NCBI GenBank assembly: GCA_036402955.1
Contig: DASWRX010000197.1
Coordinates: 472 to 64,471 of the forward strand
Direction: 5' to 3'
Source of the DNA: Thermoanaerobaculia bacterium
GTDB taxonomy: Bacteria; Acidobacteriota; Thermoanaerobaculia; Multivoradales; UBA5704
DNA: 64,000 bases
Position numbers and translations under genes: made by a program. The notes beneath the pieces are model-generated. The model ran no database searches. It worked only from the letters and a program-made list of their open reading frames with translations, and was not told where the DNA came from. This document shows, piece after piece, positions 1-64,000 of this stretch. Position 1 is the stretch's first letter, and the number at the start of each line of letters is the position of its first letter.

Positions 1-738
1 ATCGACGAGTGCCGCCGGCGGACGCTCCAGCACGTCGAGCTGCCGCCGGATGAGAGCTTCGTGGTCGAGTCCGTGACCGGCAAGTCGTGGAGCGGCTACA
101 ACTGGTACCAGGGCGGCTCCCACAGCCTGATCCAGGTCAACACGGACCTGCCGATCTATATCGACCGCGCGATCGACCTCGCCTGCCACGAGGGGTACCC
201 GGGGCACCACGTCTACAACACGCTGCTCGAGCAGCACTTGGTGCGCGACCGCGGATGGATCGAGTTTTCGGCCTATCCGCTGTTCTCGCCGCAATCATTG
301 ATCGCCGAGGGGACGGCGAACTTCGGCATCGAAGTGGCCTTCCCCGGCGAGGAGCGGACCGCCTTCGAGCGCGAGCGCCTCTATCCACTGGCCGGTCTCG
401 ATCCCGCCACGGCCGGGCGCTACGCCGAGGTCCAGCGGCGACTCCAGGGCTTGGGCTACGCGGGCAACGAGGCGGCCCGCCGCTATCTAAACGGCGAGAT
501 CTCCCGCCAGGACGCCGAGGCCTGGCTCGTGCGCTACGCCCTGATGGCGCCCGAGCGGGCGGCGCAGCGCGTCCGCTTCATCGATCAGTACCGGAGCTAC
601 GTGATCAACTACAACCTCGGCCAGGACCTGGTGCGGCAGTCCATCGAGAAGCGCGGCGGCACCGCCGGCCATCCCGCCAGGCGCTGGGAAGAGTTCACGC
701 AGCTGATCTCCTCGCCGCGCCTGCCGTCCAGCCGCTAG
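1..738 (+). CDS. DUF885-like protein, C-terminal part (5' end lies outside the window)
   Basis: Frame 1 is open from nt 1 to the stop at 736-738. Contains HEGYPGHH, the HExxPGHH motif I associate with the DUF885 family. GC3-rich codons. Confidence 0.6.
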   Translation: MDECRRRTLQHVELPPDESFVVESVTGKSWSGYNWYQGGSHSLIQVNTDLPIYIDRAIDLACHEGYPGHHVYNTLLEQHLVRDRGWIEFSAYPLFSPQSLIAEGTANFGIEVAFPGEERTAFERERLYPLAGLDPATAGRYAEVQRRLQGLGYAGNEAARRYLNGEISRQDAEAWLVRYALMAPERAAQRVRFIDQYRSYVINYNLGQDLVRQSIEKRGGTAGHPARRWEEFTQLISSPRLPSSR

Positions 739-2810
739 CCCGCCTTGCGCATGCTCTTCTCCGCTTCGTCCAGGGCCGCTTTCAGCGCTTCGATCTCCTC
801 GTCCTCGAGCGGCTGGCCGCCGAAGCTCTCGCGCAGATAGAACTCGATGACGCGCGCCGCGGGAGCGGCGGCGGCGGGATAGCGCACCTCGGCCTCCCGC
901 CGTACGGCGAGCGGCGGCACCGAATCGGGCAGGGACGAGCCCGCCCGGCCGAGGCGGCGGCGGAGGCGGCGATAGGCGGCGGTGGCGGTGAGCGGCGGCC
1001 GCAACCGGAGATAGAGAATCCACACGGCCGCGGCGACCAGCGTCAGCCCCAGCGCCACGGGCAGCGGCACGTCCGGCAGGCCCCGGTGGCCCGCGGGCTT
1101 GGCGGCGCCGTGGCCCAGCACGTCGAAAGCCGACGGGGAGGAGCGCGCCGCGGGCTTCTCCTCGTGCCTGAACTTCGACCAGAAGTCGGTCCACAGCTCG
1201 CGCAGGCTGCCGAAGATGCGGAGCTGGTCGTAGAGGCCGAAGGTGAGGACGTAGCGGTCCCACCGGAAGATCATGAAATCCCACGCCTGCTGTGCCAGGA
1301 GCATAGCCCCCTCGGTGCCGCCGGCCGGCCGGCCGGCCGGCGGCGTGGGATCGAAGATCCGCCACCCCTCGCCGATCAGGTAGGCCTCCACCCAGGCGTG
1401 GGCGTTGTTCTCCCGCACGATGTAATACCCCTCGAACGGGTTGTACTCGCCGCCCAGGAAACCGGTCACCAGCCGCGCCGGGACCCCCTGGGAGCGCAGC
1501 ATCAGCACCATCGACGAGGCGAAGTACTCGCACTGCCCGCTACGGTAGCGGAAGAGGAAATCCTCGATCGGGTTGTCGGCCGAGCGCCCCATGAAATCGA
1601 GGGTGTAGGTGTAGTTGTCCACCAGGTGATTCTCGAGCCGCCGGACCCGTTGCGCGGCCGTCCCCTGGCCCATCACCTTGGCCGCGAGGGCGGCGATCTT
1701 CGGCGTCACGCCGGTGAGATCGAGCGTGGGATCGGCGGCGCCCGCCGGGAGAGCGCCGGCGAGCACCGGCGAAGCGGCGAGGCCCACCCGGTACTCGGAG
1801 ACCTCGAGCGGATTGAAGGGGAACGACACGGCGCCGCCGCCGTCGATGGTCAGCGTGGACGACCGCGGCTCGACCACGGCGGTCTCGACCGGCAGCGGGA
1901 CGCTCTGGCTGTGGAGCGGCTGGAGGAAGATGGTGGCCCAGCGGACCGGCCGCGCCGGGCCGAGGCGGAACCGCACCCCCTGCCCGCGCTGCAGGATCCC
2001 GCGCGTGGGCGAGCGCTGCCAGGTCCCTCCCTGGTAGACGTCGTAGGTGGCGGTCTTGAAGCGGATCTCGCGGTCCGGGCTGGCCGCGGTCTCGTTGAGC
2101 ACCCGCATGACCACCTCGCGGCTGCCGCGGATGCGGCCGATCGAGTCGAGCGTCACCTGATCGGAAAAACCGGCGGCCTCCAGATTGGCGCCGGCGCCCG
2201 CGCCGCGGCCGACGATGAACGGCGCGCGCACGCGGGGAAGGAGCAGGAAGAGCGGCACGGCGATCACCAGCACGGCGACGGTGGCGAGCAGCAGAAACCC
2301 GCGCAGGGGAATGCTGGCGAGCGCCGGGTCCTCGCGGCCGAAGCCGGAGAGGACGTGGAGGAAGGCGAAGCGCGTCAGCAGCACCAGGGTCAGCGCCAGG
2401 AAGCCGACGAGATAGAGGACGATCGTCGGATGGACGCTGGTGCCCATCGCGGCCAGGAACAGGAAGAAGATGCCGATCGACGCCTGCCACTTGTCGCGCT
2501 CGCGGACGATGGCGAAGAGCTTGACCAGCAGCGCGAACAGGCAGAGGCGGAGCACCGGCCCCACCAGCGCGTGGGAGACGACGAAGATGTCGAGGAAGAA
2601 GAGCGGCAGATAGGCCAGCCCCAGCACGTTCATCCCCCAGGGCGGCAGCCAGCGCAGGGGATCCAGGCTCGCCCGGCGCAGGAAATAGACGATCCCCGCC
2701 AGGTAGAGGATCACCATCGGCCAGCCCACGGCGCCGTTGAACGGCAGCGGCAGGGGAGCGAGCAGCGCCAGCCACCCGAGCAGGAGCCGCTTCTGCCGGC
2801 CGAAGCTCAT
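735..2810 (-). CDS. Transglutaminase-like membrane protein (TgpA/DUF3488-type)
   Basis: 691-aa ORF. Several N-terminal hydrophobic helices are followed by a transglutaminase core (RSGQCEYFASSMVLMLRSQGVPARLVTGF ... NNAHAWVEAY). 4-bp overlap with the upstream DUF58 gene. Confidence 0.85.
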   Translation of the reverse strand: MSFGRQKRLLLGWLALLAPLPLPFNGAVGWPMVILYLAGIVYFLRRASLDPLRWLPPWGMNVLGLAYLPLFFLDIFVVSHALVGPVLRLCLFALLVKLFAIVRERDKWQASIGIFFLFLAAMGTSVHPTIVLYLVGFLALTLVLLTRFAFLHVLSGFGREDPALASIPLRGFLLLATVAVLVIAVPLFLLLPRVRAPFIVGRGAGAGANLEAAGFSDQVTLDSIGRIRGSREVVMRVLNETAASPDREIRFKTATYDVYQGGTWQRSPTRGILQRGQGVRFRLGPARPVRWATIFLQPLHSQSVPLPVETAVVEPRSSTLTIDGGGAVSFPFNPLEVSEYRVGLAASPVLAGALPAGAADPTLDLTGVTPKIAALAAKVMGQGTAAQRVRRLENHLVDNYTYTLDFMGRSADNPIEDFLFRYRSGQCEYFASSMVLMLRSQGVPARLVTGFLGGEYNPFEGYYIVRENNAHAWVEAYLIGEGWRIFDPTPPAGRPAGGTEGAMLLAQQAWDFMIFRWDRYVLTFGLYDQLRIFGSLRELWTDFWSKFRHEEKPAARSSPSAFDVLGHGAAKPAGHRGLPDVPLPVALGLTLVAAAVWILYLRLRPPLTATAAYRRLRRRLGRAGSSLPDSVPPLAVRREAEVRYPAAAAPAARVIEFYLRESFGGQPLEDEEIEALKAALDEAEKSMRKAG

Positions 2811-3874
2811 CCCGCGAGCCTCGCGGGCGACTCGCGGTCGAGGTGGACGCGGATCTGCGGCGAGCGCGGATCGCCCGCGGCGAGCGGCTCGTCGGCGAGC
2901 GGCCGCGGCTGGACCAGGGCCAGGGCCTCCAGGACCGCCAGCCGCTGGCGCTGACCGGTCGCGAAGCCCAGGGAACGGTCGCGCGTCACCAGCTCGACCT
3001 CATAGCCGCGCGCCAGGTGATCGACCGCGATCGTCGCCGCCTCGCTGACCAGCCGCTCGAAGCGGCCCTGCTCGGCCGCGTCCTTGAGCTCGCCCACCGC
3101 GTTGTCGAAGACGATCGACAGCCGCCGGCTGCGCTCGGAGGTCCGCTCGGTGAACACCAGCTCGCCCGTGCGCGCCGTCTGCTTCCAGTGGATGCCCCGC
3201 GGATCGTCACCCCGGCGGAAGGCGCGCAGGGCGTAGAGGTCGTGCCCCCAGCCGCTGCGGCGGCTCACGTCGTCGCCCATCTGCTCGGACTCCTCGGGGC
3301 GGCTGCCGCCGGCCGGGAACAGCTCGGGGAAGACCAGCAGCTCGAAGTCCACGCGGTAGCGCACGCCCTTGCGGAAGAAGCCGAAGGGGAAGAGGCTCGA
3401 GACGTGGGCGTAGGGGAAGGCGTGGAAGCCGCGCGTGCCCACCATCATCTCGAGCTGGCCGACGCTCTTGCCCCGGCGCGGCAGGTAGGGAATGAGCAGC
3501 GGCGATCCCGAGCGGGCGAGCGTGAAGAGCAGGAACCAGCGCGGGAAGACGAGCGCCCGGCTCTGCAGCCTGAAGCCCACCGCGAACGGCCGGTTGGCGA
3601 ACACCTCGCCGGGGGAATCGAGCTCCGCCTCCAGGCCGCGGACGTTCTCGCGCGACACGACCCCGGAGAGGATCAGCACCGAGAACATCAGCGCCAGCAC
3701 CATGTAGAGCGCGTTGTTGCCCGTGTTGGTGGCGGCGATCGCCACCAGCACGGTCAGCAGCACGTACCAGAGCCCCACCGTGGTGATGCGGATCCCCTCG
3801 GGCGCGGCGCGGCGGCGGGAGAAGAACCCGCCGGGCCGCCGGGCCGCCGGAGCCTCCTGCCGCGGGAGCGTCAC
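2807..3874 (-). CDS. DUF58 domain protein
   Basis: 355-aa ORF with two N-terminal TM helices and the motif GDDPRGIHWKQTARTGELVFTE typical of DUF58. 4-bp overlaps with the MoxR gene and the transglutaminase gene. Confidence 0.85.
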   Translation of the reverse strand: MTLPRQEAPAARRPGGFFSRRRAAPEGIRITTVGLWYVLLTVLVAIAATNTGNNALYMVLALMFSVLILSGVVSRENVRGLEAELDSPGEVFANRPFAVGFRLQSRALVFPRWFLLFTLARSGSPLLIPYLPRRGKSVGQLEMMVGTRGFHAFPYAHVSSLFPFGFFRKGVRYRVDFELLVFPELFPAGGSRPEESEQMGDDVSRRSGWGHDLYALRAFRRGDDPRGIHWKQTARTGELVFTERTSERSRRLSIVFDNAVGELKDAAEQGRFERLVSEAATIAVDHLARGYEVELVTRDRSLGFATGQRQRLAVLEALALVQPRPLADEPLAAGDPRSPQIRVHLDRESPARLAG

Positions 3875-4833
3875 AGGGGCACCGGCGTCGCCGCCACCAC
3901 CCGATCGATCGCCTTCCTGGCCTGGTCGAGGTCGGCCGTCCCCCGCTTGAGGGCGACGCGGTGCGAGAGCACGGGAGCGGCCAGGCGCTGCACGTCGTCC
4001 GGAATGACGTAGCCGCGCCCTTCGCAGAGCGCCAGCGCCTGGGCGGCCCGGAACAGCGACTGCAGGCCGCGGGTCGACACCCCGAGGAGGAAGTCGCCGC
4101 CGTGGCGGGTGGCCTCGGCGAGCGAGAGCATGTAGTCCGCCAGCTTGTCGGCGACGCGGACGCGCGCCACCCGCCCCTGGAGGTCGAGCAATCCCTCCCG
4201 CGACAGGACGGGCTCGAGATGGTCGAGGAGGTCCTCGACGCCGCCCGACAGCAGCAGCTCCTTCTCGTCCGCCCGCGGCGGATAGCCGAGCGACAGCGAC
4301 ATCAGGAAACGGTCGAGCTGCGACTCCGGCAGGGGGAAGGTGCCCTGGTACTCGAGGGGGTTCTGGGTGGCCAGCACGACGAAGGGCTCGGGGAGCGAGA
4401 ACCGCTTGCGCTCGACCGAGACCTTCCGCTCGCTCATCGCCTCGAGCAGGGCCGACTGGGTCTTCGGGGTCGCGCGGTTGATCTCGTCCGCCAGCACGAC
4501 GTTGGCGAACAGCGGGCCGGGCACGAACTCGAAAGTCTGGTTCTTCTGGTTGTAGATCGACACCCCGATGATGTCGGACGGCAGCAGGTCGCTGGTGAAC
4601 TGGATGCGCTGGAAGGAGAGCCCGAGCGAGCGCGCCAGGGCCTGGGCCAGGGTGGTCTTGCCGACGCCGGGGACGTCCTCGAGCAGGACGTGCCCGCGGG
4701 CGAGCAGGCAGACGGTGGCGAGGCGGATGACCTCGCGCTTGCCGCGGATGACGCGGGCGACGTTCTCCTCGAGCTGGCGGATCGGCTCGGCGGCGTGGAG
4801 CGCGTCGCTGGTTTCGACGGCGATGGATTCCAT
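3871..4833 (-). CDS. MoxR-family AAA+ ATPase
   Basis: Walker A (GVPGVGKTT), Walker B region (VVLADEINRATPKTQSALLEAM) and a size of 320 aa, typical of MoxR. Confidence 0.9.
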   Translation of the reverse strand: MESIAVETSDALHAAEPIRQLEENVARVIRGKREVIRLATVCLLARGHVLLEDVPGVGKTTLAQALARSLGLSFQRIQFTSDLLPSDIIGVSIYNQKNQTFEFVPGPLFANVVLADEINRATPKTQSALLEAMSERKVSVERKRFSLPEPFVVLATQNPLEYQGTFPLPESQLDRFLMSLSLGYPPRADEKELLLSGGVEDLLDHLEPVLSREGLLDLQGRVARVRVADKLADYMLSLAEATRHGGDFLLGVSTRGLQSLFRAAQALALCEGRGYVIPDDVQRLAAPVLSHRVALKRGTADLDQARKAIDRVVAATPVPL

Positions 4834-4909
4834 CGTAATGGCTTACGCTGAGGTCCGGACGGTTGTTGAGGTTGCAATTATAGAGAAGAATTCCTGCGTC
4901 CGCCTCAGC

Positions 4910-5503
4910 CTACCGGCCCAGGCGCTCCTCGACCTGCTTCCAGAACGCCGGGATGTCGAGATGGATTTCCGGCAGGACGCGGGAACGGTATTCGGGGCCC
5001 CTCTGCATTTCGACCACGAACCGCCCGCCCTCGTTGACCAGGAACTGGAAATGCCGCGCGACGGGATCCATGGGCCAGTACTCGCGGACTCCGGCTTCGG
5101 CATACAGGCCGAGCTTCTGCTCCCGGTCGCGGCGGGACGTCCCGGGCGAGAGGATCTCGATCACCAGGTCCGGAGCGCCCTCGATGCGTTCCTGGACGAT
5201 CTTCCGCCGGGCCGCCGAGATATAAAGGATGTCCGGCTGGACCACGGAATGATCCGCGAGATACACGTCGAGGGGGGCCACGAAGACCTGCCCCCCGGTC
5301 TCCATGGCGATGTCGTCGAGGAGCCTGGAGAGGAGGAACAGGACGATCTGGTGCAGGATCGATGGGCTCGGACTCAAATAGAACCTCCCGAAGATCAGCT
5401 CGCAGCGCGGCTCGTCGGCCAGCGCCTCATAGTCCTGACGGCGGTATGGACCGAGGTCGGAGTCGGGGTAGAGCGGAAGTTCCTTGAGCAGAGCGACGGC
5501 CAT
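4910..5503 (-). CDS. Uma2-family (DUF820) putative endonuclease
   Basis: PD-(D/E)xK-like core (VQPDILYI ... APDLVIEILSPGTSRRDREQKLGLYAEAGVREYW). Start taken at the internal ATG at 5503 (MAVALLKE). The longer ORF to 5713 would run over the recA start and promoter region. Confidence 0.8.
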   Translation of the reverse strand: MAVALLKELPLYPDSDLGPYRRQDYEALADEPRCELIFGRFYLSPSPSILHQIVLFLLSRLLDDIAMETGGQVFVAPLDVYLADHSVVQPDILYISAARRKIVQERIEGAPDLVIEILSPGTSRRDREQKLGLYAEAGVREYWPMDPVARHFQFLVNEGGRFVVEMQRGPEYRSRVLPEIHLDIPAFWKQVEERLGR

Positions 5504-5528
5504 GGCCCTAAGTATATCCCGGAGGGAT

Positions 5529-5557
5529 TTGACCGCCGCATTACCGTCTTCTAAGAT
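5529..5557 (+). promoter_or_regulatory. Putative sigma70-type promoter of recA
   Basis: TTGACC (5529-5534), a 17-nt spacer, then TAAGAT (5552-5557), about 105 nt upstream of the recA ATG. An AAGGAG ribosome-binding site lies just before the ATG. Confidence 0.4.
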
Positions 5558-5661
5558 GGGGGGCAGAACCAGCGGCGCACGCCCTCCCTCCCGCGACCGA
5601 GGAAGCGACGTAGAATACGAGCTCCCGGATCCCCCCGGAGCTTGAAGGAGCGAAAAGTCAC

Positions 5662-6702
<1,041 letters not shown>

Positions 6703-6707
6703 GAAGA

Positions 6708-6745
6708 CCCCCGGGCGACCTGCGGCCGCCCGGGGAGAATTTCCC
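6708..6745 (+). terminator. Possible intrinsic terminator after recA
   Basis: 9-bp GC stem CCCCGGGCG (6709-6717) pairing with CGCCCGGGG (6727-6735), with a 9-nt loop, starting 7 nt after the recA stop. The U-tract is weak (AGAATTT). Confidence 0.4.
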
Positions 6746-6762
6746 TCCGAAGGTCGGCTGTT

Positions 6763-9700
6763 ATGCTTGCCGCCATGCACCGCGTACAGTCGATTCTCGC
6801 CGGTAATCTCTTCGTCTGCCTTGCTCTCACGTTTCCGCTGGGAGCCGCTCAGCTTCCGTGCCGGCCCTGCGCCGGCCTTCGCCTCTACCCCGCGCCCGCG
6901 GCTCCGCCGGCGGCGGATGCTCAAGGGGCCGCTCCCGTGGCCACTCCGGAGGACCTCGCCCGCGCCCTGAAACCCGGCGGCCTGGCGCCGGGAAGCCCGC
7001 TCTTCGTCGCCTGGGAAGTGCCGCTCTCCGCGAATGCCGGCACGGACGCCGCGGCCACCGCGGCCACCCTCCGCATCGTCGCCGACAGCGGCGCGACGCC
7101 CTGGGTCTCGCTGGTCTTCCGCACCCCGCCGCCGCTCGCGCAGGGCGCGGAGCGGCTCCAGGCGGAGCTGCGCGTCGCGGCGGACGTGGCTTCGAAGGCC
7201 CCCGCCGGCACCTGGTTCCAGGTGGTCTGGCGGCCGGAGACCGGCGAGCTCTCCCCCTCCGAGTATGCCTTCCTGCTGAAGCGGGCCGCGGTGACGCTGA
7301 CCGGCGCCCAGACGGCCGTGAAGGTGGCCACCGAGGCGCTGCCGGCCGATCCCAAGCTCCTCCAGGCCTTCTACGCCGAGGAGGTGGCCGCCTACGTGGA
7401 GGCCGTCGCCCTCCAGCCGGCCGGATCGGAGGCGCTCAAGGCGGCGATCGACGCGGTGCAGAATCTCGATCCCGGCCGGCCGCTCGTGCTCGACGCGCTG
7501 CCGGTGCCCACGGAGGGGGCCGATCCCGCCGAGATGCTGGCCAACGCCGCCCGCGATTCGGTGCGCGGCATCGACCTGACGCTGTTCCGGGCTCCCGGTC
7601 TCGAGACCATCCGGCTCGTCCCCGTGCTCTCGCCGCTGGTGCTGCTGGCCCGCGAGTTCCAGGGGGACCTCGGCTACGACCCTGGCCTGTCGCCGTCGGG
7701 CGCCGCGGAGGCCTGGACCTTCGTCCGCAAGGACCTCGCGCTGCGGGTGATCGCCCTCACCGCGGCCGGGAAGGACAGCCTGACGCTCCGCTTCAACGAT
7801 CCCCAGCTCCGCCGCCCGGTGCGCTTTCCCATCGGCCGCCAGCGGGCGCTGCCGCCGAGCGGCCAGGTGACCGGCGACGCTCTCGAGCTCCAGGTGCCCT
7901 CGCCCGGCCGCGTCACCGTGCTCGGCCTCGAGCGGCCGACCGCCGCCGAGCTCAAGGGGGTCGAGGAGAAGGTGACCGTCTCCTCGCAGCGCGAGATCCC
8001 CGTCGAGGAGATCCTGCGGCGGCTCCAGGCCTTCGAGGACGCCCAGAACCGGAAGCTCGAGCACTACAGCGCCCTCAACACGACGTCCCTGCGCTTCCAG
8101 CCCTCCGCCGGGACCAACGCCATCGAGGCGACCCTGCAGGGGCCGTTCTTCTTCGATCCCAGGACCGGCTCGGACTGGGCGTGGCAGACGCTCTACGTCA
8201 ACGGCGTCCGCTGGCGGGGGAAGACCCTGCCCGAGATCCCACTGATCCAGCCGGAGAAGGCGGCGGCCCTGCCGCTCGAGATCCACTTCACCAAGCAGTA
8301 CCGCTACCGCCTGCGCGGGTCGGACCGCATCGACGGCCGCGACGCCTGGGTGGTCGACTTCGCGCCGGCCGGCCCGGACCAGAGCGGCAGGCTCTATCAG
8401 GGATCGGTCTGGATCGACAAGCAGCTCTACTCCCGGCTGCGCACCCGGGCCGTGCAGATCGGCCTCCAGGGGGAGGTGCTGTCGAACGAGGAGACGATGT
8501 TCTACTCCCCCGTGGATGCCGCCGGCCAGACCGCGCCGTGGTCGGCGCAGAGCTACGTGCTCCCCCTGCGGCTGGTGGCCCAGCAGATCCTCTCGGTGGT
8601 CAACAACGCCACGGTGGTGGAGCGCGAGACGAAGCTGACGGAGGTGCGGATCAACGGCGCCGGCTTCGAGGAGGCCCGCAAGCAGGTCGACGCTTCGGAC
8701 GTAACCATGGTGCGCGACACCGACAAGGGGCTGCGCTACCTGGTCAAGAACCCGCAGGGCGAGCGGGTGGTCAAGGAGGGGTTCGCCGTCAGCAAGCTGT
8801 TCGGGGTCGGCGGCCTGTTCTACGACGACGCTCTCAGCTATCCGCTGCCGCTCGCCGGCCTCAACTACTTCTCCTTCGACTTCAAGGGGACCGGCCAGCA
8901 GGTCAACCTCTTCTACGGCGGCGTCCTGCTCGTCGCCAGCGCCGCCCAGCCGCGCTTCCTGGGCAGCCGGTTCGACGTCGGGGCCAGCGCCTTCGCCCTC
9001 GCCGTTCCCTTCACCGATACGTTTTACCGCAACGGTCGCGAGGTCAAAGCCGAGGCGGTCAAGCAGCTCCCGGCCAACGTCGGTTTCAAGATCGGCCATC
9101 CGCTCGGCAACTTCGTCAAGCTCGACAGCGAGTACCAGATCCTCTACTTCCACTACGGCACGGCGAGCGACGCGTCGAAGAGCTTCGTGGTGCCGAGCAG
9201 CAATTTCACCCATTCCTTCTCGCTGCAGACGAGCTTCGCCCGCTCGGGCTACCATCTCCAGGCCTCCGGCAGCTACAACGTCCGCTCGCAGTGGGATTTC
9301 TGGGGTCTTCCCGGGAACACCGACTACAGCAAGGACAAGAAGAGCTTCCTCCGCTGGGACGCTTCGGCGAGCAAGAACTGGTACCTGCCCAGGTTCCAGA
9401 AGCTCGGGCTCGAATTCGACTACGCCTCGGGCTCGAACCTCGACCGCTTCAGCAAGTACCAGTTCGGCTTCTTCGGCGGCACCCGCGTCCACGGCTACAA
9501 GAGCAACAGCGTGCGGGGGTCGAGCGTGTACTCCGGCCACGCCTCCTACGGCTTCGAGATCGGCGAGGCGTTCCGCCTGGACGGGGTCGCCGACGCCGCC
9601 CTCGCCACCGACCGGGAGACCGGGCTCGACCGCAAGCTGCTCGCCGGCGCGGGCATCGCCGGGACGTTCATCGGTCCCTGGCAGACGGTGGTCAACCTCG

Positions 9701-9774
9701 ACGTGGGCAAGCCGGTGGCCGGCCCGGACCACGGGTTCGTGCTCTATCTGGTATTCCTGAAGCTGTTCAAGTAG
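6763..9774 (+). CDS. Large secreted or outer-membrane protein (LolA-like middle domain, C-terminal beta-barrel-like region)
   Basis: 1003-aa ORF with an N-terminal signal-like segment (NLFVCLALTFPLGAAQ). The middle region YRYRLRGSDRIDGRDAWVVDFAP...GSVWIDKQLY resembles LolA-like lipoprotein-sorting folds. The C-terminal ~350 aa has alternating aromatic/polar strands and ends in LKLFK. Confidence 0.7.
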   Translation: MLAAMHRVQSILAGNLFVCLALTFPLGAAQLPCRPCAGLRLYPAPAAPPAADAQGAAPVATPEDLARALKPGGLAPGSPLFVAWEVPLSANAGTDAAATAATLRIVADSGATPWVSLVFRTPPPLAQGAERLQAELRVAADVASKAPAGTWFQVVWRPETGELSPSEYAFLLKRAAVTLTGAQTAVKVATEALPADPKLLQAFYAEEVAAYVEAVALQPAGSEALKAAIDAVQNLDPGRPLVLDALPVPTEGADPAEMLANAARDSVRGIDLTLFRAPGLETIRLVPVLSPLVLLAREFQGDLGYDPGLSPSGAAEAWTFVRKDLALRVIALTAAGKDSLTLRFNDPQLRRPVRFPIGRQRALPPSGQVTGDALELQVPSPGRVTVLGLERPTAAELKGVEEKVTVSSQREIPVEEILRRLQAFEDAQNRKLEHYSALNTTSLRFQPSAGTNAIEATLQGPFFFDPRTGSDWAWQTLYVNGVRWRGKTLPEIPLIQPEKAAALPLEIHFTKQYRYRLRGSDRIDGRDAWVVDFAPAGPDQSGRLYQGSVWIDKQLYSRLRTRAVQIGLQGEVLSNEETMFYSPVDAAGQTAPWSAQSYVLPLRLVAQQILSVVNNATVVERETKLTEVRINGAGFEEARKQVDASDVTMVRDTDKGLRYLVKNPQGERVVKEGFAVSKLFGVGGLFYDDALSYPLPLAGLNYFSFDFKGTGQQVNLFYGGVLLVASAAQPRFLGSRFDVGASAFALAVPFTDTFYRNGREVKAEAVKQLPANVGFKIGHPLGNFVKLDSEYQILYFHYGTASDASKSFVVPSSNFTHSFSLQTSFARSGYHLQASGSYNVRSQWDFWGLPGNTDYSKDKKSFLRWDASASKNWYLPRFQKLGLEFDYASGSNLDRFSKYQFGFFGGTRVHGYKSNSVRGSSVYSGHASYGFEIGEAFRLDGVADAALATDRETGLDRKLLAGAGIAGTFIGPWQTVVNLDVGKPVAGPDHGFVLYLVFLKLFK

Positions 9775-11140
9775 GGCGTTTCTTCCTGACCTCTTCCCGG
9801 AGGGCCCGGAACCTCTCCAGCCGGGTCCTCAGCTCCGCCTCGAATCCCTCCCCCTTCGGCTCGTAGAACCGCGTTCCCTGGAGGGACTCGGGGAGGCAGT
9901 CGAGCCCGCCGACGCCCTCCTCGGTGTGCGGGGCATAGACGTACCCGGCGCCGTAGCCCAGCTCTTTCATCAGGCCGGTGGGGGCGTTGCGGATCGCGAT
10001 TGGCACGGGATCGGCGGGCCGCTCCTCGACCGTGCGCCGCGCCGCCTTGTAGCCGTCGTAGACCGCCACGCTCTTGGGGGCGAGCGCGAGGTAGACGACC
10101 GCCTGCGCCAGCGCCAGCTCTCCTTCCGGCGAGCCGAGCAGGTGATAGGCGTCGCGGGCGGCGAGGGTCTGGAGGAGCGCCTGGGGATCGGCGAGCCCCA
10201 CGTCCTCGCTGGCGAAGCGGATCATCCGCCGCGCCACGTAGAGCGGGTCCTCGCCGGCCGCCAGCATGCGGGCCAGCCAGTAGACGGAGGCGTCGGGATC
10301 GCTCTCGCGCATGGATTTGTGGAGCGCCGAGATCAGGTTGTGGTGCTCCTCGCCCGACTTGTCGTAGAGCAGCACCTTGCGCTGGGCCACCCGCCGCACC
10401 CCCTCGACGTCGATCCGCCCCTCCTCGGTGTCGGCGGCATCCGCGGCCGCCAGCTCCAGGAGATTGAGGGCCTTGCGGGCGTCCCCCGAGGCGAGCTGCG
10501 CCAACTCCTCCAGGGCCTCGTCGTCCGCCACGATGCCGGTCGCTCCCAGGCCCCGCTCGGGATCGGCGAGCGCCCGGCGCAGCAGCCCGGCCAGCTCCTC
10601 GGGCCGCAGCCCCTCCAGCACGATCACCCGGCAGCGCGAGAGCAGCGCCGCGTTGAGCTCGAACGAGGGGTTCTCGGTGGTGGCCCCCACCAGCACCACG
10701 TCCCCGCTCTCGACGTAGGGAAGGAAGGCGTCCTGCTGGGCGCGGTTGAAGCGGTGGATCTCGTCGACGAAGAGAAGCGTGCGCCGCCCCTGCGCCTTGC
10801 GCAGCCGCACGGCCTCCGCCATCACCTCCTTGACTTCCTTGATGCCCGAGGTGACGGCCGAGAAGGGGACGAAGTGCGACGCGGTCACGGTGGCGATGAT
10901 GCGGGCGAGGGTGGTCTTCCCCGTTCCCGGCGGTCCCCAGAAGATCAACGACGGCACGCGGTCGACGGCGATCGCCCGGCGCAGGAACCCGCCCTCCCCC
11001 ACCACCTTCGGCTGACCGACGACCTCCTCCAGGCTGCGCGGGCGCATCCGCTCGGCGAGCGGGGAGGGCGAGGATGGAGAGGACGCGGGGCCGGCGGCCG
11101 GCGAGGGGGGTTCCTGATCGTCGAACAGAGAGCGGGCCAT
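9767..11140 (-). CDS. rarA: Replication-associated recombination protein A (MgsA/RarA AAA+ ATPase)
   Basis: FWGPPGTGKTTLARIIA Walker A, LLFVDEIHRFNRAQQDAFLPYVE, and a C-terminal MgsA helical domain. Start at ATG 11140 (MARSLFDD), 1-nt overlap (TGATG) with the upstream gene's stop. Confidence 0.9.
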   Translation of the reverse strand: MARSLFDDQEPPSPAAGPASSPSSPSPLAERMRPRSLEEVVGQPKVVGEGGFLRRAIAVDRVPSLIFWGPPGTGKTTLARIIATVTASHFVPFSAVTSGIKEVKEVMAEAVRLRKAQGRRTLLFVDEIHRFNRAQQDAFLPYVESGDVVLVGATTENPSFELNAALLSRCRVIVLEGLRPEELAGLLRRALADPERGLGATGIVADDEALEELAQLASGDARKALNLLELAAADAADTEEGRIDVEGVRRVAQRKVLLYDKSGEEHHNLISALHKSMRESDPDASVYWLARMLAAGEDPLYVARRMIRFASEDVGLADPQALLQTLAARDAYHLLGSPEGELALAQAVVYLALAPKSVAVYDGYKAARRTVEERPADPVPIAIRNAPTGLMKELGYGAGYVYAPHTEEGVGGLDCLPESLQGTRFYEPKGEGFEAELRTRLERFRALREEVRKKRPT

Positions 11141-13155
11141 CAGGGCGAGATCTTCTCGACGTCCACCCGCGCGTCGTTGAAGCAGGCCCCCTGGCCGACG
11201 TCGGTCAGGGTGTCCGGCGCCAGCGCGTTCGCCGTGGTGCCCGAGAACGTGTGGCGGCCCCACAGCCCCTTCGGCAGGCAGGTGACGCCGGGCCGCAGGT
11301 CGGGGTTGAGCCGCGCCGCCACCCGCACCTCCCCGAGCTCGTTCCAGACGCGCACCACGTCGCCGCCGGCGATGCCGCGGTCGGCGGCGTCGCGAGGGTG
11401 GATCTCCAGCGCCGCCGGCTCGCGCACGAGCTGCGCGAGGGTCGAGCTGATGGTCCGGCCGGTGGCCGGCGAGATCAGCGCCAGCGGGAAGCGTTCGCTC
11501 GCCGGATCGTCATGGAAGGCGTAGAGGCCACGCGACGCCTCGCGGTCGAGCGCCGCGGGGACGAGATGGATCTTGCGGTCGGGCGTCAGCGGGAAGGCGT
11601 CGACGAACTGGACCGGCGCCATCCCGCAGTCGGGCGCGGCCACGCCGTCGCGCTCCATCTCGGACCGCACCCGCTCGGCGCGGCCGAGCAGCGCGGCGGC
11701 GAAGGCGTCGTCGGTCTCGGCGTCGTCCGGCCGGCCGAGCCCGAGCCGCCGGGTCAGCTCGGCGAAGACCTCCAGGTTCGGCCGCGCCTCGCCCGCCGGC
11801 GCCGCCACCGGCCGGGTGCGGTAGAGCACGTAGGAGCCGTAGCCCTGCACCAGCTCCGAGTGCTCCAGGAAATGCGTGGCGGGCAGCACCAGGTCCGCCC
11901 AGCGGGCCGTGTCGGTCCACACCTGCTCGAAGACGACGGTGAACAGGTCCTGGCGCGCCAGCCCCCGGCGCACCTGCTCCTGGTTCGGCATCGTCGCCAG
12001 TGGATTGCAGTTGTAGACGAAGAGGACGCGCACCGGCGGCTCGGCCGTCAGCAGGGCCTCGCCCAGGAGGTTCATGTTGATCGTCCGGGTCGTCGGCTCG
12101 GGGTCCGCCGCCGAGCGGTCGAGCGAGCTCGCCCAGACGCCGGAGTTGCTCATCGTATAGCCGCCGCCGCGCACGCCGAACTTGCCCGCCACCGCCGGCA
12201 GCGCGAGGGCCGCGGCCACCGCCGAGCCGCCGTTGCGGTTGCGCTCGAACCCCCAGCCCGTGCGGATCACCGCCGGCGAGGACTCGGCGTAGAGACGGAC
12301 GAAACGCTCGATCTGGTCAGCGGGAACGCCCGAGGCCGCGGCCGCCCGCTCGAACGTCCAGGGCTGGGCGCGCCGCCGCAGCTCCTCGGCGCCGGTCGCG
12401 TGCTCGGCCAAAAAGCCGAGGTCCGCTTGGGCTCCCTCGAAGAACCAGCGGATGGCGGCCAGCGCGATCGCGAGGTCGCTCCCGGGACGCGGCGAGAGGT
12501 GAAGATCGGCCTTCTTGGCGAGCGGCGTGCGCCGCGGATCGATCACCACCAGGCGCGCCCCCGCCTTCTGGGCCTCCTGGATGAACGGCACCACGTGGAT
12601 GCCGGACGCCGAGGGGTTCACCCCCCAGAGCACGATCAGCCGCGCGTGCCGGAAGTCCGGCAGGGCCACGCCGGCCATCTTGCCGTAGAGCCCGGTGGCC
12701 GCCCGGCCCGACGGCGCGGCGCAGACCGTGCGGCCCATCAAGGAGGCGCCCAGCCGGCGAAAGAGGCGGGCATCGGTCGAGTCCTGGGTGAGCAGGCCGT
12801 TCGAGCCGCCGTAGTAGAACGGCAGGATCGATTCGCCCCCCCAGCGCTCGCGCGCCTCGCCCAGCCGTTCCGCCGCGAGGCCGAGCGCCTCCTCCCAGGA
12901 GATCCGCGCGAACTCGCCGGACCCCTTCGGCCCCACCCGCCGCGCCGGGTAGAGCAGCCGGTCCGGGCCGTAGAGGTGCTCCGGCGTCCGCCGCACCTTG
13001 GCGCAGATGTACCCCTGCGTGACCGGATTGAGGGAGCTGCCGTCCACCTTGACCACCCGGCCGTCCACCACCCGGACCTCCAGGCTGCAGGCGTCGGGGC
13101 AATCGAGAGGACAGGCGCTCGCGTGAACTTCGGGAGAGCGCAGGGGTTCGGTCAT
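11140..13155 (-). CDS. Molybdopterin (bis-MGD) oxidoreductase family protein
   Basis: N-terminal 4Fe-4S motif (CPLDCPDACSLEV ... GYICAK), MopB-type body and a C-terminal barrel domain. Start ATG 13155 overlaps the IDH stop (ATGA). Confidence 0.85.
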   Translation of the reverse strand: MTEPLRSPEVHASACPLDCPDACSLEVRVVDGRVVKVDGSSLNPVTQGYICAKVRRTPEHLYGPDRLLYPARRVGPKGSGEFARISWEEALGLAAERLGEARERWGGESILPFYYGGSNGLLTQDSTDARLFRRLGASLMGRTVCAAPSGRAATGLYGKMAGVALPDFRHARLIVLWGVNPSASGIHVVPFIQEAQKAGARLVVIDPRRTPLAKKADLHLSPRPGSDLAIALAAIRWFFEGAQADLGFLAEHATGAEELRRRAQPWTFERAAAASGVPADQIERFVRLYAESSPAVIRTGWGFERNRNGGSAVAAALALPAVAGKFGVRGGGYTMSNSGVWASSLDRSAADPEPTTRTINMNLLGEALLTAEPPVRVLFVYNCNPLATMPNQEQVRRGLARQDLFTVVFEQVWTDTARWADLVLPATHFLEHSELVQGYGSYVLYRTRPVAAPAGEARPNLEVFAELTRRLGLGRPDDAETDDAFAAALLGRAERVRSEMERDGVAAPDCGMAPVQFVDAFPLTPDRKIHLVPAALDREASRGLYAFHDDPASERFPLALISPATGRTISSTLAQLVREPAALEIHPRDAADRGIAGGDVVRVWNELGEVRVAARLNPDLRPGVTCLPKGLWGRHTFSGTTANALAPDTLTDVGQGACFNDARVDVEKISP

Positions 13156-14177
13156 GAAGGGATTGTAGCTGGAACCTCCAAAGCCTTCACAATCGCGTCC
13201 GTGAACTGCGTCGTGGTCGCCTCGCCGCCGAGGTCCCGGGTGCGGATCTTCTGGCGCACGACCACGTCGCGCAGCGCCCGGCGCAACCGCTCGGCCACCT
13301 CGTCCTTGTGCATGTGGAAGAGCATCATGATCGCCGAGCGCATCAGCGCCAGCGGGTTCGCGAGGTCCTTGCCGGCGATGTCCGGCGCGCTGCCGTGCAC
13401 CGCCTCGAAGACCGCCACGTCGAGCCCGATGTTCCCCCCGGGCACCACGCCGAGCCCGCCGACGAGCCCGGCGCAGAGGTCGGAGAGGATGTCGCCGTAG
13501 AGGTTCTCCATCAGCAGCACGTCCCACTCCTCGGGGCGCATGACGAGCTGCATGCACATGTTGTCGACGATCTTGTCGTCCGCCACGATCTCGGGGTACT
13601 CCGAGGCGACGCGGCGGAAGCAGTCGAGGAACAGGCCGTCCGAGAGCTTCATGATGTTGGCCTTGTGGACGGCGGTCACCCGCTTGCGGCCGTGGCGGCG
13701 GGCATACTCGAAGGCGAAGCGGGCGATGCGCAGCGACGCCTTCTCGGTGATGATCTTCAGGCTCTCCACCACCCCGGGGACCACGATGTGCTCGAGGCCG
13801 CTGTAGAGGTCCTCGGTGTTCTCGCGCACCACCACGAGGTCCACTCCCGAGAAGCGGCTGGGGATGCTCTCCAGCGACCGCGCCGGGCGCAGGTTGGCGT
13901 AGAGGTCGAGCTCCTGGCGGAGCTGCACGTTGATCGACTTGAAACCCTTGCCCACCTGGGTGGTGATCGGTCCCTTCAGCGCCAGGCAGTTGCGGCGGAT
14001 CGACTCGAGGACCTCGGGCGGCAGCGGATTGCCGTACTTCTCCAGGGCCTCGGCGCCGGCGATGTGGCGCTCCCATTCGATCTCGGCGCCCGCGGCGTCG
14101 AGCACCCGCACGGTGGCGTTGGCGACCTCCGGGCCGATCCCGTCGCCCGGCAGGAGGGTGACTGTGGTCTTGCTCAT
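13152..14177 (-). CDS. Isocitrate/isopropylmalate dehydrogenase family (NAD-IDH-like)
   Basis: LLPGDGIGPEV, VRENTEDLYSG, NLYGDILSDLCAGLVGGLG, HGSAPDIAGK. 341 aa. Confidence 0.88.
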   Translation of the reverse strand: MSKTTVTLLPGDGIGPEVANATVRVLDAAGAEIEWERHIAGAEALEKYGNPLPPEVLESIRRNCLALKGPITTQVGKGFKSINVQLRQELDLYANLRPARSLESIPSRFSGVDLVVVRENTEDLYSGLEHIVVPGVVESLKIITEKASLRIARFAFEYARRHGRKRVTAVHKANIMKLSDGLFLDCFRRVASEYPEIVADDKIVDNMCMQLVMRPEEWDVLLMENLYGDILSDLCAGLVGGLGVVPGGNIGLDVAVFEAVHGSAPDIAGKDLANPLALMRSAIMMLFHMHKDEVAERLRRALRDVVVRQKIRTRDLGGEATTTQFTDAIVKALEVPATIPS

Positions 14178-15463
14178 CGCTTCGGGCTCCCTTCAATCGC
14201 CAGCGGATACCGTAAAGTCTTCTGAAGCCACTCGCCGTTCTCGCCGACGCTGCGGGAGAGCTCGCCGACCAGCGCGCCGCGCTGCTCGTAGAGGCGGTAG
14301 CCGTCGCGGGACCGCAGGTAGCCGGCGGCCTTGGGCTCCTCCTGGAAGAGGGCCTCCTCGCCGATCTCCACCGCCCGGGCGGCGTAGCGCTCGCGGTTCT
14401 CCAGCAGCGCTTTGACCAGGAACGGCATCACCATCGAGTAGTCGGCCTGGGCGCTCTCCGTCGTCTGTTGATAGGTGTCGCGGTCCACCTTGCCCCAGGT
14501 CACGGCCTCGGCCGGCGGACAGGAGGAGAGGGAGCCTTCGGTCACCGGCGCGCTCACGATCTGGACGTCGAAGGTGTAGCCGCGGATCCCTTCCAGCCCC
14601 AGCACCTGGCCGAGCGCCGGCTCCGGCTGCAGGTTGTAGTTCTTCGGCACGCCGCCGCCCAGGATCAGGGTCGCCAGCGAGCGCGCGGGATGGGTGAACA
14701 ACCCCCAGTGATGGTAGGCGCACGACTCGAAGACCTCGCCGTGGAGGTCGAGCGAGAAGTCGTAGCTCTCGAGCAGGCCCGCCTGCCGCATCGCCCACAG
14801 CTTCATCGAGTTGAGGAAGAGGCTGCCGTCGCCGGGCGCGCCGACCAGGATCGGCAGGGCGAGCCGCCAGCAGGTGGCGAGCAGCCCGGGCGCGACGCCG
14901 TTCTGCTCCTCCTGGGCGGCGTAGATCCGGCCGAGCAGGTAGCGCAGCTCGGTGCCGGTCATCGACTTCTGGAACTCCGGGCGCAGCAGGCAGGCGGTCA
15001 TGAAACGGTCCTGCTGGAACAAGACGTCCTCGTCGAAGGCCATGTCGGTGACGCGGATCGTCTTCTCGTCGCGCAGCGCGCCGTCGTCGCCGAAGATGGG
15101 GACCTCGAAGATCGGATCGGGGTGCTCGTCGAGGCTGCGGTGGCCGTCGTGGTAGCAGACGGCGTCGGTGGTGCTGAGATAGGCCACCCAGCCGGTCTCC
15201 AGCAGGGGGAGCAGCCACGCCTGGTGCTGGCCGGAGACCGTGACCGGGCCGGCGATGGCGAGCGTCAGCGGGCAACCCGCCCCGATCGCCTGGTCGAGCA
15301 GGCGGTAGACCCGCCGCAGGTAGGCCCCTCCGAACGCCGGCAGACAGGAGATGAAGAGCTCGTCCAGCGTCCGGCACTCGTCGACCCGCCGCACCTCGAC
15401 GCGCCGCCGCTGCGGGTGGAGATGAACGTTGTGAGGGAGCCGGTTGTCGTGCGCGCTGCTCAT
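14174..15463 (-). CDS. Deoxyhypusine synthase-like protein
   Basis: DHS-like core (TLAIAGPVTVSG, LILGGGVPKNY, SCPPAEAVTWGK) plus a ~90-aa C-terminal extension. Start at ATG 15463 (MSSAHDN). 4-bp overlap with the IDH start. Confidence 0.7.
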   Translation of the reverse strand: MSSAHDNRLPHNVHLHPQRRRVEVRRVDECRTLDELFISCLPAFGGAYLRRVYRLLDQAIGAGCPLTLAIAGPVTVSGQHQAWLLPLLETGWVAYLSTTDAVCYHDGHRSLDEHPDPIFEVPIFGDDGALRDEKTIRVTDMAFDEDVLFQQDRFMTACLLRPEFQKSMTGTELRYLLGRIYAAQEEQNGVAPGLLATCWRLALPILVGAPGDGSLFLNSMKLWAMRQAGLLESYDFSLDLHGEVFESCAYHHWGLFTHPARSLATLILGGGVPKNYNLQPEPALGQVLGLEGIRGYTFDVQIVSAPVTEGSLSSCPPAEAVTWGKVDRDTYQQTTESAQADYSMVMPFLVKALLENRERYAARAVEIGEEALFQEEPKAAGYLRSRDGYRLYEQRGALVGELSRSVGENGEWLQKTLRYPLAIEGSPKR

Positions 15464-15501
15464 GGCAGCGTACGGTATAACAGATTGTTCCCGCTTCCTG
15501 G

Positions 15502-18477
15502 CTACCGCCCCAGCTCCTCGATCCGGGCCACCACGTCGCGGTAGGAGTTGTTGATCCCGTAGAGATCGACGAACGCCTTGTAGGCGGAGGTCTTGTCGCC
15601 CACGACCAGGTAGGCGCAGCCGAGATCGTAGAGCAGGCCGAGGTGGTCCTCCTCGTGGAGGCCGGGGGCGTCGAGGCCGCGGCCGTACCACTTGACGGCC
15701 AGCTCGGGCAGCCCCTTGTCGAGGAAGCAGAGGCCCAGCATCGAGCAGCAGAGCACCAGGTGCCCCTCGTCCTTGGCGGCGATCTGGAACTCGCCGATCG
15801 CCTCGTCCAGCAGGCCCATCTCGCGGTAGGCGATCCCCAGGTTGAAGTGGGTGTCGTAGTCCGTCGGCGAGAGGTGCTCGGCCACCCCCTTCTTGAACCC
15901 CTCGACGATCTCCTCCAGCGACTGCTCGCCCGGCTGCGAAAGCATCCCCTCGCCGCTCTGGAAGAGGTCCTCCTGCGAGAGCTCCTGCTCCAGCTCGGCG
16001 GCGAGATCGAAGAAGTCATCCTCCTCGTCGAACAGGCTCTCGGACTCCGCCTGCTTCGCCGGACGGTTGCGGTCCGCCTCGTCGAGCCAGCTCAGACCCC
16101 CCGTGTCGTCCAGGTTCTGGGGCAGGCCCTGCGGGAGACCGCGCCCGCCGGCCGGCGCCGGAGGCCGGGCGGAGGACGGGAACGCGGGAACCGCGGCGGT
16201 GGCGGCCGGCGGCGTCCAGTCGAAGTCCTCGCTCTCGATCATCTCGCCGATCTCGAGCGGATTGAACATCACGGGCCCCACCGCTTCGCCCGCCACGGGA
16301 GGCGCGGGCTCGGCGGGCGGCAGTACCGGAGCCGCCGGAGCCGCGGCGACCGGAGGCGCCGGCGGCGCGGCAGCCGGCGGCGGAGGCGCCGCGGCCGGAC
16401 GCTTGGGCTTGGGAGCCAGCAGGCTCCGGAGCACCCGGTCGATCTCTCCGGAGGAACGCTTGCGCGCCGCGGCCGGAGGCGCCGGCGGCGACAACGCCTC
16501 GGGAACGGGAGCGGGCTCCGGCGCGGGCGCCTGGGCCACGGGCGCCAGCGGAATCGGCTGCGGCGCCGGAGGCGGCTCGGGGGCCTTCGCCACCGGAGCC
16601 GGCGGCGGCGCGGCGGGCGGCGCTTCGGTCATCGCCTGCATCGCGTGCGGGCCGCCCGCCACGCGGTCGCCGTCGAAGCGGTACCCCGCCTCGCCGAGCT
16701 GGCGGCGCATCTTCGGCCAGACCTGCGCGTCGTCGCGCACCTCCCCGGCCGTCCGCGCCATGGCGCCGGCCAGCTCGGCCACCCGGTCGTGGCGCCCCTT
16801 GTCGAGATGGATGTGGATCATCGCCGCATAGGCGCCGAGGTTGTGCGGCTGGAGCTTCAGCGCCTCGCGCAGCCGCTCCAGCGCCTTGTCCTCGAGGCCG
16901 TACTTGGCCAGCACCTCGGCCTCGCTGACCAGGTCCTCGTCGCGTGGATGGGTCCGGGGCTGGAGCTCGGCCGCGGTCCGCTCGAGCATGTCGGCGTCGA
17001 TCCCGTCCCGCTTCGCCGGCCCGGCCTCCAGGCTCTCCAGCGGCGGCAGATCCAGCTCCCGCTCGACCGCCCAGGAGCTCTCGAAGCGCGGCAGTTCCGG
17101 CTCCTCCAGCTCGAGCAGGATCTCGCCGTCCGAGGGGAGACCGGCGGGGTCGAAGGCGCCCGGCGGAGGGACCGGGGACGGCGCGGCCGCCAGCTCTCCG
17201 AGATCGAGATCCAGCTCGAGATCGGCGTCCAGCGAGAGCAGCGCGGACGGCGCGCCGGCCGCGGGAAGGGGCGGCGGCACGGGCGCCTGAGGAGGAGCGG
17301 CCGGCTCCTCGCCGCGCGCCCAGGCCGAGCCGAGGCGGCTGCCGGTGCCGGACAGCATGTCCGCCGGCGGCTTGACGAGGCTCGCCGGCTCGTCGTCCGC
17401 GTCCATGTCGAGGACGAAGGCCTCGTCGAGGTCGAGCTCGATCTCCTGCTCCTCCAGCTCCGCGCCCGGCGGCTCCAGCGATGGGATCGCCGCGGCCGCG
17501 GCGGCCCGCAGGGAGGCGGAGAGGTCGTCCGCGTCCGCCCAGGACTGCTCCAGGAGCCCGCTGCCGTAGGGCACGTCCTCGGGCTCCTCCTCGACGGCAG
17601 GCGGCGGCGGCGGCGGAGCGGGCCGCGGCTCGGGAGCGCGGGCGGCGGGGGGCGGCGGAGGGGCGGCGGAAGATCGGCGCGGCGCCTCCGCCGGCTCCTG
17701 AGCTCGGGGCGCGGGCGGCGCCGGCTCCACCACCTCCGGCTCCTCGATCACCCGGGCGAGCCGGCCGATGCGCGTGGCCTGCGGGTTGCGCTCGGCGGCG
17801 ATCCCCAGGAAGCGCACCGCCGCGGCCGCGTGACCCGCCTCCTTGAGCTTGAAGACGGCGTCGTTGATGAACCCCATGTTGCTGCTGTCGATGTCCAGCG
17901 CCCGCTCGTACACCTGCGCCGCGTCCTGCGGGCGGCCGTGCGCGATCATCATCTCGGCGATGACGCGGTACTCGTTCATCGCCTTTTCGATGAGCTGCTG
18001 CGACTGGTAGATCTCCGCCAGCTTGACGTGATAGCTGGGATTGCTCGGCTCCAGATCGGCCATCTTCTGGTAGATGGCGATCGCCGACGCCGCGTTGTCG
18101 TGCTTCTGGTAGTAATCGGCCAGCACCTGGTACTGGGTGCGCGCCTCGTTGACCAGCCCCTGCCGGTGGTAGAGCTCGGCCAGCTTCTCGTAGACCTCGA
18201 GCCGCGTCGGGTCCAGCTTGATGATCTTCTTGTAGATCGCGATCGCCTTGACGAAGAACCCCTCCGTCGAATACTGCTCGGCGATCTGGGTGAAGAAGTC
18301 GACGGCCTCGTCGATGCGCTGGATGCGGGCGTAGAGATCGCCGATCCGGTTCAGGGTGTTGATGTCGTTCGGGTTGTCCGCGAGCAGCTTGCGGTACTCG
18401 CGGATCGCCGGCTCGATCTTGCCGCGGGAGACGTACTTCTCGGCGGTCTGGACGACCTGCTCGCGCTGCACGGCCAT
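15502..18477 (-). CDS. TPR-repeat protein with a long Pro/Ala-rich central linker
   Basis: Start MAVQREQVV at 18477, which overlaps the rnhB stop as TGATG. N- and C-terminal TPR blocks flank several hundred residues of P/A/E-rich low complexity. The annotated 1188-aa ORF extension lies inside rnhB. Confidence 0.8.
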   Translation of the reverse strand: MAVQREQVVQTAEKYVSRGKIEPAIREYRKLLADNPNDINTLNRIGDLYARIQRIDEAVDFFTQIAEQYSTEGFFVKAIAIYKKIIKLDPTRLEVYEKLAELYHRQGLVNEARTQYQVLADYYQKHDNAASAIAIYQKMADLEPSNPSYHVKLAEIYQSQQLIEKAMNEYRVIAEMMIAHGRPQDAAQVYERALDIDSSNMGFINDAVFKLKEAGHAAAAVRFLGIAAERNPQATRIGRLARVIEEPEVVEPAPPAPRAQEPAEAPRRSSAAPPPPPAARAPEPRPAPPPPPPAVEEEPEDVPYGSGLLEQSWADADDLSASLRAAAAAAIPSLEPPGAELEEQEIELDLDEAFVLDMDADDEPASLVKPPADMLSGTGSRLGSAWARGEEPAAPPQAPVPPPLPAAGAPSALLSLDADLELDLDLGELAAAPSPVPPPGAFDPAGLPSDGEILLELEEPELPRFESSWAVERELDLPPLESLEAGPAKRDGIDADMLERTAAELQPRTHPRDEDLVSEAEVLAKYGLEDKALERLREALKLQPHNLGAYAAMIHIHLDKGRHDRVAELAGAMARTAGEVRDDAQVWPKMRRQLGEAGYRFDGDRVAGGPHAMQAMTEAPPAAPPPAPVAKAPEPPPAPQPIPLAPVAQAPAPEPAPVPEALSPPAPPAAARKRSSGEIDRVLRSLLAPKPKRPAAAPPPPAAAPPAPPVAAAPAAPVLPPAEPAPPVAGEAVGPVMFNPLEIGEMIESEDFDWTPPAATAAVPAFPSSARPPAPAGGRGLPQGLPQNLDDTGGLSWLDEADRNRPAKQAESESLFDEEDDFFDLAAELEQELSQEDLFQSGEGMLSQPGEQSLEEIVEGFKKGVAEHLSPTDYDTHFNLGIAYREMGLLDEAIGEFQIAAKDEGHLVLCCSMLGLCFLDKGLPELAVKWYGRGLDAPGLHEEDHLGLLYDLGCAYLVVGDKTSAYKAFVDLYGINNSYRDVVARIEELGR

Positions 18478-19175
18478 CAGCAGCGGGCCTCTTGCCCGGG
18501 GAGCAACCGGGGGAGCACCGGCTTGTAGGTGAGCCGGTGCACGGGGCTCGGCCCGTAGGTGGACAGCGCCTCCAGGTGCTCCGGCACGCCGTAGCCCTTG
18601 TGCTCGGCGAAGCCGTACTGGGGATACTCCTGATGGAGATCGACCATCATCCGGTCGCGCTCCACCTTGGCGAGGATCGAGGCGCAGGCGACGGCGTAGC
18701 TGAAGCAATCGCCGCGGATCACGGGGAGGCAGGGGAAGCGGAAGCCGGAGAGCCGCACGGCATCGACCACCGCGCAATCGGGCACCGGGCGCAGGCGCGA
18801 GAGCGCCTCGCACATGGCCTGGCGGGTGGCCTCCAGGATGTTGATGCGGTCGATGACCTCGGGGGAGACCGCGGCCACCACGACGGCCACGGCGTGAGAG
18901 CGGATGGCCGCGGCGGCGCGCTCCCGCTCGGGGGCGGTGAGGCACTTGCTGTCGTCCACCCCGGGCACCAGGCAGCGGCCGTCCAGGAGGACCGCGGCGG
19001 CCACCACCGGGCCGGCGAGCGAGCCCCGGCCCACCTCGTCCACCCCGGCGATCAGGCCGTAGCCGCACCGCGCGAGCCCCTCCTCCAGGCCGCGCAGCAG
19101 GTGCAAGCGGTAGGCCTCGAGAAACAGCTCGATCATCGCCCGGGCCGGCCGGACCGGTTGCGCCGCCCTGGTCAC
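18477..19175 (-). CDS. rnhB: Ribonuclease HII
   Basis: GVDEVGRGSLAGPVVAAAV, DSKCLT, ASILAKVERD. An alternative start is MIELF at 19136. Confidence 0.9.
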   Translation of the reverse strand: MTRAAQPVRPARAMIELFLEAYRLHLLRGLEEGLARCGYGLIAGVDEVGRGSLAGPVVAAAVLLDGRCLVPGVDDSKCLTAPERERAAAAIRSHAVAVVVAAVSPEVIDRINILEATRQAMCEALSRLRPVPDCAVVDAVRLSGFRFPCLPVIRGDCFSYAVACASILAKVERDRMMVDLHQEYPQYGFAEHKGYGVPEHLEALSTYGPSPVHRLTYKPVLPRLLPGQEARC

Positions 19176-19236
19176 TACGACTCCTTTCCGATCGGCCTCC
19201 GCAGCGCCGCGGCGCCGGAGGCCGGCCAGCCCGTGC

Positions 19237-19602
19237 CTACGACTTGGCCTTGGCCTGGTCGTCCCGGCGCTCTTCGATGCGGGCCGCCTTGCCGCGCAGA
19301 TTGCGCAGGTAGTACAGCTTCGCCCGGCGCACCCGGCCCCGCCGGATGACCTCGATCTTGTCGACGTTCGGAGAGCTCATCGGGAAGATCCGCTCGACCC
19401 CGACGCTGCCGGAGATCTTGCGCACCGTGAAGGTCTCCCGGGTCCCGCCGCCACGGCGGGAGATCACCACTCCCTGGAAGATCTGGATCCGCTGCTTGTC
19501 GCCCTCGACCACGCGCACGTGGACGCGGAGCGAGTCCCCGGGCTTGAACTCGGGCACGTTCTGCCGCACGTAGACACTCTCGACCTGATCCAACTGGTTC
19601 AT
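19237..19602 (-). CDS. rplS: 50S ribosomal protein L19
   Basis: [35 protein letters not shown]...TFTVRK is classic L19. Confidence 0.97.
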
Positions 19603-19648
19603 GACTCACCTCGCTACCCGACGGACTCGCCACTGGGACAGTGCCGTC

Positions 19649-19677
19649 ATTATTTCGATTTCGTTTCGATTTCACAA
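19649..19677 (-). promoter_or_regulatory. Putative internal promoter in the trmD-rplS spacer
   Basis: On the minus strand: TTGTGA (19677-19672), a 17-nt spacer, then AATAAT (19654-19649). Lies in an unusually AT-rich tract with TTTCGA/TTTCG repeats, about 45 nt upstream of the rplS ATG. Confidence 0.4.
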
Positions 19678-19707
19678 GGGCCGCGCGAGCCGCCCCTCAA
19701 TCTTTCC

Positions 19708-20424
19708 TCAGTCTTTCCGCGTCCTGCCGGCGGCCGGCGACCGCTCGAGCAGGTCCGGCCGCTTCTCCCGGGTGGCCCTCATCGCCTCCCCCTGCCGCCA
19801 CCGCTGGATCGCCGCGTGGTCCCCCGAGGTCAGCACCGCCGGCACCGCCAGCCCTTCCACCACCGGCGGCCGCGTGTAGTGCGGGTGATCCAGCAGGCCG
19901 CTCCGGAAGCTGTCGTTCGCCACCGAATCGGCCAGCCCGACCACCCCGGGCACTTGCCGCGAGAGCGCCTCGATCAACACCATCGCCGGCAGCTCGCCGC
20001 CCGACAGCACGTAATCGCCGATCGAGATCTCCTCGTCGACCACCGTCTCCCGCACCCGCTCGTCGATCCCCTCGTAGCGCCCGCAGAGCAGGATCAGCTC
20101 CTCCCCCCGGGCGCCCCGCGCCGCCAGCTCGCGCACCTTGGCGTCGTCGAGCCGCGCGCCTTGCGGCGACAGCAGCACCCGCCAGGAGAACCCGGTCTCC
20201 GACAAGGCGCGCACCGCGCGGATCCACGGCGGCGCCGTCATCACCATCCCGCCGCCGCCGCCGTACGGCTCGTCGTCGACGCTGCGGTGGCGGTCCTCCG
20301 TGAAGCCGCGCAGGTCGTGGACCCCCACCTCTAGGAGCTCCTTCTCCCGCGCCTTGCCGATCAGGCTGGTCGAGAGAAAGGGCTCGAACAGCTCCGGGAA
20401 GATCGTCAGGACCTGGACGCGCAT
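19708..20424 (-). CDS. trmD: tRNA (guanine37-N1)-methyltransferase
   Basis: VLTIFPELF, DDEPYGGGGGMVM, LLCGRYEGIDERV, IGDYVLSGGELPAMVLIEA. Confidence 0.95.
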   Translation of the reverse strand: MRVQVLTIFPELFEPFLSTSLIGKAREKELLEVGVHDLRGFTEDRHRSVDDEPYGGGGGMVMTAPPWIRAVRALSETGFSWRVLLSPQGARLDDAKVRELAARGARGEELILLCGRYEGIDERVRETVVDEEISIGDYVLSGGELPAMVLIEALSRQVPGVVGLADSVANDSFRSGLLDHPHYTRPPVVEGLAVPAVLTSGDHAAIQRWRQGEAMRATREKRPDLLERSPAAGRTRKD

Positions 20425-20990
20425 GCCTCGAGAAACCCCGGAGGCAGCCTGACGTCGATCCGGCCGGTCTCCACGTCCACCCGGCGCAGGAACTCCTTGA
20501 CGAACGGCACCGGCACCCGCCGGTCCTCCCCCGCCACGATCAGCATCAGCCCGCCACCGTCCTCGACCACCTCCACCACCCGGCCCAGCTCCTCGCCCTC
20601 GTTGCAGCAGAGGCAGCCGAGCAGCTCGTACTGGTAGTAGGTGCCGCGGGGCGCCCTCGGCACCTCCGAGCGCGGGACCTCGAGATCGAGACCCCGCAGC
20701 TCCGCGGCCCGGTCGCGGTCCTCGAAGCCCTCGAAACGGACCACGGCGCCGGTCTTGTGGACCCGGCTCTCTGCCACGATCAGGGGTACCGGCGGCGCGC
20801 CTTCGCGGACGCCCAGGACCCGGCTCCCCTTCCGGTAGCGGCCGGGGACGTCCGAGAGCACCTCGACGGTGACCTCCCCACGGATGCCGTGCGGCCGCAG
20901 CACGCGGCCTACGGCAACGGTCTCCGGCAGGTCGTCGCGCAGCGGGCGCGGGACCCCGGCGGCTTCAGTCTTCGAGGATTTCGAGCTCAT
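20406..20990 (-). CDS. rimM: 16S rRNA processing protein RimM
   Basis: VGRVLRPHGIRGEV (RimM N-domain), a PRC-barrel C-terminus, and the conserved position between the KH gene and trmD. Confidence 0.88.
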   Translation of the reverse strand: MSSKSSKTEAAGVPRPLRDDLPETVAVGRVLRPHGIRGEVTVEVLSDVPGRYRKGSRVLGVREGAPPVPLIVAESRVHKTGAVVRFEGFEDRDRAAELRGLDLEVPRSEVPRAPRGTYYQYELLGCLCCNEGEELGRVVEVVEDGGGLMLIVAGEDRRVPVPFVKEFLRRVDVETGRIDVRLPPGFLEACASRS

Positions 20991-21210
20991 AGCGCACCCC
21001 CCGCCGGTCCTCGCGGGCTTCCAGCAGCGTGCGCATCGCCCGGGCGGTACGCCCCTGGCGGCCGATCACCTTGCCGAGGTCGTCCGGCGCCACCTTCAGC
21101 TCCAGCACACCGCCGCCGCGCCGGCTCGGGATGTCCTGGACCTCGACCTCGTCGGGCTGGTCCACCAGCAGCCGGGCAAGCTCCCTGAGATCGTCGGCGA
21201 GCTCGGACAC
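20965..21210 (-). CDS. KH-domain RNA-binding protein (YlqC/UPF0109-like)
   Basis: LKVAPDDLGKVIGRQGRTARAMRTLL carries the GxxG KH motif. Start taken at GTG 21210, just after the rpsP stop. The longer ORF to 21288 would overlap rpsP. Confidence 0.75.
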   Translation of the reverse strand: MSELADDLRELARLLVDQPDEVEVQDIPSRRGGGVLELKVAPDDLGKVIGRQGRTARAMRTLLEAREDRRGVRYELEILED

Positions 21211-21212
21211 GT

Positions 21213-21458
21213 TCAGGCGCTCTTCTTCGCCACCTGGGCCAGCAGCTTCTTGACCGTGGGCGACATGCGGGCGCCCTTGCTCACCCAATGCTCGGCCCGC
21301 GGGACGTCGATCGTCACCTGCGCGGGGTTCTTCGTCGGATCGTAGTGACCGATCTCCTCAATCGCGGCGGCCGTCGGGGTGTTGCGCGAATCCGACACCA
21401 CCACGCGGAAGAACGGGTTGTTCCGGGCGCCCATGCGGCGCAACCGAATCATCAGCAT
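21213..21458 (-). CDS. rpsP: 30S ribosomal protein S16
   Basis: MLMIRLRRMGARNNPFFRVVVSDSRNTP...EEIGHYDP is classic S16. Confidence 0.97.
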   Translation of the reverse strand: MLMIRLRRMGARNNPFFRVVVSDSRNTPTAAAIEEIGHYDPTKNPAQVTIDVPRAEHWVSKGARMSPTVKKLLAQVAKKSA

Positions 21459-21661
21459 CTGAAGCCTCCAAGTCCTTGATTATGCGAGCGCGAGACAGAC
21501 CACGGCCCCAGGGCCGGCGCGCAAAGGCGGGTAAGTTTAGCAGAGGTCGGCGGGGATGCCAAACCGGAGGGTGGCACGGCCGGCTCCGGGAGCACGTAAC
21601 GACGGGGGCTCCCGCGCGCCTAGTAGAATTGAAGTGACGCAATTGAGAAGGAGGGAATCCC

Positions 21662-23350
21662 ATGCCGGAAGCTGCGATCGTCAACGCGGAAGCCGCTCAG
21701 GGCGGCCTCAGGGTGCGGGCCTACCAGGGCGACGGCGCCATCCTGCTCGCTTTCGACGTCGACGCGAGCCAGACCCAGGGCCTCGCCGGGTTCGCGGTCT
21801 TCTGCACCCCGGAGGCGGGCAAGCCCTACTGGCTGCCCAACCGCCTGAGCTTCACCACCCAGGTCACGTCCGACACGACGGCGGAGACGCGGACCTGGAC
21901 CCCCTCGAACGAGGCGCCGTTCCAGAAGTTCTGGTGGGCGGATTTCCCTCGCCAGGGCGGCAAGTGCGTCTACGAGGTCACCGCGATGTACCACGACGGC
22001 GACGGCCTGAAGGCCGGACCGAAAGCCTCGGCGGAGGTCCAGGTGGGACCCTACGTCGCCGGCGACCTGAAGGTCGGCTTCACCCGCGGCTACATCTCGT
22101 CCCAGGCCTACGCCGCGGAGTTCAAGAACGCTCCGATCCTGCCGGCGGGCGGCAAGACGGTCGACTTCGACACCACGCCCTTCGCCCAGCAGTACGCGTG
22201 GCTGGGGGCCAATGCCCGCAAGCTCGTCTTCGACGCTCTCAGCGCGGCGATCGCCGACCCGGCGGTCACCGTCGACCTCTTCGCCTACGACCTCGACGAG
22301 CCGGACTTCATCCGGGCGCTCACGCAACTCGGGGACCGGCTGCGCGCCGTGCTCGACAACGCCCCTCTCCACCAGGGCGCCACCGCCATCGAGCCCAAGG
22401 CCGCCGCCCTCCTGCAAGGGTCCGCGGGCGACGGCAACGTCGTCATCGGTCACTTCAGCCGCTTCTCGCACGACAAGGTGATGATCTTCAAGCGGGGCGG
22501 CGCGCCGTTCAAGGTGCTGACCGGCTCGGCCAATTTCTCGATCCGCGGCCTCTACGTCCAGGCCAACAGCGTCCTGGTCTTCGAGGAACCGCAGACCGCC
22601 GCGCTCTACGAAGCCGCCTTCGAGGAGGCTTTCTCGGACCACACCCACACCGCGGCGTTCACCGCGGCGGACATCTCGAAACAGTGGTTCGATCTGCCCC
22701 CGGCGGCCCTGCCGCCGGCGAGCGTCGGCTTCGCGCCGCACGCGAGCGCGTCCGTGTCGCTCGACCGGGTGGCGGCAAGCATCAAGGCCGCCAAGAGCTC
22801 GGTTCTCTTCGCCATCATGGGGCTCGACGGCGGCGGCCCGGTGATCGACGCCGTCAAGAACCTTCCCGGGCGCCAGGACCTGTTCTCCTACGGCGTCTCC
22901 GAGACGAAAAACGGGCTCGACCTCTACAAACCCGGCGCGGCCAACACGGTGGGAGTGACCTTCGGCACGCTGAGCAAGCTGGTTCCCGCGAACTTCCGGC
23001 AGGAGTGGGACGGCGGCCGGGGCCAGCACATCCACCACAAGTTCGTGGTCGTCGACTGGAACGGCGACAATCCCATCGCCTACATGGGGTCCTCGAACCT
23101 GGCGGCCGGCGGCGAGACGAGCAACGGCGACAACCTGATCGAAGTGCGCGATCCTGGAGTGGCCCAGGTCTACGGCATCGAGGCGATCCGGCTGATCGAT
23201 CACTACCATTTCCGCGCCAGCATCACGGCGGCGACGGCCGCCAAGCCGCTCACGCTCGACGCGACCGATCACTGGTGGCAGGCCTACTTCGACCCGACCA
23301 ACGTCAAATGCCGCTCGCGGCAGCTCTTCGCCCAGGGCGCCGCCGGCTGA
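21662..23350 (+). CDS. Phospholipase D-superfamily protein with two HKD motifs and an N-terminal beta-rich domain
   Basis: HKD 1: FSHDKVMIF...TGSANFS. HKD 2: HIHHKFVVVD...MGSSNLAAGG. GAAGGAGG ribosome-binding site before the ATG. No signal peptide is evident. Confidence 0.85.
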   Translation: MPEAAIVNAEAAQGGLRVRAYQGDGAILLAFDVDASQTQGLAGFAVFCTPEAGKPYWLPNRLSFTTQVTSDTTAETRTWTPSNEAPFQKFWWADFPRQGGKCVYEVTAMYHDGDGLKAGPKASAEVQVGPYVAGDLKVGFTRGYISSQAYAAEFKNAPILPAGGKTVDFDTTPFAQQYAWLGANARKLVFDALSAAIADPAVTVDLFAYDLDEPDFIRALTQLGDRLRAVLDNAPLHQGATAIEPKAAALLQGSAGDGNVVIGHFSRFSHDKVMIFKRGGAPFKVLTGSANFSIRGLYVQANSVLVFEEPQTAALYEAAFEEAFSDHTHTAAFTAADISKQWFDLPPAALPPASVGFAPHASASVSLDRVAASIKAAKSSVLFAIMGLDGGGPVIDAVKNLPGRQDLFSYGVSETKNGLDLYKPGAANTVGVTFGTLSKLVPANFRQEWDGGRGQHIHHKFVVVDWNGDNPIAYMGSSNLAAGGETSNGDNLIEVRDPGVAQVYGIEAIRLIDHYHFRASITAATAAKPLTLDATDHWWQAYFDPTNVKCRSRQLFAQGAAG

Positions 23351-23685
23351 GCGCTCCGGCGGGCCAGTTCCTCAGCGTCACCTCGAAGTCCACGGGGCGC
23401 TGGAGCACGATCGGCATCGTGAGCCTCGACTCGGTGCCCGTCCAGACATCCACCGGGCCCATCCTCGCCCGGGCCTCGTTCTCCTGCGCCACGATCGCAT
23501 AGGAACCGGCCGCTGAAGCGCCAGGCTCATCAAATGTCGCCCTTTCAGGGCGAGGCCTTGGTGAACAGCCGATCTCCAGGTGAAGTAATTCACCTCGACT
23601 CCTGGCACCATGGTCCCGGGAAACGTCGCCCGGTGGGATCACTGGAGATCCGTCCAGGAGCGAATTCCCTGGAAAGGAGCTTCTC

Positions 23686-23976
23686 ATGGTCCGGTCCACC
23701 ACCCTCCGCACCATCACCTTGCTCGTCCTCTGCGCGGTACTGGCGTTCCCCGTGAGGTCCGCCGCCGCGCCGCGTCCCGGAGGCGATTCCTCCACGGCCC
23801 GGCTCACCGCTCAGAATGCGGGCGACCTCTTGGGGTGGCTGCGGAACACCCTGGTGTCGTTTTGGAGCAAGGCTGGCTGCCAGGTTGATCCCAATGGCCG
23901 CTGCGTCGTGAACGGCGCAACGATCACGACGAAGGCCGGCTGCGAGCTTGATCCAAACGGCCGCTGCCACAACTAG
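23686..23976 (+). CDS. Small secreted Cys-loop repeat protein (2 x AGCxxDPNGRC)
   Basis: AAGGAG ribosome-binding site about 7 nt upstream. Signal peptide MVRSTTLRTITLLVLCAVLAFPVRSAAA. The mature part ends with KAGCQVDPNGRC...KAGCELDPNGRCHN. Confidence 0.6.
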   Translation: MVRSTTLRTITLLVLCAVLAFPVRSAAAPRPGGDSSTARLTAQNAGDLLGWLRNTLVSFWSKAGCQVDPNGRCVVNGATITTKAGCELDPNGRCHN

Positions 23977-25502
23977 GTCTTCAATGGGCCCCCTCTTCCC
24001 AGATGGTCTTCCCTGGACGAGGGGGCGCTTTTACTGAGAACCGAGGCAAGTCCATCCGTCTCGAACCGCAAGCTCGGGTCATGTCGAGCGCGGTAGAGAT
24101 AGCCCACCAGCTCCTGGGCGATCTCTGCCGTCATCGTCTCTCGCTCGACGGCCTCACAGAAAACCTTGAAAGCCGCGATGGCCTCCCGATGAACACCCTG
24201 GGCGCGGAAAATCCAGAGCATCTGCCGGGCAAGGGACTGGACTTCTCTGATCCGCCCATTCTCCAGATATAAAACTGCCAGCTCAATGGAAACCAGAGCA
24301 AAGTCGTATGCGGTCTTCTGGACGGCGAGATCTTCCCGCACGCGAACGAGAGCTGCAACGGCCTCCTCCCGCTTCCCCAGGCCGGCGGCCACCCGTCCTT
24401 CCAGCCAGCGGAATCGTACGGCCTCCAAGTCGTTGGCGCGACGAATCAAAAACTCTCGCAATCTGGGCAGGAGTGCATCCGCCTCTCCAGGCCGCCCTGT
24501 TTGGAGAAGGTTGTTCGCGAGCGTAAACCAGACGTGTCCGAGCAGCGGATCGTCCTCTCGTATCAAAAGCACCATCGTCTGCAGCGTAGCAATGGCGTCC
24601 TCAAAGTCGCCCTTCAGCGTTAGAACGTTGGCTCGATTGACGAGGAGCTTCTTCCTCTCAGTCTCTCCCGCAATGGCAAGAGCCTGATCCAGCAATTCGA
24701 TGGCCTCGGGGAGGCGTCGCTGATCCTTACGCAAAGACGCCACCAAATGAAGCACCCTGGCCTCATCGAGGAACCCCGCGCCAGAGCATGCACCGGCCTC
24801 CCAAAGGGTCCAGGCACAGGCGAAGTCCCGATCGGCCGCGGGAAGATCGCCACCAACCCGCCGAGCATTCGCCAGGTGGGCCAGCGCGTAGCCTTGCAGA
24901 CGCTTCCTCCAGGTTCCCAGGCCGGGCGCCAGCTCGGCGATGCGTACGGCGAGGCCGGCCAGGTCCCGAGCGCGATCGGCCCGGTCTGCCGCGGCTTCCA
25001 GGCTCCGCTCGCAGATCAACTCGCACAGCGCCCAGCTCCGGTAGTCCACGTCGCTCTCGACGAGAGCCCGCCCGCGGGCCGGGGAGAGGGCCTTCACGCG
25101 CTCCCAGAGGCGCCGGGCCTTCCACCGCTCGTCCTCGGCCCGGCGCAGGGGCTCCAGGGAGAGAATGGAGCGGCCCCACGCCTCGGCCGCGGCCTTCAGC
25201 GAGGCGAGAGCGGCCTCGCACCGCTCGTTCCCGATCGCGGACCCTCCCTCCGGCAAGCTCAGGGCATGGACGAGGCCGATGTGGCTGAGGGTGAGCTCCA
25301 CGGCCTCGGACGGCAGTCCCAGCACGGCGAGGATCTGGTCCAGACGCTTGCGGGAGAGGGGCTTGCGGCCGGCCTCGTAGTCGCAGACGAGGGGCGGCCC
25401 GCAGCGGAGAGCGGCGGCGAGCTCGTTCTGGTGCCAGCCCCGGATGGTGCGCAGGAGGGTCAGGGCGGTGCCCAGCGTGGGCGATAGTGGCTTTCGCGGC
25501 AT
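23973..25502 (-). CDS. XRE-family HTH + TPR transcriptional regulator
   Basis: N-terminal HTH (LRTIRGWHQNELAAALRCGPPLVCDYEAGRKPLSRKRLDQILAVLG), then about 400 aa of TPR-like helical repeats. Start at ATG 25502 (MPRKPLS). Confidence 0.8.
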   Translation of the reverse strand: MPRKPLSPTLGTALTLLRTIRGWHQNELAAALRCGPPLVCDYEAGRKPLSRKRLDQILAVLGLPSEAVELTLSHIGLVHALSLPEGGSAIGNERCEAALASLKAAAEAWGRSILSLEPLRRAEDERWKARRLWERVKALSPARGRALVESDVDYRSWALCELICERSLEAAADRADRARDLAGLAVRIAELAPGLGTWRKRLQGYALAHLANARRVGGDLPAADRDFACAWTLWEAGACSGAGFLDEARVLHLVASLRKDQRRLPEAIELLDQALAIAGETERKKLLVNRANVLTLKGDFEDAIATLQTMVLLIREDDPLLGHVWFTLANNLLQTGRPGEADALLPRLREFLIRRANDLEAVRFRWLEGRVAAGLGKREEAVAALVRVREDLAVQKTAYDFALVSIELAVLYLENGRIREVQSLARQMLWIFRAQGVHREAIAAFKVFCEAVERETMTAEIAQELVGYLYRARHDPSLRFETDGLASVLSKSAPSSREDHLGRGGPLKT

Positions 25503-25739
25503 CCGGACGTCCAGGGAAATTAACGTTCCTCTTATGTCTAAGTAGCCGGAGAGCCTTATTTCGGGACACCTCTCGACGCGATTCCTTCCCGAGAGGTAGG
25601 GATCGAAGGAATTCTCCGGGACGTGGGCGTCATCTCTGAAGAAGTTCTCCGTCGCTTCCGGAGAGTACGGCCCGCGGCCTACCGTGGAGTGCAGCCAGGG
25701 GCCGGCAGATCCGCTGCCCCGGAGGGAGGAGATGCCGTG

Positions 25740-26000
25740 ATGACCGAGGCCGAGACCGCCGCGCAGGAAGCGCTCCGTCACATCGTCAAGGACCTGGAGG
25801 CGATCCGCTTCCGTCTCTGGGGAGTCCATTCGACGTTGCCCGTGCCGGCCCGGGAGACGGCCATGCTCGTGGGTGAGGAGGACATGGATGTGGCGCTGGA
25901 GGTGCGCACCGTGATCGAGTGCGTCATCAACGACTGGATCTCCTCGGCGATCCGGGACCTCCAGGCGGCGGCGGAGTATCGGCCGGACTCGGAGGAGTGA
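25740..26000 (+). CDS. Hypothetical small acidic protein
   Basis: ATG at 25740 preceded by GGAGGGAGGA. 86 aa with GC3-rich codons. GTGA overlap with the next ORF. Confidence 0.5.
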   Translation: MTEAETAAQEALRHIVKDLEAIRFRLWGVHSTLPVPARETAMLVGEEDMDVALEVRTVIECVINDWISSAIRDLQAAAEYRPDSEE

Positions 26001-26659
26001 AGGGCGCTCTTCCCCGCTTTCCTTCGAGGAGCCCAGTCCACGGGTTGCGGCTGGTGACGCCGCTCGAGGCCGGAGCGGGCGGCGGCCTCGTCCTTCCCGG
26101 CGTGGTGCTCTGGGCGCTCGGGCTCAACGAGGGGGATCTGGTCGCGGCCGAGCCTCGGGAGGGGACGACCGGCCGCGTCAACTTTCGCGGCTATGGCGAG
26201 AGGGTGCGGCGCGCCATCGAGGGATACAGCCATCCCTGGCCCTGGGTGGAAGAGCTCTTGCGCCTGCCGATGGCCGCCGTGGGGCCGGAGGGCACGCTCG
26301 CGCTGCCGGAGGAGATCGCCGGCCGGCTCGCCCTCAACGCCCCGGGCGACCTTCTCCTGAGCGCCTGGACCGAGCGGGGATCCCGCGGCTTCGCCATGGA
26401 GCGGCGGATGGACGGGCGGCGGGTCTCCCCGGAGCTGAGGGCAGAGGCGAGCTACACGCTGCCGGTCGGACCCGACTTCCGGATCGCCCTGCCCGCCGAC
26501 GCGCTCTGGGCGCTCTCACTGGAGGAGGAGACGGTCCCGCTGCCGGGTCTCCTCCGGGCATCACTCCCTCTGAATCCGGAAAGCCAGGTCACGCTGGTGG
26601 TGAGCCTCTTTCAGCAGACCGCGAGCTTCCGCCTGGAGCCCTGTCCCGATCTGTCGTAG
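25997..26659 (+). CDS. Hypothetical protein with three AbrB/SpoVT-like repeats
   Basis: GTG 25997 overlaps the upstream stop. Three segments fit the swapped-hairpin pattern: LVLPGVVLWALGLNEGDLV, LALPEEIAGRLALNAPGDLL and IALPADALWALSLEEE. Confidence 0.5.
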   Translation: MKGALPRFPSRSPVHGLRLVTPLEAGAGGGLVLPGVVLWALGLNEGDLVAAEPREGTTGRVNFRGYGERVRRAIEGYSHPWPWVEELLRLPMAAVGPEGTLALPEEIAGRLALNAPGDLLLSAWTERGSRGFAMERRMDGRRVSPELRAEASYTLPVGPDFRIALPADALWALSLEEETVPLPGLLRASLPLNPESQVTLVVSLFQQTASFRLEPCPDLS

Positions 26660-26845
26660 AATTTCCCGCTCTCGACGCCTTGAGCCGTCCGGAGAGCGCC
26701 GGATCGGCGGCCTTGACCGCCGAGAGAGTCTGCCGCGAGCGCCCCGGCCTCTGGCGAACCGGCTGGAAGCCGCCGGCCAGGAGGCGCTCGAGGGCGCGGG
26801 TTCAAGTCGGGGTGGGCACGTCCGGTAGAGGCTTGCCGGTGTTTT

Positions 26846-26920
26846 GACCCGCGGGTCCACGATTCCGACCCGCGGGTCCGATTCTGCGACCCGCGGGTCA
26901 ACGACCGCGACCCGCGGGTA
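26846..26920. repeat. Left part of the 21-bp-period palindrome array (4 units)
   Basis: GACCCGCGGGTC at 26846, 26867 and 26888. The fourth unit, starting at 26909, is interrupted after 26917 by the transposon end. Confidence 0.95.
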
Positions 26921-26935
26921 CTGGCTCATTTTGAC
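26918..26935. repeat. Left terminal inverted repeat (IRL)
   Basis: Exact reverse complement of 31018-31035. It is 19 bp if 26917 and 31036 are included. Confidence 0.9.
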
Positions 26936-27098
26936 CTGACGTAAAACATTCTTTGAAATCAGGGGTTTACGTGTGGGCGGAACGGGCGTAGCGTCCTCCG
27001 GGAAGGGGAGGGATTGCCCCTCCCTTCGACACTACAAGCGGCCCGGCGGGAGTGCAGGAACACAACCGCCGGACCTGACCCGAGCAAGGAGCCAGTCC

Positions 27099-27407
27099 AT
27101 GCCCGAGCTGCCCGAAGTCTACCCCACCCCCCTCGACCTCACCCGCTACACCGAGAGCACCCGCCGCGACCTGTACGAGCGGCTGGTGCGCATCCAGTTC
27201 ACCCGGCAGGCCAGTGACCCGGAGGATGCCGCTCCCCTCCAGGACCCGGACGCCGCCGAGCTGACGGTCTTCTACCTCTTCGGCCGTTGGTTCGCCTACT
27301 GGCGGGAGCTGCCGGAGCCGGGCCTGCCCACGTGGCGCCTGACGGAGATGGTCCGCATCCAGGCCGCGCCGGATTCCCCGGACGGCATCATCCTCTACGA
27401 GATCTGA
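27099..27407 (+). CDS. Hypothetical protein (transposon passenger)
   Basis: AAGGAG 8 nt upstream of ATG 27099. 102 aa (MPELPEVYPTPLDL...). No motif recognised. Confidence 0.55.
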   Translation: MPELPEVYPTPLDLTRYTESTRRDLYERLVRIQFTRQASDPEDAAPLQDPDAAELTVFYLFGRWFAYWRELPEPGLPTWRLTEMVRIQAAPDSPDGIILYEI

Positions 27408-27410
27408 GCC

Positions 27411-27695
27411 ATGGCGTGGGACTCGAAACTCTCCTACCCTCCAGACGCCACGCGTAGCGTCTCGGTCAAGGCGACGCCTTCCCAGAAGGGCCGATGGGAG
27501 GACGCGGCACGCCGCCACGGCAAGGCGAGCGCGGGGGCGTTCCTGGCGTGGGCCGGGGACCTCTACCTCGCCCTGCTACACGCCTACCAGGACGCCGTCC
27601 AGGAGCATGACGACTCCCTGAATCCTGTCAGCTACGCGGAAGAGTTGAAGCGCCTGGAGGAGCGGGAGAAGGCCCGGAGGAAGGGCGAGAGTTGA
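27411..27695 (+). CDS. RHH-like small protein (passenger)
   Basis: VSVKATPSQKGRWEDAARRHGKASAGAFLAWAGDLYL fits strand-helix-helix. Paralogous to the N-terminus of the next ORF. 94 aa. Confidence 0.55.
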   Translation: MAWDSKLSYPPDATRSVSVKATPSQKGRWEDAARRHGKASAGAFLAWAGDLYLALLHAYQDAVQEHDDSLNPVSYAEELKRLEEREKARRKGES

Positions 27696-28138
27696 AGGTG
27701 GCGACGTTCACCGTCCACGCGACCGCCTTGCAGTCGGCGAGGTGGAAGCAGGCGGCGGAAGCTGAGGGACACCGCTCCGCCGGCACGTGGCTCGCGGCGG
27801 CGGCGGATGCCTATCTGAAGGTCCGCGCCCGGGCCGGGCAACCGATCGCCTTGGCGTGGCACCTGGGGGCGTTCACGGCTCGAATGATGGACGGTCGAGA
27901 GGTCCAGGTGCGGGGCATGGTGTCGCCTCCATTCGGGACCTACCGGGGCAATAGCCACGGGCCGGACGGGAACAAGCGGCGCACCCTCGTCCACCTTCCC
28001 ACCGGCCGCGTCATCGCCACACTCCGCAGTTCGCGCCAGTGTCGTGCTCTTGCGGCGGAGCTGGCACCGGTCCTCTTGCGCGGCGAGCTGCCGGAGCTTG
28101 GCCCGGTAGTAGACCGCCACGTCCGCGAGTCCTCGTAA
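27692..28138 (+). CDS. RHH-like N-domain protein with an unknown C-domain (passenger)
   Basis: FTVHATALQSARWKQAAEAEGHRSAGTWLAAAADAYL parallels the previous ORF. TTG start overlaps the upstream stop (TTGA); an alternative GTG start is at 27698. Confidence 0.5.
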   Translation: MKVATFTVHATALQSARWKQAAEAEGHRSAGTWLAAAADAYLKVRARAGQPIALAWHLGAFTARMMDGREVQVRGMVSPPFGTYRGNSHGPDGNKRRTLVHLPTGRVIATLRSSRQCRALAAELAPVLLRGELPELGPVVDRHVRESS

Positions 28139-28185
28139 AACCCTACGGGCGGCGCCTGTATGGGCCGCCCGTGTTACCATTGGGC

Positions 28186-28455
28186 ATGCCAAACCAGTCA
28201 CGCATGCCTAAGCGTCCCCGAGACTTCAACTCTCGCGCCTTTCAATCCGTCGCCATCCTGACCGGGGCCGAACCACTACCGCCCACAGAGCCCGTTGACC
28301 CTATACGCGCCGCGGCTGCCGCCCTGGGACGCCGCGGTGGGTTGAAGGGAGGGGCAGCCAGGGCCGCGAAGATGACTCCGGAGCAACGAAGTGAGAGCGC
28401 CCGGAAGGCGGCAGCCGCCCGGTGGAAACCGAAGGTTGACCACTCCGATGAATAG
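28186..28455 (+). CDS. Small basic protein (passenger)
   Basis: 89 aa. The C-terminal motif LGRRGGLKGGAARAAKMTPEQRSESARKAAAARW is a pattern I have seen in small phage- or TA-associated proteins. The start is uncertain (28186 or 28204). Confidence 0.45.
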   Translation: MPNQSRMPKRPRDFNSRAFQSVAILTGAEPLPPTEPVDPIRAAAAALGRRGGLKGGAARAAKMTPEQRSESARKAAAARWKPKVDHSDE

Positions 28456-28502
28456 TGCTACCGTATGCGGTGTCATTCGCAGGACTGGAGTGTCTCTGCG
28501 GC

Positions 28503-28790
28503 ATGGCTAAGAGTAGGAAGAGGCTACTGGAGGAGCTTCGCCAGAGGAAGCAGTCATGTGCACAAAGCATGGCAGACGCCGCGCTTGAAGCTTTCGGCTT
28601 TATTCGGGGCCGATCCCAGGGGCATGCGCAGGTATGGGCATACAAGCACATAACGATTACGGTTCATGCGCCGCATGGCGGCAAGGATATGGACCCGGGC
28701 GCCGTTGCTATGGTCATCCGTAAGATAGTAGAGGCCGACCTCTTCCAGCAGGCAGAAGCGAAGAAGGAGAAGCAAGAGGATGTCCACTAA
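28503..28790 (+). CDS. hicA: HicA-like toxin
   Basis: FGFIRGRSQGHAQVW...ITITVHAPHGGKDMDPGAVAMVIRKI resembles the HicA G-x-GSH / P-x-H-x-KD pattern. 11-bp overlap with hicB. The start is uncertain (28503 or 28569). Confidence 0.55.
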   Translation: MAKSRKRLLEELRQRKQSCAQSMADAALEAFGFIRGRSQGHAQVWAYKHITITVHAPHGGKDMDPGAVAMVIRKIVEADLFQQAEAKKEKQEDVH

Positions 28791-29349
28791 GAACCTCGCT
28801 TACTATTTGGGCTTGCGATACCCGTACGAAGTTCACGAACGCGAGGAAAGCTATTTCGTTACGCATCCCGACCTTGACGGATGCATGGCTGAAGGAACGA
28901 CCCTGACCGACGCCTTGTCAAATCTCGCTGACTCGCGGGAGCTTTGGATCGAAGCTAGGCTGAGTGGTGGCTATGATGTTCCTGAACCTTATTCGGAAGA
29001 ATATAGCGGACGTATTTCTCTTCGAATGACTCCCGAAGTTCATAGTCAGTTGGCTCGCATCGCCGAGCGGCGAGGAGTCAGCTTAAATCTGCTTTTAAAT
29101 TCGATACTTGCTTCTTACGCTGGCGGTGCAGAGCCCTTAGGCTCAGTGCTAAGCGAAATTAAATCGGCCCTAAGGGAGATGAGTACCGCGCCGATACCAG
29201 TTCTTCAAGCGGCGAGCGCTCGACAGACTGTTAGAACCGCGTTACTGCCAGATCACAATGATGCCTTGAGCGACGGCGCATTATTGATGCTCGGCGATTC
29301 CGCTACGCGGGCGCTGCTGAGAACGGGGAAAGGTCCTTTGAATGGATGA
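28780..29349 (+). CDS. hicB: HicB-family antitoxin (HicB N-domain + RHH C-domain)
   Basis: YPYEVHEREESYFVTHPDLDGCMAEGTTLTDALSNL (HicB fold) and SGRISLRMTPEVHSQLARIAERRGVSLNLLLNSILA (RHH). Confidence 0.85.
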   Translation: MSTKNLAYYLGLRYPYEVHEREESYFVTHPDLDGCMAEGTTLTDALSNLADSRELWIEARLSGGYDVPEPYSEEYSGRISLRMTPEVHSQLARIAERRGVSLNLLLNSILASYAGGAEPLGSVLSEIKSALREMSTAPIPVLQAASARQTVRTALLPDHNDALSDGALLMLGDSATRALLRTGKGPLNG

Positions 29350-30058
29350 AATACGAAGTTTGACCGTTCAACAGGTGCGGATTTACGCTCCAGGAATAGT
29401 GCCGCTTCTGGCGCTACGCTCTGCCCCTGGCATCGCAATTCTTCGCAAGAAGTTTGGGTTTCAGGAAATGGCGATAAACCCTACCGCCGGAGATGTGACA
29501 TTCGTTTCCGGCCTTGTCGTGCCAGAAAACGGCGATTTAGTCGCGATCAACTTTCTAGAAATTGGCGCGCAGAAGACGGCATGGGAGATTCTAGGGAGCA
29601 GCTCGACCGCGAACGCTCTTAATGATCTATTCGTAAAATTGATCACGGAATTGAGTCCGGAGATGGAGCATGCGGAGCCGCTCCTATTTACGCAGGTTAC
29701 GCAGTGCACAGTGCGCTTGGCGATCTCGTGGAAGGAACTTATCTCCGAAAAACTGGCGAGCGCGATAGAGGAGGTTCGCCATCGGTTTGATCTTCCTGTG
29801 GCCAGTACTAGAGTTGCGGGCATGAATCTGAATTTCACAATCCAGTATGACGTGAGCGATTTACGTATCAAGGAGTGGGGAATCGGCGTCCTTGACAAAA
29901 ATGTGACGCTTAACCCGGTTCCTTCCGTACCGTTCTCGGAACGGCTGTTCAACACCTCCTCCCCTCTTGATTCGGACGCGCATTTGCAGCTAGTCCAGGA
30001 TCTGGAGACGGCGCTCGCCGAAAATCAAGGGCGCCGCGCTACAGTTCGTCGCCGGTAG
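29342..30058 (+). CDS. Hypothetical protein, 8-bp overlap with hicB (passenger)
   Basis: 238-aa ORF in the AT-richest part of the window. ATG 29342 overlaps the hicB stop. No motif recognised. Confidence 0.6.
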   Translation: MDEIRSLTVQQVRIYAPGIVPLLALRSAPGIAILRKKFGFQEMAINPTAGDVTFVSGLVVPENGDLVAINFLEIGAQKTAWEILGSSSTANALNDLFVKLITELSPEMEHAEPLLFTQVTQCTVRLAISWKELISEKLASAIEEVRHRFDLPVASTRVAGMNLNFTIQYDVSDLRIKEWGIGVLDKNVTLNPVPSVPFSERLFNTSSPLDSDAHLQLVQDLETALAENQGRRATVRRR

Positions 30059-30127
30059 CCTTTCCCGTTCTGGCATAGCGAGGCCGACTCCCGTTTGTTC
30101 GTGGGCGGGTCGCAATCGGTTTGCCTC

Positions 30128-30156
30128 TTGACTTTTCCTGATCGGTCACGCATAAT
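30128..30156 (+). promoter_or_regulatory. Putative transposase promoter, possibly giving a leaderless mRNA
   Basis: TTGACT (30128-30133), a 17-nt spacer, then CATAAT (30151-30156). The ATG at 30164 lies 7 nt after the -10 element. Confidence 0.4.
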
Positions 30157-31027
30157 GTTCAGTATGACAAACGTCCTCAGCAACGCCGACCGAACCGCCG
30201 TCGTCGCCGCCCTGGTGGAAGGCAACTCGATCCGCGCCACGTCCCGGATGACGAGGGTGGCCCGGAACACGGTTACGAAGCTCCTCCTGGATCTCGCTGA
30301 GGTCTGCGCCGAGTACTCCAGCGCCAAGCTGGTCAACCTCCCTTGCAAGCGCCTCCAGGTCGATGAGATCTGGGAATTCTGCTACGCCAAAGCGAAGAAC
30401 GTCCCGGAGGACAAGAAGGGCGTTTTCGGCTATGGCGACGTCTGGACGTTCGTGGCGATCGACGCCGAGACGAAGCTGGTACCGTCGTGGCTCGTGGGCT
30501 CGCGAGACATCGGCAGCGCTACCGAGCTGATGCAGGATCTAGTCGGCCGTCTCTCGGGCCGCGTGCAGCTCACCACGGACGGGCTCAAGGCGTACGTCTC
30601 GGCGGTCGAGGATGCTTTTGGCGGGGACGTGGACTTCGCGCAGCTCCACAAGATCTACGCCGCCGCGCCGACCGGCCCGGAGACGCGCTACAGCCCGGCG
30701 GAATGCATCGGTTGCGAGAAGAAGCGGGTGGTGGGCGACCCCGACCCCAAGCACGTCTCAACGTCCTACGTCGAGCGCCAGAACCTGACGATGCGGATGT
30801 CCATGCGGCGCTTCACCCGGTTGACGAACGGCCATTCCAAGAAGGTCGAGAACCACGCCGCCGCCGTGGCCGTTCATTTCGCCTACTACAATTTTTGCAG
30901 GCCCCATTCCTCCCTGGGGAAGGGAGTGACGCCTGCAATGGCGGCCGGAGTCGAGTCCCGGAAGCTCGAAATCGTGGACTTGGTCGCCCTGCTTCCTGAT
31001 TCAGAAACTAAGGGCGAGTCAAAATGA
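30155..31027 (+). CDS. IS1-family DDE transposase (single ORF)
   Basis: N-terminal HTH (RATSRMTRVARNTVTKLL), LQVDEIWEF, WTFVAIDAETKL, LTTDGLKAY, YVERQNLTMRMSMRRFTRLTNGHSKKVENH, YNFCRPHSSL. Start is 30155 or, if leaderless, 30164. Confidence 0.85.
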   Translation: MFSMTNVLSNADRTAVVAALVEGNSIRATSRMTRVARNTVTKLLLDLAEVCAEYSSAKLVNLPCKRLQVDEIWEFCYAKAKNVPEDKKGVFGYGDVWTFVAIDAETKLVPSWLVGSRDIGSATELMQDLVGRLSGRVQLTTDGLKAYVSAVEDAFGGDVDFAQLHKIYAAAPTGPETRYSPAECIGCEKKRVVGDPDPKHVSTSYVERQNLTMRMSMRRFTRLTNGHSKKVENHAAAVAVHFAYYNFCRPHSSLGKGVTPAMAAGVESRKLEIVDLVALLPDSETKGESK

Positions 31028-31035
31028 GCCAGTAC
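31018..31035. repeat. Right terminal inverted repeat (IRR)
   Basis: Exact reverse complement of 26918-26935. Contains the transposase stop codon (31025-31027). Confidence 0.9.
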
Positions 31036-31036
31036 C

Positions 31037-31258
31037 GACCCGCGGGTCCACGACCGCGACCCACGGGTCCAGCTCTCCGACCCGCGGGTCAACAACCGCG
31101 ACCCACGGGTCCAGCTCTGCGACCCGCGGGTCAGCAACCGCGACCCACGGGTCCGGCTCTGCGACCCGCGGGTCAACGACTCCGACCCACGGGTCCAACT
31201 CTCGGACCCGCGGGTCAACAACTCCGACCCCTGGGTCCGGCGCTCCGACCCGCGGGTC
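31037..31258. repeat. Right part of the 21-bp-period palindrome array (11 units)
   Basis: 12-mers start at 31037, 31058, 31079, 31100, 31121, 31142, 31163, 31184, 31205, 31226 and 31247. GACCCGCGGGTC alternates with GACCCACGGGTC, giving a 42-bp super-repeat. One unit is the variant GACCCCTGGGTC. Confidence 0.95.
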
Positions 31259-31297
31259 GCTTCCGCAACCTTCCCTCCCCGCTTGCGTATCAGAGAT

Positions 31298-31315
31298 CAG
31301 AGTGATATCACTCTG
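31298..31315. promoter_or_regulatory. 18-bp perfect palindrome, candidate operator upstream of the SPFH gene
   Basis: CAGAGTGATATCACTCTG, ending 27 nt upstream of the ATG at 31342. Confidence 0.45.
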
Positions 31316-31341
31316 GTATCCAAGGAAGGGAGAACGTCATC

Positions 31342-32211
31342 ATGATTCGCGAACGGGAGTACAACGGCAAGCCGGGGCTCGGCATGCTGCTGCTGTTCTT
31401 CGCGCTGTTCCTCGGCTCGGTCGGCGGCTTGATCTACTCCGCCAAAGAGGGACTCGGGATCGGGATCGTCCTCTGCGTGCTGCTGATGGTGGTCGCCATC
31501 CTCGGCGAGTGCGGGCTGTTCATCGTCAATCCCAACCAGGCCAAGGTGCTGCAGTTCTTCGGCGACTACGTGGGGACGGCCCGGCTGCCGGGCCTGCGCT
31601 GGGCCAACCCGTTCTACAGCAAGCGGGGGGTCTCGGCGCGGACCCGCAACTTCGAGACCGGCAAGCTCAAGGTCAACGACAAGGCGGGCAATCCGATCGA
31701 GATCGCGGCCGTGGTGGTGTGGCGGGTGATCGACACCGCCGAGGCGCTGTTCAACGTCGACGACTACATCAACTTCGTCCAGGTGCAGAGCGAGTCGGCG
31801 CTGCGGAACCTCGCCACTCACTTCCCGTACGTCGCCGACGTGGAGGGGGAGATGGACCTCTCCGGCCACACCTCGGAGATGTCGGTGGGGCTCGCCCGCG
31901 AGATCCAGGAGCGGCTGGAGCAGGCGGGGGTGGCGGTGCTGGAGGCCCGCATCAGCCATCTCGCCTACTCGCCCGAGATCGCGTCGGCGATGCTGCAGCG
32001 CCAGCAGGCCAGCGCGGTGGTGGCGGCGCGGGCGAAGATCGTCGAGGGCGCGGTGGGGATGGTCGAGCACGCCCTGGAGATGCTCGCGGCGAAGGGGCTC
32101 GTCGAGCTCGATCCCGAGCGCCGGGCGGCCATGGTGAGCAACCTGCTGGTGGTGCTCTGCGGTGGCGGCCATCCGCAGCCGGTGGTCAACGTCGGCAGCC
32201 TGTACCACTGA
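31342..32211 (+). CDS. SPFH/Band-7 domain membrane protein
   Basis: N-terminal TM helices followed by an SPFH core ([22 protein letters not shown]...[18 protein letters not shown]...[11 protein letters not shown]). Confidence 0.9.
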
Positions 32212-32218
32212 GGCGGCC

Positions 32219-32383
32219 TTGGCGGAACGCAAGAGCTACCCGCTGCGGCTCGACCCGGAGATCTACGAATCCCTCCGGCGCTGGGCCGCGGACGAGCTGC
32301 GCAGCGTCAACGCGCAGATCGAGTTCCTGCTCGCGCGCGCCCTGCGGGAGGCGGGGCGCGCGCCGAAGGGGAGGCGGGAGTAG
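32219..32383 (+). CDS. Arc/RHH-family small DNA-binding protein
   Basis: [42 protein letters not shown] is a strand-helix-helix pattern. There is no ATG; the start is provisionally TTG 32219. Confidence 0.6.
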
Positions 32384-32388
32384 GGCGC

Positions 32389-32991
32389 CTACAGCCACCC
32401 CTTCTGCCGCGCGATCCGCGCCGCCTCGACGCGGTTCTCGGCGCCGAGCTTGCTGATCACCTCGGAGAGATAGTTGCGGACCGTCCCTTCGGAGAGGTGG
32501 AGCTCGGCGGCGATGCGGGCGCTCGGCTGGCCGTCGGCGGCGAGGCGCAGCACCTGGCGCTCGCGGTCGGTGAGCGGGTCGGCCTCTTCCCAGGCGGCCG
32601 CGGCCAGTTCGGTGTCCACCGCGCGCAGCCCGGCGTGGACCCGGCGGATGGCCTCGGCCAGCCGCTCGGATGGGGCGTCCTTCAGGAGGTAGCCCGCGGC
32701 GCCGGCGTCGAGCGCCCGGCGCAGGTAGCCGCTGCGGGCGAAGGTGGTGAGGATCACGACGCGCGCCGGGTTGCCCCGCCGCTTGAGCTCGGCCGCCAGC
32801 TCGAGCCCGGTGCGCCGCGGCATCTCGATGTCGGTGAGCACCACGTCAGGCCGCAGGGCCGCGGCGAGCTCCAGGGCCTCCTCGCCGTCGCGGGCCCGGC
32901 CGACCACCTCGATGTCCGGCTCCAGCTCGATCAGCGCCGCGAGGGCGCCGAGGACCATCCCCTGGTCCTCGGCGATCAGCACCCGGATCAA
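32389..32991 (-). CDS. NarL/LuxR-family response regulator
   Basis: Receiver domain (VLIAEDQ...VVLTDIEMP) plus LuxR HTH (LTDRERQVLRLAADGQPSARIAAELHLSEGTVRNYLSEVISKLG). Confidence 0.95.
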   Translation of the reverse strand: MIRVLIAEDQGMVLGALAALIELEPDIEVVGRARDGEEALELAAALRPDVVLTDIEMPRRTGLELAAELKRRGNPARVVILTTFARSGYLRRALDAGAAGYLLKDAPSERLAEAIRRVHAGLRAVDTELAAAAWEEADPLTDRERQVLRLAADGQPSARIAAELHLSEGTVRNYLSEVISKLGAENRVEAARIARQKGWL

Positions 32992-34169
32992 GCGGTCCTC
33001 TCCGCGAGCCCTTTGCCTTCCCGTTCCTCTTTACCTTCCCTTTCCTCTCCAGATGTAGGGGAGGGGCTCGTCCCCTCCCGGGCGGGGGCCTGAAGGAACG
33101 GGTCCTTCCGGCGCGGCAGGACGATCCGCAGCGAGGTGCCGGTCTCGGCTTGGCGCTCCAGCTTGCCGCCGAGCCCCTCGACCCGCTCGCGCATCGAGGC
33201 GAGGCCGATGCCCTCGGGCGCCGAGCCCCCCCGGCCGTCGTCACGGACCTCCAGCCGCGTCTCCTCGCCCGTCTGCTCCAGGGCGATCCGGCAGGTGCGG
33301 GCTCCGGCATGGCGGACGACGTTCGTCACCGACTCCCGCAGCGCCAGCGCCAGCACGGTCTCCTGCACGGGGTCCAGCTCGACCGGCTGGGTGAAGTATT
33401 CGAGCCGCACGCCCGCCGATTCCAGCGCCAGCCGCGCCCGGCCCATCTCCGCCTGGAGCCCCTCGGAGCGGTAGCCGGCGATCGCCGTCCGCACCTCCCG
33501 CAACGCCTCGCGGGAGATGCGCTCGACCTCCCGGATCTCGCGCCCGGCCCGCTCCGGATCGCGGCCGACGAGCTTGCCCGCCAGCTCGGACTTCAGGGTG
33601 ATCAGCGACAGGGTGTGGCCCAGCACGTCGTGCAGATCGCGGGCGATGCGCTCCCGCTCGGCCGTCTGCGCCAGCCGCTCGATCTCCTGATGGGCCATCC
33701 GCAGCTTGGCGTTGGCCCGCTTGACCTCGGCGCCATGGATGCAGATGCCGCCGATCATCAGGGAGAAGCCCGCCGCCGGACCCCAGGTGTAGGGCGACAG
33801 GTGGGCCAGGGGGACCTCCGCCGCCAGCACCGCCAGCAGGACGCCGAGCAGAGCCCAGGCCGGGCGGGCGGCGACCGCGTAGCCGATGAAGGAGGCGGCG
33901 TAGATGAAGAAGACGGACGCTCCCGGGTTGAACGGCGTCAGGAGGACGGCGATGAGGAGGATGCCGCCGGCGTAGGCGAGGCCCTTCGTTCCCTTCAGCC
34001 AGTAGGCCCGGAAGTAGAGGACGAGGAAGGCGATCAACCCCGCCGCGGTGAACGCCCACTCCTGGGCCGACGCCCGCCGCAGCGCGGGATCGGCCAGGAA
34101 GGGGAAGAGATAGACCAGCCAGGCGTAGGGGAGCCAGCCGATCTCCGGGTCTTTGGGGAGCAGGCGCAT
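32988..34169 (-). CDS. Sensor histidine kinase (HisKA_3 / DesK-like)
   Basis: Start MRLLPKDPE at 34169. About 5 TM helices, H-box RIARDLHDVLGHTLS, and an HATPase_c domain (VRDDGRGG). 4-bp overlap with the regulator gene. Confidence 0.9.
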   Translation of the reverse strand: MRLLPKDPEIGWLPYAWLVYLFPFLADPALRRASAQEWAFTAAGLIAFLVLYFRAYWLKGTKGLAYAGGILLIAVLLTPFNPGASVFFIYAASFIGYAVAARPAWALLGVLLAVLAAEVPLAHLSPYTWGPAAGFSLMIGGICIHGAEVKRANAKLRMAHQEIERLAQTAERERIARDLHDVLGHTLSLITLKSELAGKLVGRDPERAGREIREVERISREALREVRTAIAGYRSEGLQAEMGRARLALESAGVRLEYFTQPVELDPVQETVLALALRESVTNVVRHAGARTCRIALEQTGEETRLEVRDDGRGGSAPEGIGLASMRERVEGLGGKLERQAETGTSLRIVLPRRKDPFLQAPAREGTSPSPTSGEEREGKEEREGKGLAERTA

Positions 34170-34180
34170 CACGCAGTACC

Positions 34181-34965
34181 TTATCCGAACGTCCTGCCTT
34201 CGTCGCGCCGGTAGCCGATCCAGGCGAGCAGCAGGGAGGCCGCCGTGAACGCGGCCAGGAAACCGGCGTGATCGGCCGGCGACTGCCCGCCGCGGTCGAG
34301 CCCGAGCGTGTGCAGCGCGAGCTGGGCGTAGTGGTAGGGCGGGAGGAAGAGGGCGATCCTCTTCACCAGGGGAGGCAGCATCTGGATCGGGATCCACAGC
34401 CCCGAGCCGAACGCCGACGGCAGCGCCACGATGTTGAGCACGGCCACCGCCGAGTTGGGTCCCGCCCAGTAGCCGACGGCGAGCCCGAAGGCGGCGAACG
34501 GGAGCGTGCCCGCCACCAGGACGCCGGAGAGCGCGAGCCAGGTCGCGGCGGGAAGGCGGACGCCGCCGGCGGTGGCGCCGAGGGCGAACAGGGCGCCCAC
34601 CATGACCAGGCTGAACAGGACGCTCATCGCCAGCTTGCCCGCGAAGTGGGCGAACGGGGGCATCGGGGTCGACCGCTTGAACAGCATCCACCCCTGGCCG
34701 CGCTCGACGGCGACGCCGACGCCGAAGGCGAAGAGGGCCGTGTTCATCACCCCGAAGGCGCCGTAGGTGGCGAGCATGTAGGTCGGCATGTCGAACGGGC
34801 CGGCCGCGCCGTGCTGGAGCGCCACGCCGAAGAGCATGTAGAAGACCAGCGGGAAGCCCAGCGTCGGCACGACGTAGGCGGGCAGCCGGAGCTGCTTCAG
34901 GAACTCGTACTTGGCCTCCAGCGCGTAGATGCGCCAGAGATTGCGGGACGCCGTTGGAGAGCTGA

Positions 34966-34969
<4 letters not shown>
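34181..34969 (-). CDS. ABC-2 type transporter permease
   Basis: 262 aa with about 6 hydrophobic helices. 4-bp overlap with the ATPase gene. Confidence 0.85.
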
Positions 34970-35904
<935 letters not shown>

Positions 35905-36067
35905 GGGTCCTCCGTTCTTGTCTTCCAGGGACAGTCTGGAGGACGGGACGTGAGGACCCCAGGGTGGAATGTCAGGAGTTCGGGGTGACAGATGTCACGG
36001 GGTCAGAGCCGTTGGCAAGTAGAATATATTAAATTACTGCGTTATGCTGTAGCGTAGGAGGTTTGTC

Positions 36068-37324
36068 ATGGAAGTCGCTTCACAGAAAAAAGTCCGGTAC
36101 GTAGCTCAGATGGTCTGCCTGCTCTTCCTCATGACGGCCGTAACTGGAGTCGCACAGACCTGGCACTCTGGCGGCCCCGGCCCCAATCTCATCAAGATCA
36201 GCGCTCCTGCAGGGCAAGATTGCTCGGTTACATGGTACGACCCTCAGATGTTAACCTTCCCCAACGGCGACCTTGGCTTTCTTGCGCAAGGGAACAATCC
36301 CCGTGCTTGTTCTCCGCCCAACGGTATCGATTCTCTCTACAAAGCTCAGCGGGACTCCTCCACCCTGGCTTGGCAAGTGCCTTCTCAAACGGCCTGCCCG
36401 ACGCTCACCGGGAAATTCATGAATGGCAGCTTCCCCGCTTGTCCGTATTCGCAAACGAACCCTGGTCCACTGGCAAGCCCCAGCATCGTAAAAATCGGAA
36501 ACAAGTATTATATGGCCTTTGTGGGTGGAAACGCGGACTACATTCGCGGCCACGTTTACTGGGCATACTCAACGGACGCCGTGACGTGGACTGTCTGGAA
36601 GGATACGCCACTTCCTTCCGGGTATGCCTGGAGGCCCTTGATCCAGCCGAAGTATGGAGATCCTTGCGCACCCTTCGGGATATCGCAGATTACACTCACC
36701 TATGATGCAAACTCCACGCTTGGCCCTGAAGGCGCGTTTTATGTCCATTTCTTGTACAAGCACCCAACCAGTCCCGTCACTCGCGATATGTGGGCCTACA
36801 GGTTTCCCTTCTCAAGCTCAAGCTCAACCGGAATCGGAGGGGGTGGTCAGATCTGCATTAGATCGTCCTTGGGAGATTGTAACTGGATGAGCCATTCCGG
36901 AAAACTATTCTGGGACTATGATCAGGTTAACGGGCAAACTCCCGAGCCCGGCGATCCTGTCCTCGTTAGATACCAAGGAATGTATCAGATGGCGATCGGA
37001 GGTGGGGATATCGTCTGGGATCCGTCTCATGGCTACTGGTTGAGGGTTTTCACCTTCGGTGGGACAGGTCCGTTTTGGCAGTCCACCACTTCCCTGAGCA
37101 CGGGCCAGTGGACCGCGAAGACTCAAGTCGACGTGACTGCCCTCGACGCCGGTATGACCACGCTATACCCGAGTTACTCTCCGGAAAGATATGCCAGCGG
37201 ACTTTATTACGGCACACTCGGTGGCCGCACGGGGATGTGGATGTGGGTTCCCGTGGATTACAGCGGCTGTTCCAATTCTTTCAGCGGGCTTGGAATGGTG
37301 TCCGTTGGGCTCAACTTCTTTTAA
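36068..37324 (+). CDS. Secreted hypothetical protein (AT-richer islet)
   Basis: GGAGG ribosome-binding site. Signal peptide (VCLLFLMTAVTGVAQT). 418 aa rich in W/Y/G. IVKIGNKYYMAFVGG and HVYWAYSTDAVTW suggest a beta-propeller-like fold. No catalytic motif recognised. Confidence 0.7.
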   Translation: MEVASQKKVRYVAQMVCLLFLMTAVTGVAQTWHSGGPGPNLIKISAPAGQDCSVTWYDPQMLTFPNGDLGFLAQGNNPRACSPPNGIDSLYKAQRDSSTLAWQVPSQTACPTLTGKFMNGSFPACPYSQTNPGPLASPSIVKIGNKYYMAFVGGNADYIRGHVYWAYSTDAVTWTVWKDTPLPSGYAWRPLIQPKYGDPCAPFGISQITLTYDANSTLGPEGAFYVHFLYKHPTSPVTRDMWAYRFPFSSSSSTGIGGGGQICIRSSLGDCNWMSHSGKLFWDYDQVNGQTPEPGDPVLVRYQGMYQMAIGGGDIVWDPSHGYWLRVFTFGGTGPFWQSTTSLSTGQWTAKTQVDVTALDAGMTTLYPSYSPERYASGLYYGTLGGRTGMWMWVPVDYSGCSNSFSGLGMVSVGLNFF

Positions 37325-38088
37325 CCCGGCAGGTGAAAAACGAACTCCTCACACATCTGTTGCTTCAGGAGACGTAGCTTAGCCTCCTGAAGCGCATCCT
37401 TCCTCGCCTCGACGACCAGAATATGCGGGTAGCCGGGCTCATCAGGATATTTTTCGTGCCGTTCCAAACCGCGCAGATCCGAACTGTTGCTTTCGCCATA
37501 AGAAAGCCAGCAGATATCGGTAAATCCACAAGCTTCGAGAGTCGTCGCCAGAAGCTCCCGGTTCCACAAGAATCGGTGTCTCCATCCATAGAAGGCGCGG
37601 TTGGCGATCAGCGCGGCGCGCTCAGGGCTGCCGCCGGAGCGCATGGAAGTGTAATGGGTCCGCCATATCCAATCCAGATTTGGTGTCGACAGACGCAGCT
37701 TACCGGAGGGGTTCAGCACCCGGTGTGCTTCACAAATGAACCCCACGGCATGTAGAAGCTCGAGATGCTCTAGAAAATGCTCGGCGAAGATCGCCGAGAC
37801 GTTTGTAAACGGCAGGCCATGTGTCACGTCCGCGACGAGGTCAACGCCTGGATAGGCTTTCAGATCGATGTTGATCCAGCCCGGAAGGATCCGATCTCCC
37901 GAGCCGATGTGCAGCCGGATCGGCGAGCCCCGCTTGGAAGCGAGCCGGCGCAACGCCCAGAGGCCGATCACCCGATGCCTCAGGTGCCAGATCGCTCGCA
38001 GCTCCGGCCAAGCTCGCCCCATGAGGCTCGAGAATGGCCGGGGACTCGCATCCGCCGGCGGAGCCCCGTCTTTTGTAGAATCAGACAT
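37321..38088 (-). CDS. Class I SAM-dependent methyltransferase
   Basis: LHIGSGDRILPGWINIDL ... AEHFLEHL ... EAHRVLNPSGKLRLSTPN. Start at ATG 38088, so as not to overlap the ABC-F stop at 38109. Confidence 0.8.
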   Translation of the reverse strand: MSDSTKDGAPPADASPRPFSSLMGRAWPELRAIWHLRHRVIGLWALRRLASKRGSPIRLHIGSGDRILPGWINIDLKAYPGVDLVADVTHGLPFTNVSAIFAEHFLEHLELLHAVGFICEAHRVLNPSGKLRLSTPNLDWIWRTHYTSMRSGGSPERAALIANRAFYGWRHRFLWNRELLATTLEACGFTDICWLSYGESNSSDLRGLERHEKYPDEPGYPHILVVEARKDALQEAKLRLLKQQMCEEFVFHLPG

Positions 38089-38108
38089 GGGGGCGCAAGC
38101 CTGCCCGC

Positions 38109-40034
<1,926 letters not shown>

Positions 40035-40234
40035 AGGGCCGGACATCATAACATCGGGCCGAGTCCCGGTTCTTCCGCCCGGGCTCGATCCCAAGAAATT
40101 TGCCGGACTTTGTCGGCCGAGCCCGGATTTTACGTTTATTTAGGAGAGGAAGGAGAGAGCCGGCCCCGGAGGCGCCCTTGCCTCATGGATGCGTACGCTC
40201 TATAATCAGGGCGTACGCCTGAGGAGGACCGGCC

Positions 40235-40465
40235 ATGCGGAAACCAATGACGGCCACGGAATTGCGGAAGGACATCTACCGGGTGCTGGACGACGTTCTG
40301 GAGACGGGAGTCCCGCAGGAGGTTACCCGGGGACCCCGGACGCTGATGATCGTGCCGGCGGGGGGACGGCGGCTCCGGCTGGCGGACCTGCCCCGGCGGG
40401 AGGCGCTCAACTGCACGCCGGACGAGCTGGTGGGGACCACCTGGGAATGGAGCCCTGAGTCATGA
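40235..40465 (+). CDS. Type II antitoxin (Phd/YefM-like)
   Basis: 76 aa. MTATELRKDIYRVLDDVLETG is typical of the Phd/YefM N-terminus. ATGA overlap with the following PIN gene. Confidence 0.6.
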   Translation: MRKPMTATELRKDIYRVLDDVLETGVPQEVTRGPRTLMIVPAGGRRLRLADLPRREALNCTPDELVGTTWEWSPES

Positions 40466-40839
40466 GAGCTTTCCTGGACACCCACGCCGCCATTTTCCTC
40501 TGGGAGGGCAGAGCCGAGCTCTTCGGCTCCGGCTCCCGCGAGATCCTCGAGCAGGCCGCCCTGCTCGTCTCTCCCGTGGTCCGGCTGGAGCTGCAGTTCC
40601 TCAGGGAGGTCGGCAAGCTCAGGATCGAGCCCGACCAGCTCCTGGGATCGCTCGGTTCCGACCTCGGAGTGACGGTGACGGGCGATTCCCTGGAGGCGCT
40701 GGTGCCGCACGCCATGTCGCTCTCCTGGACCCGCGATCCCTTCGACCGCATGCTCGTGGCCACGGCCCTCCTCCACCAGGCGCCGCTGGTGACCCGCGAC
40801 GCGCGGATCCATGAGAACTTCGCGGGCGCGGTCTGGTAG
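40462..40839 (+). CDS. PIN-domain toxin (VapC-like)
   Basis: LDTHAAIF ... DPFDRMLVATAL ... LVTRD. The acidic residues are spaced as in PIN domains. Confidence 0.75.
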   Translation: MRAFLDTHAAIFLWEGRAELFGSGSREILEQAALLVSPVVRLELQFLREVGKLRIEPDQLLGSLGSDLGVTVTGDSLEALVPHAMSLSWTRDPFDRMLVATALLHQAPLVTRDARIHENFAGAVW

Positions 40840-40917
40840 GGCTGTTGAGCCGTTGAGGAGACCTTCAGGCTCGTGATATTCTGAAGTGGCGACGCGGTTG
40901 CGGACGGAGAGAACGAA

Positions 40918-41118
40918 ATGGCCATTTTGCGACGGGAAGAAGCCCGGGAAGACCAGAGGCAAAGGATTCTTGAGGAGGCCGAGGAGTTCCGGCGGCGGCA
41001 TCCCGTGCCCGATCAAAGGGAAGTCCTGGAAAATATACGCCGGCGGCGTCTGGCGACCCCAAAGAATCCTGACGCTCCCGACAGCGTGGATCTGATCCGA
41101 GAGGATCGGGGCCGTTGA
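40918..41118 (+). CDS. Putative antitoxin
   Basis: 66-aa charged ORF. Its stop overlaps the TTG start of the next PIN gene (TTGA). Confidence 0.5.
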   Translation: MAILRREEAREDQRQRILEEAEEFRRRHPVPDQREVLENIRRRRLATPKNPDAPDSVDLIREDRGR

Positions 41119-41549
41119 GGCGCGGCTGGGTCGTAGACGCAAGCGTCGGAGCCAAGCTTTTCCTGCCCGAAGAATTCAGCGACAAGGCCGAGGAACTGTT
41201 CCGCGAGCTCGTGGGCATCCGGAAGCGCTTCTTCGTTCCGGACCTCTTCTTTATAGAGTGCGCCAACATCTTCTGGAAGCACGTCCGTCGATTCGGTCTT
41301 CGAGCCGATGAAGCGCAAGAGAGCCTGCAGGACCTGAGAGGACTCGCTCTTCTCTCCGTCTCCAGCACCACTCTCCTTTCTGATGCCCTCGATTTGGCGC
41401 TGGAGCTCGGTATCAGCGCCTATGACGCGGCCTATGTCGCGCTCGCCCAGGATCTGTCGGTCCCTCTCGTTACCGCTGACCGGAAGCTCATCCGCAAGCT
41501 CGAAGGCAGCGGTAACGATGTCCGGTGGCTGGGCGATCTGACCTCCTGA
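41115..41549 (+). CDS. PIN-domain toxin (VapC-like)
   Basis: WVVDASVGAKLF ... ISAYDAAYVALAQ ... LVTADRKL. Confidence 0.8.
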   Translation: MRRGWVVDASVGAKLFLPEEFSDKAEELFRELVGIRKRFFVPDLFFIECANIFWKHVRRFGLRADEAQESLQDLRGLALLSVSSTTLLSDALDLALELGISAYDAAYVALAQDLSVPLVTADRKLIRKLEGSGNDVRWLGDLTS

Positions 41550-41667
41550 GCCCTGGTAGTCTCCCTCCCGGGAAGTCCTGGCGAACCGGACGCGTTCTCT
41601 GGATCGGCGCTTGCAGTACCCTGCCGGCGCCGTCCACTCCGATCCAGGAATCCATCCGATCTGAAAC

Positions 41668-44154
41668 ATGGCCGCAGCCCGTAGCTCGAAGCTCGCTCCC
41701 TCGAAACAACGGCGCCGGCCGCGGCGCTGGTGGCTGGTCCTCGCCGCGATCGCCGCCGTCCTGCTGATCGCGGCGGCCTTCGTCATCCGGCCGTTCTGGC
41801 GCCTGTCGAGCCATTTCGACGAGGTCACCTTCCGCCAGCCGTCGCGGCTCTACGGTCGGGCGACGCGGCTCTTCGAGGGGCGGAACTACCCGCCGGACCT
41901 GCTGCTCGCGGGGCTCGCGGACGAGGGGTACCGCGAGGACAAGTCCAGCCGCGACCTCCCCGCCGGGCGCTTCCGCCGGACGCGGGACGGGGTCGAGATC
42001 CACCTGCGGAGCTTCCCCCTGCCGGACGGCAGCCGGGGAGGCGGGCTCGTCGAGGTCGCCTACCAGGGCCCGCGCATCGCCGGGCTGCGCCGCGACGGAG
42101 CGGCCACCGACGCGGTGATCCTCGATCCGCCGCTCCTCGCCTCGTACTACGGCCGCAACCTCCTGGAACGCCGGCCGGTCACCTTCGGCGAGGTCTCGCC
42201 GGACCTGATCGCCGCCATCCTGGCCGCCGAGGACGAGACCTTCTTCGGCCACGCCGGCGTCTCGCTCACCGGCACCGCCCGCGCCCTCTGGGTCGACCTG
42301 CGCGGCAAGGGCGCCCGCCAGGGCGGGAGCACGCTGACGCAGCAGCTCGTCAAGAACCTCTACCTCACCCAGGAACGGACGCTGACGCGCAAGAGCCAGG
42401 AGATCCTCCTCGCCGTCCTGCTCGAGATGCGCTATCCCAAGAAGAAGATCCTCGAGGCCTACCTCAACGAGATCTACCTGGGCGGCGGCAACGGCGTCTC
42501 GCTGGTCGGCGTCGGGGCCGCCTCGCGCGCCTACTTCGGCAAGGACGCGAACCAGCTCGACCTCGCCGAGGCGGCGACGATCGCCGGGATCATCCCCTCG
42601 CCCGCCAACTACTCGCCGGTCACCCATCCGGACCGCGCCAGGGAGCGGCGCGACTGGGTGCTGGGCCGCCTCGCCAGCCTGGGGCTGGTGCCCCAGGCGC
42701 GCGTCGACCGGGCGCTGAAGGAGCCGATCGCCGTGGCGCCCGAGCCGGTCGTCCGCCGGCGCGCCCCCTACTTCGCCGACTCGGCCGCACTCGAGGCGGC
42801 GCGCCGCTTCGGCGTCGAGGACCTGGAGGACGGCGGCTACACCCTCTTCTCGACCCTCGACTGGGCCGGGCAGAAGGCGGCCCAGGCGGCGGTCGAGAGC
42901 GGGCTGAAGGAGATCGACGGCGGGCGCAAGGGGCGGTCGCTCCAGGCGGCGCTGATCTCCATGGATCCGGCGACCGGCGGTATCCTCGCCTACGTCGGCG
43001 GCCGGGGGTACGATGCGAGCCAGTTCGACCGCGCGGGCCGGGCGCAGCGCCAACCGGGCAGCTCCTTCAAGCCGGTCGTCTACGCCGCCGCCTTCGAGGC
43101 GGGCAAGGCCTCCCCCGCCTCGTTCCTCGAGGACGAGCCGCTGACCGTCAAGACAGCCGGCCAGGTCTGGAGCCCGAAGAACGACGACGGCGACTACCAC
43201 GGCTGGGTCACCGTGCGCACCGCCCTGGAGAAGAGCTACAACCCGGCGACCACCCGGCTCGCCCTGGACGTGGGGATGCCGCAGATCGTCAAGCTGGCGC
43301 ACGACATGGGGATCACGACGCCGATGGAGCCCTTCCCCGCCATGGCTCTCGGCGCCGCCGCGATCACGCCGCTGGAGATGACGACCGTCTACTCCACCCT
43401 CGCCGCCGGGGGCTCGCGGCCGCCGGTCCATGAGCTGGTGGCGATCCTCGACCACACCGGCAAGGTGGTACAGGGAGCGCCGCTGCCGAAGCCGGCGCGG
43501 GTGCTCTCGCCGCAGACCGCCTATCTGGTCACCTCGCTGCTCGAAGGGGTGCTCCAGCACGGCACCGCCGCCGGGGCCGCCGCCGGCATTCCCGGCGAGC
43601 TGGCGGGCAAGACGGGCACGACCAACAAGCAGCGCGACGCCTGGTTCGCGGGCTACGCCCCGGAGCGGACCACGGTCGTCTGGGTGGGCTACGACGACAA
43701 CGGCAAGACCCGCCTCTCCGGCGCCCGGGCCGCCCTGCCGATCTGGGTCCACTTCATGGCCAGGGTCGCCCCGCCGGGCGGCTACTCCACCTTCGCCCAG
43801 CCGGCGGGGATCACCACGGCGTCGATCGATCCCGCGACGGGCCGGCTGGCGACCGACTCCTGCCCCTCCGTGGTCACCGAGGTCTTCCGCGAGGGGGAGG
43901 TCCCCACCGAGACCTGCGACCGGCACGGCGGCGCGCCCGAGCCGCAGGTCGCCGCGGCGGAGCCCGGGAGAGAGGAGACTGCCGCACAGGCGGAGAGGAC
44001 GGCGGAGGGGCCGCGCACCTTCCGGGGCTGGCTGCGCAGGATCTTCGGACGCCGGGACGACGGTGGCAAAGGCAACGGCAAAGACAAAGACAAGGGTCGC
44101 GGGCGGCAGGAGCGGGACCAGGGGGATGACGGGGACGGGCAGCCGCCGCTCTGA
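41668..44154 (+). CDS. Class A penicillin-binding protein (PBP1A family)
   Basis: TM anchor. GT51 motifs (EDETFFGHAGV, GGSTLTQQLVKN). Transpeptidase motifs SSFKP and KTGTT. Lys/Gly/Asp-rich tail. Confidence 0.95.
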   Translation: MAAARSSKLAPSKQRRRPRRWWLVLAAIAAVLLIAAAFVIRPFWRLSSHFDEVTFRQPSRLYGRATRLFEGRNYPPDLLLAGLADEGYREDKSSRDLPAGRFRRTRDGVEIHLRSFPLPDGSRGGGLVEVAYQGPRIAGLRRDGAATDAVILDPPLLASYYGRNLLERRPVTFGEVSPDLIAAILAAEDETFFGHAGVSLTGTARALWVDLRGKGARQGGSTLTQQLVKNLYLTQERTLTRKSQEILLAVLLEMRYPKKKILEAYLNEIYLGGGNGVSLVGVGAASRAYFGKDANQLDLAEAATIAGIIPSPANYSPVTHPDRARERRDWVLGRLASLGLVPQARVDRALKEPIAVAPEPVVRRRAPYFADSAALEAARRFGVEDLEDGGYTLFSTLDWAGQKAAQAAVESGLKEIDGGRKGRSLQAALISMDPATGGILAYVGGRGYDASQFDRAGRAQRQPGSSFKPVVYAAAFEAGKASPASFLEDEPLTVKTAGQVWSPKNDDGDYHGWVTVRTALEKSYNPATTRLALDVGMPQIVKLAHDMGITTPMEPFPAMALGAAAITPLEMTTVYSTLAAGGSRPPVHELVAILDHTGKVVQGAPLPKPARVLSPQTAYLVTSLLEGVLQHGTAAGAAAGIPGELAGKTGTTNKQRDAWFAGYAPERTTVVWVGYDDNGKTRLSGARAALPIWVHFMARVAPPGGYSTFAQPAGITTASIDPATGRLATDSCPSVVTEVFREGEVPTETCDRHGGAPEPQVAAAEPGREETAAQAERTAEGPRTFRGWLRRIFGRRDDGGKGNGKDKDKGRGRQERDQGDDGDGQPPL

Positions 44155-44178
44155 CCCCTATTCTGACCCCTATGATGA

Positions 44179-45324
44179 TCAGCGCCGGGCCGCGAGCCGC
44201 CTCTCGATCCGCGGCGCCAGGTACTCCACCAGCTTCTTCCGGCCGGGATCGGCATAGTGCATGGGATCGCCGAAGTCCTGGTCCTCCCAGGCGATCTCCC
44301 GCGCCCCGTCCGCCAGCTCCCCCACGCCTTCGCCCGCCAGCCGCCGCAGGACGCCGTTCAGCCGCTCCAGCTCCGCCGGCACGGCCGCGGGGAGCAGCTC
44401 CGGATACCAGCCGGCGAGATACGCGAGGTCCGCGCCCCGGCTCGCCGCCCGGATGCGGACCGGCTGGGTGACGAGCAGGACGCCGGCGCCCCGCGAGCGG
44501 GCGAGGGCCGCGAAGGAGCGCACGTTGCGCTCGAAGGCGGCGATCCCTTCGGGAGCGATCCGTGCCCGCCGTGTTCCGGAGCCCGCGGGTCCCGCCAGCG
44601 CCTGCCAGGGATCGGCGGGACCTCCTCCCAGATCCCGCAGCTTCTCGGCGAGCAGCGACTGGCCGAGCCAAGACGGGCCCGGCAACTCCAGGCCCAGAGC
44701 CCGGCGGGCGAGCTCGGCGTGGCCCCGCTCGTACATGGGATCGAAGGGCTGGTGCGAGGCGGGCTGGAGATCGTTGATCCCCTGGTAGAGAACGGCGAGA
44801 TCGGGATCGAGATCGAGGTCGCGGATGGCGAGCGAGATCACGTTCTCCTGGCTCGTCCAGCCTGGGAAGCCGGCGTTCCACACCTCGACGGGCCGGCCCC
44901 CTGACCGTAGGCGCGTTTCGAGGCGGCGGGGCCAGGTCGAGGCGTCGTCGGGAGCCAGCACGTCGAAGGTGGTCGAGCCCCCGGAAAGGAGGACCCGCGC
45001 GACGCCGGATGGCTTGACGCGCGGCCTCTCCGGCGAGCGGTAGCCGAGGCGGTCGAGGGTGGCCCGCTTGCCGAACACGGCGGCCTCGCCCCCTTCGCGA
45101 GGGCCCGTGTTCAGGTAGGCGTGCCGGCGGTAGATCCGCCGCAGGAGCCGGATCTCGTCATGGAAGGCCGCCGCCCGCGTCCGCGGCCAGGCGCCGTCCC
45201 GCAGCCGCAGGGCGACGCGCAGGAGGGCCTCGCCCGCGAGCAGCAGCAGCGCCGCCGCCAGGAGCCCCAGCAGCAGGCCGCGGAGGATGCGTAACAGTAC
45301 ATTCACCGGCGCAGGAGGCTTCAA
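44179..45324 (-). CDS. SGNH/GDSL-like hydrolase with N-terminal membrane anchor
   Basis: LLSGGSTTF (block I-like) and YQGINDL (block III-like). The start is uncertain: TTG 45324 overlaps the PIN stop, and GTG 45306 is an alternative. Confidence 0.65.
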   Translation of the reverse strand: MKPPAPVNVLLRILRGLLLGLLAAALLLLAGEALLRVALRLRDGAWPRTRAAAFHDEIRLLRRIYRRHAYLNTGPREGGEAAVFGKRATLDRLGYRSPERPRVKPSGVARVLLSGGSTTFDVLAPDDASTWPRRLETRLRSGGRPVEVWNAGFPGWTSQENVISLAIRDLDLDPDLAVLYQGINDLQPASHQPFDPMYERGHAELARRALGLELPGPSWLGQSLLAEKLRDLGGGPADPWQALAGPAGSGTRRARIAPEGIAAFERNVRSFAALARSRGAGVLLVTQPVRIRAASRGADLAYLAGWYPELLPAAVPAELERLNGVLRRLAGEGVGELADGAREIAWEDQDFGDPMHYADPGRKKLVEYLAPRIERRLAARR

Positions 45325-45731
45325 GTCTTCTTGTAAGGGAGCCGCCGGTGCTTCAGGCTGTGAACCTGATCGAATTCCGGATCCTTGTGGACAAGCTCAG
45401 CGCCGAGCAGGAGAGCCAACGCGGCATTCCAGGCATCCGCGACGGAGAGCCCGGCTCTCGATTTGACCCAGGCCGCCTTTCTCCCCCACTCCGGATTCGA
45501 TTCGACCGTCTCAATGGGCCAGGCCTGGATCATCCGGAGCGCGCCGTCCACGGCTGTCCGGCCTCGACTCCGCAGAACCTGGTAATCAAATTCCATGATG
45601 CTCATGAAGGGGAGGTAAACCTTGGACTTGCCGCCTTTACAGGTATCGAGGATCTCCTCCACCTCCTGAGCCCCTTCCTCGTCCTTAAACAAGGCCAGCA
45701 GTGCTGAGGTGTCCAGCACATAGTCAGTCAC
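45321..45731 (-). CDS. PIN-domain toxin (VapC-like)
   Basis: YVLDTSALLALF ... LSVADAWNAALA ... LVHKDPEF. GTG start at 45731 overlaps the antitoxin stop by 8 nt. Confidence 0.75.
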   Translation of the reverse strand: MTDYVLDTSALLALFKDEEGAQEVEEILDTCKGGKSKVYLPFMSIMEFDYQVLRSRGRTAVDGALRMIQAWPIETVESNPEWGRKAAWVKSRAGLSVADAWNAALALLLGAELVHKDPEFDQVHSLKHRRLPYKKT

Positions 45732-46008
45732 GGGACCGTCCAGGGGCTGCGGGGATCCCGAGGCGACGTTCCTCTTCCTCTTCCCTCTCGAGCTCCCGCC
45801 TCCTCTCGTCCAAGAGGTCATCCACCGAAGGTCCACCGTCTTTGAACAGTCCACGAGCAGCCCGGATCGGATCGACAGGCAAGGGATGGACGACCATGTA
45901 CCCGTCCTTCACCTCCCAATCAAGCTTGCTGTTCGGCTCGATCCTGAGTGCCTCCCGCACTTCCTGAGGAATCACAGTCTGCCATCGTACGGAAACGGTT
46001 GACTTCAT
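45724..46008 (-). CDS. AbrB/MazE/SpoVT-family antitoxin
   Basis: VSVRWQTVIPQEVREALRIEPNSKLDWEVKDGYMVVHP is a classic swapped-hairpin domain. Confidence 0.8.
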   Translation of the reverse strand: MKSTVSVRWQTVIPQEVREALRIEPNSKLDWEVKDGYMVVHPLPVDPIRAARGLFKDGGPSVDDLLDERRRELEREEEEERRLGIPAAPGRSRD

Positions 46009-46178
46009 ATCAGCCTCCTAGTCCCAAGACATTATAACTGACCATCTTGCAGTGGAGAGGGTGCAAGACAGTGGGAATGCGCCAAAAAAACCTGCGTTAT
46101 GATGATCGGCTCCGTCCGCCTCCAGAGGACGCCGGGATGACCCGTAGAGGCGGCCCTGGAAGCGACGGCCGAGAACCG

Positions 46179-49031
46179 ATGTCCAACTCCAAGCAGCCCG
46201 CCATCCAGGTCGAGCGCGCCCGCACGCACAACCTGAAGGGGATCTATTGCGAGGTACCGCACCAGGCGGTCACCGTGGTGACCGGCCCTTCGGGCGCCGG
46301 CAAGTCGTCGCTCGCCTTCGACACCATCTTCGCCGAGGGGCAGCGGCGGTTCGTCGAGTCGATGTCCACCTATGCCCGGCAGTTCCTCGACCAGATGGAG
46401 CGCCCGCCGGTGGACGCCATCCACAACATCCTGCCGGCGGTGGCTCTCGAGGCCAAGAACGCCGTCCGCAACGCCCGCTCGACCGTGGGCACGATCACCG
46501 AGGCGCTCGACGTGATGCGCCTCCTCTTCACCCACCTGGGCGAGGTGCGGTGCGTGAACGGGCACGGCCCCGTCCGGAGCTACAGCCCGGAGGACGCGGC
46601 GGCGGATCTCGCTGCCGGCGCGGCCGGCGACTCGTTCACCCTGGTCGCCCGCCTGCCGCGGCCGAAGAAGGGGGCGGACGACGCCCTCGCCGAGCTGATC
46701 CGCCAGGGGTTCCAGCGCCGTCTGGACGGTGAGGAGATCGCGCGCATGGAGCCGGGCGAGAAGTGGCCCGCCAGGCGCGATCCCCTGCCGCTCGTCCTCG
46801 GCCGCTTCTCGGCGAGGGCGGCGACCGAGGCGCGCGTCCTCGACACGCTGGAGCAGGCCTACCGGCTGACCGGCGGCCGGGTGGAGGTCCGCGGTCCCGC
46901 CGGGGTGCGCCTCTATAGCCGCGAGCTCTCCTGCCCGGTCTGCGGCGAGACGGCGAGACGGCCCACGCCCGCCCTGTTCTCGTTCAACTCCCCCCTCGGC
47001 GCCTGCCCGGAGTGCCAGGGGTTCGGCCGGGTGATCGGCGTCGACCGCGAGCGGGTGATCCCGGATCCCCGGCGCACGCTCTCCGAGCGCCCCATCGCGC
47101 CGTGGAACACCCCGGCCTACGAGGAGCTCTACGACGAGCTCCTCGCCGCCTGCCGCAAGCGGAAGATCCCGCTCGACGTGCCGTGGGCGGAGCTGCCGGA
47201 GAAGGACCGGGAGTGGATCTGGAGCGGCGCCAACAACCCTGCCAGCCTCGACGACTTCTTCGCCTGGCTCGAGCAGCGCACCTACAAGGTCCACGTGCGC
47301 GTGCTGCTCGCCCGCTACCGCTCCTACAACACCTGCCCGGAGTGCCTCGGCACGCGGCTGCGGCCGGAGGCCGTCGCCGTGCTGCTGGAGGGGAGGACGC
47401 TGCCGGAGCTGGCCGCGATGAGCGTCGAGCAGCTCCGCGCCTGGCTGGGCGAGCGGCGGTGGACGCCCCGGCAGCGCGAGGTGGCCGGACACCTGCTCGA
47501 CGAGCTGGCCGAGCGGATCGAGGTGCTGCACCGGGTGGGGCTCGACTATCTGACCCTCGACCGGCAGGCGCGCACGCTCTCGGGCGGCGAGACGCAGCGC
47601 ATCCACCTCGCCGCCGCTCTCGGCTCCGGCCTCACCAGCACCCTCTACGTGCTCGACGAGCCGACGATCGGCCTCCATCCGCAGGACAGCGAGCGCCTCC
47701 TCTCCCTGCTGCGCGACCTCGCGGCGCGGGGGAACACGGTGCTGGTGGTCGAGCACGACCGGACCCTGATCCGCGGCGCCGACCACGTGATCGACCTCGG
47801 GCCCGCCGCCGGCGAGCGGGGGGGACAGGTGGTGGCCGAGGGGCCGATCGAGGCGATCCTGGCGAACGAGGACTCGCTCACCGGCCGCTACCTGCGCGAG
47901 CGCCCGCCCACCCAGGCCCGCCGGCACATGGCCCGCTTCCGCCGCGAGCAGGGTTGGGACACCCTCTCCGAGGAGCTCTCCGCCCTCCCCCGCGTCGCGG
48001 TGCGCGGCGCCCGCGCCCACAATCTCAAGAACGTGGACGTGGACTTCCCGCTCGGAGCCATGGTCGCGGTGACCGGCGTCTCCGGCTCCGGTAAATCGAC
48101 CCTGATCGAGAACGTGGTCTACGGCACCTACCAGCGCTCGCGCGGGGTGGTGAACGTCGATCCCGGGGAGTGCGACAGCCTCACGGGGCTCGAGGGTCTG
48201 GAGGACGTGACGCTGGTCGATCAGCGGCCGCTCGGGCGGTCGAGCCGCTCCAACCCGATCACCTACATCAAGACCTACGACGAGATCCGCAAGCTCTTCG
48301 CCGCCACCGCCGACGCCAGGGCGCGGGGGATCACGGCGGCGAACTTCTCCTTCAACGTCGACAAGGGGCGCTGCCCGGCGTGCGAGGGGACCGGCGTCAC
48401 CGAGGTGGACATGCAGTTCATGGCCCCGGTGACGGTGGTCTGCGAGACCTGCCAGGGGCACCGCTTCCGGCCGGAGGTGCTCGCCGTCCGGTATTACGGT
48501 CAGGACGACCAGGGCAAGCACAACCGCGGCAGGAACATCTCCGAGGTGCTGGACCTGACGGTGGAGGACGCCATCGGGTTCTTCGCCGACCAGAAGCGGC
48601 TGGTCCGGCGCCTGCGCGTCCTGCTGGACGTCGGGCTCGGCTACCTGCGGCTCGGCCAGTCCACCTCGACGCTCTCGGGCGGCGAGGCCCAGCGCCTGAA
48701 GCTCGCGAGCTTCCTCGACCGCCCCGCCTCCGAGGGGAGGCGGCTCTTCCTCTTCGACGAGCCGACGACCGGCCTCCACCTCGCCGACATCGACCTGCTC
48801 TACCACACCCTCCGGCGGCTGGTGCAGCGGGGGGACGGCGTGGTCGTCGTCGAGCACAGCCCCGACCTGATCTCCCGCGCCGACTGGATCATCGACCTCG
48901 GCCCCGGCGGCGGGGTCCACGGCGGCGAGATCCTCTACTCCGGGCCGCTCGAGGGATTCCTGGACCGCGGGGACGGACCCACGGCGGAGGAGCTGAGGCG
49001 TCACCTGCACTGGCAAGACGAGGCGGCCTGA
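46179..49031 (+). CDS. uvrA: UvrA-family excinuclease ABC subunit A (somewhat divergent)
   Basis: [31 protein letters not shown], Zn modules CPVCG...[17 protein letters not shown] and CPACEGTG...CETCQG, and two LSGGExQR signatures. Start at ATG 46179. Confidence 0.85.
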
Positions 49032-49121
49032 TGGGGATTTTTCCAGGCGGGCCGTCTGTTCTGCGGGAGGAACCCGAAGTTGCGGCAAGCGGCACGACGC
49101 CGCTAGGATGAGCGCTCGACC

Positions 49122-50144
49122 ATGGAATCGACCCAGACCCCCACGGCTCGGCTGCAGATGGACGCGTTGGCGCGGTCTCCGCGGCCGATCCTGTGGTGGA
49201 TCGGCACGTTCGCCGGCGCCTTCCTGGCCTGCGTGCTGCTCTTCGCGGTGTGGGCCAAGGCGCTCGATCCGTCGGCGTTCGCGGACGAGATCCGCACCGA
49301 GGGGCTGGACTTCCTGCTCCCAGCCCACGCCGTTGCCCTGCTCGCCCTGGCGCTCGAAGCCGGGCTGGGGCTCGCCCTGCTCCTCGGCCTGCGCCGCAAG
49401 TGGGTGCTCGTCCCCGCGACCCTCCTCGTCGCCTTCTTCGTCTTCCTCAACGGCCGCTCCTGGTGGCTCGCGGCGCACGGCCTGCGCGACGCCGCCGCCT
49501 CCTGTGGCTGCTTCGGCAATCTCGTCCAGCGGACGCCCGGCCAGGCCTTCTGGCAGGATCTCCTGCTGTTGGTGCCGGCGCTGCTCCTCGCCTGGGTGGG
49601 ACGCGAGCGCCGCGCGCCGCTCTTCCCGCCGCTCCGCACCGCCGTGGCCGTCCTCGGCGCGCTGGCGGTCGTGATCTTCGCCTGGCAGGCCCCTGGGCTG
49701 CCGCTCGACGATCTGGCCACGCGCCTGCGCCCCGGCGTCAAGGTCGGCGAGATCTGCGCCGGCGAGGGCGGCCAGCGGGTCTGCCTCGACTCGCTCATCC
49801 CCGAGCTCCGGCGGGGCGAGAGCCTGGTCGTGATGGCCAAGCTCGACGACGCCGCGCTGACCAAGGCGATCGATCCGCTCAATGCCTTCGCCGGCGGCGC
49901 GGGCAACCCGACGCTCTGGCTGCTCACCGCCGCGACCGCCGCGGAGCAGCGGGCCTTCTTCTGGAAGTGGGGCCCGTCGTTCCAGATCCGCGAGGCGCCG
50001 CCCGAGCTGCTGCGCCCGCTCTACCGCCGCCTGCCCCGCTCCTTCAAGGTGAGGGACGGGCGGGTGACCCGCACGTTCGGAGGGTTGCCGCCCCTCTCCA
50101 AGGCGGCGAGCTCCCCTGACCATCCCAAGAGGTCCTCGACATGA
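49122..50144 (+). CDS. MauE/DoxX-like membrane protein with a C-terminal soluble domain
   Basis: Four hydrophobic helices and a CGCFG motif. ATGA overlap with the downstream thioredoxin-like gene. Confidence 0.6.
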   Translation: MESTQTPTARLQMDALARSPRPILWWIGTFAGAFLACVLLFAVWAKALDPSAFADEIRTEGLDFLLPAHAVALLALALEAGLGLALLLGLRRKWVLVPATLLVAFFVFLNGRSWWLAAHGLRDAAASCGCFGNLVQRTPGQAFWQDLLLLVPALLLAWVGRERRAPLFPPLRTAVAVLGALAVVIFAWQAPGLPLDDLATRLRPGVKVGEICAGEGGQRVCLDSLIPELRRGESLVVMAKLDDAALTKAIDPLNAFAGGAGNPTLWLLTAATAAEQRAFFWKWGPSFQIREAPPELLRPLYRRLPRSFKVRDGRVTRTFGGLPPLSKAASSPDHPKRSST

Positions 50145-50983
50145 CGCAGAACCGATCCGCAACCCTCGCCGCGCTGGCGGTCCTCGCGCTGGCGCTGCTG
50201 GCCGCGCCAGCCGCCTCGCGCGCCCAGGGCGTCCCCTCCGACAGCACGCTCCGGGGCTTCGAGCCGACGGGCGAGTACATGCTCGTCGTCAACGGCAAAC
50301 CGGCCCCCGCCGAGATCTTCCAGAACGACAAGCTCCCGGCCTTCCTGATCCTCTCCTCGGCGCTCCCCGCGCCCGTGATGCTGACGCCGCGGACCGGCAG
50401 CGTCGAGACGGTCAATCTGATGAAGGTGGCCAAGCAGAAGGACGGCTCGGTGGATCTGCTGGCCGACGCCGTGCTGGCGCCGATGGGGCAGTTCCAGATG
50501 GACGGCGAGAACGTCGCGTTCACCGTCGACGGGAAGAAGCTGAGCCTCAATCCCAAGCCGGCCCTGACCGGAACGCGCAAGGGAGCGGATCTCCTGGCGA
50601 ACCTTCCCGAGTACGTGCGCGGCTCGCGGGCCTACGCCCCCAACGCGCCGGCGATCGCCGCCCTGAACCGCGACGCCAAGCCGGTGGTGGTGCACGTCGT
50701 GTTCGGCTCCTGGTGCCCGCACTGCCGGCAGCACGTGCCGATGCTCCTGCGGGTCGAGAACCAGGTCAAGAACCCGAAGATCAGGTTCGAGTACTACGGC
50801 ATCCCGCGGCCCCCGGACGGCTGGAAGGACCCCGAGGTCAAGCGGCTGGGCGTCAAGGCCATCCCGACGGCGATCGTCTATGTGAACGGCGTCGAGGCGG
50901 GCCGCATCGAGGGCCAGGCGTGGACCGCGCCCGAGGTGGAGCTCAACAAGATCGTCAACGGTCCCGCGGCGAAGGGGAAGTAA
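50141..50983 (+). CDS. Secreted thioredoxin-fold (TlpA-like) protein
   Basis: Signal peptide (LAALAVLALALLAAPAASRAQG). WCPHC active site in VVHVVFGSWCPHCRQHVP. Confidence 0.75.
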   Translation: MTQNRSATLAALAVLALALLAAPAASRAQGVPSDSTLRGFEPTGEYMLVVNGKPAPAEIFQNDKLPAFLILSSALPAPVMLTPRTGSVETVNLMKVAKQKDGSVDLLADAVLAPMGQFQMDGENVAFTVDGKKLSLNPKPALTGTRKGADLLANLPEYVRGSRAYAPNAPAIAALNRDAKPVVVHVVFGSWCPHCRQHVPMLLRVENQVKNPKIRFEYYGIPRPPDGWKDPEVKRLGVKAIPTAIVYVNGVEAGRIEGQAWTAPEVELNKIVNGPAAKGK

Positions 50984-52313
50984 GGGCCTCCAGGGGATCG
51001 ATCCCGCCGTTGTGCCAGGTGGCGTCCGGCGACTGGAGCTCGCCGGGAGGCGCGCAGCGGGAGACGCCCAGCTCGGCCAGCCGGGGCTCCAGCGCCCAGG
51101 CCTCCTCCCCCGCCAGGGCGGCCCCCTGGAGACGGCCGCGCCAGGGGGCGAGGAGGTCCGGCAGGCGCGACAGATCCTGCAGCGGATGGACCCGCACCGT
51201 CCGCAGCCCCGGCGACGGCCGGAGCTCCGGATCGGGATCGACGATCACCGTCCCCTCCTGCAGCGGCAGCGCGGACTGCCAGAGGCCGTGCATCTCGGCT
51301 TCGAGGCGCAGGTGCTGGACCGCCGCCGAGAGGGATCGCTCCCGCGGCCCCGGAGGCCAGCGCTGCGCGATGTCGGACAGCTCGCTGGCGAGACGCTCGG
51401 CCAGCTCTCTCGCATCCCCCGCCGTATAGACCGCCACCACCGAGAGACACCCCCGCTGATCGAAGAGCGCCACGTCGCGCGCCAGCCCTTCCGCCGCCTT
51501 GCGAGGGTCCGCCGCGGCGCCGACGATCCCGAGGCTGGCCCGGGGTCCGTAGCCGACCACCCGGCCGGGCGCGCGCCCTTCGAGATCGTCCAGCGCCGCC
51601 CGATCGCCGTAGGCCAGCACCGTCCCCACCCCCGCCAGCACCGGCGCCTCCAGCTTCCTGTCGCCGCCCGGCCAGGTCGCGGCGGCGAGCGCGCCGGCCA
51701 GGCGCGGCTCCCTCCGGGCCAGGGCGGTCAGGAAGGCGGGAGCGAAGAGCGGCTCGGCGGACGGGGATTTGAGCAGCACGGGCCGCCGCGCCAGCAGGGC
51801 CGGCAGCAGGGGCTGGACGGCGAGCCCCGGCAGGTTCGAGGCGAGGATCGCCAGCACCGGTCCCGCATCGGCGGGCGCCGGACGGGCGCGGGCCAGGAGC
51901 GCCGCCGCCGGTTCCCGCCGAGCTCCGCCGAGCACCGCTTCGAGCCCGGCCCGGAGCCCGTCGCGGGAGAGGCCGCAGAGACGGGCGAGCGGCGGATCGA
52001 GCGCCCGCCGTTCGAGCGACCCGGTGCGCAGGAACGTCGCCACGGTGTCCCCCCAGGCGGCGAGCAGATCGTCGTCCGGGATCTCCCGCAACGCCTCCGT
52101 CCCCTCATGCAATGCCGCCACCACCCGGCCCAGCGCGTCGGGCGTCCACCGGGCCGCGTGGTAGCGGATCCCCGGGTGGTCGACGGCACGGAAGACGGGC
52201 TCCCGGGAGTGCGCCAGGGAGGCGGGAAGGTAGGCGTCGCGGAGCATGGTGAACAGGAGCCGATGCAGTCGCTGAATCAGCTCGCGCCGACTGACCGGAG
52301 CGAGCCGCGTCAT
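50955..52313 (-). CDS. LuxC-like acyl-CoA reductase (aldehyde-dehydrogenase superfamily)
   Basis: 452 aa. ILASNLPGLAVQPLLPALLARRPVLLKSPS ... FDQRGCLS (catalytic Cys context), as in the LuxC family. Confidence 0.65.
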   Translation of the reverse strand: MTRLAPVSRRELIQRLHRLLFTMLRDAYLPASLAHSREPVFRAVDHPGIRYHAARWTPDALGRVVAALHEGTEALREIPDDDLLAAWGDTVATFLRTGSLERRALDPPLARLCGLSRDGLRAGLEAVLGGARREPAAALLARARPAPADAGPVLAILASNLPGLAVQPLLPALLARRPVLLKSPSAEPLFAPAFLTALARREPRLAGALAAATWPGGDRKLEAPVLAGVGTVLAYGDRAALDDLEGRAPGRVVGYGPRASLGIVGAAADPRKAAEGLARDVALFDQRGCLSVVAVYTAGDARELAERLASELSDIAQRWPPGPRERSLSAAVQHLRLEAEMHGLWQSALPLQEGTVIVDPDPELRPSPGLRTVRVHPLQDLSRLPDLLAPWRGRLQGAALAGEEAWALEPRLAELGVSRCAPPGELQSPDATWHNGGIDPLEALTSPSPRDR

Positions 52314-52552
52314 GCCGGCCGGGGCAACTCGATGGCGACCTCACCCATCGGGGGAATGGGTTCACCTCGGTAGATGCTGAAGAAGACCCAATCCTCGAGC
52401 GCCTGCATCAGCTTGCGGCGGCATTCCTCCAGAGTTCTCCCAGCCGCCCAGACCCCCTGAACGCCGGGGATCTCGCCGTAGTAGGGCTCCTCATCCTCGA
52501 TCTTCTCGTACGTCGCACGCTCAAGGGCAGCGCTCAAGTAGTCGAGCAACAT
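52310..52552 (-). CDS. HicB-like (UPF0150) small protein
   Basis: 80 aa. YEKIEDEEPYYGEIPGVQGVWAAGRTLEECRRKLMQALEDWV is typical of the HicB-type antitoxin fold. ATGA overlap with the luxC-like start. Confidence 0.65.
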   Translation of the reverse strand: MLLDYLSAALERATYEKIEDEEPYYGEIPGVQGVWAAGRTLEECRRKLMQALEDWVFFSIYRGEPIPPMGEVAIELPRPA

Positions 52553-52590
52553 GCACAGCCTCTCCTTCCACCCATGACTGTAGCACCGGC

Positions 52591-53649
52591 CTAGGTTCCC
52601 CGCAGCTCCTCCACCACCAGCGAGCACCCCCGCAGCTCGGCTCCGGCGGCGCGGCCGAGGAGACGGAAACCACGCCCATCCGCGACGCCCAGGTCCTCGG
52701 TCAGCAGGTGGACCGCCGAGCCCAGGTTGGCGAGGTCGAAGACGCAGACCAGGCCGGGCGTGCCGGCGGGGACCTCCTCCAGCGTCTCGGGATCGAGGAT
52801 GCGGACCCGCAGCCAGTGGGGGGTGAGGAAGATGTCGGGATCCTCGCCCAGCAGAGCGCCGGTGTAGCACTGGCTGGTCAGCTCCGTCATGCCGTACTCG
52901 CGGACCACGGACCCGGCCGGCACGCCGGCCCAGGCCTGCAGGCGGGCGAGGAGGTCTTCCCTGGTAATTTCGGTCGTCCGTCCCTTGAAGCCGCCGGTCT
53001 CGAAGACGGCGCTGCCCGCCGGCAGGCGGAACTTGAGGCCCAGCCGCTCCAGCCCCTCCAGCCACTGGGCCAGGGCGAAGGCGGTGGCGAGCACCAGGAC
53101 GGGCTTCCCCTCGCGCTGCCGCGCTCCCGCCCAGGAGCGCGCCTTCGCCGCCTCGACGCCGCGGGGACCGAAGGCGGTGACGCTCTCCGTGCCGCCGTAG
53201 CGGGCGAGGATGTGGTCGGCCATGAACGAGAGGCTCGAATCCGGGAGCTGCTCAGCCGCGGGGATCAGGGAGAGGATCGGCAACCTCCCGCCAGGACCGG
53301 CGTACGGCAGACAGAAACTAGGAAAGGAAGCGTCGATCACCCGGCGGTAGAGCTCCGGGAACGGCTGGTGATGGACGCTCCGCCGCTCCTCGCCGGCGGT
53401 CGTGCCGCTGCTGCGGAAGACCGTCGCGGCGGGCTCCGCGGCCAGGGTCAGCCTCTTGAACGCGGTGGTGGGAACGGGGGGCACCCGCCGCCAGTCGGTC
53501 ACGGTGCGGGGGCTCACGCCCCGCCGCTCGCACAGATGGCGGAAGGGCTCGATGCGCTCGAACTGCCAGGCGAAGGCGGCGAGCGCCAGCTCCTCGAACG
53601 AGCCGGCTTCGGGGGAGGTCAGGAATCGGGTGACGCGGTCGACGATCAC
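52591..53649 (-). CDS. LuxE-like acyl-protein synthetase (adenylate-forming)
   Basis: FEELALAAFAWQFERIEPFRHLC, FRSSGTT, FETGGFKGR, REYGMTE. Start taken at GTG 53649 (VIVDRV); an alternative ATG at 53730 shares a CCATGG with the divergent ORF. Confidence 0.7.
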   Translation of the reverse strand: MIVDRVTRFLTSPEAGSFEELALAAFAWQFERIEPFRHLCERRGVSPRTVTDWRRVPPVPTTAFKRLTLAAEPAATVFRSSGTTAGEERRSVHHQPFPELYRRVIDASFPSFCLPYAGPGGRLPILSLIPAAEQLPDSSLSFMADHILARYGGTESVTAFGPRGVEAAKARSWAGARQREGKPVLVLATAFALAQWLEGLERLGLKFRLPAGSAVFETGGFKGRTTEITREDLLARLQAWAGVPAGSVVREYGMTELTSQCYTGALLGEDPDIFLTPHWLRVRILDPETLEEVPAGTPGLVCVFDLANLGSAVHLLTEDLGVADGRGFRLLGRAAGAELRGCSLVVEELRGT

Positions 53650-53728
53650 GGGCGGGATTTTGTCACGGTTCCAGCAGCGAGACCCACCCTGCTTTCTGGT
53701 AAGGTACCAGCATCTGAAGCCGTCGACC

Positions 53729-54001
53729 ATGGCCGATTTCCACCAGATTCCCAAGAGTCCGGGGACGCCGGAGTCCGCCGGGTCCGTCACGGCGCTCATC
53801 GCGACGCTGGCGATCGAGATCGACTCGCTGTTCTCGCGTTTCCACCTGAGCGAGGAGGAGGCCGAGGATCTCCTGCGCGAGACCCTGCTGCTCGCCATCT
53901 ACCGGTGGGATACCATCGACAGCCGGGAGATCTGGCTGCTCTCGACCCTCCGCCGGGCCTGCCTGAGACGGCTGCGGCGGCGCTCCCCTTCTTCTTCCTG
54001 A
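53729..54001 (+). CDS. Sigma-70 region-2-only mini protein
   Basis: 90 aa with GC3-rich codons. EEEAEDLLRETLLLAIYRWDTIDSREIWLLSTLRRACLRRLRRR matches the ECF region 2.1-2.4 pattern. No region 4. Confidence 0.45.
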   Translation: MADFHQIPKSPGTPESAGSVTALIATLAIEIDSLFSRFHLSEEEAEDLLRETLLLAIYRWDTIDSREIWLLSTLRRACLRRLRRRSPSSS

Positions 54002-54048
54002 GCCCGAGCGCCGCAGGATTTTCCCTCCGCGAGGGTTGCAACGACGAG

Positions 54049-54669
54049 GTGGCGACCGATTCCTTGCCGGCAACGGCCGTCGATCCGGGGTGGGAGGCGC
54101 TCGCGCGGGTGGCCGCGGGGGACGCCGAGGCGTTCTCGGCGCTCGTCGAAAGTCACCAGGAGCGGCTGCTCCGGCTCTGCGAGCGCCTGCTGGGAGACCC
54201 CGAGGAGGCGCGCGACGCCGCCCAGGAGGTCTTCCTCAAGGCCTTCCGCAAGGCCGGCGACGTGCGTCCGCAGGGCCAGGTCTACACCTGGCTCTACCGC
54301 ATCGGGGTCAACCACTGCCTGAACAAGCTCCGGCGCCGCAAGCTGGTGCGCTTCCTGCGCTGGGAGGACCCGGGAGAGCGGGACGCTCCCGCCTTCGATC
54401 CCCCGGACGCGGCCGCCGATCCCGCCGCCGCGCTGGAGAGCCGCCGCCGCTGGCAGGCGACCCGGCGGGCCCTCGCCGGGCTGCCGGAGAACCAGCGGGC
54501 GGTGGTCGTGCTGGTCCGTTTCGAGGGTCTGTCCTATAAACAGGCGGCGGAGGTCCTGGGAATCACCGACGGCGCGGTCGAGAGCCGGCTCGTCCGCGCG
54601 ATGCGGCGCCTGGAAGCGGCGCAGGAAGCGGCGGCGCCGGGGGTTTCACCGGAAGAGAGGAAACGATGA
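54049..54669 (+). CDS. ECF (group 4) RNA polymerase sigma factor
   Basis: Region 2 (ARDAAQEVFLKAF...YTWLYRIGVNHCLNKLRRR) and region 4 (LPENQRAVVVLVRFEGLSYKQAAEVLGITDGAVESRLVRA). GTG start is provisional. Confidence 0.88.
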   Translation: MATDSLPATAVDPGWEALARVAAGDAEAFSALVESHQERLLRLCERLLGDPEEARDAAQEVFLKAFRKAGDVRPQGQVYTWLYRIGVNHCLNKLRRRKLVRFLRWEDPGERDAPAFDPPDAAADPAAALESRRRWQATRRALAGLPENQRAVVVLVRFEGLSYKQAAEVLGITDGAVESRLVRAMRRLEAAQEAAAPGVSPEERKR

Positions 54670-55139
54670 CACGCGGTACCGAAAACGACCTGATCCGCCT
54701 GCTCCACGGCGAGTTGCCGCCCGGCCCCGCCCGCGAGCTGCGCGAGCGGATGCTGCGCGAGCCCGCGCTGGCCGCGGCCTACCAGCGGCTCGAGCGCACC
54801 TGGAACGGGCTCTCTCTGCCGCCGGCGGCGCCAGCGCCGCCCGGGTTCGCCGGCAGGATTATGTCCCTGACAAGGGCGCACGCGCGCGGCCTGCCGGCGC
54901 CGGGCGGGGTCTCGTGGGCCGCCGCTCCCCGCTGGGTGCGCGCCGCCGCCGCCGCCGCGCTGATCGCGGGCGCCGCGGCCGGCATCGGCGTCGGCCGGAG
55001 CTGGCCGGCGGCCGAGCCGGTTCCGGAATCCTCCTCGCTGGGAGGTCCCGAGTTCAACCTTGCCGAGAGCTACTGGGACGGGGTGGAGGACGCCGTATCG
55101 CCGTCCGCGTCCGCCGCGGGCGCGGAGATCCGGCGATGA
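54666..55139 (+). CDS. Putative anti-sigma factor (single TM)
   Basis: ATGA overlap with the sigma gene. LLHGELPP at the N-terminus. TM helix AAAAALIAGAAAGIGVG. Confidence 0.6.
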   Translation: MTRGTENDLIRLLHGELPPGPARELRERMLREPALAAAYQRLERTWNGLSLPPAAPAPPGFAGRIMSLTRAHARGLPAPGGVSWAAAPRWVRAAAAAALIAGAAAGIGVGRSWPAAEPVPESSSLGGPEFNLAESYWDGVEDAVSPSASAAGAEIRR

Positions 55140-55777
55140 GCCGCTGGTGGCTGATCATCGCCCTGCTGCTCTCGGTGGGGCTCAACGTCGGGATCCTGGC
55201 GGCGATCGGCGCGCGGCGGGCCGCGGCGCCCCCCGGTCCCCAGGGGGCGCGTCCCCAGCAGCAGGCGGGGAATCCCGGGAACGGCGATCCCGTCCCACGG
55301 CTGGCCCGGCTCGCCGACCGCCTCAAGCTCGAGGGGGATCAGCGCCGCAAGTTCCTCGACATCCAGTGGAACCTCTATCAGGAGACCACCCGTCTGCGGC
55401 TGGACCTCGCGGAGATCCACCGGGCGCTGCGGCGGGAGCTGACCCGCCCCGATCCGGACCGGCAGCGGGTGGAGGGGCTGCTGAACGAGTCGTCGCGGCT
55501 TTATCTCGCCCTGGAGCGGTCGCTCGTCAACAACGTCTTCGCGACGCGCGACCTGCTCGGCCCGGAGAAGGAGACGGAGTATCTGAAGATCGTCGGCCGT
55601 CTCCGCGTGCCGAACCCCGGGCCGGGCCTCGCGAATCCCACCGCGGAGTCCCCTCAGCAGAGGCCGGGCGGCTTCCTGGAGCGCATGCGGCAGAGACGGC
55701 TGCGGCAGCAGCAGCGGAGGGGGCAGGGACAGCCGCCGAATCAGGAGCAGGATCAGGGACCGAACGGTCCGCCCTGA
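55136..55777 (+). CDS. Periplasmic CpxP/Spy-like (heavy-metal-sensor family) protein
   Basis: ATGA overlap with the anti-sigma gene. TM or signal segment WWLIIALLLSVGLNVGILAAI. Helical LxxxQ-type repeats (LKLEGDQRRKFLDIQ...). Confidence 0.55.
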   Translation: MSRWWLIIALLLSVGLNVGILAAIGARRAAAPPGPQGARPQQQAGNPGNGDPVPRLARLADRLKLEGDQRRKFLDIQWNLYQETTRLRLDLAEIHRALRRELTRPDPDRQRVEGLLNESSRLYLALERSLVNNVFATRDLLGPEKETEYLKIVGRLRVPNPGPGLANPTAESPQQRPGGFLERMRQRRLRQQQRRGQGQPPNQEQDQGPNGPP

Positions 55778-55786
55778 ACGTTCCGG

Positions 55787-57211
55787 CTATTTCTCCGGCG
55801 TGACCGGCCTGGCCTCCCGGACGGTCTTCAGCTTGGCCTGGATCTGCTGGAGCGCGTCCGCGGGCAGGATCAGGACCGTCCCGCGGCCGGCCGCCCGGGC
55901 CGGCACCCCGCCCTGGACCGGCGGATAGAGGCTCAGGGCCTCGGTCCCCGCGTCCCTGGTGCGCAGCTCGAAGGTGAGCGCCGGTTGGCCCAGCCCGGCG
56001 CGCTGGCCTTGCGCCTCCGCGGGGGTGAGCAGACGGGTGGCGCGAGCGCCGGTCACCGCGAACAGGAGATCGCTCACTGACAGATAAGAGATCGTCGTGC
56101 TCCCTCGCTTCCAGTCGGTGCCGGCGCGGGTGAGCTCCAGGACGTCGTGATCCATGCGCACCGTGGCCGACTCGACCTGGTGCACCTCGAAGGCCGAGAG
56201 CTGGAGCGCCCGCCAGTCCGCCGGAGCCCGCCGGGCGGACTCCGGCAGGCGGGTGCGGACCTCGGAGAGGGAATCGCCCAGGCGGGCGTAGCTCAACTCG
56301 CCGCTCGGCTGCCCCTCCGGAGCCGCGCCGCCGGTGACCGGCCCGCCCAGCTCGATCCGCAACGGCGCCGCGCCCCCACCTCCAGAGAAGGCCACCTCCA
56401 CCGTCTCGCGCGGCGGCTCGAGCCCCAGCTCCGCGGGCTTCGCGGTCGATCCGTCCAGGAAGCGGTCGGCGGTGAGGCCGGTCAGATCCGAGAGCAGGCC
56501 GTCCACCAGGTCGCGGTCGGCGCGGTCGGCGAAGGGGCGCTCGATCCAGAAGCCGTCCGGCCGGCGGGCGAGCACGACCGGACCGCCGGCCGTGCCGGTC
56601 AGAGTGATGCGCCGGATCGCCTCGCGGTCGCCGCGGAACATCAGGCGGTCCCGCCATTCGCCGGGCTGCTTGTCCACCTCGGAGAGGATCGAGTCGCTCA
56701 CCACGCAGGCGCCCTGCCGTCCCTCCACCCCCGCGATCAGCGAGCCGCCCGGCGGCACCTCGGCGCCCAGCTTCAACACCTTCTCGCCCGCCCCGGTGCT
56801 CAGGCGCACGGTGGCGCGGGGCTGGTCGAGCCCCACCGCCCTGGGGTCCACGGAGTCGAGCGTGCGGGTCTTCTCGAGCGCCGTGACCGCCTGCAGCAGG
56901 CGGTCCACCGCGAACGAGTCGGCGCGGGCGGCGAACGGCCGGGCGATCCGCCACTCGACCGCCGGCTCGGCCGACACCCCTCCCTTCTTCGCTTTCGCGG
57001 GCTTCGCGGGGCCGGCCCGCTCGAGCCGCACGGCCCCCTTGCCGGTCTCGATGGCGACCGCCGTCACCTCGTCCTTCTGGAGCTCGTTGAAGACCTTCTT
57101 GCCGAGCGTCGTCCGCTCCTCGCTCGACGGCAGCTTCCGCTCGTAGAAACAGATGAAGGCTCCCAGGCCGAGGACGACGACGAGCAGGATCAGCAGCGTG
57201 CGGGGCTTCAT
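55787..57211 (-). CDS. DUF4340 domain protein
   Basis: N-terminal anchor LLILLVVVLGLGAFICFYE. Sits directly downstream of the GldG-like gene, the usual DUF4340 context. Confidence 0.7.
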   Translation of the reverse strand: MKPRTLLILLVVVLGLGAFICFYERKLPSSEERTTLGKKVFNELQKDEVTAVAIETGKGAVRLERAGPAKPAKAKKGGVSAEPAVEWRIARPFAARADSFAVDRLLQAVTALEKTRTLDSVDPRAVGLDQPRATVRLSTGAGEKVLKLGAEVPPGGSLIAGVEGRQGACVVSDSILSEVDKQPGEWRDRLMFRGDREAIRRITLTGTAGGPVVLARRPDGFWIERPFADRADRDLVDGLLSDLTGLTADRFLDGSTAKPAELGLEPPRETVEVAFSGGGGAAPLRIELGGPVTGGAAPEGQPSGELSYARLGDSLSEVRTRLPESARRAPADWRALQLSAFEVHQVESATVRMDHDVLELTRAGTDWKRGSTTISYLSVSDLLFAVTGARATRLLTPAEAQGQRAGLGQPALTFELRTRDAGTEALSLYPPVQGGVPARAAGRGTVLILPADALQQIQAKLKTVREARPVTPEK

Positions 57212-57233
57212 GCCGTCATGACCTCCTCCACGT

Positions 57234-58706
57234 TCACCGGCGCCGGCGGACGAACACCATGCCGCCCAGCGCGACCGCCAGCAGGGGCAGGGCCGCCGCC
57301 AGCAGGTAGACGTTGCGGATCTCGCCCTGCGTCAGGGTGAGCCGGACCTGCTCCGTTTTCTTCGCCGGGATCTCGAGCAGCGCCTCGCGCTCGACCAGCC
57401 AGTTGAGCGTGTTCGCCAGCAGCACGGCGTTGGGGGTGTTGGCGTGCAGGAGCTGGTTGGTGGCGAAGTCGGAGTCGCCGAAGACGATCAGCCGCATCGG
57501 CCGCTTGCCGGGAGCGGTCGCCGAGCTCTCGGCCACGGCCCCCACCGGCACCGGGCCGGCCAGGTCGCGGGCATCGCGCGAGACCTTGTCGAGATGGACG
57601 AGATCCGTCTCGCCCCAGCCCTCGGGCGTGGTGCGCAGCAGCTCCACGACCTTGATGCCCGGCGCGCTCCCGGCGCCGGCGGAGCGGGCGAGGCTCACCA
57701 GCACCGGCACGCCGGCCTGGGCGAGCGCCTTGGTCACGGGATGGTCGCCGTAGCTCTTGATGAAGATCGTCTCGGGACCGTAGTACGGCAGCGGGTTCGA
57801 GGGATCGACCACGATGTCCGGACCCACCTTGATGCCATAGCGGGCGATCCACCCCTCGAGATTGGTGTTGACCAGGCCCGCGCCGGCCGTCCCCAGGGTG
57901 GGATCGAGCAGCACGAGCATGCGGCCGCCGTTGTTGAGGTAGGCCGAGAGGGCATCGAGCTCCGGCTGGACGAAGCTGCTGGTGGGGCCCGCGATCACCA
58001 ACAGGTCGGTCCCTGCCGGCACCGCGGGCTTGCCGAGCGAGGCCCACTCCGAGAGCTCGAAGTTGTCGCGCCCGAGGAGCTCCTGGGCCCCCGAGAAGCC
58101 GTGGTCTCCCTGATCGTCGAGCGCGTGCTCGCCGTGGCCCGTGGTGAAGAGGATCCGCGGCTTCCGTCCCTCGGAGAGCTGGAGGATGGCGCTGGTGAAG
58201 AGCTGCTCCCCCTTGAAGCCGGTCATCTGCGGCTGCCCGGTGGCCTCCTGCGAGCGAAAATCGAGCTCGGCGAGATCGTTGCTGTTGATCACCCGCTTGT
58301 CGTTGCCGCTCGCCACCACGACGCCGGTCGTCGTCACGCCGTACTGCTTGACGAGCTGCTGGGCCTCGATGGGGTTCTTCTCGAGATCGACCACCCGCAC
58401 GTGGACCCGCCGCGACACCGCCCCGTAGCGCTGGAGCAGCTCGCTGGTCGGCTGGTAGAGCTCGTGCTGCTGGTCGGGCGAGAGGAAGACGATGAAGTCC
58501 ACGTCCCGCCTCAGCCCCCTGAGCACGTTGCGGGTGCGCTCCGACAGGCTGTAGAGCTGGCTGCGCGTCCAGTCGAAGCGCTTGTAGTACTTCCAGCCGA
58601 AATAGTTGACGATCAGCAGCAGGGCGGCCAGCAGCAGGACGCCGGCAGACAGCGTGCCCGTCCGCAGGAGCTGGCGGCGGTTCATTGGTGTCCTCTCAGC
58701 CATCAC
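57234..58706 (-). CDS. GldG-like ABC transporter auxiliary protein
   Basis: 490 aa with N- and C-terminal TM helices. SLSERTRNVLRGLRRDVDFIVF and LIVFGDSDFATN are typical of the GldG family. An ATG at 58703 is also possible. Confidence 0.8.
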   Translation of the reverse strand: MMAERTPMNRRQLLRTGTLSAGVLLLAALLLIVNYFGWKYYKRFDWTRSQLYSLSERTRNVLRGLRRDVDFIVFLSPDQQHELYQPTSELLQRYGAVSRRVHVRVVDLEKNPIEAQQLVKQYGVTTTGVVVASGNDKRVINSNDLAELDFRSQEATGQPQMTGFKGEQLFTSAILQLSEGRKPRILFTTGHGEHALDDQGDHGFSGAQELLGRDNFELSEWASLGKPAVPAGTDLLVIAGPTSSFVQPELDALSAYLNNGGRMLVLLDPTLGTAGAGLVNTNLEGWIARYGIKVGPDIVVDPSNPLPYYGPETIFIKSYGDHPVTKALAQAGVPVLVSLARSAGAGSAPGIKVVELLRTTPEGWGETDLVHLDKVSRDARDLAGPVPVGAVAESSATAPGKRPMRLIVFGDSDFATNQLLHANTPNAVLLANTLNWLVEREALLEIPAKKTEQVRLTLTQGEIRNVYLLAAALPLLAVALGGMVFVRRRR

Positions 58707-58707
58707 G

Positions 58708-59435
58708 TCATCTCCACTTCTTGTCTTCGAGCGCCCGGCTGGCCAGGAACAGGAAGAACAGCGTGCCCGAGAGGTAGAAGACCAGCCGGCGGGTGTCGAC
58801 GATGCCGCTCGCGAACTCGTCGATGTGGTTCCAGAGGCTGGCGTAGCCGAGCGCCTTCTTCGCCGCGTCGTTGTTGACCATCTCCTCGAACACCCCGAGC
58901 AGGAAGAGCACGAAGAGCAGGGCTCCCGTGGTCATCGCCGCCAGGAGCTGGCTGCGCGTCATCGCCGAGGCGAAGAGGCCGATGGCGAGGAAGAGCGAGC
59001 CGATCAGCATCACCCCCACGTAGCCGGCGGCGATCGGGCCCCAGTCCACCTTCTCGTAGGCCGAGATCACCAGGCCGTAGGCCACGGTGGGGAGCCAGAG
59101 GAAGGCGTAGAAGGTGAGCGCGGCGAGGAACTTGCCGGCGATCACCTGCCCCTCGGTGACCGGCGCCGTCATCAGCACCTCGATCGAGCCGGAGCGCAGC
59201 TCCTCGCTCACCAGGCGCATGGTCAGCAGCGGCCCCAGCAGGAGCAGCATCAGCCAGGTGGCGCGGAAGAAGTAGCCGAGCGGCGGCCCGCCGGCCGAGC
59301 GGGGATCGCTGAGCTGCCCCACCAGGTAGACGAAGATGACGCCGTTCACCGTCAGGAAGAAAAACAGGACGATGTAGGCGAGCGGCGAGAAGAAGTAGGC
59401 CCGCAGCTCGCGGCGGAAGGTCGCCAGGACTCCGT

Positions 59436-59439
<4 letters not shown>
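58708..59439 (-). CDS. ABC-2 permease (GldF-like)
   Basis: GTG 59439 overlaps the ATPase stop (GTGA). FRRELRAYFFSPLAYIVL and 6 predicted helices. Confidence 0.8.
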
Positions 59440-60413
<974 letters not shown>

Positions 60414-60474
60414 GAGATCTCCTCGGACGTGCCACTTTGGCATGAACGCCCGGGCCGATGCTATCCTGTTTCCC

Positions 60475-60780
60475 ATGGCAGACAAAGACAGGACCTCGGG
60501 GATGAAGTCCGCGTACGAGCTGGCGCTGGAGCGGATGGAGAAGCAGGGGATCGAGCGGCCGCGGCAGGAGACCTTCGGCGACGAGCTGCGGGAGAAGATC
60601 GCGGAGGCGCGGCGCAAGGCCGAAGCCCGGCTCGCGGAGCTGGAGATCCTCTACAAGGACCATCTGAAGACGAACTACGATCCCGCCAAGCGGCAGGAAG
60701 CGGAGGAGGAGTACGTCCGCGAGCGCCGCCGCCTCGAGGACGAACGGGATCGCAAGATCGAGGAGCTGCGGAAGGGGTAG
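60475..60780 (+). CDS. Hypothetical coiled-coil protein
   Basis: 101 aa, highly charged (E/R/K). No motif recognised. Confidence 0.45.
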   Translation: MADKDRTSGMKSAYELALERMEKQGIERPRQETFGDELREKIAEARRKAEARLAELEILYKDHLKTNYDPAKRQEAEEEYVRERRRLEDERDRKIEELRKG

Positions 60781-60783
60781 CCG

Positions 60784-61071
60784 GTGGAAATCGAGGAGCT
60801 GAGGAGCCGCCGGGACGAGATCCTGCGCATCGCCACCCGGTACGGAGCGGGGCACGTGCGTGTCTTCGGTTCCGTGGCCCGGGGCGAGGCCGACGAGCGG
60901 AGCGATGTCGATTTCCTGGTCGATCTCGAGAAGGGAAGGAGCCTGCTGGATCTGGGTGGTCTTCTCATGGATCTTCAGGATCTGCTAGGCCGGCGAGTCG
61001 ATGTGGTGACCGAGAAGGGGCTGAGAGAGCGCATCCGGAACCGGGTCCTCGGAGAAGCGGTGCCTTTGTGA
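60784..61071 (+). CDS. Nucleotidyltransferase-domain (MNT-type) antitoxin
   Basis: [21 protein letters not shown] is the GS-x10-DxD minimal nucleotidyltransferase motif. Confidence 0.8.
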
Positions 61072-61121
61072 GAGATCATGGAGAGCGCCTTCTCGATATC
61101 TTGGAAGCGAACCGGAACTGA
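61068..61121 (+). pseudogene. Truncated HEPN/DUF86 toxin gene (17 codons only)
   Basis: GTG overlaps the MNT stop (GTGA). [17 protein letters not shown] matches the usual DUF86 N-terminus (..RLLDILEAI..) and then stops. A T8 run follows, and the next gene's stop is 22 bp away. Confidence 0.55.
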
Positions 61122-61142
61122 CTTTTTTTTCACCCCAAGATC

Positions 61143-62780
61143 CTAGGCCCGCCCGAAGACCTCCCGGAACCGCCGCACCGCGTCGCCGCTGCCGCACAGA
61201 TAGACCGAGTCCCCGGCGCCGAACCGGAAATCGGGGGGAAACTCGACGACGACGTCCTCCCCGCGCTCGACCGCCACGACCGAGCAGCCGGTCCGGTGGC
61301 GGATGCCGAGGTCGGCGGGACGGCGTCCGGTCAGGCCGCCGGGGGCGACCTTCAGGATCTTGAGCTGCGGGTCCACCGCGACAGCCTCCAGCCCCAGCAG
61401 CTTCTTGGCCAGCATCTGGCCCGAGACCTGGCTGATCGACAGGGCGAAATCCGCTCCGGCGCGGTGGATGCGCTCGACGTTCTCCGCCTCGTTCACCCGC
61501 GCGATCACCGGCACCTCCGGCGCCAGGTCCTTGAGGATCACCGTCGCGAAGAGGGTGGCGCTGTCCGCGTCGAGGGCCAGGATCACCGCCTGCGCGTCGC
61601 GGACGCCGGCCGACTCCAGCAACCGAGTGTCGAGCACGTTGCCCACCCGATCCACCTCGGAGCCGGGGTGGCGGTCGATCAGCCGCACCTCCTCGCCGAC
61701 GGCCCGCAGCAGCTCGGCCACCTTGCGCCCGACCTCCCCGCCCCCGCCCACCACGAACGGCCCCTCCCGGCGCAGCGCCACCGCTCCACCCGCGAGATCG
61801 TGCAGGCGATCGATGCTCCGGTGGCTTCCCACGACGACCAGGATGCCGTCCGGCGCCAGGCGGAGCCCCGAGCCGTCGGGCACCACCAGCTCGCCGCCGA
61901 TCCACTGGCCGACCACCGTGGCGCCCGTGCGCGTCCCGATCGCCGTCTCGTCGAGCGTGTGCCCGGCGAGAGGGCTGTCGGGATGGATCCGCACCTCGGC
62001 CACCTCCAGGTTGCGGCCGAGTTGCTGGAGACCTCCCACCCGTGGATTGATGCGGGCCGAGGCGCGGGCGGCGAGCGCCGCTCCCAGGATGTGGCGTGGC
62101 GTGAACACGGCCGTGGCGCCGGCCAGCATCATCGGCTGGCGATGGAAGGGGTCCTCGACCAGCGCCAGGAGAGTGCCCCGGTAGCCGAGCTGCCGGGCCG
62201 AGAGGCTGAGCGCCGCGTTCTCGTCGTCCGAGCCGTTGGCCACTATCGCCCGGGCGCCGCCCAGCCGGGCGGCCTGCAGCGCCCCGTCGCTCAGGCTCCG
62301 ATGGACGATCCGCACCCCGCGCTCGAACAGGCGGCGGGCCACCGCCTCGTCCGCCTCCAGGACCAGGCTGGGAACCCCGGCCTCCGCCAGCTCCTCCAGC
62401 AGCGTCTCGACCGCCGGCCCGTAGCGGTAGACGACCACGTGTCCCGCCAGATCTTTCTTCGTCACCTCCTGCGGCAGCCGCGTCTCGAAGCGCTCCTCCA
62501 GGAAGGGGATCAGGTAGATCGGGAACACCAGGAAGACCAAGAAGACGCCGAGGAACTGGACGGTCACCACCAGCAGCACCATGACCGGGTGGGCCCACGC
62601 GGAGTCCGCCCCGTAGCCGGTCGTGCTCAGGGTCTCGGCCGCCCATTCGAGGCTCTGCCAGAAGTCGCGGTGCTTGCCTTCGAGCGCGGCCATCCCCCAC
62701 ATGTAGAGGAAGGTCGAGGCCAGCACCGTCAGGAGCAGGCCGAGGGCCAGGAAGACGAGCCGCCGCCGGGAACGCCGCAT
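61143..62780 (-). CDS. K+ channel with two RCK (TrkA-N/TrkA-C) domains
   Basis: Selectivity filter TTGYG. Two Rossmann-like GxGxxG segments (VVYRYGPAV, VVGGGGEVG). Confidence 0.9.
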   Translation of the reverse strand: MRRSRRRLVFLALGLLLTVLASTFLYMWGMAALEGKHRDFWQSLEWAAETLSTTGYGADSAWAHPVMVLLVVTVQFLGVFLVFLVFPIYLIPFLEERFETRLPQEVTKKDLAGHVVVYRYGPAVETLLEELAEAGVPSLVLEADEAVARRLFERGVRIVHRSLSDGALQAARLGGARAIVANGSDDENAALSLSARQLGYRGTLLALVEDPFHRQPMMLAGATAVFTPRHILGAALAARASARINPRVGGLQQLGRNLEVAEVRIHPDSPLAGHTLDETAIGTRTGATVVGQWIGGELVVPDGSGLRLAPDGILVVVGSHRSIDRLHDLAGGAVALRREGPFVVGGGGEVGRKVAELLRAVGEEVRLIDRHPGSEVDRVGNVLDTRLLESAGVRDAQAVILALDADSATLFATVILKDLAPEVPVIARVNEAENVERIHRAGADFALSISQVSGQMLAKKLLGLEAVAVDPQLKILKVAPGGLTGRRPADLGIRHRTGCSVVAVERGEDVVVEFPPDFRFGAGDSVYLCGSGDAVRRFREVFGRA

Positions 62781-62798
62781 GGCCCCATTCTAGGCGTC

Positions 62799-63161
62799 CT
62801 AGTAGGGCATGTCCTCCTCGTCGAGCCCGAAGTGGTGCCCCAGCTCGTGGACCACCGTGTCGCGGACCTCGCGGATGACCTGCCGGCGGTTCTCGCAGAA
62901 GCGGAGGATGGGACCGCGATAGATGAACACCCGGTCCGGCAGGGCGGCCTGGTAGAAGGAGTCGCGGTCCGCCAGGGGCACTCCCTGGTAGAGGCCGAAC
63001 AGCTCCTCGTCCGGCTCCATGCCCAGCGCTTCGAGGTCCTCCGGGTCCGGCTCCTCCTCGACCATCACGGCCACGTTCTCCAGCAGCTCCGCGAACTCTT
63101 CGGGGAGCCCTTCCAGGGCCTGCTCGACCAGGGCTTCGAACTCTTCGGGCGGGACGCGCAT
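62799..63161 (-). CDS. Zincin-like metallopeptidase family protein (DUF1025-type)
   Basis: HELGHHFG metal site and C-terminal DEEDMPY. Start taken at ATG 63161 (MRVPPEEF); the track's start is TTG 63179. Confidence 0.8.
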   Translation of the reverse strand: MRVPPEEFEALVEQALEGLPEEFAELLENVAVMVEEEPDPEDLEALGMEPDEELFGLYQGVPLADRDSFYQAALPDRVFIYRGPILRFCENRRQVIREVRDTVVHELGHHFGLDEEDMPY

Positions 63162-63181
63162 GACGGGATAGATTACCAAGC

Positions 63182-64000
63182 GTGCGCCTCCGCATTCGAT
63201 CGCTCGGGACCGTCCTCCTCCTCGCCGCCCTGCACATGGTGCTCTTCGACCGCGGGCTGGGCGGCGACGGCTGGGCGAGCTTCGCCACCCTCGAGTCGCT
63301 CGCCGACCACGGCGAGCCCTGGGTGGAGGACGGCCACCACGCGGTGATGAATGGCCTGGTGGGGACCCCTTCCGGCCGGCTGGTGATGCAGTACCCGCCC
63401 GGCGTCCTGGTCCTCGACGCGCTCCCGTTCCTGGCCGGCAGGACTGCCGGCCGCCTGCTCCCCACCGGCTGGCTGGCGCGCGGCGCCGAGCTGCCGCCGG
63501 CCGGCCGGGTGCCGCGCGGGGTCTTCCTCTCGGCGGCGATGATCGTGCTGGCCCGCAACGCCGCCACGCTCCTCGGGCTACTCTGGATCGCCCTCGCCCT
63601 GCGCCGGATGGGAGTCCCGGAGGGGACCGCCGCCGCCGCGACCGCTCTCACCTTCTTCGGCGGCCCGCTGATCTTCTACTCGCTGGTGGGGATGACCCAC
63701 GCGCCGGTCTTCGCTCTGGCGGCCCTCCTGCTCCTCGCGCTCGTCCGCCAGCGGGAATCCGGCAGCCTCGGGCTCGCGTTCGCGGCCGGCGCCATCGTCG
63801 GCGGCGCGATGCTCCTGCGCTACGGCTCGGTGGCTCTCGCGGCGCCGGCCCTGCTGGCGCTCTCCCCGCGGCCGGGGACCCCGCGGATCCGGCCGTGGCT
63901 CGCCTTCGCCGCCGGCCTCACCCTCCTTCTCCTGCCGCTCCCCTTCTGGTGGCGCTGGCTCTTCCAGGCCTGGGCTCCTCCCTACGGCGGTGTCTGGGTG
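63182..64000 (+). CDS. Polytopic membrane protein, 5' part (glycosyltransferase-39/ArnT-like guess); runs off the window
   Basis: GTG 63182 opens a frame with no stop to nt 64000 (273 codons). Multiple hydrophobic helices and GC3-rich codons. Absent from the ORF track because no stop is reached. Confidence 0.55.
   Translation, partial: MRLRIRSLGTVLLLAALHMVLFDRGLGGDGWASFATLESLADHGEPWVEDGHHAVMNGLVGTPSGRLVMQYPPGVLVLDALPFLAGRTAGRLLPTGWLARGAELPPAGRVPRGVFLSAAMIVLARNAATLLGLLWIALALRRMGVPEGTAAAATALTFFGGPLIFYSLVGMTHAPVFALAALLLLALVRQRESGSLGLAFAAGAIVGGAMLLRYGSVALAAPALLALSPRPGTPRIRPWLAFAAGLTLLLLPLPFWWRWLFQAWAPPYGGVWV

Follow-up and report, generated by a model that had tools for sequence, protein, structure and literature searches.

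Positions 26917-31036 of the window, by which we mean the whole 64-kb stretch of DNA analysed, very probably constitute one autonomous 4,120-bp transposon: a single-ORF, gene-carrying member of the IS1 family, with relatives that target palindrome arrays or TTGAC motifs and swap their cargo. From left to right it consists of a left inverted repeat (IR), a leader, an o1-o2-o3-o4 operon, a cargo slot, a hairpin, a transposase promoter, the transposase gene, and the right IR, and all eight ORFs were confirmed inside it.

The ends are defined by GGTACTGGCTCATTTTGAC, an exact 19-bp inverted repeat with exactly two copies in the window, at 26917-26935 (+ strand) and, as the exact complement, at 31018-31036 (- strand); shuffled sequences give an expectation of 0.01 matches. 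Both termini read GGTACTG and hence begin with the GGnnnTG of IS1-family terminal repeats. The adjoining target-site duplication (TSD), GACCCGCG, is found at 26909-26916 and again at 31037-31044, its 8 bp falling within the 8-9 bp typical of the family. The palindromic target leaves the boundary ambiguous by one base. It can be drawn either as the 10-mer CGACCCGCGG beside an 18-bp IR or as the 8-mer GACCCGCG beside a 19-bp IR, both of which had been offered in the preliminary description along with its claim, borne out here, of exact repeats and a direct duplication at both ends. The latter boundary is preferred because the IRs of relatives begin GGTA[C/G]TG and 36 of the 42 relatives in which both ends were found (from a comparison set of ~45 bounded relatives) have exact 8-bp target duplications. 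The flanking genes of these relatives are unrelated, and their insertions are thus independent.

That same comparison bears on whether the IR and direct repeat might be chance products of a palindromic array whose halves are parted by ancestral DNA, a doubt that the preliminary description had itself raised and that a palindromic target with a boundary uncertain by one base might encourage. We assign this practically no probability. The 19-bp IR is not array sequence, and the near-zero expectation from shuffles leaves little room for coincidence. Elements at many unrelated loci moreover share the IR and gene order, each flanked by an 8-bp duplication of its own, and this IR is found at the ends of elements from dozens of genomes that, like the flanks, are unrelated.

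The insertion target, as reconstructed, was evidently unit 4 of a 14-unit palindrome array of 21-bp period lying upstream of a Band_7 gene. The left part of the array (26846-26916) holds three full units, in which the 12-mer GACCCGCGGGTC is joined to a spacer of 9 nt, and ends in the left copy of the duplication; the right part (31037-31258) holds 11 units, GACCCGCGGGTC and GACCCACGGGTC taking turns in a 42-bp super-period. On the left the units begin at 26846, 26867, 26888, and 26909 (truncated), on the right at 21-bp intervals from 31037 to 31247; all copies of GACCCRCGGGTC in the window, at one mismatch or fewer, fall within this array. Computationally removing 4,128 bp yields a single 14-unit array whose 21-bp register is restored exactly, because 31037 - 4128 = 26909, just as the earlier empty-site reconstruction had it. 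The sequence shows that the element came in through DDE transposition, the cut being staggered by 8 bp. No empty site for this element was found in the genomes and loci examined, and a search for a second copy of the exact element returned none, so that mobility in this genome is something we infer rather than see. The same element is present in two other samples, where 67 bp of array have been lost exactly from the right IR tip, leaving a junction in which gacc abuts cacgggtc; the register is identical in three independent insertions. This loss reads as a sign of recent end activity, and it could instead be a microhomology-mediated deletion via ACC/ACC.

At the right end, an IS1-family DDE transposase of 287 aa (290 aa from 30155) is encoded by a single ORF at 30164-31027 (+). 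Residues 202-240 match PF03400 (DDE_Tnp_IS1) with 26.3 bits against a gathering threshold of 24.1, and the best NCBIfam model is NF033558 (transpos_IS1) at 53.2 bits, followed by IS6 (26.9 bits) and IS1595 (22 bits). The NF033558 score does not reach the equivalog cut-off of 100, and the protein is therefore a distant IS1 relative; its close homologues are annotated "IS1 family transposase" in their source records. The DDE triad, D67, D139, and E204, is at least 97% conserved in 146 homologues, and the stop codon TGA (31025-31027) sits within the right IR. An IS1-like, single-ORF DDE transposase terminating in the IR had been anticipated from the sequence, and stands. The insA/insB' frameshift and zinc finger of classical IS1 are absent from this single ORF, in which reading by eye of the N-terminal 60 residues found no CxxC pair and the helix-turn-helix match is weak. 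A predicted promoter at 30128-30156 (+; TTGACT, 17 nt, CATAAT) has 10 of 12 consensus matches, the best in the region, and since the ATG at 30164 lies only ~7 nt past its -10 box, the mRNA is probably leaderless. Between this promoter and the cargo, a sequence scan picks out a terminator-like hairpin (30103-30126, +), and DNA conservation with relatives on the transposase side begins at ~30120.

The 42 fully bounded relatives span 2,155-4,997 bp, none being ~1 kb. The preliminary description had proposed that a degenerate IR at 30066-30084, credited with 11 of 19 matches, marks the inner end of a ~970-bp minimal IS (30066-31036) that took over the distal IR at 26917 and has since been moving 3.1 kb of foreign genes. 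What this history has in its favor is the weak IR-like site itself, and we find it barely credible. The site agrees with the IR at 10 positions out of 19 rather than 11, and 37 positions within the element do at least as well; as a chance-level match lying outside the conserved DNA, it was rejected as an inner end. Among the 42 relatives, the left IR never lies less than 1,287 bp from the transposase start, and no minimal IS was encountered. Across phyla, moreover, conservation extends from the transposase to the left end, leader, and o4. To judge from these relatives, then, the long form of the element is clearly the ancestral one.

The inner end of the left IR contributes a -35-like TTGACC (26931-26936) to a putative inward promoter at 26931-26959 (+; TTGACC, 17 nt, TGAAAT), recognized by alignment with relatives, which have TAGAAT or TAAAAT at the -10 position. 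A consensus promoter scanner did not pick up this candidate, which we consider the probable driver of the left operon. It overlaps a conserved non-coding leader (26936-27098, +) that, over ~180 nt, retains 71-87% DNA conservation across elements of the clade and contains hairpins at 27001-27025 and 27041-27075, for which covariation support is weak. The first-gene position is variable, being occupied in relatives either by the family of o1 (27099-27407, +; 102 aa, no assigned function) or by an unrelated 140-aa family, both with an MPEL start. The RHH-like o2 (27411-27695, +; 94 aa) is sporadic among relatives and is paralogous to the N-terminal part of o3 (E = 2e-7, with 47% identity across 38 aa), whereas o3 (27692-28138, +; 148 aa), an RHH-like accessory gene, is kept throughout the Thermoanaerobaculia-type clade. 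The structural model of o3 (pLDDT 80.5) features an RHH-like N-terminal beta-alpha-alpha unit, with an extended segment preceding helices 12-24 and 30-47, then a domain rich in beta structure and a pair of helices at the C-terminus; for o2 and o3, no match came from Pfam, NCBIfam, PDB sequences, or Foldseek. It may be that o3 binds DNA as regulator or co-factor of the element and does not itself read the array sequence. Finally, o4 (28186-28455, +; 89 aa) encodes a basic three-helix protein with the motif GRxGGLKGGxARA...AAxARW, one homologue of which is labelled 'histone H1' in an NCBI record, and most relatives, from six phyla, have it beside the transposase. Gene conservation thus marks o4 as evidently part of the element family-wide, and o3 with the leader as part of the element in the Thermoanaerobaculia-type clade. 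To our knowledge, neither the family-wide o4 nor the clade-wide o3 has been described previously.

The seven genes other than the transposase had been taken together as passengers, among them the two RHH-like paralogues, the small basic protein, hicA, and hicB, all of which are indeed present. Passenger status fits hicA, hicB, and o7; it does not fit o4 or o3, given their distribution. The hicA toxin gene (28503-28790, +) matches PF07927 with 30.8 bits against a gathering threshold of 27, and the hicB antitoxin gene (28780-29349, +), which overlaps it by 11 nt (28780-28790) in the manner of adjacent HicAB genes, exceeds gathering for PF05534 (35.4 vs 21), PF15919 (33.8 vs 27), and PF21748. Traveling with them is o7 (29342-30058, +; 238 aa, no assigned function), for which family searches returned no match; the same hicA-hicB-o7 block occupies the same slot in a related locus, L016. 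GC content is 0.68 over the left 1.5 kb, 0.535 at 28.5-30.06 kb, and 0.63 in the transposase gene, in keeping with the mosaic composition noted earlier. Judged by composition and by the relatives, the exchangeable cargo is the low-GC hicA-hicB-o7 block only, in a slot between o4 and the transposase promoter. Relatives with the same ends carry different cargo, and even the smallest keep o4 and one cargo gene. Comparison among them makes it clear that cargo is swapped in this fixed slot, usually for a toxin-antitoxin or defence-like module lower in GC than the backbone, and that left and right modules recombine between co-resident elements.

The element had been described as caught inside its array, as if by accident. 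On the contrary, arrays are the habitual target of the o3 clade, with at least 24 of ~29 insertion sites lying within palindrome arrays of 20/21-bp period, as against a background rate of ~0.5% estimated from the window and 12-kb loci. At 21 of 25 clade sites, the element is flanked by arrays whose register is continuous. Cuts fall 0, 2, or 4 bp away from a dyad axis, and a prospective test on three further copies fetched later found arrays on both sides in all three. Array sequence differs between genomes, while different elements within one genome share an array type; tandem double insertions sharing one 8-bp duplication also occur. Across these sites, the o3 clade demonstrably favors arrays of this period regardless of sequence. 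Since array targeting and o3 mark one and the same clade, phylogeny confounds the two.

Could the arrays instead belong to or arise from the element, as excision footprints or co-mobilised flanks? Within the 12-kb loci, arrays do occur almost only beside an element, and in the window the IR tip GGTA/TACC resembles the palindrome half-site GGTC/GACC. We nevertheless hold this to be very unlikely. Three different elements in one genome occupy a single array family, near-identical IRs sit in unrelated arrays of other genomes, no fragments of the IR tip are found in those genomes' arrays, removal of the element with one duplication restores a continuous register, and one array without an element exists (L016, 12330-12740). 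Pre-existing arrays as targets remain the preferred reading.

More distant relatives follow a different rule, inserting exactly the TSD plus 7 nt from a TTGAC hexamer resembling a -35 box. Of 48 distinct right flanks, 13 have an exact TTGAC at offset 15, and no other offset has more than one; the rule also holds for a plasmid-borne element in cultured Acidiphilium multivorum, and in the window the element's left side, read outward, gives CGCGGGTC, gcggtcg, and TTGACC. A -10 box follows TTGAC in 5 of 13 cases vs 5 of 30 controls, a weak difference. These flanks show that in the wider family the tip of the IR comes to lie 15 bp from TTGAC upon insertion. Many arrays lack TTGAC, and one rule therefore does not cover both target types.

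Near-random insertion followed by survival at harmless array or pre-promoter sites offers another account of these preferences. Arrays are intergenic, one at L016 is free of any IS, and purifying selection against gene disruption acts on all insertion sequences. Selection, however, cannot set a cut at one exact offset from TTGAC, nor does it explain the reuse of palindrome register in independent genomes or the tandem insertions with a common duplication, and the clade leaves unused other intergenic DNA that is far commoner than the arrays. We therefore consider survival unlikely as an alternative to targeting. Under targeting, the transposase (or o4) may dock on a TTGAC-like site or phased repeat and so fix the cut position, much as the transposase would bind nt 15-19 (TTGAC) of the element's IR. 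The family-wide transpososome would then dock on a -35-like TTGAC, by mimicry of the TTGAC within the IR or through contact with promoter-bound RNA polymerase, and insert 15 bp upstream of sigma-70 promoters. One clade, having gained the RHH-like o3, would have switched to genome-specific, 21-bp-phased palindrome arrays, the property recognized being periodicity, structure, or a bound host protein, not sequence. Insertion just before promoters or in spacer-like arrays could keep the cost to the host low. It is possible, at somewhat under even chances, that these features together define an undescribed IS1-like branch with family-wide TTGAC docking, an o3 clade homing to 21-bp arrays, and safe-site cargo shuttling. 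If so, the 21-bp-phased arrays would be an undescribed repeat class in Thermoanaerobaculia, and the elements safe-site shuttles for toxin-antitoxin and defence cargo.

Among the closest known systems is the single-ORF, ISMhu11-type group of the IS1 family, with GGnnnTG IRs, 8-bp duplications, lengths of 0.9-4.6 kb, and extra genes upstream. Our element shares these ends and the IS1-profile DDE transposase at its right end, its length lies within that range, and its anatomy (single ORF, 4.1 kb, extra genes) would fit the ISMhu11 subgroup, to which it may belong. Unlike classical IS1, it has neither the insA/insB frameshift pair nor the N-terminal zinc finger, and its family differs from IS1 as generally described in having a conserved o4 and, in one clade, o3. 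IS1 prefers AT-rich DNA, and we know of no IS1 element with strong preferences for phased palindrome arrays or N15-TTGAC. Transporter IS (tIS), such as the ISNha5-type of the IS1595 family, are likewise IS-sized, IR-bounded elements with non-transposition genes inside; here, however, the transposase scores 53 bits to IS1 vs 22 to IS1595 models, and the cargo, mostly toxin-antitoxin or defence-like, lies in one defined slot, with a conserved module on each side. The hicA and hicB genes resemble type II modules in order, overlap, and Pfam scores, but the pair is transposon cargo and is followed by the co-traveling o7. In target choice, the nearest parallels are the REP/BIME-targeting IS, namely IS1397, ISKpn1, ISPsy8, ISPa11, ISPpu9/10, and ISRm22, which belong to the IS3, IS110, IS4, IS256, and IS5 families, not to IS1 (PMC1525189). 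In behaviour only, the o3 clade matches these, most copies lying in short extragenic palindromes at a reproducible position at or near the dyad axis, with a reconstructable target, and the alternating palindrome types of the window array recall BIMEs. A REP-targeting IS, however, uses one REP sequence per host, whereas a single clade here uses arrays of unrelated sequence that share just a 20/21-bp period and a palindromic core.

The insertion of an IS1-like element into a palindrome array, as set out in the preliminary description, is real and was well described there. The window contains just two exact copies of the terminal inverted repeat (IR), GGTACTGGCTCATTTTGAC, one at 26917-26935 (+) and the other at 31018-31036 (-), where 0.01 copies are expected in shuffled sequence, and identical copies of an 8-bp target duplication, GACCCGCG, abut the IRs on the outside at 26909-26916 and 31037-31044. 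Within the 64-kb window, the 12-mer GACCCRCGGGTC is confined to the single interrupted array, the units of which start at 26846, 26867, 26888 and 26909 on the left (the last being cut off by the element) and, on the right, at 31037 and then each 21 bp up to 31247. As 31037 minus 4,128 gives 26909, the 12-mer is made whole and the units fall back into register once the element and one duplicate are taken out, and the 14-unit array proposed for the empty site is reproduced from the unit starts. The boundary had been said to admit a longer duplication as well; this ambiguity is genuine, and the window is settled in favour of a 19-bp IR with an 8-bp duplication by the IRs and 8-bp duplications of relatives. 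Between the array end and the Band_7 gene (ATG at 31342) lies TTGCGT-N17-TATCAC (31283-31311), which a consensus scanner does not pass; a possible host promoter therefore follows the array directly.

The element comes from a Thermoanaerobaculia (Acidobacteriota) MAG and is best placed, as a new member, in the single-ORF, gene-carrying branch of the IS1 family, transposons of this family with passenger genes being already catalogued. The closest homologues of its transposase are named IS1 family transposase in their source records, the top NCBIfam model is IS1 at 53 bits, below the curated cut-off of 100, and D67, D139 and E204 are kept in at least 97% of 146 transposase homologues. Relatives were drawn from 80 related loci in species-representative genomes, and both ends were located for 42 elements. 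These bounded relatives measure 2,155-4,997 bp, their IRs all start GGTA[C/G]TG, and 36 of the 42 have an exact 8-bp duplication; because flanking genes are unrelated from locus to locus, the insertions are independent. One element, 2,634 bp long with duplication AAGCCGAG and TTGACG at offset 15, resides on a plasmid (NZ_CP041717.1) of the cultured species Acidiphilium multivorum, strain JZ-6, and another relative on a plasmid of cultured Mesorhizobium loti (strain 582). A transposase present on 10 contigs (P0017) was considered as a case of many sites and rejected, as it represents one locus in many samples.

Palindrome arrays are, on the evidence of the flanking sequences, the normal target of the o3 clade, that is, of Thermoanaerobaculia-type elements with the accessory gene o3. 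As judged from reconstructed empty sites and TRF, arrays with a 20/21-bp (42-bp) period lie on both flanks, without a break in register, at 21 of the clade's 25 distinct sites, and at 0 of 16 fully bounded sites outside it. Three extra copies, fetched via o3 homologues as a prospective test, were all array-flanked on both sides (3/3), and a further copy (L174) has a weaker array of ~21-bp period. In the surrounding DNA, similarly periodic windows account for ~0.5% (6 of 938 in the present stretch and 10 of 1,817 in the locus flanks, several of these ten adjoining a second element). The palindrome differs by genome (GACCCGCGGGTC, GCCCCGTGGGGA, GGCCCAAGCGTGGGCC, ATCGGTCGTGACCGAT, GACCAnnnnnTGGTC, AACAATGTT, GGAATCGATTCC and others), so that recognition cannot rest on one sequence; one type is common to different elements in one genome, and the arrays are therefore host features. 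An origin of the arrays as chains of excision footprints was rejected, there being no IR-tip fragments in the arrays of other genomes. The cut falls 0, 2 or 4 bp off a dyad axis, and in the four arrays of the GACCC/GCCCC type the duplication, once symmetry is taken into account, always comprises the same eight of the 12-mer's bases.

The tandem arrays of Thermoanaerobaculia-type genomes (26846-26916 and 31037-31258 in the window, and loci L002-L020, L046, L086, L087 and L178-L180) are intergenic and strictly periodic, with a 10-18-bp palindrome per unit. One genome may hold several array families, and at least one array exists without a transposon (L016:12330-12740). Directly past the right duplication of another element, at L002:6891-6899, GTACTGTCC resembles the IR tip and may have been left as a scar by a previous insertion.

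A second preference is seen in the wider family. Among non-array elements, an exact TTGAC stands at offset 15 (duplication + 7 nt, counted from the IR tip into the flank) in 13 of 48 distinct right flanks, and at any other offset in at most one; TTGCAT, TTGAAT and similar variants add cases, some of them left-sided. The window insertion obeys this rule, reading CGCGGGTC gcggtcg TTGACC outward on its left side, whereas many arrays elsewhere do not. Several TTGAC-type sites are followed after 17-18 nt by TAnnnT, as in L035 (TTGACA-N17-TATAAT) and L052 (TTGCAT-N17-TACAAT); the enrichment of -10 boxes after TTGAC is not significant alone (5/13 versus 5/30), and we therefore term the hexamer only "-35-like". 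Four elements (L065, L096, L076 and L109) abut the IR of another copy, with one shared 8-bp duplication, an arrangement that indicates repeated insertion at one target site. The IR itself has TTGAC at nucleotides 15-19 from its tip. One economical reading is that a DNA-binding domain positioning the transposase on its own ends would also dock on the TTGAC-like target site.

Other copies of the element speak to its recent activity. A search for second copies of the exact transposase gave matches in three assemblies, all of them at this locus, and in three other assemblies the element, at 99.3-99.95% identity, occupies this very site. No empty site was found, whether sought via the downstream gene (exact protein on four contigs, all occupied), via the upstream gene (no record found elsewhere) or via the reconstructed 28-mer junction (no exact match among metagenome contigs). 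In two of the three other assemblies the left junction is intact, and 67 bp of array, starting exactly at the right IR tip, are gone together with the duplication; this deletion (L082:4824 and L083:30) corresponds to window 31037-31103 and leaves the new junction gacc|cacgggtc. Slippage has some room in a 3-nt microhomology; because the register of the junction is that of independent insertions in L005, L006 and L012, we favour an adjacent deletion mediated by the IS end.

All eight ORFs originally named are present, and hicA (PF07927), hicB (PF05534, PF15919, PF21748) and the transposase (PF03400; 30164-31027) score above Pfam gathering, the transposase stop codon (31025-31027) falling within the right IR. 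The GC mosaic is likewise borne out, at 0.68 in the left 1.5 kb, 0.535 at 28.5-30.06 kb and 0.63 in the transposase. Extra genes are indeed carried, but the count of seven passengers is too high, as o4 and o3 are conserved. By tblastn of the window proteins against related loci, o4 (28186-28455) adjoins the transposase in most elements, from Acidobacteriota, Chloroflexota, Nitrospirota, Planctomycetota, Actinomycetota and Pseudomonadota; o3 (27692-28138) is present in every element with a transposase at least ~66% identical to the window's, except L021 and L042; and o1 (27099-27407) and o2 (27411-27695) are sporadic among relatives. The interval from o4 to the transposase promoter is a variable slot, and the hicA-hicB-o7 block that fills it in the window recurs in the same slot of L016 (protein identity 60/64/31%), with a GC content of 0.535-0.536 in the two elements versus 0.66-0.68 for the backbone. 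Slot cargo in other elements includes an OLD-like ATPase-Toprim protein, Fic/DOC, PIN, an HTH + M78 peptidase protein, a trypsin-like peptidase, a ClpP-like SDH protease, GmrSD and P63C-domain proteins. In L180, a GmrSD type IV restriction gene is the cargo and an IS110-family transposase gene lies just outside; in L178, an IS4-family element (DDE_Tnp_1, 28-bp IRs; 8035-10063) is nested within the cargo region.

Comparison of L018 with L020 and of L007 with L010 reveals separate histories for the left (o3) and right (transposase) modules. Two elements in one MAG have o3 C-termini that are 100% identical and transposases that are 71% identical, and in the reverse case, in other elements, the transposases are 92% identical and o3 41-56%. 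Such discordant identities imply recombination between co-resident elements. One of the new points here is a conserved two-module architecture, in which a leader with o3/o4 and the transposase flank an exchangeable cargo slot.

An earlier idea was that a ~970-bp minimal IS, bounded by a degenerate IR copy at 30066-30084, may have come to move cargo. The inner end matches 10 of 19 IR positions, and 37 internal positions do equally well or better, ~5 sites with at least 11/19 matches being expected per 4.1 kb. DNA conservation with relatives starts only at ~30120, the -35 of the transposase promoter. In bounded relatives the left IR is never less than 1,287 bp from the transposase start, and an o4 homologue is still present in the smallest, together with one unrelated gene. 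Because the inner end is at chance level, no near left IR occurs and the smallest elements carry o4, we conclude that no minimal IS exists in the relatives examined and that the long, gene-carrying form is ancestral.

The IR and leader (first 180-230 bp) are 71-87% conserved inside the clade. Their alignment places a -35, TTGACC, inside the IR (26931-26936) and, 17 nt on, a -10 that is TGAAAT in the window and TAGAAT or TAAAAT in relatives; from this pair we infer a promoter of the left operon. The 180-nt leader (26936-27098) contains two GC-rich hairpins (27001-27025 and 27041-27075), for which RNAalifold gave only -6.2 kcal/mol, with little covariation, as a structured RNA, and Rfam nothing at gathering score. 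The transposase promoter, TTGACT-N17-CATAAT (30128-30156), is the best consensus match of its region and is preceded by a terminator-like hairpin (30103-30126), the stretch from hairpin to ATG spanning 30103-30166. The transposase mRNA is probably leaderless, because the ATG at 30164 lies only ~7 nt past the -10; the other in-frame ATG, at 30155, is within it. The start MPEL is common to the first ORFs of two unrelated protein families, in different elements.

Searches of Pfam, NCBIfam, PADLOC and PDB sequences for a function of o3 and o4 gave no match, the one exception being that o4 hits a PHROG family of unknown function. None of the 558 homologues of o3 is named; its model (pLDDT 80.5) has an RHH-like N-terminus, a beta domain and two helices, and no PDB entry resembles it by sequence or fold (best Foldseek E = 0.3). 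The notion that o3 reads the array sequence was rejected, as L006 and L017 share 98% of the o3 N-terminus and have unrelated arrays, and the window and L003 share 84-88% of o3 and have different arrays. Because o3 does not track array sequence, we take it for a putative regulator or co-factor acting on element DNA or a host factor. The 3,102 homologues of o4 include one that NCBI calls histone H1. Basic and built of three helices, o4 has an invariant core, GGLKGG...R...A..AA..R, which is also the N-terminus of P63C-domain proteins in distant relatives. In five loci (L014, L022, L031, L045, L051) an o4-like motif (GGxARA...AAxARW) heads P63C-domain proteins of 350-400 aa in the cargo slot, encoded on the opposite strand and divergent from the transposase.

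The family-level picture suggested by these comparisons, in which accessory genes are conserved, cargo has a defined slot and target choice follows two precise preferences, raises the element above ordinary IS annotation. As far as we have checked, no such pair of sharp target preferences has been reported for the IS1 family, and DDE transposons with target specificity are, to our knowledge, rare; they are useful for understanding how mobile DNA spares its host and for programmable or safe-site insertion tools. Recognition by period and dyad symmetry, without a common sequence, would if true be an unusual form of target choice, and the 21-bp phased palindrome arrays are themselves a genomic feature of interest in the lineage. 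The cultured plasmid hosts, Acidiphilium multivorum and Mesorhizobium loti, make the predictions testable by experiment.

The closest precedent for array targeting is provided by the REP-targeting ISs, members of the IS3, IS110, IS4, IS256 and IS5 families that recognise one REP sequence each (PMC1525189). Unlike them, the o3 clade uses arrays of varied sequence.

Follow-up and report, generated by a model that had tools for sequence, protein, structure and literature searches.

Mycobacterial MIRU are intergenic, non-palindromic repeats of 40-100 bp that are oriented with the operon and often lie between genes of one operon. Plasmid iterons and ParR/parC-type centromeres are single-copy and lie on plasmids beside rep or par genes, and RHH proteins such as ParR coat 20-bp repeats. 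Among mobile elements, the IS1 family is characterized by inverted repeats that start GGnnnTG and by target duplications of 8-9 bp. The REP and BIME elements of Proteobacteria are extragenic palindromic repeats with about a hundred units per genome (PMC2817692, PMC3333891, PMC3733652), and the insertion sequences that target REP include IS1397 and ISKpn1 of the IS3 family, IS621, ISPpu9/10 and ISPa11 of the IS110 family and ISRm22 of the IS4 family (PMC1525189). Tandem repeats can also be coding, as in the PARCELs, 25-residue repeats within expressed ORFs (PMC2996958).

We analysed a window of 64,000 nt, by which we mean the whole stretch of DNA under study, from a Thermoanaerobaculia bacterium (GCA_036402955.1, contig DASWRX010000197.1, positions 472-64,471, forward strand). 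Its palindromic array belongs to a family for which we found no earlier description in the literature. Like REP/BIME, the arrays of this family are extragenic, lie mostly between co-directional or convergent genes, form regular clusters with alternating linkers, are polymorphic between strains and are a specific IS target. Unlike REP/BIME, which are imperfect palindromes of 20-40 bp that form a stem-loop, their palindrome is perfect, 12 bp long and free in its 2-bp centre; no compensatory covariation within cores maintains a stem, and the half-sites decay independently. They also differ in being strictly tandem 21-bp units, 3 to 27 per array, in bearing inward-facing half units at the array ends, and in having no GTAG/CGTC tag in the consensus unit (GTAG/CTAC is present 33 times among 900 units). 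Against the REP/BIME criterion of more than 100 copies per genome, well-sampled assemblies hold 69-160 core units in 8-11 arrays, counted with a strict seed. For 127 ORFs next to arrays, the listing of the 25 commonest families does not include the RAYT family Y1_Tnp; since RAYTs are usually single-copy, one could lie outside the fetched loci.

With MIRU the arrays share dispersed intergenic tandem repeats of variable copy number and small open frames that can overlap the stop and start codons of neighbours (here at the orthologous loci L007/L080), but they occur in any orientation and any gene configuration. They resemble iterons and parC in repeating a site every 20-22 bp, a spacing that in those systems sets proteins on one helix face for cooperative assembly. 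The arrays nevertheless do not fit a plasmid iteron or partition centromere, as they are chromosomal, occupy at least eight loci per genome and stand among heterogeneous neighbours with no linked gene. The DNA-level dyad symmetry in tandem repeats, the openness of both strands and the association with mobile elements recall PARCELs, from which the 21-bp units and the evidence against translation set the arrays apart. CRISPR was also rejected, because its 21-47-bp repeats alternate with unique spacers of similar size, whereas a 12-bp repeat is here separated by 9-bp spacers that recur within the array; no cas family is among the 25 commonest listed for the 127 neighbour ORFs.

Anatomy of the array and its transposon

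The array consists of 14 GACCC-RY-GGGTC units at a strict 21-bp period, split by an IS1-family transposon (Table 1). Cores start at 26846, 26867, 26888 and 26909 in the left half, the last reading GACCCGCGGGTA because the insertion cuts it, and then every 21 bp from 31037 to 31247 in the right half. Searched on both strands, the window gives 29 core matches against 3.0 +/- 2.4 in shuffled sequence, a value not attained in any of 100 shuffles. When the centre is allowed to vary, the 64 kb outside the array contain just three sites with one mismatch, no excess over chance, and the window has no isolated operator-like copy of the core, which speaks against the binding platform considered below. 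In-silico deletion of 26917-31044 (4,128 bp, that is, the 4,120-bp IS and one 8-bp duplication) leaves 14 units in perfect 21-bp register. The original prediction, partly supported as a whole, was right about the register, the number of units and the 4,128-bp subtraction.

It had also taken 42 bp to be the true unit. Between 31037 and 31216 the cores GACCCGCGGGTC and GACCCACGGGTC do alternate strictly, a G/A swap at core position 6 that is accompanied by two spacer types in turn, and the core at 31226 is GACCCCTGGGTC. Tandem Repeats Finder accordingly reports both period 42 (5.3 copies, 89% match) and period 21 (10.6 copies) at 31035-31258. The alternation thus stands, but in related arrays the higher-order period is 21, 42, 63 or 84 bp, and of 44 arrays only about 10 alternate by two units. 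The 42-bp super-repeat therefore belongs to local higher-order structure and is not the unit of the family.

Table 1. Coordinates of the array and the inserted element in the window
Feature	Position	Strand	Remark
Array, left part: units 1-3 and first 8 bp of unit 4, 9-bp spacers, 21-bp period	26846..26916	.	
Target-site duplication, left copy, 8 bp, GACCCGCG (core positions 1-8)	26909..26916	.	read from sequence
IS1-family transposon, 4,120 bp	26917..31036	+	perfect 19-bp inverted repeats
ORF-A, 144 aa, without known family	26973..27407	+	homologues at same end of related IS copies
ORF-B, 94 aa, without known family	27411..27695	+	
ORF-C, 148 aa, conserved accessory gene of this IS lineage	27692..28138	+	
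HicA/HicB toxin-antitoxin cargo	28455..29349 (28455-28790, 28780-29349)	+	
ORF-D, 238 aa, without known family	29342..30058	+	seen in this IS variant only
DDE transposase, IS1 family, 310 aa	30095..31027	+	
Array, right part: second duplication copy (31037-31044), remainder of unit 4, units 5-14	31037..31258	.	

The inverted repeats of the transposon read GGTACTGGCTCATTTTGAC at 26917-26935, with the complement at 31018-31036. Its transposase matches Pfam DDE_Tnp_IS1 with 26.0 bits (cutoff 24.1), and its best NCBIfam match is IS1 (4.2e-14, under the curated cutoff of that model). The repeat start GGTACTG and the 8-bp duplications fit the description of the IS1 family, and on its transposase match, ends and duplication length the element is a member of that family. 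ORF-C has more than 558 homologues and no Pfam domain; its N-terminus has a putative RHH-like strand-helix-helix pattern, which is followed by a beta-rich domain. The HicA/HicB cargo is missing from what is otherwise the same IS in contig L094.

A family of intergenic arrays

Phased core pairs were found at 93 genomic places, 89 of them in 19 species of Thermoanaerobaculia/Acidobacteriota MAGs. The arrays sit between ORFs with coding-like GC3, none of those examined lies inside a coding-like frame, their orientation to the neighbours is unrestricted, and every gene configuration occurs (38 tandem, 17 convergent and 8 divergent contexts). Many start 7-23 nt past a stop codon, and some are squeezed between convergent genes that leave 10-60 bp beyond the array. 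The half-sites GACCC and GGGTC are about 98% invariant. The core centres, which change mostly by transitions, and the spacers, whose constraints are mirror-symmetric, drift. Array edges are decayed; half-variant units point inward in 73 cases and break this rule in 11, and those at opposite ends of an array are complementary to each other.

Copy number differs between near-identical strains, and three contigs that encode an identical SPFH protein have 11, 8 and 8 units to the right of the IS. In four sets of orthologous arrays (L007/L080, L068/L078, L005/L041 and window/L011/L075) the flanks are kept and the interiors reshuffled, and orthologous arrays are retained in species whose SPFH proteins are just 87-89% identical. 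The arrays expand and contract by slippage or unequal exchange, which gives higher-order repeats of 2-4 units and the copy-number differences between strains, and they persist across species at orthologous loci.

The original prediction had considered a coding heptad repeat T-R-G-S-x-x-x, broken here by the IS, and 21 bp does equal seven codons. Dyad-symmetric coding repeats are known from PARCELs (PMC2996958), the G/A alternation is synonymous in the TRGS frame, and in nearly all arrays one strand or both can be read in this frame without meeting a stop; of 79 arrays, 65 are open in it on the GT-oriented strand, compared with 39 and 33 in the other two frames, and the spacer constraints amount to stop avoidance in the TRGS frame on both strands. 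We nevertheless rejected this reading as very improbable. Eleven arrays contain gaps that are not multiples of three (20, 22, 28, 37, 38, 41, 43 or 64 bp), sister families hit by the same IS have 20- and 41-bp periods, and the orthologues in the window, L011 and L075 are open in different frames and strands. No start codon lies upstream of the array in the window, ACC and GGG do not vary at the positions where changes would be synonymous, and the rare codons GGG and CGT dominate despite a genome GC3 near 0.9. The variability is mirror-symmetric without 3-periodicity, and arrays occupy narrow gaps between convergent genes.

Dyad sites at two-helical-turn spacing, with small DNA-binding genes close by, had also suggested that the array is an iteron, centromere or operator of local scope, recognised by the AbrB-like, RHH-like or Arc-like proteins of the neighbourhood. 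This is improbable in the extreme, since the same type of array stands beside unrelated genes at about 90 loci, and a dispersed repeat was what the prediction itself had set against the idea. The proposed partners fare no better: the 127 neighbour ORFs are heterogeneous, the 246-aa neighbour has a homologue in just one other array locus, orthologous SPFH loci keep the array while their left neighbours differ, and no par or rep family is enriched among the 25 commonest families listed for these ORFs. In the IS itself, the RHH-like ORF-C has a beta-strand that shows no covariation with the target core.

Target preference of the transposon lineage

At five loci (the window, L066, L039, L042 and L078) the IS entered the GACCC core at one and the same point or at its mirror equivalent, with L066 sharing the duplication junction of the window. 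Duplications of 8 bp were also found at L209, L217-L220 and L222, and such duplications are seen at seven independent insertions. Homologues of the transposase and of the left-end gene occur in array loci (7 loci each), in every case within IS copies that have an end beside the array. When ORF-C homologues were used to find complete IS copies, all five of these were within 21-bp arrays and had 8-bp duplications. In an unbiased metagenome scan with the inverted repeat, 11 of 17 recognisable IS ends ran into sequence with a period of 20, 21, 41 or 42 bp, the ends being taken as genuine on conserved subterminal sequence and tblastn rather than on independent annotation. The arrays hit elsewhere have a period of 20-21 bp and palindromic cores of unrelated sequence.

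This IS lineage with accessory genes inserts into palindromic cores with an 8-bp duplication, and it also enters other 20-21-bp arrays with unrelated cores. The suggestion that the array is a preferred target of the IS is therefore strongly supported by the five complete copies, the 11 ends and the recurrent insertion point, and the general targeting of such arrays by this lineage is a new finding. As in REP-targeting IS, (nearly) all copies of which occupy one defined position in an extragenic palindrome, preferably in clusters (PMC1525189), the insertions fall at a fixed point in such a repeat, and the element fits that functional class. It differs from them in its family, IS1 being absent from the five families of that survey (PMC1525189), in its conserved accessory genes and swappable cargo, and in that the arrays it hits have unrelated cores and are alike just in being palindromic and in repeating about every 21 bp.

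Possible roles of the arrays

We hold with moderate confidence that the arrays are a phased, non-coding element of double-stranded DNA, a lineage-wide family that would serve as a binding platform or form a curved tract. We propose the name "phased palindrome satellites" for this family of non-coding intergenic tandem arrays in Thermoanaerobaculia, with a 21-bp unit of inward-facing GACCC and GGGTC, a free RY centre and a 9-bp spacer. A dyad once per two helical turns places all sites on one helix face, a geometry that may provide a cooperative platform for a putative dimeric protein or an intrinsically curved tract. The transposition complex would then exploit geometry rather than a particular sequence, and the arrays may double as harmless intergenic landing sites. 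The two-turn phasing had led the original prediction to an element acting at the level of double-stranded DNA or of protein, and this is still the best reading. The period is 20-21 bp across families though core length spans 10-18 bp; since each duplication copies the repeat period, constancy of period within one family is weak evidence, and the argument is one of constancy across families, which may share ancestry.

Every part of this explanation that is directly observed is compatible with a selfish or neutral satellite that has no host function, whose arrays are regenerated by slippage and in which IS insertion is harmless. The higher-order repeats, copy-number variation and edge decay fit such a satellite, as does the lack of a linked gene family among the 127 neighbour ORFs, and core uniformity could come from concerted evolution or from seeding by a putative recombinase. 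Identical cores, however, are found in arrays with unrelated spacers across the 19 species, for which concerted evolution inside one array is insufficient. Arrays are also kept at the diverged SPFH loci, the period is constant across families with different cores, and the 25 commonest families of the 127 neighbour ORFs, as listed, include neither a RAYT-type enzyme nor any other candidate for mobilising the arrays. We consider a neutral satellite a possible but rather unlikely explanation.

Less probable, and in our view doubtful, is a REP/BIME-like RNA or single-strand element, in which transcribed arrays form GC-rich hairpins. Adjacent cores would pair into 12-bp stems with 9-nt loops, which could act in either direction as transcription terminators or as protection for mRNA 3' ends. 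Both strands are predicted to fold far more stably than shuffles (z = -9.8 and -10.9), a two-unit hairpin would give the 42-bp period naturally, and the many starts shortly after stop codons, the excess of convergent over divergent contexts and the complementary end units agree with it. Its difficulties are that cores lack compensatory covariation, that two-unit alternation is confined to a minority of arrays, and that transcription shows no preference for the strand with G-U rather than A-C pairing (same strand in 17 cases, opposite in 21). Moreover, some arrays lie in divergent promoter regions, no Rfam match or T-run was found, and hairpins are not expected to hold a 20-21-bp period with cores of 10-18 bp.

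A broader reading, tentative and on present evidence rather unlikely, takes the arrays for a new class of bacterial chromosome element with several families and a putative DNA-binding system, and the IS for one that recognises structure and not sequence. The families would be lineage- and genome-specific, many with CCC...GGG arms, and the arrays would either be covered by a putative conserved DNA-binding system or have a shape suited to it. The IS1-like accessory proteins might let the IS sense a nucleoprotein or curved structure, in a target capture guided by structure or a host factor that would be Tn7-like in spirit and act on genome-wide safe sites.

The arrays would add a REP/BIME-like repeat system to the Thermoanaerobaculia, an abundant and almost uncultured class of soil bacteria, and their unusually clean anatomy (two half-sites, constant phasing at two turns and polar ends) makes the purpose of such repeats directly testable. 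An IS1-family transposon that hits unrelated phased arrays raises the question of whether DNA geometry, a host factor or sequence governs target choice by DDE transposases, and suggests a natural system for safe-site integration. The arrays are strain-level copy-number markers and likely hot spots of assembly breaks in metagenome-assembled genomes. Two smaller observations concern their fine structure. The spacer constraints match stop-codon avoidance exactly, in one frame and on both strands, which sits uneasily with a role as double-stranded DNA, and the complementary, inward-facing half-variant units would also suit a role in single-strand pairing.

The array in the window and the element that splits it

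The palindromic core GACCC-RY-GGGTC gave 29 strand-matches in the window against 3.0 ± 2.4 in shuffles, which is far beyond chance, and no copies above chance were found elsewhere in the 64 kb. The element that interrupts the array is bounded by an 8-bp direct repeat, and once it and one copy of that repeat (4,128 bp) were removed in silico, 14 units, each of a 12-bp core and a 9-bp spacer, stood in perfect register. The register, the number of units and the subtraction of the insertion are therefore as the original prediction claimed, and its remark that the motif was not seen elsewhere in the window is borne out. It had also taken 42 bp to be the true unit. The local alternation is present, since on the right side Tandem Repeats Finder gives a 42-bp period (89% match), but the family is not built on 42 bp: of 44 arrays, only about 10 have spacers far more alike at lag 2 than at lag 1, and the best period is 21 bp in 42 arrays, 42 bp in 21, 63 bp in 12 and 84 bp in one. 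The 42 bp of the window is thus a local higher-order repeat, like those of other satellites.

Two stretches flank the array. On its left, a segment resembles the sequence coding for the C-terminus of a 143-aa ORF found in L011 and L075, orthologous loci of two other species; in that frame no start codon is listed for the window, and the segment may be a truncated or frameshifted gene. On its right, between the array and the SPFH gene, lies a perfect palindrome that is conserved with its surroundings in L011 and L075 and may be a candidate operator, perhaps for the neighbouring RHH_5 gene. A sigma-70 consensus scan found no promoter near this palindrome, and TTGCGT-17-TATCAC, tried as a promoter upstream of SPFH, failed that scan.

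Positions of features in the window and in other loci with arrays or element copies (L-numbers)
Feature	Locus	Position (strand)	Remark
HTH_31 and TPR protein	Window	23973-25829 (-)	
HTH_31-TPR paralogues	L006, L015, L023, L030, L032, L040, L053, L054, L065, L077, L085		
Resemblance to end of 143-aa ORF	Window	about 26745-26831 (+)	TAG end about 15 nt before array
143-aa ORF	L011	3659-4090	Also in L075
Cores left of element	Window	starts 26846, 26867, 26888, 26909	
Direct repeat, 8 bp	Window	26909-26916 and 31037-31044	GACCCGCG
Interrupting element, 4,120 bp	Window	26917-31036	Perfect 19-bp inverted repeats GGTACTGGCTCATTTTGAC
ORF-C	Window	27692-28138	
Cores right of element	Window	starts 31037 to 31247	21-bp steps
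Changed core centres, examples	Window	31063, 31105, 31147, 31189	
Perfect palindrome, 18 bp	Window	31298-31315	CAGAGTGATATCACTCTG
SPFH start codon	Window	31342	
RHH_5 gene	Window	32162-32383	Travels with SPFH
Same element in near-identical strain	L094	1088-5204	
Arrays of 21- or 42-bp period, unrelated cores	L015	2987-3314	
	L079	1351-1470	
	L061	3676-3953	
	L217	9704-9900	
	L218	8468-8600	
Frames opened at the array by an overlapping ATG	L007	3478-3830	
	L080	2307-2640	
IS110-family transposase locus	L221	3959-4915	
Insertions at same or mirror-equivalent core position	Window, L066, L039, L042, L078		
Insertions at comparable positions	L002, L016, L018, L029, L041		

Dispersal, surroundings and anatomy of the arrays

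The arrays form a dispersed, non-coding family that evolves fast yet persists at its loci. A search of 185,579 species, with one genome each, for pairs of cores at a 21-bp distance returned 93 places. MAGs of 19 species carrying the labels Thermoanaerobaculia, Thermoanaerobaculaceae or Acidobacteriota account for 89 of them; in unrelated phyla there are just four, all isolated pairs or very short runs. The source of the window is likewise a Thermoanaerobaculia MAG, and its ORF-C, an accessory gene of the element, is 100% identical to protein VGH73_14990. Arrays hold 3 to 27 units with an almost invariant 21-bp step, well-sampled assemblies carry 8-11 arrays and 69-160 cores, and on the 7.66-Mb chromosome OY970373.1 the arrays are spread from 0.15 to 7.39 Mb. 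The original prediction had itself named dispersal through the genome as speaking against a role specific to this locus, and dispersal over 93 places refutes such a role. Other arrays with periods of 21 or 42 bp are built on unrelated cores, and these share genomes with GACCC arrays or with each other, so that a genome holds several sequence families of phased arrays. A full-text literature search on the core 12-mers and on comparable Acidobacteria arrays found nothing relevant, its sole match to the 12-mer being an unrelated Thermus SbtR site-selection (REPSA) paper. The array is a known sort of thing, an extragenic palindromic repeat array, in a new variety.

Three contigs encoding an identical SPFH protein have 11, 8 and 8 units right of the element, and orthologous arrays of different species (L007/L080, L068/L078, L005/L041) keep their flanks and outermost units while the number and order of inner units differ. 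In L011 and L075, where SPFH is 88-89% identical, the array upstream of SPFH lacks the element, and its spacing to the conserved upstream sequence and to the conserved 18-bp palindrome is unchanged. A purely selfish or neutral satellite fits everything that has been shown; it leaves unaccounted for the identical cores amid unrelated spacers across 19 species.

The arrays are intergenic, often filling the gap completely and starting 7-23 nt past a stop codon. The genes around them are co-directional in 38 cases, convergent in 17 and divergent in 8, and the GT-oriented strand (orientation being set by GT or AC core centres) runs with co-directional neighbours in 17 cases and against them in 21. 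The original prediction had suggested that AbrB-like, RHH-like or Arc-like neighbours bind the array. The partner-gene search, an all-against-all BLAST of ORFs up to 2.5 kb from an array together with Pfam on the 127 nearest neighbours, yielded only genes of the element and clusters of orthologous loci. The proteins encoded next to arrays are of many kinds: TPR and HTH, the Pfam families met most often, reach 4-5 of 127, and Y1 transposase, cas, par and rep are not among the 25 commonest families listed. Since the element's genes are the sole families recurring beside arrays, the three candidates are not general partners, and a local operator or centromere is an unlikely explanation of the array. 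The HTH_31-TPR gene of the window has paralogues in 11 array loci, in five of which its 3' end abuts the array. We do not claim enrichment, since such genes are as dense at array loci (roughly one per 50 kb) as in the window (one per 64 kb), and the recurrence may simply reflect a large paralogue family.

Within the unit the half-sites are conserved, the centre is free, the 21-bp step is fixed and the ends are polar. Arrays were oriented by their GT or AC centres and given equal weight; orientation by C/G skew of the spacer was inconsistent between arrays and was replaced. Each of the ten arm positions is about 97-100% conserved, and the two central positions undergo chiefly transitions (GC, GT, AC, AT). 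The spacer is more weakly constrained and mirror-symmetric about its own centre: T is excluded at position 13 and A at position 21, T is rare at 14 and A at 20, position 15 is a purine and 19 a pyrimidine, and the entropy profile is mirrored likewise. The core halves change independently, double changes being no commoner than expected and rarer at outer positions, and nothing points to preservation of a stem. At array edges, units decay to half-units that retain the outer half-site only, GACCC plus a variant on the left and the variant's complement plus GGGTC on the right, a rule which 73 cases follow and 11 break. The variants differ among arrays (AATTG/CAATT in many, ATCTGT/ACAGAT in L011 and L075) and within one array are always mutual reverse complements. 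Less probably, the palindromes act as a REP-like RNA or single-strand hairpin: in favour, either strand folds strongly, arrays are placed after stop codons and end units are complementary; against, covariation and strand bias are absent. Rfam has no family matching the array. Across the arrays, replacements of the central CG at core positions 6-7 are mainly by TG, CA or both (GT, AC, AT), and at times positions 5 and 8 are altered jointly to give GACCTGCAGGTC. Such changes would be expected if methylated cytosines in CCGCGG or CGCG were deaminated.

Coding potential

On the minus strand of the window each unit could encode a T-R-G-S heptad, as the original prediction noted. We assessed coding by open-frame extension, GC3 of the extensions, start codons, per-position entropy and frames of orthologues. 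A unit of 21 bp is seven codons, nearly all arrays keep this TRGS frame free of stops on one strand or both, and 65 of 79 do so on the GT strand, where the other two frames reach 39 and 33. To clear stops from the frame on both strands would take exactly the constraints seen in the spacer. Against this, 11 arrays have gaps of 20, 22, 28, 37, 38, 41, 43 or 64 bp, the periods of sister families include 20 and 41 bp, and no start codon precedes the array in the window's TRGS frame. Comparison of orthologous loci, which the original prediction had proposed, shows that the open frame is not kept, the open frame and its strand differing among the arrays of the window, L011 and L075. Positions of ACC and GGG that would be synonymous are invariant, the rare codons GGG and CGT dominate the arrays against a GC3 near 0.9 in the genes of that genome, and variability is mirror-symmetric rather than three-periodic. 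In addition, T at 13 and A at 21 are absent whatever the adjoining base, which exceeds what stop avoidance needs. A coding repeat is therefore unlikely, and we reject the heptad reading on its non-3n gaps, lack of a start, differing orthologue frames and mirror-symmetric variability.

The match of the spacer constraints to stop avoidance on both strands is an unexplained coincidence. It may reflect selection for translatability of an intercistronic insert, by analogy with mycobacterial MIRUs, for which such selection has reportedly been proposed. In L007 and L080 the TRGS frame is opened precisely at the array by an ATG that overlaps the TGA of the upstream gene, and is closed by a TGA directly after the last unit, resembling the small overlapping ORFs described for mycobacterial MIRUs.

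The transposon and its choice of target

The arrays are the insertion target of a specialised IS1-family transposon, which is more surprising than the array. Its transposase scores 26 bits against the Pfam IS1 model (cutoff 24.1) and 4.2e-14 against NCBIfam IS1, under that model's cutoff; its ends begin GGTACTG and its target duplication is 8 bp, both of which fit the IS1 family. In GACCC arrays, relatives of the element, which have three or four types of inverted repeat among them, sit at the same or the mirror-equivalent core position, with duplications GACCCRYG or CRYGGGTC. A metagenome scan with the 18-nt end, serving as an unbiased test of target choice, gave 120 hits, most of them chance matches in unrelated, often low-GC contigs, which were set aside. 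We retained 17 ends, recognised by subterminal sequence and tblastn, and in 11 of these the adjoining sequence has self-similarity of at least 0.5 at 20, 21, 41 or 42 bp. The cores there are unrelated to GACCC (e.g. TACCCGYGGGTA, GTCCCGGGAC, GCCCGTGACGGGC, CGCCAGGTCTGGCG, CTCAAACCGAGGTTTGAG, ATCGGGCCCGAT) and 10 to 18 bp long, with core plus spacer always 20-21 bp. In a second unbiased test, copies were reached through ORF-C homologues on long contigs, and all five complete ones (L217, L218 and L219, from one 7.05-Mb genome, L220 and L222) lie inside 21-bp arrays of at least three core families, with 8-bp duplications. The suggestion in the original prediction that the array is the element's preferred target is thus strongly supported. 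The IS3, IS110, IS4, IS256 and IS5 families include IS elements that target REPs (PMC1525189); in that paper we found neither an IS1-family case nor one lineage using targets of unrelated sequence, whereas the element here belongs to IS1 and its targets have unrelated cores.

We infer that the array acts as double-stranded DNA, because conservation falls on half-site sequence rather than on pairing, each half decays without regard to the other, neither strand is favoured with respect to transcription, and families with palindromes of different length and sequence keep a period of two helical turns. Repeats in phase would align all dyads on one face of the helix, where a dimeric protein could bind cooperatively; alternatively, local bends could sum into a curved tract. 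Many array families are built on CCC...GGG arms, and phased GGGCCC-type motifs have been reported to curve DNA. Either a binding platform or curvature could be read by the transposition complex.

The element encodes the transposase, ORF-A, ORF-B and ORF-C together with variable cargo. In the window the cargo is the toxin-antitoxin pair HicAB; the copy in L094 has instead a 77-aa gene on the opposite strand, and related copies carry an HTH_3-Peptidase_M78 gene, a NikA-like gene and others, so that cargo is swapped in an element that is conserved in other respects. The accessory gene that marks the lineage is ORF-C, which is kept in all relatives at 48-87% identity; soil metagenomes hold more than 558 homologues of it, all unnamed and lacking Pfam domains. 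The accessory proteins have no sequence matches in the PDB, and for the AlphaFold model of ORF-C (pLDDT 84) Foldseek found no PDB match with E below 0.28. Its N-terminus looks RHH-like, judging by secondary-structure pattern alone, and residues of the putative DNA-reading beta-strand do not covary with the target core. With neither a structural match nor covariation, ORF-C is likelier to serve as a regulator or adaptor than to read the core. In the homologue P0102, ORF-C is fused to an upstream ORF-B-like segment. L221, where an IS110-family transposase adjoins a rearranged ORF-C fusion locus without recognisable IS1-type ends, was left out of the set of elements.
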